A stretch of DNA of 40,824 nucleotides. Origin: Hormoscilla sp. (lineage in GTDB: Bacteria > Cyanobacteriota > Cyanobacteriia > Cyanobacteriales > Desertifilaceae). The notes under the pieces were generated by a model that saw only the letters and a program-made list of their open reading frames with translations, had not been told where the DNA came from and searched no databases. Positions 1-40,824 of the stretch are shown here, piece after piece; the stretch's first letter is position 1, and the number at the start of each line of letters is the position of its first letter. The stretch spans positions 1 through 40,824 of the forward strand of contig JBFRWI010000222.1 of the NCBI GenBank assembly GCA_051439505.1. Reading direction: 5' to 3'. A program made the translations under genes and the position numbers.

Positions 1-12
1 GACTATTTTGCT

Positions 13-267
13 GCCTTTCGGCTCTCCCTAAAAAGGGGTAAAGTTTGCCTCGGTCATGTTAAAGGGGCTTTTTACATCTGACTCACAAGGGACCACAAAT
101 CCATTCGTTCCGTTCCTTAAAGCCAGACGACAGAGCTACGAGCTGGCGCTCACCCGTAGGTGTCATGACCCCCCTAACGTAGGGCTAATCGGGGGACCTG
201 CATCTTGCATCTTCCCGAGGGAGCTAATTCCCGACATTGCCAGAAATTACCGGATTTTATACAAGAG
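13..267 (-). ncRNA. HEARO / omega-RNA (OMEGA IscB/IsrB-associated ncRNA scaffold), left copy
   Basis: Minus strand reads CTACGTT-agggg-GGTCATGACACC-tacgggtg-agc-GCCAG-ctcgtag-CTCTGTCG...TTAA...AAAAGC-ccctt-TAACAT-gac-CGAGGC-AAACTTTACCCC...GGGAG, the ordered conserved blocks I recognise from cyanobacterial HEARO/omega-RNAs. 5' stem TCTTGTAT/ATGCAAGA encloses the hairpin TAATTTCTGGCA-A-TGTCGGGAATTA; 3' GCC-GAAA-GGC tetraloop hairpin. Confidence 0.85.
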
Positions 268-286
268 TAAGAAAGTGAAATCAACC

Positions 287-2218
287 GTGTCCTCTAATAC
301 TATCAACAGCAGACAAATAGAAATCCTACCGTCAATAGGGCATTTTGCCCAGGGAGTAACGAAAGTAGCCGGAGGCACCATCCTTGGTCTGACCATGCTG
401 ACAAGTTCTGTGGTTGCCGGAGGACTGGTGGGCTTAGCGGTGAGCTTCCGGAACCTACCAGATGTCAGGATTCTCCGCAACTACGTGCCCACAGAAACTA
501 GCTATATCTACGATATCAAAGGCCGAGTCCTCACCAGAATCCATGATGAAGCCAACCGGGAAGTAGTCTCCCTGGATCGAATCTCTCCCCACCTCAAGCG
601 AGCAGTGCTGGCAATTGAAGATTCCCGCTTCTACGATCATCCTGGGATCAACCCTAACAGCGTGGCCCGCGCCTTCATCGCCAACTGGGAAGAGGGAGAA
701 GTGGTTGAAGGCGGATCCACGATCACCATGCAGTTGGTGAAAAATCTGTTTCTGTCTCCAGACCGTAACTTTACTCGCAAAGTAGCTGAAGCCGTACTCG
801 CCCTGCGACTAGAACAAATTCTCACCAAACAGCAAATTTTAGAGCTGTACCTCAATCAAGTCTACTGGGGTCACAACACCTATGGGGTGCAGACCGCAGC
901 CCAGAGCTATTTTAATAAAAAAGCTGCTGATTTAACCCTCGCCGAAGCAGCCCTGATGGCAGGAATCATTCAGGCACCCGAAGGCTTTAGCCCCTTCATT
1001 AATTACCCACTGGCTAAAGAGCGCCAGTCTCTGGTCTTAAACCGGATGAAAGAATTGGGCTGGATCACCGCAGAGGAAGAAGCACAAGCAAGAGCCCAAC
1101 CCTTGCTCGTGGGCCGACCAACATCCTTTGGCAAGAGTGAGATTCCTTATCTGACAGATGCTGTTGTTAAGGAACTATCAGACCGCTTTGGTGAAGATGC
1201 CGTGCTCAACGGCGGTATGCGGGTTCAAACCACGATCGACCTCAATTTCCAACGGATGGCTGAGAGCATCGTCAGCAAATGGCATACTCGGCTTTACTAC
1301 CAAGGAGTATTTTACAACTACAACCAAGGTCAAATTGCTTTAGTTGCTGTCGATCCTCGCACTCACTTTGTCAAGGCCATGGTCGGTGGCCTGGATTTTA
1401 CCGAAAGTAACTACAACCGTGCCATCATGGCCCAACGTCAGCCAGGCTCGGCTTTCAAGCCCTTTGTCTACTATACGGCTTTTGCTAGCGGCAGATATAG
1501 CCCTAACTCTATTGTCTATGACACGAAGCAGACCTATTGGGATGGCAAGGAGTATTACACGCCCAAAAACTATAGCAACACATACTCTGGTGCAGTCAGC
1601 ATTCGCAAAGCTCTAGAACTGTCCCTCAATGTTCCCGCTGTCAAGATCGGTCAAGCTATAGGAATGAATAAGGTGATTGAGGTGGTTCGGAGTTTGGGGG
1701 TTAAAAGTCCGATCGCACCGGTGATTTCCTTGCCTCTGGGTTCCGTGGATCTGACGCCTTTAGAGATGGCTGGTGCTTTTGCGACTTTTGCCAACAATGG
1801 CTGGCATTCCGATACCACGTTTATTGTCCAGGTGACTGACACTAATGGCAATGTCCTACTAGATAACACGCCCGAACCGCAAAGGGTACTCGACCCTTGG
1901 GCAGTGGCGACCCTCAATAACGTATTGCAGGGTGTGATTAATGACGGAACGGGTAAGGAAGCTAAAATGAAGGGGCGTCCTGCTGCTGGCAAGACCGGTA
2001 CTACTTCTTCCGAGCGCGATATTTGGTTTGTTGGCTTCGTGCCCCAGCTCTCAGTTGCCGTTTGGGTGGGCAATGATGACTACAAACCTCTGGGATATAA
2101 AGCTACTGGTGGTAAGTTTGTGGCACCGATCTGGCGCGATTTTATGCGGCAAGCCCTGGCCAATGAACCGGTGCAAAATTTCCGCAAAGCTTGGGAATTT
2201 CCCCGCCCTCGTCCTTGA
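287..2218 (+). CDS. mrcA: Class A penicillin-binding protein (PBP1A family; transglycosylase + transpeptidase)
   Basis: EDSRFYDHPG and GGSTITMQLVKN transglycosylase motifs; SAFK, SLN and KTG transpeptidase motifs; N-terminal TM. In-frame GTG at 287 (VSSNT) is preferred because the 56-286 extension is antisense omega-RNA. Confidence 0.93.
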   Translation: MSSNTINSRQIEILPSIGHFAQGVTKVAGGTILGLTMLTSSVVAGGLVGLAVSFRNLPDVRILRNYVPTETSYIYDIKGRVLTRIHDEANREVVSLDRISPHLKRAVLAIEDSRFYDHPGINPNSVARAFIANWEEGEVVEGGSTITMQLVKNLFLSPDRNFTRKVAEAVLALRLEQILTKQQILELYLNQVYWGHNTYGVQTAAQSYFNKKAADLTLAEAALMAGIIQAPEGFSPFINYPLAKERQSLVLNRMKELGWITAEEEAQARAQPLLVGRPTSFGKSEIPYLTDAVVKELSDRFGEDAVLNGGMRVQTTIDLNFQRMAESIVSKWHTRLYYQGVFYNYNQGQIALVAVDPRTHFVKAMVGGLDFTESNYNRAIMAQRQPGSAFKPFVYYTAFASGRYSPNSIVYDTKQTYWDGKEYYTPKNYSNTYSGAVSIRKALELSLNVPAVKIGQAIGMNKVIEVVRSLGVKSPIAPVISLPLGSVDLTPLEMAGAFATFANNGWHSDTTFIVQVTDTNGNVLLDNTPEPQRVLDPWAVATLNNVLQGVINDGTGKEAKMKGRPAAGKTGTTSSERDIWFVGFVPQLSVAVWVGNDDYKPLGYKATGGKFVAPIWRDFMRQALANEPVQNFRKAWEFPRPRP

Positions 2219-2248
2219 CCGATGGGATCGCGATCGCAACGTGATCGC

Positions 2249-2572
2249 TTAAGACGGCTTTTCGATTTCCGACTTCATCCGTTCCAGGGTGAGGTTCATC
2301 TGGTCAAACATTTGCTGAGGCGTGATGCCAAATTGACCCAGCTGGGTTTTCAACTGCTCGATCGTCATCTGGGCCATGAAGTCTTCAGAAAGCTCAAAGC
2401 GCTTCATAAAGATGCGGTAGCGCTCCATCAAGGCTTCCATTTGCTGGATGAATAATTTTTTTCCTTCGCGGTCAAATTTGCCATAGTCACTTCCGAGTTG
2501 GACGAGAGACTGGTAATCGGAAAACAACTTCTTGGCTTCTTCCTGGACTATATCAGAATCAAAAAATCCCAT
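2249..2572 (-). CDS. DUF1825 family protein
   Basis: MGFFDSDIVQEEAKKLFSDYQSL...GKFDREGKKLFI...RFELSEDF matches this conserved cyanobacterial family. Confidence 0.88.
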   Translation of the reverse strand: MGFFDSDIVQEEAKKLFSDYQSLVQLGSDYGKFDREGKKLFIQQMEALMERYRIFMKRFELSEDFMAQMTIEQLKTQLGQFGITPQQMFDQMNLTLERMKSEIEKPS

Positions 2573-2853
2573 TGCTCTTGAGGTTGATTTGCTTGAAAGT
2601 AGTGCGCCATGCTGTGCATCTACTTACATTCTAGTGCAGCCTTGGGTTTGGTGGAAAATGCGGTTTTCCGTATCATCCGCCTAGTCCGGGCGGATCGCCT
2701 GTCAACTCCGATGCCCTCCATTCTACAGATAAAGGGTTAATAAGCGTAACGCATCGCCAATATCGGTGCGTTACATGGGTATCTGACGATCGCCCTCTCT
2801 TCTGTTGTAAGTATAAATACATAACGCACCCCAATACTTCTCAGTTAATAACC

Positions 2854-2929
2854 TGTCCGGAGCGAGGGGGGAGCCCAAACCGACATTGTCGGGAGCCCTG
2901 CCACCGATCCCCCCCCCTCGCTCCGGACA
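2854..2929. repeat. Palindromic REP/RPE-like element, variant of 28818-28980
   Basis: Arms TGTCCGGAGCGAGGGGGG / CCCCCCTCGCTCCGGACA; internal GAGCCCAAACCGACAT shared with the 28818 copy. Confidence 0.8.
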
Positions 2930-2934
2930 AATAA

Positions 2935-3104
2935 GGCGTTGCACATTGAGGGGATGATAGCAGCCAATTTTTCAACTTTGCGCTCTGGCTAATTGCTAAT
3001 TGAAAAGAGTAAAGCTATCTATTCATGACTACAAATGACGATCTCAATTAACCATTGACAATTAGCAATTAGCAGCCGGAATCATCCCGTCGTTGTGCAA
3101 CGCC
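2935..3104. mobile_element. MITE, 170 bp, imperfect 24-bp TIR, 8-bp TSD
   Basis: TIR GGCGTTGCACATTGAGGGGATGAT / ATCATCCCGTCGTTGTGCAACGCC; ACAAATAA duplicated at 2927-2934 and 3105-3112. Confidence 0.88.
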
Positions 3105-3155
3105 ACAAATAATATGCAAAACCTACGAAGTATTGTAACGCACCCAACAGAAGCA

Positions 3156-3728
3156 TTAGATTGGACCAATGCGGTTAGGTGGCCAAAATCGAAAGCAGGC
3201 GCGACCAATGATATTCTCCTTGGGCAAAAAGCCCCAAATGTGGGAGTCATTGCTGTTATTGCGGTTGTCTCCCATCATAAATAATTTGTCTTCGGGAACC
3301 TGGTAAGGGCCCCAGGAATATTCTGGCAACTCGGCAATGTAGTCTTCCTCCTGGGGTTGATTATCCAGGTAGACAAAGCCATTTTTTACTTCCACAGTTT
3401 GACCCGGTTCTCCAATAATCCGCTTGATGAAGGCTTGATCTGTAGTGTATCCCAGTCTTTGCAGGACTTTGGGCGGTTCAAAGACTACTATCTCGCCCCT
3501 CGCCGGTGGACGAAAATGGTAGGATACTTTTTCCACTACTAGCCTGTCGTCCACTCTCAAAGTTGGCACCATTGAATCCGAGGGAATGTAGCGGGGTTCC
3601 GCCACAAATATCCGCAGTAACAGCGCTATAATCAGGGCAATTACTACTATCAGCAGATTTTCCCGTTGCCCACGCCATACCCGCTGCCACAAGGCTGTAT
3701 CTTCTATTTGCTTTTCTGGTGATGTCAT
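3156..3728 (-). CDS. lepB: Signal peptidase I
   Basis: IPSDSMVPTL (catalytic Ser), FIKRIIG (Lys), GDNRNNSNDSH; start set at MTSPEK. Confidence 0.95.
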   Translation of the reverse strand: MTSPEKQIEDTALWQRVWRGQRENLLIVVIALIIALLLRIFVAEPRYIPSDSMVPTLRVDDRLVVEKVSYHFRPPARGEIVVFEPPKVLQRLGYTTDQAFIKRIIGEPGQTVEVKNGFVYLDNQPQEEDYIAELPEYSWGPYQVPEDKLFMMGDNRNNSNDSHIWGFLPKENIIGRACFRFWPPNRIGPI

Positions 3729-3838
3729 AAAATGAAGAAGACGACTTATTTGGATAAAGGATAAACTGTTATTTGCCAACTGTCAATTGCCAATTGTCAA
3801 TTTTGCTCCTTGATATTATCCTTGAGCTATCCTATATT

Positions 3839-4018
3839 ATGGTAAACCCAAAAGAAACCTGGTACATCGTCAAGGGATCCGATGGTCACTGCGACTCCAC
3901 CTTACCCTCATCGGACAAACAGGAGTAGATCGCCTCTTGGGGACCTAATACTTGCTCCACAAGAGGCGATCGCCAAGCGAGTCGGACTGATTCGAGCTGG
4001 GAGCGTCAAGCTATGTGA
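3839..4018 (+). pseudogene. Disrupted copy of a conserved small cyanobacterial protein (WYIVK..DGHC / WGP / QEAIAKRVGLIRAG)
   Basis: Manual translation MVNPKETWYIVKGSDGHCDSTLPSSDKQE*IASWGP, then a frameshift to APQEAIAKRVGLIRAG. Family recalled from memory; absent from the ORF track. Confidence 0.6.
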
Positions 4019-4097
4019 TTACATCTGCTGCCACTAAAAGCGATTTGTCGGTGTCTCCGGGAGCATCTGCGACTACGATGTCTCGGGGGTAGTGCGG

Positions 4098-5417
4098 TTA
4101 GCGCTCCCCCGAGACATCGAGATCCGTTGGAGACACCGATTGGGCGCGATTTTCTCGCCGCTTGGCAATTTCGTGATTCAGCACTTCCAATGCTCTAGCA
4201 TATTGGGGGTCTGCCTTGGTGCCAATTAAGGTCAGATCTCGCCTCAATTGTTGCTTCTGAGCGTCTGTCAGAGAAATCTCCACATCCGGATCTATTCCAT
4301 GCTTATTGATGTCACGACCATTGGGGGTGAGATACTTGGCGATCGTCACTGCCAGACCGGAACCATCTCCCAAGGGCCGCACTGATTGCACCAAACCTTT
4401 GCCGAAAGTTTGGGTGCCGACGATCGTGGCACGTTCATTGTCCTGCAATGCTCCTGAAAGGATCTCACTCGCACTCGCCGAACCCCCATCCACCAGTACC
4501 ACCAGAGGCTTATCTGTCAGAGCGCGTCTCCTCGCCCACTGCGCATCACTTTCTCCCTTGCGGTTAACCGTCGAGACTATTCTACCATTTTCCAGCCACA
4601 TCCGGGCAATGTCCACCGAGGCGTAAAGTAAGCCACCGGGGTTTGAACGCAGATCCAAGATATAACCAGACACATTCTTGGCTTCTAAATCTTCGATCGC
4701 ATCTCGCATTTTCCGCGCAGCTGGGTTGCTAAACTGCTTCAAGCGAATGTAACCGATGCCCTGCTCATTTGCTTCTGGCTTATGGCTGTAGCTGACTGGA
4801 TGAATCTCAATCCTTTCCCGCTTAATGAGAAAATCTATTTCCTCCTTGCCTCGCAGGATCGTCAGGGTCACTGATGATCCCACTGGCCCCCGGATCAACT
4901 TTACCGCATCATTAACATCCATGCCTTCGGTACTCTTCCCATCAATTTTGATGATGAAGTCCTTGGCAATAATACCAGCCTTAAAAGCTGGCGTGTCTTC
5001 GATCGGAGATACCACCACGAGCTTTTTGGTTTCTTCATCTTGTGACAGCTGAATACCCACACCGGTCAGTTCCCCAGAAGTGTCAATTTGCATATTTTTG
5101 AACTCTTCGGGGTCCATGAACCTAGTGTAAGGGTCATTCAGCTGCTCTAGCATTTCCCGGATCGCCTTATATGCTTCTTCGGAGGTGGTGTAATTGCGCT
5201 CCAGGTAATCCGTCCGCACCGCTTTCCAATCTACCTGATTAAATGTGCCATCGACATAGTTACGGTCAATAATCTGCCACACTTCATCTACGAGTTCTTT
5301 CGGGCTGTCCTGAAAGAATGCTTGACCCCGCAGATGAATACCTGCACTGGCAACGGCTACTGCTGTTAACATCACTGCCGTTGCACCTACAACGAGTCCT
5401 CGTGTTGTTTTTGTCAT
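4098..5417 (-). CDS. ctpC: Carboxyl-terminal processing protease (S41, PDZ), CtpC-like
   Basis: LDLRSNPGG, SASASEI, TFGKGLVQ, PDZ segment, signal peptide; downstream of ispG. Start set at MTKTTRG. Confidence 0.88.
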   Translation of the reverse strand: MTKTTRGLVVGATAVMLTAVAVASAGIHLRGQAFFQDSPKELVDEVWQIIDRNYVDGTFNQVDWKAVRTDYLERNYTTSEEAYKAIREMLEQLNDPYTRFMDPEEFKNMQIDTSGELTGVGIQLSQDEETKKLVVVSPIEDTPAFKAGIIAKDFIIKIDGKSTEGMDVNDAVKLIRGPVGSSVTLTILRGKEEIDFLIKRERIEIHPVSYSHKPEANEQGIGYIRLKQFSNPAARKMRDAIEDLEAKNVSGYILDLRSNPGGLLYASVDIARMWLENGRIVSTVNRKGESDAQWARRRALTDKPLVVLVDGGSASASEILSGALQDNERATIVGTQTFGKGLVQSVRPLGDGSGLAVTIAKYLTPNGRDINKHGIDPDVEISLTDAQKQQLRRDLTLIGTKADPQYARALEVLNHEIAKRRENRAQSVSPTDLDVSGER

Positions 5418-5493
5418 AATTTTAAGAGAACTGGATATACTTTGGAGGGTATTTAATCCCAATTTAACACAGGGGATTTTGGCTCTGGTTAAT

Positions 5494-5644
5494 GGGTGTG
5501 GTCATGCATTTGTTGTAAGGGCTCCCCCCCAAACCCCCCCTTCCAAAAGGGGGGGCTTCCGTAGCCCCCCTTTTTAAGGGGGGTTTGGGGGGATCCGGCG
5601 ACTGGGATGGCCGCCCGTTAGATCGACGGGTTTTGACCACACCC
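5494..5644. mobile_element. MITE (GGGTGTGGTCA TIR family) carrying a nested poly-C/poly-G palindrome; 9-bp TSD
   Basis: TIR GGGTGTGGTCA / TGACCACACCC; CTGGTTAAT at 5485-5493 and 5645-5653. Confidence 0.9.
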
Positions 5645-5837
5645 CTGGTTAATTGGGCTAGCGATCGTTGTTGGAGCGCGATCGGGAAGCCTTTTCCCGA
5701 CTACAAGCTTTCGGGATCGGCAATTGTCTGGTCTTTTTTCTAGCACGATCGCTCGGAAATTTTCCCAACCACACAATTGCCGATCGAAGTAACTTGCCTT
5801 TACTATCTGGGACGGTCTATCTGACGACGGATATTTT

Positions 5838-7055
5838 TTACGGATCCACCCAGAGACCGTCTGCCTTAATCAAATCGATCAATTCTTCCACTCCGCGAGA
5901 TTCGGGGACTTTTTTGATTTCTTCTCTACCACGATACAGAGAAATATATCCCGGCTGCTTGCCGACATAGCCGTAGTCGGCATCGGCCATTTCCCCGGGG
6001 CCATTGACAATACAACCCATAACGGCTATATCTAGACCTGTCAGATGTTTGGTTGCTTCTCGCACAGACGCGAGAACCTCTTCTAGGTTAAACAGGGTGC
6101 GACCACAAGAGGGACAAGCCACGTACTCGACCATTGTTTTCCGCAGTCCCAGGGCTTGTAGAATACTGTAGCATACAGGAATCTCTTTTTCGGGAGCTTC
6201 GGTGAGGGAAACACGAATCGTATCGCCAATCCCATCGGCTAGCAGGGTAGCTATTCCTGCTGTAGACTTAATCCGCCCATATTCGCCGTCACCGGCTTCG
6301 GTGACACCTAAATGCAAAGGATAATCCATCCCCAGTTCATCCATGCGCTTGACCATCAGGCGATAGGCTGCTAGCATGACTGGTACCCGCGATGCCTTCA
6401 GGGAGATAACCAGATTGCGAAAATCGAGAGATTCACAAATTTTAATGAACTCTATAGCTGATTCTACCATACCTGCTGGGGTGTCGCCGTAGGTAAACAG
6501 CATCCTTTCGGCCAGGGAACCGTGATTAACGCCGATGCGCATGGCTTTGCCAGCGTCTCGCAGGGCAATCACCAGGGGTTCTAGGGTTTGGCGGATTTTG
6601 TCGCCGATTTCGTCAAATTCCGCTGGCGTGTATTCTGTTCTATCTGGCTTGGGCTTTTCAAACAGGTACAAACCGGGATTAATCCGGACTTTATCGACAT
6701 GTTTGGCTACTTCCAGGGCGATTTTCATGCCGTTGTGATGGACATCGGCCACCAGCGGTACCTCTTGGTAAGTCTCAATCAGTTTTTGCTTGATTTGACC
6801 TAGGGCTACCGCATGTGCCATGCTGGGAACGGTGACGCGGACGATTTCGCAACCAATCGAGTGCAGGCGACGAATGGCAGCGATCGATCCTTCTATATCC
6901 AGGGTATCTTCGTTAATCATGGACTGCACCACGACGGGATAGCCTCCACCGATGGTGATGTTGCCCACTTTCACTGGCCTGGTTTTACGCCGGTGTATGG
7001 TAGTGTCAAAGCTGGGTTGACTTGATGTGGTTGTGGGTTTGGTCAGGGTCTGCAT
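5838..7055 (-). CDS. ispG: (E)-4-hydroxy-3-methylbut-2-enyl-diphosphate synthase
   Basis: [52 protein letters not shown]. Confidence 0.97.
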
Positions 7056-7514
7056 AAGTTGTTGATGCGATCTCTACTTTTCAGATTGCCACAACTGAGG
7101 TCACTTTTTCTCAACAAATCCGACTATCGATCTCCAGCAGCTTAGTTTCATGCCTTGATTGCGGTACACTCATGAGATCCCACCAGTCTCCACCGTTGGT
7201 ACTCTCCTTGAGGAGATCGCCGGTTGCTATCTAGGCCAAATGGCGATGGGAAGGAATTTAACATCTGGCGGCGCCACCCGAGAGCACAGGATTGAGATAT
7301 CGAGCCGCGGATCGGCATATGCAATTCGGCGCGACAGTAAGGTATGATATGGTTGAAAATATCAGTCTATATGATGCTCAATTGGTCAGACATAAGTTTG
7401 CGATCGCGGCTTCAAGTCTTGTCGAACTTGGCGGGAATACTTGTTATGTGATAATTTCGGGCATTATTATACTGAAAAATGAAAACTGACAAGTTAATGC
7501 AAAGATGAGGATTT

Positions 7515-8024
7515 ATGGAGCGAAACTCTGGTAAGGTAATGTTAGACAATGGCGAATGGATCAGAGCATTGGGGCTGATTGAGTCGAATAGCCGTGCCCT
7601 AGCTGCTTTATCAGATAAGGTCGAATCGGAACGCCGGGAAAAACATCAGCTAATTGAGTCCAATAGTCGGGCGATCGCGGCTTTAGGTGAGAAGGTGACA
7701 GATACCGAAAAGACGGATTTGGAGCTGATCAAAGCCAATAGTCAAGCGATCGGCAATTTGACTAAGGTTCTCGGTCAGATGCAAGATAGACAGGCAATGC
7801 TGACAAAATTGCTTTCCGAACAACAGGAACTTCTCCAGGAGTTTAGACAGATTGTTAAAGAAATTTTGAAAAGATTGGAACAATCACAAACTCAGACGAA
7901 TGAGGATTTGGAAACGATCGCCCACGAACTGGTGGGGATGCGAGATGTTTTTATGAACATGCAGCAGGAAGTTTTATCTATGTTGCCGGATGTGGAGCAG
8001 AAGCAACAATCTCAGTTAGATTGA
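7515..8024 (+). CDS. Coiled-coil hypothetical protein with three 25-aa LIESNSRAIAAL-type repeats
   Basis: GAGG RBS upstream; internal repeats; Q/E/L-rich helical composition. Confidence 0.75.
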   Translation: MERNSGKVMLDNGEWIRALGLIESNSRALAALSDKVESERREKHQLIESNSRAIAALGEKVTDTEKTDLELIKANSQAIGNLTKVLGQMQDRQAMLTKLLSEQQELLQEFRQIVKEILKRLEQSQTQTNEDLETIAHELVGMRDVFMNMQQEVLSMLPDVEQKQQSQLD

Positions 8025-8053
8025 TTTGTCGATCGATTGACTTGGGATGCCGA

Positions 8054-8082
8054 AAGGGGATGCAACGAGTTTAGCATCCCCC
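8054..8082. terminator. Hairpin between convergent genes
   Basis: GGGATGC-aacgagttta-GCATCCC. Confidence 0.45.
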
Positions 8083-8111
8083 GCTGCCCTTTTATTCGGG
8101 GAAGTCAGGAA

Positions 8112-8294
8112 TCACCCATTGGGGTGGTTGCAGGCGTTTTTTCTGACGGCTTCGTCAGCTATCTCCAGCATCGTATCCAAGGAAGTATTTTTGATGAACT
8201 TGGATGCGGACTCGGCATAGGCGCGGTGGGGACATTTATCTCCCAAAATGCAGCCGTTGACGCAGGCTTCAGCGCAGTTGATAGTAGGTTCCAT
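8112..8294 (-). CDS. Small Cys-rich conserved cyanobacterial protein; probable frameshifted C-terminus extending to 8092
   Basis: NCAEACVNGCILGDKCP motif; the -1 frame after the A6 run gives KKRLQPPQWVIPDFPE*. Confidence 0.75.
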   Translation of the reverse strand: MEPTINCAEACVNGCILGDKCPHRAYAESASKFIKNTSLDTMLEIADEAVRKNACNHPNG

Positions 8295-8337
8295 GAGTCA
8301 GGGATGAAAGACTTTGAATTAAGGATTGTTTGACAGT

Positions 8338-9672
8338 TTAGTCGGACTGTAATTCTAGCATTTTTGTCCGGGCAAATTTCAGCAATTCTTGAGCTTCAGC
8401 TGTTGCTGTGGTTCCTGGCTGTACAATTTCCAACTGATTAATAATACTTTGTAATTTACTGGCGAGTAAACCTCGGTTGGGATTAGAACCAGCTAGGGTT
8501 TGCCACTGGACAATTTCGGCTTTGGCCCGTCGGAGTGCAGTCACAGACTCATTTTCGGCTTGCCGTCGAGTTCGCGTTACCCCCAGGTTTTGCTGATATT
8601 GAGCTAGTTTTTGTTGGGCATCGACATAGGCGGGATCTCCGAGTGGGACTCGTTTCAGGCGATCGATCGCTTGCTGCCACAAACGACCAATTTCTTGCCA
8701 TTCGGCGGCGGTGTGGGGCGGGTTTTGGGCGGCGTTAGCAGCGGCCCAGCCAAATTGCTTGGCTGCTGCAATTAAGCTATCGCTGCGCTGACTGGCAGTC
8801 GCTTGACTGGAAACTTGCAGAAAATCTCGTCGGTAGGCAGCTAGTTGAGTTTGGGACATTCTTCCTGCTAGAGTTTGGGAGGGGATTTGATTGAGCAGAT
8901 CCATTCCCCCTTGCCAAGCGGCGATCGCCTCTTGTTTTTCTGCGGCATCCTGGGCCTGTTGATACTGCTGCTTGGCCTTGTTAACTGCTGCGGTTCCTTC
9001 TGTCAGCAGAGTCTGGGCATTTTGTTCTTGATAAACTTTAGCTTCCATGCGGCCCACCCGTTTGCGGGCTGATTCAAACTCGTCGAGGGTGAACTGCCAA
9101 GTGCAACTAAACAAGGTACAGTATCTTTGGGGATAATAGCCGAGAAACCAAACGGGCAAAGCATCTAGATGGGCTTGTGCTTTTTTTACCTTCTGTGTAC
9201 CCAATTCAAAATCAACAGCGCTAGTGGCTTTGTTGACTAGCTGATCCGCTTGCTCAATAGAGGCGATCGCCCCGCGATAATTACGATCCATGCTCATATA
9301 ACTGGGCAGCAGCAAAAGTGGGGCAGTCCGCGCCACTGGCCACCTAATCATCGGATAAGGCAAGTTAACGACATAGAACAACCCTGCGGCACCCAATAAC
9401 AGGGCTGCCGGCCACTTCATTTTACCCAATGCTGACGGTGGACGGTTGGCCTTCGAGGCTGCTTTGAGGGCTTTTTCACTAAACTGAGGAAACACATCCA
9501 TAACCGTGTCTCGCAGTTCTTCCTCTGGGGCGGGGTCGCCTTTTTGTAGACGCAGCTTTTCTAAGCGCTGCATCACTATCGACTTCTCAGTTTGGCTCAA
9601 CTGATCTGTGCCAGCACATTGGTAAACTTCTGCTCGCAGGATTTCAAAAGCACGCTTATTCAGACGGGACAT
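8338..9672 (-). CDS. Membrane-anchored helical (TPR-like) hypothetical protein
   Basis: Long ORF, single TM, VNLPYPMIRWPVARTAPLLLLPSY motif; start set at MSRLNKR. Confidence 0.8.
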   Translation of the reverse strand: MSRLNKRAFEILRAEVYQCAGTDQLSQTEKSIVMQRLEKLRLQKGDPAPEEELRDTVMDVFPQFSEKALKAASKANRPPSALGKMKWPAALLLGAAGLFYVVNLPYPMIRWPVARTAPLLLLPSYMSMDRNYRGAIASIEQADQLVNKATSAVDFELGTQKVKKAQAHLDALPVWFLGYYPQRYCTLFSCTWQFTLDEFESARKRVGRMEAKVYQEQNAQTLLTEGTAAVNKAKQQYQQAQDAAEKQEAIAAWQGGMDLLNQIPSQTLAGRMSQTQLAAYRRDFLQVSSQATASQRSDSLIAAAKQFGWAAANAAQNPPHTAAEWQEIGRLWQQAIDRLKRVPLGDPAYVDAQQKLAQYQQNLGVTRTRRQAENESVTALRRAKAEIVQWQTLAGSNPNRGLLASKLQSIINQLEIVQPGTTATAEAQELLKFARTKMLELQSD

Positions 9673-9978
9673 CGATTTGACTTGGTAAGCAACTTGTATA
9701 ATGATAGTATTTTTTAGACTAGACTTTGAGGGATTGGCAACTGTATTTGTAGCAATGTCAGTTGCCAGTTGGTAGGGTGGGCCGTACACACAGTCAGTCA
9801 GTTGTCAATTGTTGAATTGGCACCGGTGCTCTCAAGGCGGCTGCTTGTAGGGCAATCGGTCAGAAGAAAAATGTTCGTGGCGACTAGCTACAATAGGGAA
9901 CGGCGATCGCCTCGATTTGGGAGTGACGGGGAAAAAAGCCCTTGACAGGGATGATATAATGAGAAAATATAACCATCC

Positions 9979-11907
9979 GTGACAGGGCAGGCGAGTTATA
10001 TGTGGAAATATCTACGCAATGCAAGGCTTGGTAAAATATCCTTTCGCGACATCTTACTGTGGCGCATTTTACTGTTGAGTATACCAGTGCTGTTGCTGGG
10101 GCAATATGTGACCTACAGAAAGGCCCGTTCGACGTTGCTGGAAACGGCCCGCCAAAATCTGACCGAAAGCGCGATCTCAGAGGGTAGTCGGATCTCAGAG
10201 GCGATCGCCGCTTGGCAAGGTAACCTACTGACAGCGACGGAAACCTCGGTTTTGCAGTCTGGTAGCCGAGAGGCATCTGCACAATACTTAAATAAACTGG
10301 CATCAAGATGGCCAGTTGAGTGCCTGCAATTACAGGAGATCGAGACGGGGGCGATCGCTGCTAGTACCTGTGGAGATCGCCCTTTTGCCCCGGTGGAGTT
10401 GTCACCTCACGAAAAGGCAGCGGTACGGGTGGTATTTCCAGAGACGGCTAAGAATAGTGAGATTGCATGGCAAAACCGACTTGACTTGATTTTGAGTGCG
10501 CCTGTCAGGGACCAGCAGGGGAACGATCGTTTCCAGTTAGTGGTTGAGTTCATCTTACCGTTGCAGTTGACAGATGAGCCTAAGTCTCTGACAGGCTATA
10601 CGGTAATAATTAACCAAGATGGCACTATTATCGCTCATCCCGACTTAGAACGAGTTGGGCAAAATATTGTGGACGAGAAAAATGAAGAGACCCGCAAAAG
10701 ACTCTCAAGTCTAGTTAGAAATGCGATCGAGGGGGAACAATATTTTCAGCATGTCTTGGGTTTTGATGATAGCGGTAAGGAATTACTGACGGGCTATACG
10801 GCGATCGACAGTCCTACAGATAAGAACGGCAAATGGGTAATTTTAGCTGTTACCAGTTTAGATAATGCTCTGTTTGGTCTCCAAGAAATCCTGCAAACTC
10901 TGATCAATTTGATCCTATTATTGATCGCGGCGAACCTGGTGGCAACCCTATTTTTGGCAAGGGATCTGGCCCGTCCGATGGAAAAACTGGGAAAGTATGC
11001 TCGCAATGTTGAAGGCCAGGAAGCAACGGCTTCCATCCCCCACAATTTTAAGATCGAAGAGTTCAATGAACTGGCTCTGGCCCTTAATAGTATGGTCTCG
11101 CGCCTGAAAGCTTGGGCCGAGGAGTTGCAAACGGCATGGCAAGAAGCCAAAGTAGCTAACCAACTGAAAAATGAGTTTCTCGCCAGTATCTCTCACGAGT
11201 TGAGAACGCCCCTCAATGCTATTATTGGTTCTGTGCGCTTGGTGCTGGATGATTACTGCGATGATAGAGAGGAAGAAAAGGAGTTTCTGCAACAGGTGGA
11301 TGATGCTGCGGTTCACCTGCTGGAAATTATTAATGATATTCTCGACATTGCTAAAATTGAAGCGGGGACTTTCTCTGTGGCGATCGAACGACTGGATCTG
11401 CTAGAGGTACTCAAGGAAGCGGTAGATTTACAGATGGTTGAGATTCAGCAAAAAGGTTTACAGTTGCATTGGGATAAGGGCAGGCATGGGGAGGCGATCG
11501 CAGTCCAGGCGGATAAAGGCAAGCTCAAGCAAGTGTTCCTGAATGTCCTGAGTAACGCCATCAAGTTCACTAAAACTGGCGGCATCACCATTACCACAAG
11601 GATTTCAGCCCCCTCTAGTTCTGAGGGTCAAACCTATGTTACTGTTGTTATTAAAGATACTGGCATTGGCGTGGGTAAAAGCGAGCAGTCGAAACTGTTT
11701 CAGCCCTTTGTGATGGCTGATGGTAGCAGAACTCGTCAGTTTGGTGGGGCAGGACTGGGATTGGCAATTTCCCGGAATTTGATGGAACTGATGCAGGGTA
11801 ACATTACTCTCTCTAGTGAGGGTACAGAGAAGGGCAGTACGGTGGAAGTCTCATTGCCTGTGATGAAAAATTCGCCGTTACCTAAATCTTCCTTAAGTAG
11901 TTCGTAG
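9979..11907 (+). CDS. Membrane sensor histidine kinase (Cache-HAMP-HisKA-HATPase)
   Basis: Two TMs, SHELRTPL, NVLSNAIKFT, DTGIG, GAGLGL; exact start uncertain. Confidence 0.92.
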   Translation: MTGQASYMWKYLRNARLGKISFRDILLWRILLLSIPVLLLGQYVTYRKARSTLLETARQNLTESAISEGSRISEAIAAWQGNLLTATETSVLQSGSREASAQYLNKLASRWPVECLQLQEIETGAIAASTCGDRPFAPVELSPHEKAAVRVVFPETAKNSEIAWQNRLDLILSAPVRDQQGNDRFQLVVEFILPLQLTDEPKSLTGYTVIINQDGTIIAHPDLERVGQNIVDEKNEETRKRLSSLVRNAIEGEQYFQHVLGFDDSGKELLTGYTAIDSPTDKNGKWVILAVTSLDNALFGLQEILQTLINLILLLIAANLVATLFLARDLARPMEKLGKYARNVEGQEATASIPHNFKIEEFNELALALNSMVSRLKAWAEELQTAWQEAKVANQLKNEFLASISHELRTPLNAIIGSVRLVLDDYCDDREEEKEFLQQVDDAAVHLLEIINDILDIAKIEAGTFSVAIERLDLLEVLKEAVDLQMVEIQQKGLQLHWDKGRHGEAIAVQADKGKLKQVFLNVLSNAIKFTKTGGITITTRISAPSSSEGQTYVTVVIKDTGIGVGKSEQSKLFQPFVMADGSRTRQFGGAGLGLAISRNLMELMQGNITLSSEGTEKGSTVEVSLPVMKNSPLPKSSLSSS

Positions 11908-12010
11908 TTCTCCGGGAAGTAGTTCGTAGTGAGATGCACCCGGTATGGAGATTCCCCATTGGGTGCGGCCCCTTCGTAGTTGCATTTGAATTTTGAATTT
12001 TGAATTGCTT

Positions 12011-13093
12011 ATGGCTCGTACAGGCTATACTCTACCAGTCTTCGCTGTGGCTGCTGCTAAGGCGGCCCTGGTTCATTTGATACAACCCACAGAGGAAAAA
12101 CAGTTAATATCCCTGGACTTGCTGCCCGGAACGGCAGATATTCCCATCCATCAAGTGGCAAGTTTGGATACTACTTCCGCATTGGCGATCGCCATCAGCG
12201 ACCCGGGAGATAATTTAGACTTGACCCGCAATACTCCGATCTGGGCCTGGGTAAAACTTTCGGACCGGGGCGGGGAAAGTTTGGTATTAGAAGCGGGGGA
12301 AGGGTTGGGAAAAACTACCTCTGGGGAACCAGCTATTTATAGCTATGCGAAGAAACTGTTTCAGACTAATTTATTGCCCCTCATTCCCCCAGACAAAACT
12401 GCCACTGTCCGCATTATCCTGCCCGAGGGCCGTCAACTGGCCCAACGCACCTCTAATGAAGCTTTTGGCATTATAGAAGGATTGAGTTTATTGGGAACTA
12501 GCGGCATTTCCCAACCCCTTTCTGCTGCCGACCATCTCGAAACCTTTCGCGAAGATTTGCAGCAGAAAGTTAAAGAGGAGTCTCATCTGGTATTTTGTCT
12601 GGGTAACAATGGCCTGCAAGTTACTCAGCGGTTAGGAATACCGGGAACAACTGTGGTGCAAACTGGAAACTGGATAGGTAGTTTATTAGTAGAAGCTGGG
12701 TTACGGGGTGCTAAATCTGTGCTTTTGATTGGATATCAGGGTAAGTTGATTAAAATCGCTGGAGGCATTTTTAATACTGCTAGTCATCTAGCTGATGCTA
12801 AATTGGAAATTATTAGCGCTGCTGTGGTCCAAATGGGGGGCGATCTGCCAGCAGTCCGGGCTGTCTTAAATGCCAAAACTGCTGATGCTGCTTATCAAGA
12901 ACTGGTCAAGCTGGGACTTGCTGAAGCGGTGTTCGGATACCTGGCAGAAAGCATAACACAAAAAGCTCAGGATTACGTAAAAAAATATGCTAATGTGTCT
13001 CTCAAGGTGGGCACCATTTTGTTCGATCGCCAGGGAAAGATTATTTCTCAAGATCCTCATGCAGGGGAGTTGCTAATAATTAGCAATAGCTAA
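12011..13093 (+). CDS. cbiD: Cobalt-precorrin-5B C1-methyltransferase
   Basis: ARTGYTLPV, SDPGDNLDLT, RTSNEAFGIIEGLSLLGTSGI, GKLIKIAGGIFNT. Confidence 0.93.
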   Translation: MARTGYTLPVFAVAAAKAALVHLIQPTEEKQLISLDLLPGTADIPIHQVASLDTTSALAIAISDPGDNLDLTRNTPIWAWVKLSDRGGESLVLEAGEGLGKTTSGEPAIYSYAKKLFQTNLLPLIPPDKTATVRIILPEGRQLAQRTSNEAFGIIEGLSLLGTSGISQPLSAADHLETFREDLQQKVKEESHLVFCLGNNGLQVTQRLGIPGTTVVQTGNWIGSLLVEAGLRGAKSVLLIGYQGKLIKIAGGIFNTASHLADAKLEIISAAVVQMGGDLPAVRAVLNAKTADAAYQELVKLGLAEAVFGYLAESITQKAQDYVKKYANVSLKVGTILFDRQGKIISQDPHAGELLIISNS

Positions 13094-13867
13094 GCAAAAT
13101 GCGATCGCAACTGATAGGTCGCTAGTTTGTTGGGGATAGTTAACCCGGGGACGCGCGATCGCAATTAAAGAAATACCCAACTCATCTGCCACAAGACGCT
13201 TAACATCTTCTCCCCCGGGGGCACCAGAAGCTTTAGTAACAACTAGGGAAATTTGCCAATGACGCCAGAGTTCCCTTTCTAGATTAGCGGGGACGGGAGG
13301 ACGGATAGCAATAATTCTGTCGGAGGTAAAACCTGCTGCCAAAGCAACTTCTAGGGATGTAACTGAGGGGAGAATGCGGGCAAACAGAGTGGCTTTTTCT
13401 TGCCAGGAAGCGAACAGTGGTAAAGGTTTATAGCCCACCGTTAGCAGCACTCTTTCTCCTTTCAGGTAATCTCCTGCTAGCAATTCCTGGAAGCTTTCTA
13501 AGCAGGTGTTGGTCTCCCTGGGGTGGTTCTTTAATTCCGGACGTTCGTAGCGGAGATAGGGGAGGTGATGTTGGGCCCCAGCGGCGATCGCCATCTGGGA
13601 AATAGCCACTGCATAGGGATGGGTAGCATCCAAAATTGCTACAATTTGCTCTTGCCCCAAGAAATCATCTATGCTAGCAGCATCCATCTGCCCCACCTGC
13701 ACCCGCAGGTAAGGGGACAGGGGATAGAGCGATCGGGCGGCTGTAGTAGTCACCGTCACGGTACAGCAAATTTGGTATTGAGCGAGTTTCCCTGCCAGTT
13801 GAGCACTTTCAGTCGTCCCGCCAATCAACCAAATTCTTCCCCTTGAAGATTGGGTTGTATCTGACAT
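13073..13867 (-). CDS. cobK: Cobalt-precorrin-6A / precorrin-6x reductase (CobK/CbiJ)
   Basis: IWLIGGTTES, LDATHPYA, YLRYERP, VVTKASG; 3' end overlaps cbiD convergently. Confidence 0.93.
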   Translation of the reverse strand: MSDTTQSSRGRIWLIGGTTESAQLAGKLAQYQICCTVTVTTTAARSLYPLSPYLRVQVGQMDAASIDDFLGQEQIVAILDATHPYAVAISQMAIAAGAQHHLPYLRYERPELKNHPRETNTCLESFQELLAGDYLKGERVLLTVGYKPLPLFASWQEKATLFARILPSVTSLEVALAAGFTSDRIIAIRPPVPANLERELWRHWQISLVVTKASGAPGGEDVKRLVADELGISLIAIARPRVNYPQQTSDLSVAIAFCLAIANY

Positions 13868-13886
13868 CTTGTATTTTTGGCGTTAC

Positions 13887-14089
13887 CCCGCCGGGGGTTC
13901 AAACCCCCGGCTAAAAGCTAAAGTCGGTTGAAAACAGACTGAAAACCTTATAAATAAAGTGTTTTTACCTCGTTCTTCTCCTTCCCACAGGCGATCCCTG
14001 GGAAAGAGGGGAAATCCTTTCAGCGACAATGATTCCAGTGGGTTTTAACCCACTTAAGCTATTAGCCGTGGGTTTTAACCCACGGCGGG
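13887..14089. repeat. Inverted pair of double-hairpin REP-like units
   Basis: CCCGCCGGGGGTTCAAACCCCCGGCTAAAAGCTAAAGTCGGTTGAAAACAGACT at left; reverse-complement variant CCCGCCGTGGGTTAAAACCCACGGCTAATAGCTTAAGTGGGTTAAAACCCACT at right. Confidence 0.8.
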
Positions 14090-14148
14090 CCAGGAGACTC
14101 ATTGACTAATTGACTAATTGACAATGGTACAAGATATGAACTGACCGC

Positions 14149-14889
14149 TCAAAATTTCACCTTGTAAAGGGTAAATAACTCTCCAGGTCGGCGTTGGAGG
14201 ATTTTGGCACCCGCTGTAGAAATCGTTTTTTCCCAATCTCCTAGAGATGACAAAAATACCTCCGCCCCCAGATAAGTTTCCAAGATCGCCCAATTTTCCG
14301 CCTCGGGAGTTTCTGGATCTAGGATATCGAACACAAACATCCCCGTGGGTTTGAGTACCCGCTTCACCTCCGACATCACTATCTCCCAGTATTCTAAGGA
14401 GTAATAGCAACTCCAACCAGTGGCGATCGCCAGATCGAAGTGAGAGGGTTGATAATTAAGTTGGTGGGCCGCCCCCAACTCTACGCCCTTAAATAACTTA
14501 GAATTCAGTTGTGGTCCGCGACTATTGAGACCCTCCCGGGCCACCGTGCTAATTTCCCGACCGTAAAATAAAGCCCCCCACTCGTGCCAGGGATAGATCA
14601 AGAAACTCACCCCACAGCCCAGATCTAGACAGTGCTGGCCCTTTTGAGGCTTTACCAGTTCCCAGAAGGGGGAAGCCACTTTTGCCGTCAGGGATCCGGA
14701 AGTCCAGTCCTGAAAAATCGGCATCTCCTCCACTTCTGGCGGCAGATCGAAAGCATCTCCCCGGTATTGTCGGTTAAAACGATAGGCCACAGCTGTTAGC
14801 TGCCCCTGCCAGGCATCCGATTCATTCGCCCCGCCGAACCATTCACCATCTCTCGCACTCTTATCTTTTTTTGACATCCGCTGTGACAA
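14149..14889 (-). CDS. Class I SAM-dependent methyltransferase
   Basis: CLDLGCG motif I, FDLAIA, VKRVLKPTG; start may be 14877. Confidence 0.88.
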   Translation of the reverse strand: MSQRMSKKDKSARDGEWFGGANESDAWQGQLTAVAYRFNRQYRGDAFDLPPEVEEMPIFQDWTSGSLTAKVASPFWELVKPQKGQHCLDLGCGVSFLIYPWHEWGALFYGREISTVAREGLNSRGPQLNSKLFKGVELGAAHQLNYQPSHFDLAIATGWSCYYSLEYWEIVMSEVKRVLKPTGMFVFDILDPETPEAENWAILETYLGAEVFLSSLGDWEKTISTAGAKILQRRPGELFTLYKVKF

Positions 14890-15060
14890 CTAACTTAAAT
14901 CTCGGAATCTACAATTTACCTTGACTTGATGTAGATTTGTCGTGATGCTATGATAACACTCCTGACAGCCAACAGGAAACAGGAGATCGAAAAAACACCG
15001 ACTTCCAGCCATGCTGCTGACTCCTGAGTGGGTGACTCCTGATTCCGAGAGTGGGGATAA

Positions 15061-15255
15061 TCAACCCTTGAGCGCCTTTCTAAAGTTCTTGCGGTAAGAC
15101 TGGTTGGCAACCCACAAAGCCGGCCACAACAGGGATAAACGGATTTTATCTGACATTTGGCGGTTAAATTGAGTCCGATTATATCCTTTCCAGAACTTCC
15201 AGGCCCCGCCGATGTATACTACTAGCAATCCAAATACAATTAAATTCATGGCCAT
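15061..15255 (-). CDS. Small conserved membrane protein
   Basis: GGAG RBS; YIGGAWKFWKG...LLWP...SYRKNF pattern typical of a cyanobacterial hypothetical family. Confidence 0.75.
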   Translation of the reverse strand: MAMNLIVFGLLVVYIGGAWKFWKGYNRTQFNRQMSDKIRLSLLWPALWVANQSYRKNFRKALKG

Positions 15256-15666
15256 TAACTCCTTCCATCAGGGTAACATGAGAACACTTCCAGACCGGGC
15301 GATCCATCACTCTCACCAGCACTCAACCGTGAAGAGTCTCGCTAACCGTGCAGCTGCCAGCAACCAACCAGTCTAATTCTAGTCTAATTCTATTTTATAC
15401 TGCGAACCGTCAGGAATTGCGTTGCACGACCACCCGGCGACGGCGATCGGGGGCCACGGGATGATGAGCGATCGACTTCGCTGCAAGTGACTACTGGCTA
15501 TACTTCGCGATTCGGCTAAGTACATAGGCTTGCATTATTTTTCTAGCTCATCTCGAAGGCATTGATGTGGTATATTTTTGATCGCCTAGCAAGTCCGGAG
15601 CGATAATACGCGCAGCGTGGGGGGATAACCGCGATCGACTTATGCTTTATGCGTTAACCCCCCCCG

Positions 15667-15723
15667 TAGCGCTCCTGCGTCGCGCACTTCGTAAAAGCGC
15701 AGCGGCGCGACGCAGCCGCGCTA
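15667..15723. repeat. GC-rich REP-like palindrome
   Basis: TAGCGC-tc-CTGCGTCGCGC ... GCGCGACGCAG-cc-GCGCTA. Confidence 0.65.
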
Positions 15724-15784
15724 GCAATCTCGCCAATCGCATATCACACTAATCACCATAACTGCTATATAGGAGAATAGACAT

Positions 15785-16654
15785 ATGCCAAACCATCCTC
15801 TTGCAGAAGTATTTGGATTTCCTTTAGATAATCTGTCCCCAGAAGCACAACGCTATCGGAACAATCGGCTCTGCCCCTATAATAATAAGGTGCCGTCTTG
15901 TACGAAGGATAAAGCAAACGATCCATTAGGGGTATGTAGTGTTTATACAGGCGATGATATCGCCATTACTTGTCCGGTTCGCTTCCGTCAGGATTGGCTG
16001 ATTGCTCTCGATGCCGCAGCATTTTTTTTCCCCGACAACACTGCATGGACTTCCCTTTCGGAAATTCGTCTTAACGATAAAAACGGTCAATCTGCTGGTA
16101 ATATAGATTGGGTGTTGGTCGCTTACGATAGTAGGGGGCGCGTCATTGATTTTGGAACATTGGAAGTTCAATCAGTGTATATTTCTGGCAACGTGCGTCG
16201 TCCATTTGAATATTATATGGAAGACCCCGATCGGCGCTATAATCTGGACTGGCGTGGACGGATAAACTATCCCCGTCCTGACTACCTATCGTCTTCGCGT
16301 AAGCGTCTGGCCCCACAATTGATTTATAAGGGAGGAATCCTCAAAGAATGGGGGAAAAAACAGGCGGTTGCTTTACATAAAGGGTTTTATAATACTCTTC
16401 CTCCACTGCCAGAAGTGGAGCCCACAGAAGCAGATGTCGCTTGGCTAATTTATGATTTAAAGCACGATTTGGCTAGGAACTGCTATCAGCTTACCGAATT
16501 TCGCAAAGTTTATACTTTATTTGAACCAGCTCTCGATAGAATCACTACTCCGGAAGCAGGTTCCCTTGAATATTTTTGCGATTTATTGCAAGAAAAACTA
16601 GATGAAAAGTTGGAGAATCCTCCAGATGCTCCGACACTCACAGACCTTTTGTAG
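15785..16654 (+). CDS. NotI-family type II restriction endonuclease
   Basis: AEVFGF start; four Cys (CPYNNKVPSC...GVCS...TCP) like the NotI metal-binding site; NIDWVL...EVQSVYISGN catalytic region; RPDYLSSSRKRLAPQL; AGGAG RBS. Confidence 0.85.
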   Translation: MPNHPLAEVFGFPLDNLSPEAQRYRNNRLCPYNNKVPSCTKDKANDPLGVCSVYTGDDIAITCPVRFRQDWLIALDAAAFFFPDNTAWTSLSEIRLNDKNGQSAGNIDWVLVAYDSRGRVIDFGTLEVQSVYISGNVRRPFEYYMEDPDRRYNLDWRGRINYPRPDYLSSSRKRLAPQLIYKGGILKEWGKKQAVALHKGFYNTLPPLPEVEPTEADVAWLIYDLKHDLARNCYQLTEFRKVYTLFEPALDRITTPEAGSLEYFCDLLQEKLDEKLENPPDAPTLTDLL

Positions 16655-16664
16655 TTTAAGTTTT

Positions 16665-17567
16665 ATGATCCGTCAATTATCCCTGTTTGAAAATACCGTT
16701 CCCGAGAAAATTACCAATGTGATGTCGGTGCCTCTGCGGAGTCCTTTCCGATATCCCGGGGGGAAAACTTGGTTGGTGCCGCGCATTCGGCAATGGTTGA
16801 CACGCGGCTACGCTTACTCTGTCGGAAAGACTGAATTTATTGAGCCTTTTGTGGGAGGTGGCATTGTTAGTCTGACTGTGGCATTTGAGCAGTTAGCCGA
16901 TCGCGTAACAATGGTGGAAATCGATTCCGAAGTGGCAGCAGTGTGGCAAACTATTCTGGAAGGCAGCGATCGCGCCTGGTTGCAAGAGCGTATTTCCACT
17001 TTTAACATTTCTCCTGATGCTGTTAATTCGGTGCTGGATGCTGTTCCCGTTGACCTTAAAGAAAAGGCGTTTCAGACAATTTTGAAAAATCGCGTCAATC
17101 GCGGCGGTATCCTCGCAGCAGGTGCGGGTAAAATTAAACGTGGCGAAAAGGGCAAAGGAATCGCATCTCGCTGGTATCCAGAAACCCTCAAACGGCGAAT
17201 TTTGAATATCGAAAAAATATGCGATCGCCTCATCTTTATTGCTGGTGATGGGATGGAGTTTCTCAGAAAAAATGCTCATCGCTCTAATGCAGTATTTTTC
17301 ATAGATCCTCCTTACACCGCAGCAGGGAAAAAAGCAGGCAGTCGTCTTTACACCCATTGGGAACTCGACCATGAAGAACTTTTCCGCATTTCTAGTACCC
17401 TGTCTGGAGATTTTCTGATGACTTACGATAATGTTAAAGAAGTCCGTCAGTTAGCCAATAAATTCGGATTTGATACGGAAACTGTGCAGATGAAAAATAC
17501 CCATCATGCTAAAATGACAGAACTGCTCATCGGACGGAATTTGGATTGGGTGCGATCGCCGCTATGA
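16665..17567 (+). CDS. DNA amino-methyltransferase, D12/Dam-like (alpha class, probably m6A)
   Basis: SPFRYPGGK, EPFVGGG (motif I), DPPY (motif IV); starts just after the REase stop (10-nt gap). Confidence 0.92.
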   Translation: MIRQLSLFENTVPEKITNVMSVPLRSPFRYPGGKTWLVPRIRQWLTRGYAYSVGKTEFIEPFVGGGIVSLTVAFEQLADRVTMVEIDSEVAAVWQTILEGSDRAWLQERISTFNISPDAVNSVLDAVPVDLKEKAFQTILKNRVNRGGILAAGAGKIKRGEKGKGIASRWYPETLKRRILNIEKICDRLIFIAGDGMEFLRKNAHRSNAVFFIDPPYTAAGKKAGSRLYTHWELDHEELFRISSTLSGDFLMTYDNVKEVRQLANKFGFDTETVQMKNTHHAKMTELLIGRNLDWVRSPL

Positions 17568-17616
17568 TTTGATAAAAATATTTGTCAATAGAGCATCGAA
17601 GATGATAGCACCATGG

Positions 17617-17642
17617 CGATCGCGAAATCGATTTCGCGATCG
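17617..17642. terminator. Perfect 26-bp palindrome between convergent genes
   Basis: CGATCGCGAAATCGATTTCGCGATCG is its own reverse complement. Confidence 0.5.
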
Positions 17643-17657
17643 TAGAATAATTACCGA

Positions 17658-19025
17658 TTAGTCACAAGCAAGCTGCTGGCGAGACTCTGGATCGTTATTG
17701 GGGAAACAGAGTCCGCTGGGTAAACGTTTTGGCACATAACGACTCAAGTTGGGGTCGCGCAACCCTGTCTCTAGGAAAGCAGTAAGGTCATCGACTTCCT
17801 TTTCCGTCAAGTTTAGAGGTTGGAAAAATCGGCTGATATTGCCAGAATACTTGGCGGCTAAGTTTTCTGGTTTTCCTCGGTTAAAATAATCAACCACTTC
17901 CCCCAGGGTCCCAAAAGAAGCTCCATGTCCGTAGGGAGTGCTATCTGCTAGGTTGTAAAGCTGCGGCACCTTGAACTTAAAGTCATCCCTAGCTCGTCTG
18001 GTAATGGCCCCTCTGCCTAAGTCAAGTCCGCTGAAATCATTCGGATGGTCTGCAAATCCTACAGCATAAAAATCGTCCCGAGCTAAGTTCGGTCCCCTAT
18101 GGCATCGAAGGCAGTTAGCTTTGAAGCTAAAAAATACTATTCCTCCTCGGAGTTCTTTGGCAGACATGGCTTTTTTATCACCTTTCAACCATTTTTGAAA
18201 GGGCGCTTCGTTCGCAAGAAGGGTCCGTTCGTAGGCGGCGATCGCCAGACCGGCCCTTTTGAGATCTTCTACCTCAGCGGCTACATAGGGGCGATCGGGA
18301 AACGCCTGGGCGAAAAGTTCTTGGTATTCCGGAATTTGGGCGATCGCCGCTGTCCCCAGTCTGTGAACCGTAAAAGCATCGATCGCCTGAGCTTCTAAGC
18401 CATGTAGCTTCAACCGATTTACATCTGTTGCTTTAATTAAAGGTTCTTTACCATTAGAACCAGTCACCCCTAAGCGTCCATTCCAGAGCGTTGCTTCTTG
18501 ATAAGCACTGTTAAGTACCGAGGGAGCCAAAATGTTCGGTTTATCAATTTCCGTATGGGCCAGATCTGGATCCTGATGTCTAGACTTATTATAGCCTAAT
18601 CCTCCCGTTCCTAGCGATCGGGCTAAGTTAGACCTAAATCCTGCTTCAGCTATATGACAGGTCGCGCAGCTTGCGGTTTTCCAATTCTTCACATTTAGGG
18701 AATTAATCGATAGTGCTGTTTCGTGGAATAGCAAATTTCCTAACTTTACCTTTTCTGGCGTTAGTGGGTTCAGGGTATCTGCCGGTATACTATCTAGTTC
18801 GTAAGATTCCGGGAGAATAAAATATTCTCGCCCTTTCTTATCTGGAGCTGCTGCTTTCACTAACTTTTCTAGTCTACTATTGAGGTAATTGATAACCAAT
18901 TTATCCCCTCTGTTACTAGCTTCTTGCGGTGACAGCGCCCAGGCCAAACCTATCTTGCTAACCAGCATTAATAAAATTACAGTTGTTATCGGAATAACTC
19001 TGACAATCATTTGTTTAATTCTCAT
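17658..19025 (-). CDS. Exported di-heme cytochrome c peroxidase-family protein (MauG/BthA/MbnH-like)
   Basis: Signal peptide; KVKLGNLLFHETALS; heme motifs CATCH and CLRCH; PSVLN, LWNGR, AIAAYERTL, FKVPQLYNL, PYGHG, VVDYFN. Confidence 0.9.
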   Translation of the reverse strand: MRIKQMIVRVIPITTVILLMLVSKIGLAWALSPQEASNRGDKLVINYLNSRLEKLVKAAAPDKKGREYFILPESYELDSIPADTLNPLTPEKVKLGNLLFHETALSINSLNVKNWKTASCATCHIAEAGFRSNLARSLGTGGLGYNKSRHQDPDLAHTEIDKPNILAPSVLNSAYQEATLWNGRLGVTGSNGKEPLIKATDVNRLKLHGLEAQAIDAFTVHRLGTAAIAQIPEYQELFAQAFPDRPYVAAEVEDLKRAGLAIAAYERTLLANEAPFQKWLKGDKKAMSAKELRGGIVFFSFKANCLRCHRGPNLARDDFYAVGFADHPNDFSGLDLGRGAITRRARDDFKFKVPQLYNLADSTPYGHGASFGTLGEVVDYFNRGKPENLAAKYSGNISRFFQPLNLTEKEVDDLTAFLETGLRDPNLSRYVPKRLPSGLCFPNNDPESRQQLACD

Positions 19026-19034
19026 TTTCTTCTC

Positions 19035-19610
19035 TCATAATACCTTGAACAACTCATAGCAATATCTACTTAAAGGAATCCCGAGCAACCGGTAGGATTT
19101 TCCAGATACTTCCTTGACAACCAGAAAATCAATTAATGGTTCTTCCGAAGAACTATCCAATATTTCCAACTCCTGGGATACCAGGTTGAGGGCATGACCT
19201 GCACTCATGGTAATCCACTCACCACTAGCATTTCTCAAATCAGTAATTAAAAATAAATTTTCATCATTTTTTCTTGGCAACTCTTCAGTCTCATCTTCTA
19301 AGGGAATAATAATAGACCAACTTGCTCCCAGAAATCTAGCGATATCTCGCAAGCGGATGCTGACTTGAATCAGTTGCTTTTCCGTAAGGGGATTTTCCGG
19401 AACCATCTGCCAATATTCTAGCCCTAACTCAGACAAATCGAGCAGAGATCCCACATTTCTGAATGACGAGAGCCCTGGGGTAGGCAAGAAGCTAGGTTCT
19501 GGCTTTATGTTTGATGGTGCTGCATATCCCTGCTGGCTGTTAACTATCCATAGGAAGACAACTATTACCCATAAATTAATTAACTTTTTGCTTGACCATT
19601 TACAATTCAT
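19035..19610 (-). CDS. Exported hypothetical protein, divergent paralog 4
   Basis: Signal peptide ending QGYA; ELGLEY, RNASGE, IDFLVV, RYCYE weakly match paralogs 1-3. Confidence 0.75.
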   Translation of the reverse strand: MNCKWSSKKLINLWVIVVFLWIVNSQQGYAAPSNIKPEPSFLPTPGLSSFRNVGSLLDLSELGLEYWQMVPENPLTEKQLIQVSIRLRDIARFLGASWSIIIPLEDETEELPRKNDENLFLITDLRNASGEWITMSAGHALNLVSQELEILDSSSEEPLIDFLVVKEVSGKSYRLLGIPLSRYCYELFKVL

Positions 19611-19652
19611 TACCGTCGCACCTTCATTCAAATTTACGCCTAGTTACTACAT

Positions 19653-20309
19653 TTATATCTGCTCTGCTGGTATTTGCTCTTCTGGAGACAATGAAGCAGA
19701 ATCATCAACCCGAACAGTTCCGTTTAATGCTGCATTCAGGGCATCTCTGAAAATAGCTATAAACCTGACATTTTTCACCAGATACACTTGATTGTTTTGC
19801 TGGTTCCGTACAATCAAATCAATTACTGCCACCCGCCTTGCTAGCAAAACGCTACCGCTAGCATCCGCTACCAAAATTTCTCCAGCGGGTGTCGTTAATG
19901 CGTTACCTCTTGTTAAATTATTGATTTGGCTGTCAAATAGCTCGTTCAGGTCAGCAGGGGTAAATTTGGATGGCTGTCCGGATAAATTCATCCATCCTAG
20001 AGCTTGATACTCACTTGCTTGGGAAGAATTACCTGACCCATCGCCTATGCGAACGGGACTGTTAACTCCGAGGGGAAATGTAACTGCTTGTCCGGCAGGT
20101 AATTGAGATACCGCTGTCTTAGCTTCGCGAACGAGGGCAAGGTATTGCTCTTGACCTAACTCTGCGGGGGTCTGCCCTGTTGCCGTCAATTGTTGACTCG
20201 TATCCATTGGTTGGTTAGCCCGCCCTAGCGACTCTAAGATAACAACAGAAAACCCAATAAGTACCATCCCTACCAGTCCAATCTTCGATATAATTTGAAT
20301 CCGTTTCAT
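19653..20309 (-). CDS. Exported hypothetical protein, paralog 3 (acidic tail)
   Basis: GGAGGTG RBS; signal peptide; TPAELG, LGVNSPVRIG, SGQP, LVADASG, IDLIV, RDALN. Confidence 0.82.
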   Translation of the reverse strand: MKRIQIISKIGLVGMVLIGFSVVILESLGRANQPMDTSQQLTATGQTPAELGQEQYLALVREAKTAVSQLPAGQAVTFPLGVNSPVRIGDGSGNSSQASEYQALGWMNLSGQPSKFTPADLNELFDSQINNLTRGNALTTPAGEILVADASGSVLLARRVAVIDLIVRNQQNNQVYLVKNVRFIAIFRDALNAALNGTVRVDDSASLSPEEQIPAEQI

Positions 20310-20417
20310 CTCATTACACCTCCCGTTATTTATGTTTGTCAATGTTACCCATAATTCTCCAACATCATATTTTTTTGATGCTGATGTCCGTGAAGATAGT
20401 TAGCATGAGTTGACGAT

Positions 20418-20565
20418 GGGTGTGGTCAAAAACCGTTGATAGTTCAAACGCCTCCCCAGTCGCCCGATCCCCCCCAAACCCCCCCTTCCAAAAGGGGGGG
20501 CCTATAAGCCCCCCTTTTTAAGGGGGGTTTGGGGGGATCGGATACAACTACTTTTGACCACACCC
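20418..20565. mobile_element. MITE (GGGTGTGGTCA TIR family) with nested palindrome, inserted inside the paralog cluster
   Basis: TIRs at 20418 and 20555-20565; extra GCCACACCC after the right end; near-TSD GTTGACGAT / GTTAACGAT. Confidence 0.85.
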
Positions 20566-20579
20566 GCCACACCCGTTAA

Positions 20580-20609
20580 CGATGGTGGGAGCAATTTTTC
20601 CCACCATCG
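20580..20609 (-). terminator. Stem-loop immediately after the paralog 2 stop
   Basis: CGATGGTGGGA-gcaatttt-TCCCACCATCG. Confidence 0.55.
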
Positions 20610-20615
20610 CTGAAA

Positions 20616-21386
20616 TTAGCGCAACCTGGGATCGTTTATTCTTCGCTGTGGTCTTGTGACTCTGAATGTATTTATCCTCCTCAATCGATGCCTCACAGCG
20701 CCATTAACTGCATCGCGACACAACGCATTCACATTCACTTTATTAACTAGATAGTTGTGCTTGTTGCTGCGATTGTGAACTATCAAACTGACCACAGGAA
20801 CCCGCCGTTGTCCAATCAACATTCCGCTCGCATCAGCCACCAAACTGTGTTCTGCTTTAACTTTAAAAGCTATTAGACCCTCATTTTTGGCGTCTTCAAT
20901 CAATGTCCCGTCGGTAAATAAACCGCCTTTAGCTGCTTCCTGAGCTGCCATTTCGCCTATGTCGTCAGGCGTTATTGGTTGCGGTTGTCCTGAATTATCG
21001 ATGTATGCTATACCTGTAAATTCCGAAGAAGCTAATTGTCCACCATCAGGCAGCACTCCGAACTGGATTGGAAAGGCCGTACCTAAGTCTACTCCCAAAG
21101 GCTCGTTTCCTTCAAAGTCTACAGCTAGCTCCTCTGGAACCCTCCGGAGAGTATCTATAAGGCCCCTGCTAATTTCAATCGGTTCCGTCGCTTCTCCTAA
21201 ATACTCCAGACCCATTTCCTCTGGCGTCAAAATTCCATCAATTAAGCCTAGGTCGATCATGTTCTGATTCCTAGCAATTATGGCATTGGATGGTTGAGCC
21301 GTGAATATGGAAAAGGAAACTGCCACACCAGCGATGAATAGCAGTGCTAGCGTTCCCCAAACTTTGAACTTTTTCATCTTTTTCAT
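20616..21386 (-). CDS. Exported hypothetical protein, paralog 2 (Arg-rich tail)
   Basis: GAGGAG RBS before MKKMKK; signal peptide AQPSNA; TPEEMGLEYL, LPDGGQL, YIDNSGQP, LVADASG, NALCRDAVN. Confidence 0.85.
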   Translation of the reverse strand: MKKMKKFKVWGTLALLFIAGVAVSFSIFTAQPSNAIIARNQNMIDLGLIDGILTPEEMGLEYLGEATEPIEISRGLIDTLRRVPEELAVDFEGNEPLGVDLGTAFPIQFGVLPDGGQLASSEFTGIAYIDNSGQPQPITPDDIGEMAAQEAAKGGLFTDGTLIEDAKNEGLIAFKVKAEHSLVADASGMLIGQRRVPVVSLIVHNRSNKHNYLVNKVNVNALCRDAVNGAVRHRLRRINTFRVTRPQRRINDPRLR

Positions 21387-21466
21387 TTCGCTCCTCTCTC
21401 TTGAGTGCTTGTCACTTGTTGGTCCGGGATTAAAACTCCCTGTATTATAACCAATTAGCACTGCGA

Positions 21467-22153
21467 TTACCAACGTCGCATTCTTCGTCTCGGTCGTCTC
21501 ACGCGAAAGTTCGCTCTTCTGAGGGTTCTATTCAAAACGCTATTGAGGGCATCTCGGCAAACCGCATTTGGATTGACATCATTAACGATAAACAGCTCGT
21601 TTGAACCCTTGGGATGAACGATTAGATCAATGCTCGGAATTCTCTGGGCTTGTATAAACGTACTGCTAGCATCAGCTACTAGATGATACTCTGATTCAGG
21701 TGTCATCACCAACTGCCCGTCATTTCTGGCTTCGTTGCTGAACATGAATTTCAGATTGCTAGATCTCAGAGATTTAGCCTGTCCTGAGCGATCGATGTAT
21801 CCGACAGCTTCGTAGTTACTTCTTCTGTTGAGTTGTCGCCCGTCTGGCAGAGCGCCAATTCTAATAGGGCTATTGGTTCCCAAATCAAATGCTACTCTGA
21901 TGTTTTCAGGCACTTGAGCGACTCGTTCTTCTGCGTACCTGATACTGTCCACCAGTCCAGCCATTAGCTGTACCGGCTCTTGATGCAGGTAGTTCAACCC
22001 CAGACTTTCAGGGGTTCTGACTTCATATATTGACGGACCGAACTCGGTTCCCATCGCTCCCTGTGACGGTCGTGCTATCAGCACGGACATTGAAAGGGTT
22101 AGGAGTGCTAGCACCACTAGGGCCAATCTCCTCCATGACTTGAGCCAACTCAT
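21467..22153 (-). CDS. Exported hypothetical protein, paralog 1 (Arg-rich tail)
   Basis: GGAGG RBS; signal peptide ARPSQG; TPESLGLNYL, LGTNSPIRIG, LPDGRQL, YIDRSGQ, LVADASS, NAVCRDALN. Confidence 0.85.
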   Translation of the reverse strand: MSWLKSWRRLALVVLALLTLSMSVLIARPSQGAMGTEFGPSIYEVRTPESLGLNYLHQEPVQLMAGLVDSIRYAEERVAQVPENIRVAFDLGTNSPIRIGALPDGRQLNRRSNYEAVGYIDRSGQAKSLRSSNLKFMFSNEARNDGQLVMTPESEYHLVADASSTFIQAQRIPSIDLIVHPKGSNELFIVNDVNPNAVCRDALNSVLNRTLRRANFRVRRPRRRMRRW

Positions 22154-22245
22154 TCGATCGCCTCCCCAATCGACCTAGTTCCCAGATATTGTAGCATTGT
22201 AGCCCACATTCGTGGTGAACAGCATTTTTTTTGAATGGGTGTCAA

Positions 22246-22261
22246 TGTATTATAAACTACA
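22246..22261. promoter_or_regulatory. Candidate NtcA-type site TGTA-N8-TACA upstream of the paralog cluster
   Basis: TGTATTATAAACTACA; contains TATAAT on the minus strand and abuts TTGACA; tandem GCTACAAT -10-like boxes at 22188-22203. Confidence 0.3.
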
Positions 22262-22381
22262 TTTTTTGCAGGAGTTGGCCGGATGGGTATAATACGTCAG
22301 CTATAGTATTTGTCATTATTTTGATACAAATGGCTATTATACAGCTGCCATCTACCCAATTTTCAATAATTTTAGCTGTTC

Positions 22382-23461
22382 TCAGGTGATATTGTCAAGC
22401 ACTACCCCTTCAATTGACAAAATTAAATCAGCACCGTAGGCCAAAGAGGGGGTCTGGAAACCGGCTTTAAGCTGTCCTGCCAGCACTTTTTCGGCAATGG
22501 TAACGGCTGTTATGGCTGTTAGGGTATAGCCTTCGGGACATTGCAACCGCGAAACTAGCTTGTTGCCAACTTTGTCTTCTACTTCTCCCCATAGTAAGGT
22601 TCTCCCCTGTTGCCGTTGTAGGTCCGTTGGTCCTGGGGGCCGTTTGGCGATCGCCCGTTTTTGGAAGTTCTGCACGGCGGGCAAACCCAGGAACCAACCT
22701 AGATAGCGACTGGCAAGCATCATCCGATATGTAGAAGGCGAAAGGGCGGCATATACTTCGATGTCCGGGATCCCGGTGCTGTAATAGGCAGTGGATACGT
22801 CTCCCCAAGGTATGGTTGTGGTAAAGACTGGACCTCGTCCTAAGTCGATCGTCCGAGTTCTCCAAGCAGCTGGCACTGGGGTGAGTACCCCGCCCCGCCG
22901 CACCATGCCGGGGCGAGACTGCCCTTGTACCATCGTGGTGGCGGTTCCTCGGGATAACTGTCCTGCTGATAAGCTTCCGGAGTCTGCACTCATTTGAAGG
23001 GCGATCGCCAGTTTTTCCGCTGCTGGCATCCGCACTTTCAGATGTGCCGCGAGGCAGTCCGAGGGCACTACATCAAAGCCTACTCCCGGTAATAGCATAA
23101 CTCCTGCTGCTTTGGCCTCTGCATCCAGGGCCGCGATCGCCTCAAATACTGACCATTCACCGGTAATATCCAGGTAATGGGTTTTTGTCCGCAGGCAAGC
23201 AGTTACCATTGCTTTCCAGGTCTGCTCGAACGGACCAGCACAATGCAGAACCGCTACCACATTTTGCAGTTCTGCCTCTAGGGCCTTTGTATCATTCAGA
23301 GCCAAGCTGCGGTATTCTAGGTTCAGGTATGCTGCCAGGGGCTTGATTTTCTCTTCATTCCGCCCCGCTAGGATCGGGCGCAGTCCCCGCTGCACTGCTA
23401 ATCTCGCAATTAGGGAACCCGTATAACCGTTGGCACCGTATAATAATATTCGATCGGACAT
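22382..23461 (-). CDS. Saccharopine dehydrogenase-like NAD(P)-binding oxidoreductase
   Basis: LYGANGYTG, LAGRN, HCAGPF, HYLDITGE, GFDVVPSD, GFQTPS; start set at MSDRIL. Confidence 0.9.
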   Translation of the reverse strand: MSDRILLYGANGYTGSLIARLAVQRGLRPILAGRNEEKIKPLAAYLNLEYRSLALNDTKALEAELQNVVAVLHCAGPFEQTWKAMVTACLRTKTHYLDITGEWSVFEAIAALDAEAKAAGVMLLPGVGFDVVPSDCLAAHLKVRMPAAEKLAIALQMSADSGSLSAGQLSRGTATTMVQGQSRPGMVRRGGVLTPVPAAWRTRTIDLGRGPVFTTTIPWGDVSTAYYSTGIPDIEVYAALSPSTYRMMLASRYLGWFLGLPAVQNFQKRAIAKRPPGPTDLQRQQGRTLLWGEVEDKVGNKLVSRLQCPEGYTLTAITAVTIAEKVLAGQLKAGFQTPSLAYGADLILSIEGVVLDNIT

Positions 23462-23541
23462 TTTCTTTGCTTGCTCTTGCTTTACTTCTACCTGGCATAT
23501 CCCTCGTTTAACAGGCGATCGCCCTCTTGCCATCAGCGACA

Positions 23542-25470
23542 CTAATAACGGATAGTACCATCAGGCATAATTGCTCCGGAGAGATTAGCCTCCCAAAAAT
23601 TAGCACCGAGTAGCTGGGCATCCTTGAGGTTAGCATATTGCAAGTTAGCACCTTTGAGCTTGACCGCCTGTAAGTTAGCACCCTCCAGGTTGGCATATTG
23701 CAATTTAGCATTCTGTAAATTAGCACCTTTGAGGTTGGCACCCTCCAGGTTGCTACCCGCCATGTTAGCATGGGACAGATCCGCATCGGATAGATTCACA
23801 TTTCCCAGGTTAACACCTTCAGCTCCCTGATTGACAATTTGCCAGACCAGACGGAGATTTTCATCCAGTTGGGTAGCCTCGTCTATCTTAACACCTCTCA
23901 TGTTAACACCCTGCAAGTTAGCACCCTGCAAGTTAGCACCCTGGAGGTTGGCCCCCTTCAGCTTGGCACCCTGGAGGTTGGCATCGGATAAATTGGCACC
24001 TGCGAGGTTAGCATCTTCCAAGTAAGCATCGGACAAGTTGGCACCTTTCAGGTTAGCACCGGATAAGTTAGCATCCCAGAGGTTGGTTCTCAAATTAGCA
24101 TTTTCCAGATTGGCATTTTTGAGGTTTGTTCCCCCTAAATTAGCAGTTTTTAAGTCGGCATTTTTGAGGTTAACACCTTGCAAGTTAGCACCCTGAAGAT
24201 TAACCCCCTGCAATTTTACTTTCTGTAAATTTGCATCCTGGAAATTAACACCCTGCAAAGCAGCATTGTCCAGTTTAACACCTTCCAGGTTGGCACCCGA
24301 TAAGTTGCCATTCGATAAGTTGGCATCCTGTAGATAGGCACCGGACAAGTTGGCACTTTCTAGGTTAGCGGACTCTAGGTTCGCATTTGCTAAGTAGGCA
24401 CCCTGAAATTTGGCACCCGATAAGTTGGCACCCGATAAGTTGGCACTCTTCAGGTTCGCATCCACTAATTGGGCATTTTGCAGATCGCAGTCTTGACATT
24501 CTCTAGTTCGCAGCAACTGATTGATGGGAAGGTTATACCAATAAATTCCCCAACTCGTACCCAGTAGGGCGATAAAACTGAGAGTAGTCAGCAGGACTGG
24601 AGTTAATTTTCGGGGTTTTATTTCTGACTTTTCTGGCACGGGAATATCGCCGACAACTTTAATCGGTTTGAGTGCTGATAGGGCAATTTCAGCATTAGCA
24701 TAGCGCTGTTTCACCTGGGGAGAGGTCATCTTAGTTAGCCAGTCAATGAAGCTGCGACTGAGTTGACCTGGCTTATCTTTCAAATTAAAGCATAAGTTGT
24801 CATTAATTAAGTCTGTGATGTCAACGGAACGGGTGCCCGTCAGTAAGCAAATTAATGTCGCCCCTAAACTATAGAGGTCTGAGGCTGTTGTCAGGGCCCG
24901 ATCGAACATTTCTTCCGGGGGCATAAAGCCCGGAGTGCCCGCCGCTACGCTGCTAGCAGCAACTTCTCCATCCCGAAGGCGGGCGAGGCCAAAATCAACT
25001 AGGTAGGCATTCAGGCGATCGTCCAGTAAGATATTTTCCGGTTTAATGTCCCGATGAATGACCTTTTTCTGTTGCAGGTAAACTAATATTTCTAATACAG
25101 AAAGGGCAATTTGCTTGACTTGTGCGGGAGTAAAATTGCGTCGTGACTCTAAGGTCGGGGCATCTTTATATTCCGTTACCAGGCAAAAGCCCGATCGGGT
25201 TTCAAAGGAGTTCAGGTAGGGGGGGATGCGAGGATGATCTAGCTGTTGCAAAACTTGGATTTCCCGTTCGTAGGCTTTAAAGCTGGACCAACTGGCATCG
25301 CTAAGGGCAAAGCGGAACTCTTTGATAACAACTTCTCGGTCTGAGTCGATATTCTTAGCATGGTAAGTGATGTGCCCTCCCGACCAGTTGCGCCCCAGTT
25401 CTCTGATGATCTCATAGCCGTGGCTGCCAAAGTCAGGATATTTGGATATTGTTGATTGGAGATTCGGCAT
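23542..25470 (-). CDS. Ser/Thr protein kinase with TM and C-terminal pentapeptide repeats
   Basis: VVIKEF, HRDIKPEN, DFG, GTPGFMPPE; TM; many A(N/D)LxG repeats. Confidence 0.93.
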   Translation of the reverse strand: MPNLQSTISKYPDFGSHGYEIIRELGRNWSGGHITYHAKNIDSDREVVIKEFRFALSDASWSSFKAYEREIQVLQQLDHPRIPPYLNSFETRSGFCLVTEYKDAPTLESRRNFTPAQVKQIALSVLEILVYLQQKKVIHRDIKPENILLDDRLNAYLVDFGLARLRDGEVAASSVAAGTPGFMPPEEMFDRALTTASDLYSLGATLICLLTGTRSVDITDLINDNLCFNLKDKPGQLSRSFIDWLTKMTSPQVKQRYANAEIALSALKPIKVVGDIPVPEKSEIKPRKLTPVLLTTLSFIALLGTSWGIYWYNLPINQLLRTRECQDCDLQNAQLVDANLKSANLSGANLSGAKFQGAYLANANLESANLESANLSGAYLQDANLSNGNLSGANLEGVKLDNAALQGVNFQDANLQKVKLQGVNLQGANLQGVNLKNADLKTANLGGTNLKNANLENANLRTNLWDANLSGANLKGANLSDAYLEDANLAGANLSDANLQGAKLKGANLQGANLQGANLQGVNMRGVKIDEATQLDENLRLVWQIVNQGAEGVNLGNVNLSDADLSHANMAGSNLEGANLKGANLQNAKLQYANLEGANLQAVKLKGANLQYANLKDAQLLGANFWEANLSGAIMPDGTIRY

Positions 25471-25498
25471 TTTCTATTCTGTCGTCAACTTGCGTCAG

Positions 25499-25551
25499 CC
25501 CGCCGGGGGTTCAAACCCCCGGCTAATAGCTAAAGTCGGTTAAAACCGACT
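25499..25551. repeat. Single double-hairpin REP-like unit (same family as 13887)
   Basis: CCCGCCGGGGGTTCAAACCCCCGGCTAATAGCTAAAGTCGGTTAAAACCGACT. Confidence 0.8.
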
Positions 25552-25658
25552 AATAAAATAATCGGACTGCTAATTGTAGCTTTTTTGGCAACATGGTATG
25601 ACTTGATGTAACTCAAGACTGAGTAGTTGTGACAGAAAGTTCCGCAAAGTTTATTCCC

Positions 25659-26237
25659 TCACGAGTTCAACCCCGGTACATCTTCATAGATATCTGCGAT
25701 CGGGCAGCGAAAGTCAACACTTGCCAAGTGGACTTCTTCTCCGGAACCGTAGGTATAGAGAACCCAGCGCCCCTCGGCATTCCGGCGGAAACATTCCACA
25801 CTCATCTTTTTTTGAGATATTAACACATATTCTTGCAGAGTTTCTAGCAGTCTGTAGTCCGCAAATTTGTCACCCCTGTCGAAAGCTTGAGTTGTGGGTG
25901 AGAGTACTTCCACAATCAGGCGAGGGTAGCGAATGAACTGTTCGTCAGGATTTCTGTCGTCCCTGGCATCACAAGTCACCTTCACATCTGGATAATAAAA
26001 TACATCTGCTGCCTCGACTCTCACTTTCATGTCTGGCGTGTAGACACGGCAACCCTTACCCCGGGTATGGCTTCTCAGCATTGCAAACAGATTTCCTGCG
26101 ATCTTATCGTGGGCTTTGCTTACCCCTGACATCGCATATACTTCCCCTTCCCTGTACTCGTGCTTAATGGGACTGATTTTCTCACCTTCTAAATATTCCT
26201 CTGGCGAGATGTAGGTATAGCTTTTACTAGCAATCAT
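25659..26237 (-). CDS. Uma2 family putative endonuclease
   Basis: KHEYREGEVYAMSG, YYPDV, LIVEVLSPTT, DRGDKF, LQEYVLI. Confidence 0.93.
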   Translation of the reverse strand: MIASKSYTYISPEEYLEGEKISPIKHEYREGEVYAMSGVSKAHDKIAGNLFAMLRSHTRGKGCRVYTPDMKVRVEAADVFYYPDVKVTCDARDDRNPDEQFIRYPRLIVEVLSPTTQAFDRGDKFADYRLLETLQEYVLISQKKMSVECFRRNAEGRWVLYTYGSGEEVHLASVDFRCPIADIYEDVPGLNS

Positions 26238-26304
26238 CTGGTTTTCCTCCTTTTTCTTATATTATAGCCGATCGCCTCATGCTTTGTCAATATCTAACTT
26301 TACC

Positions 26305-26384
26305 GGGTGTGGTCAAAACCCGTCGATCGTTTATGGACCCTCCCAGTCGCCGGATCCCTACGCAACAAATGCATGACCACACCC
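26305..26384. mobile_element. Minimal 80-bp MITE (GGGTGTGGTCA TIR family), 9-bp TSD
   Basis: TIRs intact; AACTTTACC at 26296-26304 and 26385-26393; lacks the nested palindrome. Confidence 0.9.
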
Positions 26385-26434
26385 AACTTTACCATTCTCA
26401 ATTTCCCGGCTTTTTGATAACAAGCGATCGCCTC

Positions 26435-27820
26435 TTATTGTCCTTGCAACTGTTCTAGCATCTCACCTCGTAAATAGCAACAATTATAATCATCAGGCTT
26501 AATTTCCAGAGCTTGAGAGTAAGCAACAGCAGCTTGTTCGTAGCAATGTAATTCTCTCAGACTATTTCCCAGTTTATACCAAGATTGATGGAGGCGGTTT
26601 CGGGCTCGATCCTGTGAGGGAGGAGAAGCAGCAACTTGACGTTTTAAGGCAGTAATTACCCGGCAGCAGAGGTCGATCGCATCTTGAGGGCGTTGCAATT
26701 CCTGTAGCTTCTGGACTCGCGTTCTCCAAGCACCCAAGGCAGTCGGTTCAATTTCAATGGCTTTACAGTAATGGGCGATCGCCTCTGCATAGCGTTTCAT
26801 TTTGAGCAAAACATCCCCTTGGAAATACCAAGCCAAATAGTTACGATCCTGAAGCTTAATTAACTTATCAACCGCAGCATTAACCTGAGAGTATGATTGG
26901 AATTTCTGAGGAGGCAAATTATTTGTGTCTGCTGCTGTGCCGAACAGGACATCGTATAGCCTTTCAAGTGACTCATTCTCTCGACTCAAATCCTGGTAGG
27001 ATGACATTAGTCCAGGATCTTGGAGAGCTTGCAGAGCCTCAGTTGCCGAGGGGTAGCGCTGGCGGAAATCATAACGCACCATCTTGTCCAAAACATCTGC
27101 CAACTGAGAGTTTACCTGTACTTGCTGGCGCCAACTAACTTCGCCAGTTTCAGAGTCTTCTGGCAGTCGATCGGGTTCTATACCTGTGAGGGCAAAAATC
27201 CCCATCATCCCCACTGCATAGACATCGCTGGACAATCTGGGCTTACCTAAAGTCTGTTCCCTCGGCATATAGCCAGGAGTGCCAATAGTTAAATTTCTCA
27301 TGCTCCCAGCATTGCTGCTGAGAAGTTTCACCACCCCAAAATCGATCAAAACGAGCTTACCATCTGGTTGGCGGATGATATTTTGGGGTTTCAGATTGCA
27401 GTGAATAGCATTTTGCTGATGAACAAAGGCTAGCACTTCCAGGATGTCGTGCAACAGCACTAGCACATCCGACTCACGTAGTTGTTTACCCGGAGGAATT
27501 TCCTGACTGAGAAGATTGCCAGCAATGAATTCGGAAACTAGATAAAACTGTTGATTTTCCTCAAAGCGATCCCAGAGTCCGGGAATCTGAGGATGATTGC
27601 CCAATCTGTAGAGTGCTTCTGCCTCCCTGTCGAACAAACGTCTGGCCGTCTGGAACATTTCTCGATCTCTAGTTTGAGGCTGGAGTTGCTTGACTACGCA
27701 CTGAGAGTTGCCGATCCGCCGTCTGTCTTGGGCCAGATAAGTTCGACCAAAACTCCCAGCTGTCAGGGGTTTGATGATATCGTAGCGTCCAGCGAGTCTT
27801 TGTCCTTCCATGGCATTCAT
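26435..27820 (-). CDS. Ser/Thr kinase-like protein with TPRs (catalytic loop degenerate)
   Basis: CVVKQL, DFG, GTPGYMP present; HRDxKP reads HCNLKP; C-terminal TPR helices. Confidence 0.88.
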   Translation of the reverse strand: MNAMEGQRLAGRYDIIKPLTAGSFGRTYLAQDRRRIGNSQCVVKQLQPQTRDREMFQTARRLFDREAEALYRLGNHPQIPGLWDRFEENQQFYLVSEFIAGNLLSQEIPPGKQLRESDVLVLLHDILEVLAFVHQQNAIHCNLKPQNIIRQPDGKLVLIDFGVVKLLSSNAGSMRNLTIGTPGYMPREQTLGKPRLSSDVYAVGMMGIFALTGIEPDRLPEDSETGEVSWRQQVQVNSQLADVLDKMVRYDFRQRYPSATEALQALQDPGLMSSYQDLSRENESLERLYDVLFGTAADTNNLPPQKFQSYSQVNAAVDKLIKLQDRNYLAWYFQGDVLLKMKRYAEAIAHYCKAIEIEPTALGAWRTRVQKLQELQRPQDAIDLCCRVITALKRQVAASPPSQDRARNRLHQSWYKLGNSLRELHCYEQAAVAYSQALEIKPDDYNCCYLRGEMLEQLQGQ

Positions 27821-28115
27821 CTGGTTGTGGAAATTGACTTGCGACCAATTGCTCTTTTATCTTGGCACAATTTTCACCGACAGACTATAGGTACACTCAC
27901 CCATTTCTCTACCTGAATGTCGATCCCCTCTTGCGAGAACTTTATCGGGGATCTCCCCCCATCTACGCCACCTTTAACTACAGTTATTCTCCGTAATGGG
28001 ACGATTTCGTTCCCTAATTCAAGCCATTTTGGCCATCCAGGGTTCAAAATGGGCAATTACAAGAGATGATTTCAACCCATGCTATTGAATTTTACCTGCT
28101 GTCGGAGCAGCATAT

Positions 28116-28168
28116 GCCCGGAACCCTAAAGGGCCCGGCTACATCGAACTTAGTCCGCCTGCGCGGGC
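28116..28168. repeat. Degenerate REP-like unit
   Basis: GCCCGGAACCCTAAAGGGCCCGGCTAC...AGTCCGCCTGCGCGGGC, two short hairpins. Confidence 0.5.
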
Positions 28169-28214
28169 GCCCATTACATGCATTATCGTTGCACCCGTTT
28201 GACCACAAAATGAT

Positions 28215-28639
28215 TTAACCTCCATTCCATTGAATTTGCGGCACCGACCTCTGCACTAGCAACTTCCCTTTCGATATTACATAACGGACGATCGGGCGAC
28301 GGCGAATCGCTTCAAAAGGGCTATTAGTATCTAATACAATCAAATTAGCAGGTTTTCCCATTCCGATGCCATAATTGTCGCCCAAATTCAGAGTTTTCGC
28401 CCCATTAATTGTCACCAGATCATAACAAGCATCAATCTCAGCAGTGCCCGTCATCTGGCAAACATGCACCGCCATGTGAGCTACATCCAGCATATTTCCC
28501 GTTCCCAGACCGTACCAAGGATCTTGCACGCAATCATGACCTAAAGATACATTTAATCCCTCTTGCCATAATTCCTTCACTCGCGTCACCCCCCGGCGTT
28601 TAGGATAGGTATCCGTCCTGAAGCGTAATATTAATTAAG
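28215..28639 (-). pseudogene. codA: Cytosine deaminase 3' remnant
   Basis: LINITLQ / TDTYPKRRGVTRVKEL...GHDCVQDPWY; frameshift near 28618; the N-terminal part of the enzyme is absent. Confidence 0.85.
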
Positions 28640-28817
28640 ATCAAATTCCAACTCCGCAGATGCTATAATTTTCGGAGCAATTACTGCAATTTGCCCAGAG
28701 GCGATCGCAATATCGACGACATCGCCAGTCAGCAACCGACCTTGACGCAAGATAATGTCATCATATGTCTTTTCCATTCACAACTCTCCCAATACTTCTT
28801 TGTTAATAACAATAACA

Positions 28818-28980
28818 TGTCATTGCGAGGGGGGGAGCCCAAACCGACATCTTCCGGGATCGCCGCGCTTAATTCCCCCCGAAGCAATCTCATACCTTAT
28901 AGGGGAGGGGGAGATTGCTTCGGGGGGATTAATTCAATTGAGCATAAATTAATCGCTACATACCCCCCCTCGCAATGACA
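28818..28980. repeat. GTCATTGCGAG-type palindromic element
   Basis: TGTCATTGCGAGGGGGGG...CCCCCCCTCGCAATGACA outer stem; inner CCCCCCGAAGCAATCTC / GAGATTGCTTCGGGGGG stem. Confidence 0.85.
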
Positions 28981-29049
28981 AATGTCAACTGTCCTGCTTA
29001 AACGAAAAGTATTGACAACTATCCATTCACAATTTGCCATTCTCCATTC

Positions 29050-30546
29050 TCAATTCTCCATAATCCAATTTTTGGCCCGTTCCACAGCTTTTTGCCAGGT
29101 GATAAAATTAGTCTGGGCTAAATCTTGACCGTCACCGGGTTGAAAAATGCGATCGACTTGGCGATGAGCAATCAGTTGGGCATAATCTTTCCAGAAACCG
29201 ATGGCTAAACCAGCACCAAATGCCGCCCCTTGGGCCGTGGCATCCAGAATAGCGGGACGTTCGATACTCATGCCCAGCACATCTGCTTGAAACTGCATTA
29301 AAAAGTTATTTTTACAAGCTCCACCATCCACTTTTAATAAAGAGATGTTTTCTTCGCTATCTAAGTCGATCGCTTCCACAACTTCCTTCACTTGATAGGC
29401 GATCGCCTCCAATACTGCCCTCACCATATGTTCTCGGTTCACGCCGCCAGTAATTCCCAAAAAGGCCCCGCGAGCATTCATATCCCAATGGGGTACACCC
29501 AGTCCGCTTAAAGCAGGTACAAAATACAGGCCGTTATTCCCCGCTGCCTGAATTGCCAGGGCCTCGGTTTCCGCAGCATTCTCTATCAGTTGGAGACCGT
29601 CCCGCAACCATTGAATGCAGGCACCAGTGGTGAACATCGCACCTTCCATCCCATAGTTAACTGTATCGCCTTTCGTCCAGGCAACTGTTGACAGGAGTTT
29701 GTGCCGCGATCGCGCCAGTTCTTCTCCTGTCTGGGCCATCAAAAAGCAACCCGTGCCATAGGTGCATTTCAGCATTCCCGGGCGATCGCACCCATGGCCG
29801 AACAAGGCCGCCTGTTGGTCGCCAAATATAGCCGCGATGGGAACAGAAACTCCCAACCATTGGGGATCCGTTTCGGCAAAAACCCCCAGACTGGGCTGAA
29901 TTGCGGGCATGATTTGGGCCGGAATGCCGAATAAATCCAACAGTTGCGGATCCCAATGCAAACTTTCCAAATTCATCAACATCGTGCGACTGGCATTACT
30001 GTGGTCTGTAGCGTGAACACGTCCTCCCGTCAGCTTCCACAAGATCCAACTATCCACTGTTCCTGCCAGCAGGTTATCCCAATTAATTTGTTGCTGTTGT
30101 ATGTGGGAAAGCAACCACGCGAGTTTGGTCGCCGAAAAATAAGCATCCAGCACCAACCCCGTCCTCTGCTGAATTTCCGCCGCTTTACTGGATAACTCGC
30201 GACATCGGGGCGCAGTCCGTCGGTCCTGCCAGACGATCGCGCGATGCAATGGCAAACCGGTAGTGCGATCCCAAAGCAAGCAGGTTTCGCGCTGCACGGT
30301 CAGACCAATAGCAGCAATTTCCGAGGCCATCACCCCGGTTGAAGCCAAGACTTGCTGCATGCAAGCGCAAGTATCTTGCCAAATTTGCATCGGGTCATGC
30401 TCCAACCAACCAGCTTGGGGATAATATTGGGTTAATTCTTGATAAGCTTGACCGACTAAATCACCTTGAGCATCGAAGAGAATGGCCCGAGTCCCAGTGG
30501 TGCCCAGGTCTAGTGCCAGAATGTATCGAGGGGTAGAACTTTTCAC
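29050..30546 (-). CDS. glpK: Glycerol kinase
   Basis: LDLGTTGTR, QRET, IVWQDRRT, YFSATK, TDHSNASRT, GDQQAALFG, TYGTG, VDGGA. Confidence 0.96.
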   Translation of the reverse strand: MKSSTPRYILALDLGTTGTRAILFDAQGDLVGQAYQELTQYYPQAGWLEHDPMQIWQDTCACMQQVLASTGVMASEIAAIGLTVQRETCLLWDRTTGLPLHRAIVWQDRRTAPRCRELSSKAAEIQQRTGLVLDAYFSATKLAWLLSHIQQQQINWDNLLAGTVDSWILWKLTGGRVHATDHSNASRTMLMNLESLHWDPQLLDLFGIPAQIMPAIQPSLGVFAETDPQWLGVSVPIAAIFGDQQAALFGHGCDRPGMLKCTYGTGCFLMAQTGEELARSRHKLLSTVAWTKGDTVNYGMEGAMFTTGACIQWLRDGLQLIENAAETEALAIQAAGNNGLYFVPALSGLGVPHWDMNARGAFLGITGGVNREHMVRAVLEAIAYQVKEVVEAIDLDSEENISLLKVDGGACKNNFLMQFQADVLGMSIERPAILDATAQGAAFGAGLAIGFWKDYAQLIAHRQVDRIFQPGDGQDLAQTNFITWQKAVERAKNWIMEN

Positions 30547-30788
30547 AGTGAATATATCCTAAGTTTTTACTGTTAATTTCATGGTATAGCAGTTCTCAAA
30601 ATCTGGTAATACCATTTTGTAAAAAAACTGCTACAATCCCTTGGATATTATTATATTATTAGTTGGTTTCAACTCAGATCTTGCACCATTGTCAACTAAA
30701 GGCTCTGCCTCTAGAACTGGTTCCCAGGCGGGGCCTAGAAACCCGGGTAAAACGCGCATCTGATAATGCGTACAGTGGGTTTTAAGAG

Positions 30789-30925
30789 AGCAAACACGGA
30801 ACTGAGTTATCCGATATTCTCAAGATGCGGGATGCTTTCGCCATAGCATGACCGGTGGTGCCATAGACCCACGGGCGATCGCCTGTCCGGAGGTGAAACC
30901 GGTTTCTTCGTTAAACCTAGGGTGA
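30789..30925 (+). repeat. Direct repeat, copy 1 (copy 2 at about 31934-32070)
   Basis: AACTGAGTTATCCGATATTCTCAAGATGCGGGATGCTTTCGCCATAGCA identical in both; similarity continues through HIP1 into the GAAACC..GGTTTC unit. Confidence 0.85.
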
Positions 30926-30930
30926 CGAGC

Positions 30931-31056
30931 AGAGGTTTTACACCCCAACTGAGAGGTTTTAAACCCCGACCGAGAGGTGTAAAACCTCAACCGAGAGGTT
31001 TCCGACCTCAACCGAGAGGTTTCCGACCCCAACGGAGAGGTTTGAAACCTCAACCG
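30931..31056 (+). repeat. Six tandem 21-bp units
   Basis: AGAGGTTTnnnACCyCAACCG consensus at 30931, 30952, 30973, 30994, 31015 and 31036. Confidence 0.9.
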
Positions 31057-31126
31057 TGGTGTACCGGTTAGCAGCTAGGTAGGTGCCGGTTGAGGTAAAA
31101 GTACCCTCCCCAGGACAGGTGCGGTC

Positions 31127-31338
31127 ATCGCGCACCCCAGGGACCAGAAACCGGGTTTCTTAGTTAAACCCTGGGTAAAGACGCCTTGGATATCGTAGAA
31201 ACCCGGTTTCTTGCCATCACCGGTGAAGAGGGCGATCGCGCACCCCAGGGACCAGAAACCGGGTTTCTTAGTTAAACCCTGGGTAAAGACGCCTTGGATA
31301 TCGTAGAAACCCGGTTTCTTACCATCACCGATGAAGAG
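31127..31338 (+). repeat. Two tandem 104-bp AGAAACCGGGTTTCT / AGAAACCCGGTTTCT elements (108-bp period)
   Basis: 31127-31230 vs 31235-31338, two mismatches; third partial copy at 32013-32096. Confidence 0.9.
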
Positions 31339-31342
31339 TTGG

Positions 31343-31855
31343 TTACAGTCCCAACTGTTGCCTCAAGGCTTCGGGTAGTATCGCTGTCTCCAACCCGCGA
31401 ACATTCTCCCACTTCGTATCGGCATCCCATCGGATATCTCTTCCATTTTCATCACTGAGAACTGCGCCACTGAGAACTGCGCCACTGAGGTCTGCGCCAC
31501 TGAGGTCTGCGCCACTGAGGTCTGCATCACTGAGGTCTGCACCACTGAGGTCTGCACCACTGAGGTCTACACCACTGAGCTTTGCGCCACTGAGAACTAC
31601 GCCACTGAGAACTGTGCCACTGAGGTCTACGGTACTTCGGCGCAGACCTTTGATGAGTGCGTCATCGGTTGGGGGCGTCTTCTTAATGGAAGTTTCCTCC
31701 TCTACCTCAGCCTCTTCCCAAGGCGAATTATAACGCTTCCAGGGTTGAAGAATTCGAGTATTTGGCAGCTTGTCTGTCAGGGTCGTAATATTCGATCGGT
31801 CCGCCTTGCCTTCTAATCGTTTCCCGGAACTGGTAATAAATACTTTTCGTTTCAT
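31343..31855 (-). CDS. Pentapeptide-repeat protein (possibly a remnant of a larger protein)
   Basis: About twelve 15-bp tandem units encoding (A/V)(D/V)LSG at 31453-31630; C-terminal IRWDADTKWENVRGLETA cap; start set at MKRKVF because the upstream extension is repeat DNA. Confidence 0.65.
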   Translation of the reverse strand: MKRKVFITSSGKRLEGKADRSNITTLTDKLPNTRILQPWKRYNSPWEEAEVEEETSIKKTPPTDDALIKGLRRSTVDLSGTVLSGVVLSGAKLSGVDLSGADLSGADLSDADLSGADLSGADLSGAVLSGAVLSDENGRDIRWDADTKWENVRGLETAILPEALRQQLGL

Positions 31856-32108
31856 AGTTTTAGCTTGTCCTATCTTAACTGCAAAAATGAGAGGCACCCT
31901 GGTTGTTTCAGTTCTGGCATGGGGAGTTGGGAAAGCAAACACTCCAACTGAGTTATCCGATATTCTCAAGATGCGGGATGCTTTCGCCATAGCAGGACCG
32001 GTGCCATCCCGGGGCGATCGCCCACCCCAGGGACCAGAAACCCGGGTTTCTTAGTTAAACCCTGGGTAAAGACGGGGTGTGGTCACCGGTGAAGAGAGCG
32101 ATCGCCCA

Positions 32109-32678
32109 TCAACTCTGGAAAGGAAACTCAGCACGGACATGCCAGCGTTTGCCATCGTGAACCAGCAGCGTCAGGTTAGGAGGTGTAAACTGAAAGTGTA
32201 GTTGCCGATGCTCGAATTCCGGCCAGGCCGCTTTGAAATTTTGCCGCGTCAAATCTCTAAAAGCGACAGTCATGTGAGGCGCGAAGGGGCGACTCTTCTT
32301 TGGGTCTACAATTGCTAAAGATGCTTCCGTGTGAGCGATTAACTGTTTCTGCAACCACATCAGTTCCGGCGTCTTGAGCACGTTAACATAGATGACCTTG
32401 GGCTTAAAGGCGCCAAACCCCTCCAGAGTTACTGGCACTGGCGGGCGATCGGCTGCAAAATCCCTCAAGCAGTCTTGCAAGACCTCTTTATTGTCTCTTA
32501 TCCATCTAAAGGGCGGTTGCAGGGTAACGTGGGGCGGCGAATTGAAGGCTTTGCTACTGGCGTAGCGATCGGCAAAATACTGCTTGATCTGATTGACCTC
32601 ATCCTGGATGGACTGGGGTGGTACCAGAGCAACAAAGAATAATCGCTGTTCTGATTTATCCATAGGTCTATCCACCAT
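32109..32678 (-). CDS. 2'-5' RNA ligase / 2H phosphoesterase family protein
   Basis: Two HxT motifs (PPHVTL, APHMTV); start may be 32663. Confidence 0.9.
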   Translation of the reverse strand: MVDRPMDKSEQRLFFVALVPPQSIQDEVNQIKQYFADRYASSKAFNSPPHVTLQPPFRWIRDNKEVLQDCLRDFAADRPPVPVTLEGFGAFKPKVIYVNVLKTPELMWLQKQLIAHTEASLAIVDPKKSRPFAPHMTVAFRDLTRQNFKAAWPEFEHRQLHFQFTPPNLTLLVHDGKRWHVRAEFPFQS

Positions 32679-32772
32679 CTCCTAGGTTTTTGCGGTGATA
32701 TAAGACATTATGTATTATGATAGATTAAAAGTAGCAGCTCAATTCAACTAGAGGATTAGGGGAAGCAAGCAA

Positions 32773-33039
32773 ATGCCCTGGTTTGCCAAAATAGAAGCTG
32801 GCATCGTGGACAAAGCCACCTTTGACAAATACGTACCTGCTCACAAAGCCTACGTTCAAGATCTGATCGCCAAAGGACACAAGGCCCGTAGCGGCTATTG
32901 GAAGCGGCGGGGAGGCGGGATGTTACTATTTGAAGCAGCTTCGCACGATGAAGCAGAAGCAATTGTGTCTAAAGACCCGCTGATCGAAAATGGTTGCGTC
33001 AAATATGAACTTTACGAATGGTGCTTGATAGCCGAATAA
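32773..33039 (+). CDS. YciI family protein
   Basis: VPAHKAYV, GGGMLLFEA, DPL. Confidence 0.85.
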   Translation: MPWFAKIEAGIVDKATFDKYVPAHKAYVQDLIAKGHKARSGYWKRRGGGMLLFEAASHDEAEAIVSKDPLIENGCVKYELYEWCLIAE

Positions 33040-33079
33040 TCTTGGTCGGAGGGCGATCGCCGCCCACCATCAATTGAGA

Positions 33080-33100
33080 GTAGGGTGGGCACCGCCCACC
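33080..33100 (+). repeat. GTAG-type REP
   Basis: GTAGGGTGGGCACCGCCCACC; half copy CGCCCACCATC at 33061. Confidence 0.65.
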
Positions 33101-33143
33101 ATCGGGTGCAAAGCCCGATCGCATATAAGGAGAAAAGAGTAAG

Positions 33144-33614
33144 ATGTCTAAAGAAAGTAAAGGTTACAAAATCGTCGCTGACAATCGACAAGCCCGTTAT
33201 CTGTACGAAATTCTGGATACTTACGAAGCAGGGATAGAATTGAAGGGAACGGAGGTGAAGTCAATTCGGGAAGGAAAGGCCAACCTCCGGGATGGATATG
33301 CCTTAATTCGAGATGGTGAAGCCTGGTTGCTGAACGTGCATATCTCGCCCCACCATACCACGAGTGAGTATTTTAATCACGACCCCCGCCGGACTCGGAA
33401 ATTGCTCTTGCATCGGGAAGAAATCCGCAAGCTGATTGGTAAAGTGGAACAAAAAGGTTTAACCTTGGTGCCTTTGAAAATGTATCTGAAAGATAGCTGG
33501 GTGAAAATTAGCATCGGTTTGGGTAAAGGAAAGAAACTGCATGATAAGCGCGAAGATATCAAGCAGCGGGATGATAAGCGCCAGATGGAACGGGCGATGA
33601 AAAATTATTCGTAG
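33144..33614 (+). CDS. smpB: SsrA-binding protein
   Basis: NRQARYLYEILDTYEAGIELKGTEVKSIR, RTRKLLLH, GKKLHDKR. Confidence 0.97.
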   Translation: MSKESKGYKIVADNRQARYLYEILDTYEAGIELKGTEVKSIREGKANLRDGYALIRDGEAWLLNVHISPHHTTSEYFNHDPRRTRKLLLHREEIRKLIGKVEQKGLTLVPLKMYLKDSWVKISIGLGKGKKLHDKREDIKQRDDKRQMERAMKNYS

Positions 33615-33641
33615 AGTCCGCGCGATCGCCCCTCTATCGCT

Positions 33642-34973
33642 CTATGTAAGGGGAAGGGCGATCGCGAACTCGGTCCCTTTTCCTAATGCGGAAGTACAGG
33701 TTAACTTGCCACCATGTTTTTCTTGGACAATTTGACAACTGATAGACAACCCCAAGCCCGTCCCTTTGCCTACAGGTTTCGTGGTGAATAAATGCTCGAA
33801 CACCTTCTGTTTAATTTCATCAGGAATTCCTAAACCATTGTCTGAGATGATAATGACAACAGTATCATCTCCCTCCAATTCAGTGCGGATAATAATTGTA
33901 TGGGGATTAACTTCTAGTTCTGCAACAGAACGCTTGGCTTCATCAATGGCATCAATAGCATTAGCAAGGAGATTCATAAACACTTGGTTTATTTGTCCGG
34001 CATAGCAGGATATTGGCGGGATATCGCCATATTTTTTAACCACTTTGATCTCGGGACGTTTAGGATTTGCTTTTAACCGATGTTGCAAAATCAACAGGGT
34101 GCTATCTATCCCCTCATGGATGTTGAATTGCACTTTCTTAGTGCTATCCGATCGGGAAAAAGTCCGTAAGCTAGTGCTAATATGTCGGATGCGATCGGTT
34201 CCCAGTTTCATGGACTCGATCAGTTTGGGCAGGTCTTCTCGCAGATACTCTAGTTCAATCTCCTCGATCTTTTCCTCTATTTCCGATCCGGGATTGGCAA
34301 ATTTATTCTGATATAGATCCAACAGTTCCAGCAAGTCTTGGACATATCCCGAGGTGTGGCTGATATTGCCGGAAATGAAGCTCACTGGATTGTTAATTTC
34401 GTGGGCTATACCTGCAACCAACTGACCCAGGGCGGACATTTTTTCACTCTGAACCAACTGCAACTGAGTCTGTTGTAGCTTTTGTAGAGATTGGGAAAGT
34501 TCAGCCGTGCGATCGGCCACCCTTGCCTCTAAATCTTCTGTTAAATTCTTTAGTAGCACATTTTGCGCTGCTAGGGTCTCGGTCAAGTTTCGCAGTTTCA
34601 GATGTACCCTGATGCGGGCTAGCACCTCCTCTTGCTGAAAGGGCTTGGTAATGTAATCTACTGCTCCCAAGTTGAGACCTTTAACCTTGTCTACCGTGTC
34701 AGAAAGAGCCGTCATGAAAATTACCGGAATCTCCTGGGTTGCTGGATTTTCTTTTAGCCTTTGGCAAGTTTCAAATCCGTCAATTCCCGGCATCATTACA
34801 TCCAATAATATCAATGCGGGTGGGTTATATTTGACCATTTTTAGCGCCCGATCGCCATTAGTTGCCACCGCTACCTTATATCCAGCATTCGTCAAGGCAT
34901 CTGATAGCACTGACAAATTTGCCGGGATATCATCTACAATTAAAATCGGTTTAATTTCTGGCTGCTGTGTCAT
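33642..34973 (-). CDS. Hybrid response regulator-histidine kinase (REC-HisKA-HATPase, NtrB-like)
   Basis: ILIVDD, LLDVMMP, KPF; AHEINNP; NLLANAID, DNGLG, GTGLGL. Confidence 0.93.
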   Translation of the reverse strand: MTQQPEIKPILIVDDIPANLSVLSDALTNAGYKVAVATNGDRALKMVKYNPPALILLDVMMPGIDGFETCQRLKENPATQEIPVIFMTALSDTVDKVKGLNLGAVDYITKPFQQEEVLARIRVHLKLRNLTETLAAQNVLLKNLTEDLEARVADRTAELSQSLQKLQQTQLQLVQSEKMSALGQLVAGIAHEINNPVSFISGNISHTSGYVQDLLELLDLYQNKFANPGSEIEEKIEEIELEYLREDLPKLIESMKLGTDRIRHISTSLRTFSRSDSTKKVQFNIHEGIDSTLLILQHRLKANPKRPEIKVVKKYGDIPPISCYAGQINQVFMNLLANAIDAIDEAKRSVAELEVNPHTIIIRTELEGDDTVVIIISDNGLGIPDEIKQKVFEHLFTTKPVGKGTGLGLSISCQIVQEKHGGKLTCTSALGKGTEFAIALPLT

Positions 34974-34990
34974 CTCTTTATGCTTCCTGT

Positions 34991-37447
<2,457 letters not shown>

Positions 37448-37590
37448 CTTTTTATCAACCTTTTTCCTCTTCTCATCTTAACTTAATTTGCCCTTCATTG
37501 TTGGTTAATTTTTGTGAAGGTTTTTCCTCCCTGAGTAGGATTGACAAAGTTGTCAAGATGAAGTAGCAAGTAATTCTCCTCACTTAAGGT

Positions 37591-38967
37591 TTAGTTGTCA
37601 TCGGTCTGGGGTGGTGGCAGATAGTAACTGGCGATCGCGGCTACGGTCAGCCACCAGAGAGTATTGACTTGGGGGCGATACCAGATCGTATCGACGGCGC
37701 CGTGAGCCATCATGCCTAGCATAGTGGCGATCGCCCCCATCAACCAAAAGCCCTGGGGACTTCCCAACTGTCTCAGACGCTGCAACTGTATCCAACCTTG
37801 GTTAAAGGTGACAACTAACAGCCACAAGAAGGCAGTTAAACCAATTAAACCCATTTCTACTGCTATTTCTAGCAAGACGGAATAGGCACTCAAGGCGGTA
37901 TAGCGCGGACGTTGGAACAGGGGATAGATCTTGTTAAAAGCATTATTGCCAGGGCCAATACCCAGGAAAGGACGGGCTTTAATCATATCGATCGCCGCCG
38001 CCCAAACATTCAGGCGGAAATTATTACTGCTGTCGTTGCGACCGGCAAAGATACTCAAAACCCGATCGCGCACGGGTGCCACAAACATCACGGCGAAAAT
38101 GAATAATCCCGCCAAAGTCCCTAGGGCGATCGGGAGGGATAACTTGCGCCAAACAGGGGGCAGATGGATGCTGAACCAGTAAACTAAGAATAGTCCGAAA
38201 GCCGTAATGGCGACGACAAAACCAATCCAACCGCCCCGACTGAAGGTAAATACCAGACAGAGGGAGGTGCAAATAAATATGGTCAGGGCCAAAGCTTTAC
38301 ATATAGGACCGCGCCAGACTCCTATAGCTGCTAGACTAAAGATCACAGCAGGCAGCAGATAGCCAGCTAGCAAATTGGGATTGCCCAGGTAACTGTAAAC
38401 TCTGGTAGCATTAGCAGAAGCTGAGGTCGGATCGGTCCAGGTAGCCAGCGCCTCGGCACCGAAAAACCATTGCCGCAAACCGTAGACGCTGACAATGAGG
38501 GCCACGTGTAAATAAAGCCCGATCGCCCAAGAACGGATACGGGGCGATCGGAACAACCGGGCCCCCAAAGCAAACAGTAGCAAATAGAGGGTAAGCTTCA
38601 CCCAACCCGTAAAAGCGGCTGCCTTTACAGGTGATAACGCCATCGCAATAGTGGCGATCGCCCAGTAAAGCAAAACCAGCAAATGAATTGGAGAGAATAT
38701 CTGCCCCTGGGGACGATCGGATAGAGTCAGCAGCACCCAAAAGCCGCCACCAGCAATCAATAGCAAGCCGATCAAGGAATTGGGCACAAAAGGAGCCAAT
38801 ACCAAGACCAAACTCACCAATTCAACTCCAATCAGATCCGCCCATTGCATCAAGTAACTACCCTGACGCCAAGCCTTGAGCATACCCACCAACCGATACA
38901 AATAGCTGCCATAATGCCATCGATACAGTTGCAGCCCCGACATGGTAAAATTTTGCCACACTCTCAT
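37591..38967 (-). CDS. ictB: IctB family membrane protein (O-antigen ligase-like)
   Basis: RVYSYLGNPNLLAGYL, TFSRGGW, DSSNNFRLNVW, GIGPGN, DTIWYRP; ATG overlaps the upstream stop (ATGA). Confidence 0.92.
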   Translation of the reverse strand: MRVWQNFTMSGLQLYRWHYGSYLYRLVGMLKAWRQGSYLMQWADLIGVELVSLVLVLAPFVPNSLIGLLLIAGGGFWVLLTLSDRPQGQIFSPIHLLVLLYWAIATIAMALSPVKAAAFTGWVKLTLYLLLFALGARLFRSPRIRSWAIGLYLHVALIVSVYGLRQWFFGAEALATWTDPTSASANATRVYSYLGNPNLLAGYLLPAVIFSLAAIGVWRGPICKALALTIFICTSLCLVFTFSRGGWIGFVVAITAFGLFLVYWFSIHLPPVWRKLSLPIALGTLAGLFIFAVMFVAPVRDRVLSIFAGRNDSSNNFRLNVWAAAIDMIKARPFLGIGPGNNAFNKIYPLFQRPRYTALSAYSVLLEIAVEMGLIGLTAFLWLLVVTFNQGWIQLQRLRQLGSPQGFWLMGAIATMLGMMAHGAVDTIWYRPQVNTLWWLTVAAIASYYLPPPQTDDN

Positions 38968-40634
38968 TTGTCCTCCCGTTTCGTCCCTTTGGGCAAGCTT
39001 ACCACATATCGATAGCCCGAAGACTCCGAACCTTGAATCGAGAACTGTCCGCCATGGATCCGCACCAATTCGCGGCACAGCAGTATCTTCAGACTCTCAC
39101 TAGCACCACTAACTTGAGACTTTTCTAAATCCTCTGGTTCTGGGGCCCTAGTACCATTATCTAATTCACCAATCTGTCCGTTAGATGCCAAACTGCTGTC
39201 GCCCATATCCAGCTGTTCGCCTTTTACAGAACCAACTGGTAGTGCATTCAATTCCCGAAATTTTGAAGTGGAGTCGATCGCAACTGGGGACTCAGTCTTT
39301 CCAGCGGGGTCAAGTTCTTTATCGGCGAGACCTTCTGCATTCCGCTCCACCCAAACCGCAATATTGAGGGCATTTTTCTTCCCAGAAGCATGCAGGCGGA
39401 TGAGACTCGCTTCGGGGGCTGAGGAGATCGCATTTGACACCAATTGATACATGATTTGACGCACCACTAAACTATCGATGCGCCAGGTCCGATTTTTCGG
39501 CTCTACAGATAAGCGAATTTTCTGCGATCGCTCTTGGGCCAGCACTGAAAGGCGATCGCTCACCTGTTGACAGAGGATTTCCATATCCACAGCAGTCAGT
39601 TGGAGTTGTTGAATGCTCTTGTCAATGCTGTCCAATTCCACAATTTCGTTAACTAGCCACATTAACTGTTCGCCACTATGGTGAATGATTTGCAGGTATT
39701 TCTTTTGCTTGTCAGTTAACGGTCCATAAGTTTCCCGCAGCAAAACGCTAGCCATCCCCTTCACCGATGTTAGTGGCGTCCGCAACTCCTGGACCAGTTT
39801 ACCCTGAATTGCTTCCTTAATGCGATCGGTCGTTACTTGATTGACATTCTGAGGAGTAAAGGCGATCGGAATCTTTTCCCAACTTCTGTTATTAGTTATA
39901 ACTGACTGTTCCCGGTCAGTTTCTTCTGTGTCAGTTTCTCCAGCAGTTTTTTCTGTATCAGTTTCTGTGTCAGTTTCGCTGCCAGTTTCTCCAGCAGTTT
40001 TTTCTGTATCAGTTTCTGTGTCAGTTTCGCTGCCAGTTTCGCTGCCAGTTTCGCCTTCCCGGTCAGCCAGTTGCGGAGATCGTCGAAGGAGATCGCGCTC
40101 AAATTCGCTCATACTCCAGCGGGCCGTGATTTCCAGATACCGAACTTCCTTAGAGGTAAAAGTCCTCGGCACCAGGTCCATCACCGCCAGACTACCCAGA
40201 CACAGTCCATCAAAGGAGAATAGAGGCACGCCCAAATAGGCACGAATGCCGTAATGCTGATATAGTATACTTTCGCTCAAGGTAGGCTCGGTAGCAATAT
40301 CAGCGATCGCCAGGGGCTGACCGCTATCGGTGACATAGCTGCATAAAGAATCGCGGCGGGAAAGCTTGCGGGAAGCTGCCAGTTGATTCATCAGACCTAA
40401 ACGGGACAAACCCACGGCGGCCTTAAACCGTTGTTCGTCTTGTATCATAAAGCTCAGGATGCAGATAGGTACATCCAGGTAGTAGGTAGCTGTCTGAGTA
40501 GCTTCCTCGAACACGGGCACAGCCTGGGCTGATAATAAACCCAATTGGGTTAAAGCCGCCAAGCGCTGTGAATCTCGCTCTTGAGTCGTCAAACCATCCA
40601 GACGACAAAATAATTTGTGATTGGAGTCTATCAT
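38964..40634 (-). CDS. GAF-domain histidine-kinase-like protein lacking the phospho-acceptor His
   Basis: GAF (IRAYLGVPL...GSLAVMDLVPR); H-box reads LVQELRTPL; G boxes not recognisable. Start set at MIDSNHK because the upstream extension runs into omega-RNA. Confidence 0.88.
   Translation of the reverse strand: MIDSNHKLFCRLDGLTTQERDSQRLAALTQLGLLSAQAVPVFEEATQTATYYLDVPICILSFMIQDEQRFKAAVGLSRLGLMNQLAASRKLSRRDSLCSYVTDSGQPLAIADIATEPTLSESILYQHYGIRAYLGVPLFSFDGLCLGSLAVMDLVPRTFTSKEVRYLEITARWSMSEFERDLLRRSPQLADREGETGSETGSETDTETDTEKTAGETGSETDTETDTEKTAGETDTEETDREQSVITNNRSWEKIPIAFTPQNVNQVTTDRIKEAIQGKLVQELRTPLTSVKGMASVLLRETYGPLTDKQKKYLQIIHHSGEQLMWLVNEIVELDSIDKSIQQLQLTAVDMEILCQQVSDRLSVLAQERSQKIRLSVEPKNRTWRIDSLVVRQIMYQLVSNAISSAPEASLIRLHASGKKNALNIAVWVERNAEGLADKELDPAGKTESPVAIDSTSKFRELNALPVGSVKGEQLDMGDSSLASNGQIGELDNGTRAPEPEDLEKSQVSGASESLKILLCRELVRIHGGQFSIQGSESSGYRYVVSLPKGTKREDK
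39909..40066 (-). repeat. In-frame 12/15-bp tandem repeats including an exact 51-bp duplication
   Basis: Encodes ETGSETDTETDTEKTAG x2; bounded by TTCCCGGTCAG direct repeats. Confidence 0.85.
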
Positions 40635-40697
40635 TGACACGCACCTCGGGGATGAGTGATAATATGCTAAAGGCGGAATCTCAATATCTGCACGTTG

Positions 40698-40824
40698 CTC
40701 TTGCATAAAATCCGGTAATTTCTGGCAATGTCGGGAATTATCTCCCTCGGGAAGATGCAAGATGCAGGTCCAGGATTAGACCTACGTTAGGGGGGTCATG
40801 ACACCTACGGGTGATAGCGCTGCG
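40698..40824 (+). ncRNA. HEARO / omega-RNA, right copy (cut off by the window end)
   Basis: 40698-40814 is the reverse complement of 150-267 with about six differences; contains CTACGTTAGGGGGGTCATGACACCTACGGGTG. Confidence 0.82.

Follow-up and report, generated by a model that had tools for sequence, protein, structure and literature searches.

A mobile cyanobacterial cassette linking a non-canonical di-heme CCP_MauG-superfamily protein to a family of putatively exported paralogs

Introduction

The few CCP_MauG enzymes that have a partner of their own are a source of unusual oxidants and protein-derived cofactors. Both MauG and MbnH oxidise a partner protein, according to PMC11951088. The window analysed here, a stretch of 40,824 nucleotides from Hormoscilla sp., carries five minus-strand genes in which a sequence-only reading had recognised four exported paralogs of an unrecognised family and a "MauG-type" di-heme peroxidase, with the proposal that the enzyme modifies or partners with the paralogs. 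The locus raises two questions: do the five genes form one system, and what would the enzyme do with its neighbours?

Results

ORFs were re-found at all five positions (Table 1), and the peroxidase ATG lies 9 nt past the p4 stop, as described. The signal peptides assigned to all five proteins are consistent with a crude check that detected in each a basic stretch followed by a 13-residue hydrophobic core (mean KD 2.6-2.8). The leaders of the four paralogs look cleavable, and a crude hydropathy check gave no clear later membrane helix in any of the five proteins. Judged from these features, p1 to p4 and the peroxidase are all probably exported, to the periplasm or the thylakoid lumen. Promoter and terminator scans were near chance (12 vs 8.3; 7 vs 4.7). 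The MITE-like repeat has about 135-150 similar places in the same genome and is not specific to the cassette, which is neighboured by genes for a NotI-family nuclease and a D12-class methyltransferase.

Table 1. Features of the cassette and its left junction, in window coordinates
Feature	Position	Strand	Description
p1	21467..22153	minus	228 aa; Cys-bearing-type paralog; single Cys199 in last helix; Arg-rich tail
p2	20616..21386	minus	256 aa from ATG at 21386; second Cys-bearing paralog
Palindromic MITE-like repeat	20418..20565		about 150 bp; between p2 and p3
p3	19653..20309	minus	218 aa from ATG at 20309; Cys-free, variable-type paralog
p4	19035..19610	minus	191 aa; divergent single-copy paralog; predicted peroxidase docking subunit
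Peroxidase	17658..19025	minus	455 aa; di-heme CCP_MauG-superfamily protein; CxxCH at 120-124 and 305-309
HIP1 octamer	17552..17559		left junction of the 4.8-kb block 17560-22381

The association of the paralogs with one peroxidase clade was assessed in metagenome loci. The family was present in 13/13 loci of the clade (at least 61% identity) and in 0/67 loci of a sister clade (40-48% identity). In the reverse direction, a clade peroxidase was present at 6/6 loci found by a paralog, and all four strong p4 matches in other genomes adjoin one; two weak p4 matches were also seen (E 4e-4 and 6e-4). In 23 cassettes the genes lie on one strand, with a single p4-type gene each (one of them frameshifted) and the peroxidase last. 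The smallest (L171) consists of three genes, one Cys-type, one p4-type and the peroxidase. The sequence-only reading would have been undermined by homologs usually occurring without the peroxidase; co-occurrence proved to be the rule, although three orphan places exist. Three family genes occur without a clade peroxidase in the genome G712, and a further copy stands by itself in G661. Together the five genes form one conserved, mobile cassette that is rare in cyanobacteria. We found no description of it in the literature searched (titles and abstract starts); the peroxidase clade may appear in the network tables of PMC6405878.

Acquisition had been suggested from the surroundings of the paralog genes, and it is borne out by two congeners that lack the 4.8-kb block 17560-22381 and show the empty site, which indicates a recent event. 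The arguments initially offered for it fared less well. No HIP1 octamer is present in 19035-22153, but the same holds for 758 of 11,607 genome windows of this size (6.5%), so the gap alone is not significant as proof of transfer; the peroxidase gene itself contains two octamers. The block does adjoin the nuclease and methyltransferase genes, but the methyltransferase is already at the empty site and therefore did not arrive with the block, which rules out co-acquisition for this gene. The cassette is mobile and patchily distributed, often with restriction or transposase genes nearby, and in one copy the peroxidase has the same sequence as proteins labelled Arthrospira/Limnospira platensis. Distances between p4 proteins correlate with those between peroxidases (rho 0.72 over 19 cassettes), which reflects shared history and is no proof of co-evolution; the p4 tree is poorly resolved.

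The products of p1, p2 and p3 are mutually paralogous (BLASTP E 1e-18 to 1e-48), as had been read from their motifs. The weaker relationship noted for p4 was not significant by BLAST against p1-p3 (E above 1.8) and was recovered by profile-profile comparison (probability 91.4, E 9e-7). At the level of profiles, these comparisons demonstrate a common ancestry of p1-p4, with p4 as a distant member. The family is indeed unrecognised: searches of Pfam, NCBIfam and PDB with the p1-p4 sequences and a PHROG sequence search gave nothing meaningful, Foldseek of the paralog models against PDB and viral models returned nothing that reached E 0.001, the Atlas had no usable match for p4, and the PADLOC anti-phage models gave 0 families at 1e-10 for p1, p4 and the peroxidase. 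An Atlas score of 0.97, with low recognition, related p3 to phage tail sheaths; this lead found no backing, with no sheath among the Pfam, PHROG or fold matches. The best structural Z was 4.1 among 48,161 chains (pLDDT-85 model), with no close solved structure, and a wide VIA-align comparison gave no chain at Z of at least 5, which by itself is no proof of a new fold. The strand-helix order of the paralog core resembles that of GRASP/RseP-type PDZ domains over 75-78 residues (Z 3.8-3.9, rmsd 3.5-3.9), but this score is tied with unrelated helical matches and the paralogs add flanking helices. For a PDZ ancestry, profile comparison with 9 PDZ domains of the same genome and Foldseek both came out blank.

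The cassette genes are under purifying selection, with dN/dS of 0.10-0.61 in 18/18 pairs. A Cys occupies one alignment column in 102 of 236 aligned family domains; Cys-free paralogs have Leu, Phe or Val there, and the column may therefore be a buried structural position. A Cys-type gene was found in the cassettes whose upstream part is intact; L060, which is truncated upstream, shows none. Relatives of p3 are often membrane-anchored, and some are fused to a kinase or trypsin domain: P0234 is a Ser/Thr kinase with a hydrophobic segment and a p3-type domain as its C-terminal part, and P0228 is a trypsin-like protease ending in such a domain. The paralogs contain no invariant Trp, heme motif or evident metal motif. 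In p4, residues L80, R92, L94, G138 and L141 are invariant; W67 (19/26), W98 (22), W132 (23), Y183 (24) and C184 (23) are frequent, none being invariant.

The designation "MauG-type" held at the superfamily level and no further. The peroxidase scores 92.9 bits with PF03150 (CCP_MauG superfamily, cut-off 25.6) and both CxxCH motifs are invariant, but it falls below the cut-offs of the models for MauG (TIGR03791, 119.9 vs 443.85 bits), the MbnH family (TIGR04039, 132.5 vs 362.85 bits; E 2e-38, the best NCBIfam match) and the His-Xaa-Ser system MauG-like protein (TIGR03981, 120.5 vs 340 bits). From sequence alignment alone, Trp181 corresponds to the inter-heme WDGR and is kept in 57/57 clade proteins, and the Ca-site Asn position is L166 in 56/57. 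At the axial Met/Tyr position stands Phe381 in 54/57 (F, L or I in 57/57), and no conserved Met follows the second CxxCH in the 57 proteins. As aligned, Phe381 cannot ligate heme 2; the invariant Tyr380 beside it could do so only with a register shift. The distal Gln/Pro/Glu positions are taken by N191, P195 (30/57) and D201 (43/57) in one register, and by Q213, G or A217 and R or K222 in the other; the usual distal Glu is absent in both. The invariant E211 and H221 might stand in for distal residues. A Cys440/Cys454 pair is conserved, and K381 -> F and the gain of His327 mark the cyanobacterial clade. According to PMC6405878, BthA and MauG need the distal Glu for peroxide turnover; with this Glu missing and Phe381 not ligating heme 2, a high-valent oxidant is therefore hypothetical here.

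A predicted peroxidase-p4 complex scored 0.89, compared with 0.00 for the best of 3 controls. This mark was reached by 116/157 solved pairs and by 2/215 mismatched pairs, counts that hold roughly, as our prediction used its own alignments and hemes. At least 94% of contacts recur between runs, and the partner pLDDT is at least 83. In the model, conserved helices of p4 (R88, D89, R92, G95, G138, L141, Q146) face the second-heme domain of the peroxidase (residues 330-348 and 389-394). Conservation is higher at the interface columns of p4 than in its other columns (0.65 vs 0.52, p 0.014). G333, L334, D348 and Y393 are found in 93-100% of 57 clade proteins vs 0-10% of 58 outgroup proteins; on the peroxidase side, the interface shows no significant excess of clade-specific residues (4/17 vs 45/398, p 0.13). 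A natural p4-peroxidase fusion without a second leader occurs in one lineage, on 3 contigs (P0092 and P0301, 96% identical), and its p4 domains lack W67, W98 and C184. A search for longer p4 fusions scored none, and was insensitive since it missed P0092. Combined, the predicted complex and the fusion support for p4 the proposed partnership of enzyme and paralogs, though not as a substrate: in the model, p4 looks like a subunit.

Discussion

The cassette resembles known systems in part. With MauG/preMADH of Paracoccus denitrificans it shares the CCP_MauG superfamily, two CxxCH motifs, the inter-heme Trp and a co-encoded dedicated partner. However, the window peroxidase has Phe for the axial Tyr, Leu for the Ca-binding Asn and no usual distal Glu, and its partners are unrelated to MADH, one of them being subunit-like or a fused domain. 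MbnH/MbnP of methanobactin clusters likewise pairs a di-heme enzyme with an adjoining exported partner, whereas the cassette has several paralogs instead of one partner, and no invariant Trp. BthA of Burkholderia (PMC6405878) is also non-canonical: it has no Ca site, and a Cys pair is conserved on its surface. It retains Glu/Gln/Pro and His-Tyr and has no Trp between the hemes, whereas in the window peroxidase the Trp is kept and the others are altered. Canonical bacterial cytochrome c peroxidases are the nearest solved sequences (E 1e-25), but the window peroxidase lacks the axial Met, has altered distal residues and a longer N-terminal part, and comes with dedicated partner genes. In the sister clade (40-50% identity), W181, N203, E211, H221, Y357, H367, Y380, C440 and C454 are equally invariant. 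Its members differ in having mostly Lys381, in lacking His327 and Tyr393, in the rarity of Asp348 and in standing alone with no conserved neighbour. Named matches come from Rubrivirga, Saprospiraceae, Ignavibacteriae, Persicobacter and Emticicia; no published characterisation was found in the literature searched.

Our preferred reading, put forward tentatively, is that the peroxidase and p4 together use H2O2 to oxidise p1/p2-type proteins, at their single conserved Cys and outside the cytoplasm. The conserved helices of p4 would dock onto the second-heme domain to give a stable pair, and p4 would recruit p1/p2 through the common fold. Oxidising equivalents may leave heme 2 via the clade-specific Tyr393, and the product would be a disulfide or other Cys cross-link in p1/p2-type proteins, with p3-type proteins as variable, often membrane-anchored members. 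The cassette would then be analogous to MauG or MbnH, in which a di-heme oxidant is devoted to a protein encoded with it, yet be neither one. This reading is favoured by the linkage, the minimal cassette, the predicted complex, the fusion, the shared Cys column, the purifying selection and the precedent of partner oxidation by MauG and MbnH. Against it stand the missing distal Glu and the Phe at position 381, the sister clade that stands alone with most of the same peroxidase oddities, the possibly structural role of the Cys column, the lack of significant enrichment at the peroxidase interface, the family genes without a clade peroxidase in G712, the solo copy in G661, and L060 with no Cys-type gene.

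Alternatively, the peroxidase-p4 pair could sense peroxide or another heme ligand in the envelope, with the Cys-type and anchored paralogs relaying the signal to cytoplasmic signalling proteins. The kinase and protease fusions, the cytoplasmic-looking N-domains of other p3-type fusions, and the weak PDZ-like topology (Z up to 3.9) are in keeping with this, as are genes adjoining several cassettes that we take, mostly from their sequences, to be vWA/TerY-like, kinase, OmpA or tubulin-like. However, Pfam recognised fusions in 2 of the 34 scanned proteins, anchored members are absent from the minimal cassette and the four paralogs of the window have cleavable-looking leaders, and we consider such a sensor unlikely. 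Similarly doubtful is a peroxide-removing enzyme for which the paralogs serve as scaffold or as electron donors to heme 2, with no permanent modification. It would fit the nearness to canonical peroxidases (MauG matches only at E 1e-5), the predicted seat of p4 on the second-heme domain and the retention of Trp181. Yet the axial Met is absent where His-Met defines canonical enzymes (PMC11892367), the paralogs bear neither a heme motif nor an evident metal motif, and the stand-alone sister clade needs no partners.

That p4 itself is the substrate, gaining a protein-derived cofactor (Trp-Trp, Cys-Trp, Cys-Tyr or kynurenine) like preMADH or MbnP, is suggested by its predicted direct binding and its frequent Trp, Tyr and Cys residues, but the variability of these residues, three of which the fused domains lack, makes this quite improbable. 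We give slightly less weight still to a heme protein that is no peroxidase: with its invariant His221 and Glu211, and a second heme that would be open or ligated by His327, it would bind or oxidise a small molecule while the paralogs tune or localise it. The non-canonical distal and axial residues, the two changes marking the cyanobacterial clade and a weak match (E 0.008) to the model for hydrazine synthase gamma point in this direction; against it, no metabolic gene is conserved next to the cassette in the loci read. Finally, mobility, patchiness and the company of restriction or transposase genes might suggest unrelated genes moving together by chance, but the fixed gene order, the single p4 per cassette, the fusion and the linkage of 13/13 vs 0/67 leave this hardly credible.

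A bolder reading is rather unlikely at present: the peroxidase-p4 pair may represent a new class of two-subunit di-heme oxidants whose distal pocket is of a His/Arg type and whose second heme is non-canonical. It would build a covalently cross-linked or redox-switched assembly out of a diversifying paralog family, of a fold unseen among solved structures, and couple it via membrane-anchored paralogs to cytoplasmic kinases. The cassette would then be an envelope module for assembly and signalling, driven by peroxide and moving among cyanobacteria including Spirulina. The cassette adds to the superfamily an unstudied clade whose heme ligands differ from both known types and that has a predicted dedicated subunit. 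It lends itself to direct tests, as there exist a minimal version of three genes, a natural fusion and a copy whose peroxidase has the sequence of proteins that carry the name Arthrospira/Limnospira platensis.

Linkage of the paralogs to one peroxidase clade

The five minus-strand open reading frames, with the 9-nt gap between p4 and the peroxidase, were as first described, and 5/5 encoded proteins carry an export-type leader by a crude check (basic N-terminus and hydrophobic core). BLAST bore out the paralogy of p1-p3, and p4, proposed as a weaker family member, joins them only through profile-profile comparison (probability 91, E 9e-7). A search with the paralogs found a close peroxidase relative at 6/6 genome loci, a search with the peroxidase found the cassette in all of genomes G366, G220, G661 and G709 (the G661 sequence is the same as locus L006), and the four strong matches to p4 in 390 other genomes all adjoin the clade peroxidase, two weak matches being left out. 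More distant peroxidase relatives (E 1e-80 to 1e-102) had no cassette at four loci, the fifth locus being too short. In a metagenome survey limited to the best 80 of 567 confirmed peroxidase matches, the suggested co-occurrence of family and clade held: family genes were present at 13/13 loci with at least 61% identity to the peroxidase, some of them redundant, but at 0/67 loci with 40-48% identity, 39 of which had at least 3 kb upstream. No neighbour is conserved in this sister clade; the most frequent genuine one occurs at 8/67 loci.

The 23 cassettes left after duplicate removal lie on one strand, with the peroxidase last and one p4-type gene each; those with the upstream part present also carry one to six further family genes. 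The smallest (L171) comprises a single Cys-type gene together with p4 and the peroxidase. Two are irregular, with a frameshifted p4 at L001 and a peroxidase split across two contigs in G709. Exceptions to linkage are genome G712, which lacks the clade peroxidase and has a solo copy as well as a 4.6-kb contig with two paralogs next to a transposase-like gene, and G661, which has a solo extra family copy. The cassette is almost certainly one functional unit.

Positions of features in the window and at compared loci
Feature	Sequence	Positions	Strand	Remark
p1	window	21467-22153	-	Arg-rich C-terminal tail, 21467-21530
p2	window	20616-21386	-	Arg-rich C-terminal tail, 20616-20690
p3	window	19653-20309	-	
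p4	window	19035-19610	-	
Peroxidase	window	17658-19025	-	455 aa
Block	window	17560-22381		4.8 kb
HIP1 octamer	window	17552-17559		
NotI-family nuclease overlapping D12-class methyltransferase	window	15785-17567		
MITE-like palindromic repeat	window	20418-20565		about 20-bp inverted ends, C/G-run hairpin core
Ser/Thr kinase-like ORF upstream of cassette	window	23542-25470		hydrophobic segment, long pentapeptide-type repeats
Frameshifted or transposase-interrupted family genes	L001	9406-10192, 11503-12142		broken p4 adjoins intact peroxidase
Same	L004	8799-9158		
Same	L169	7617-8799		
Tandem family domains in one protein	L050	1481-2647		also in proteins P0155, P0157
Anchored gene	L147	2781-3494		
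Anchored gene	L148	5815-6369		
Septu-type PtuA/PtuB pair	L149	138-2083		near solo family copy of G661
Array upstream of sister-clade peroxidase	L041	265-8203		

The paralog family

The sequence-only reading called the family unrecognised, and searches of Pfam, NCBIfam, PHROG and PDB gave the paralogs no meaningful match. The family is small: among 1.84 billion representatives, a 37-row profile retrieved 153 proteins. Its members share a core of about 105-150 residues. Of its four types, p1 and p2 represent the Cys-bearing one and p3 the Cys-free one; a short form was found at other loci, and p4 is the fourth. Cys-free domains are also found at the C-terminal end of long proteins, among them a trypsin-like protease and a Ser/Thr kinase. 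At L147 and L148, two genes have the same N-terminal membrane anchor, joined in one to a family domain and in the other to what we take to be MORN-like repeats, a sign of domain swapping.

AlphaFold2 modelled the p3 core with confidence (pLDDT 85, pTM 0.78); of 48,161 chains compared with the model, the closest had Z 4.1 and none had Z of at least 5. GRASP-type PDZ domains recur among the matches (Z 3.8-3.9 over 75-78 residues), and since a profile comparison of the family with PDZ domains was blank, this kinship is a lead only. The Arg-rich tails of p1 and p2, and the Trp or other hydrophobic residue in which many p1 relatives terminate, would gain interest from a PDZ-like fold.

The heme protein

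The enzyme had been termed MauG-type; its membership of the CCP_MauG superfamily stands, but it falls far under the cut-offs for MauG and MbnH, and under that of the His-Xaa-Ser model as well. Some 60 relatives have 57-80% identity; those with names are cyanobacterial. An identity gap sets this group apart from the next matches at 43-50%. Extracts of two sources give the second heme as His-Met in canonical and His-Tyr in MauG-type enzymes (PMC11892367), and a distal Gln/Pro/Glu triad with a Ca site as common features (PMC6405878). The axial position is Phe in 54/57 clade proteins versus Lys in 51/58 outgroup proteins; Tyr380 beside it is invariant and His327 is clade-specific. No invariant Glu was found at the usual distal position in either alignment register; Glu211 and His221 do not vary, and the next residue is mostly Arg or Lys. 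A His/Arg pair on the distal side would be reminiscent of plant-type peroxidases, as a candidate likeness only. These heme-ligand and distal-residue assignments, read from sequence alone, are putative. The stand-alone di-heme sister clade (L063-L129), with its axial Lys (51/58) and an invariant distal His, is widespread and apparently uncharacterised.

Probable pairing of the enzyme with p4

Modelled together, the peroxidase, p4 and two hemes gave a predicted complex with a score of 0.89 (best control 0.00), on a scale whose mark was reached by 116/157 solved and 2/215 mismatched pairs, a calibration only rough here. At least 94% of contacts agreed between runs, with a partner pLDDT of at least 83. 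The model favours binding of p4 to the peroxidase, short of proof. No similar solved complex was found because p4 has no family match. The predicted interface sets conserved p4 helices against peroxidase residues 330-348 and 389-394, including the clade-specific G333, L334, D348 and Y393; interface enrichment reached significance for p4 (p 0.014) but for the enzyme it did not (p 0.13).

Natural p4-peroxidase fusions (P0092 and P0301, 96% identical, on three contigs, with no second leader) independently suggest the partnership. A role for p4 as cofactor-bearing substrate was considered and judged improbable: the fused domains keep the docking motifs and lack W67, W98 and C184, so p4 reads as a subunit. 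An enzyme-p4 complex very probably exists.

Insertion site and neighbouring genes

The clade peroxidase is rare (4/401 class-level genomes, 3/144 genomes of another family), and p4 was not found in four congeners and 13 family members. In congeners G870 and G881, 186 bp separate the methyltransferase from a saccharopine-dehydrogenase-like gene; the window has 4.8 kb between the same genes, and similarity stops exactly past the HIP1 octamer, a motif present about once per kb in the source genome. This frequency, the GC content of the genome and the named relatives all indicate a cyanobacterial source. The methyltransferase is retained at this empty site, behind a different upstream gene, and hence lies outside the block. 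Insertion in the window seems more likely than repeated loss. Codon use is near the 1st percentile for p1 and p2, near the 5th-6th for p3 and the peroxidase and at the 29th for p4, short genes being compared with long ones; dN/dS was 0.10-0.61 in 18/18 gene pairs tested. On plasmid CP150887.1, three same-strand hypothetical genes precede the clade peroxidase. The MITE-like repeat has about 135-150 similar full-length copies and more than 300 core matches in the source genome, and is present in congeners too.

Six cassettes (L003, L005, L053, L056, L058, L189) adjoin what we take to be vWA/TerY-type, kinase, OmpA or tubulin-like stress-locus genes. At L041, signal-peptide proteins alternate with short, presumably ankyrin-like proteins, an array that looks like toxin-immunity pairs.

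Possible function and significance

Among the partners, the oxidisable residue that persists most is the lone Cys in the final helix of the p1/p2 types. MauG and MbnH oxidise their partners, according to an extract of PMC11951088, and by analogy the enzyme with p4 might use peroxide to oxidise this Cys, a reading that we hold tentatively. The main rivals, sensing and plain peroxide removal, are each unlikely.

No account of the cassette was found in the literature, searched mostly through titles and abstracts. Like MauG and MbnH, the cassette has a di-heme enzyme and a dedicated partner, yet it lies outside both families and is a new take on this theme. The cassette peroxidase of genome G1026 is identical to proteins named from Arthrospira/Limnospira platensis, which puts a cultured host on offer.
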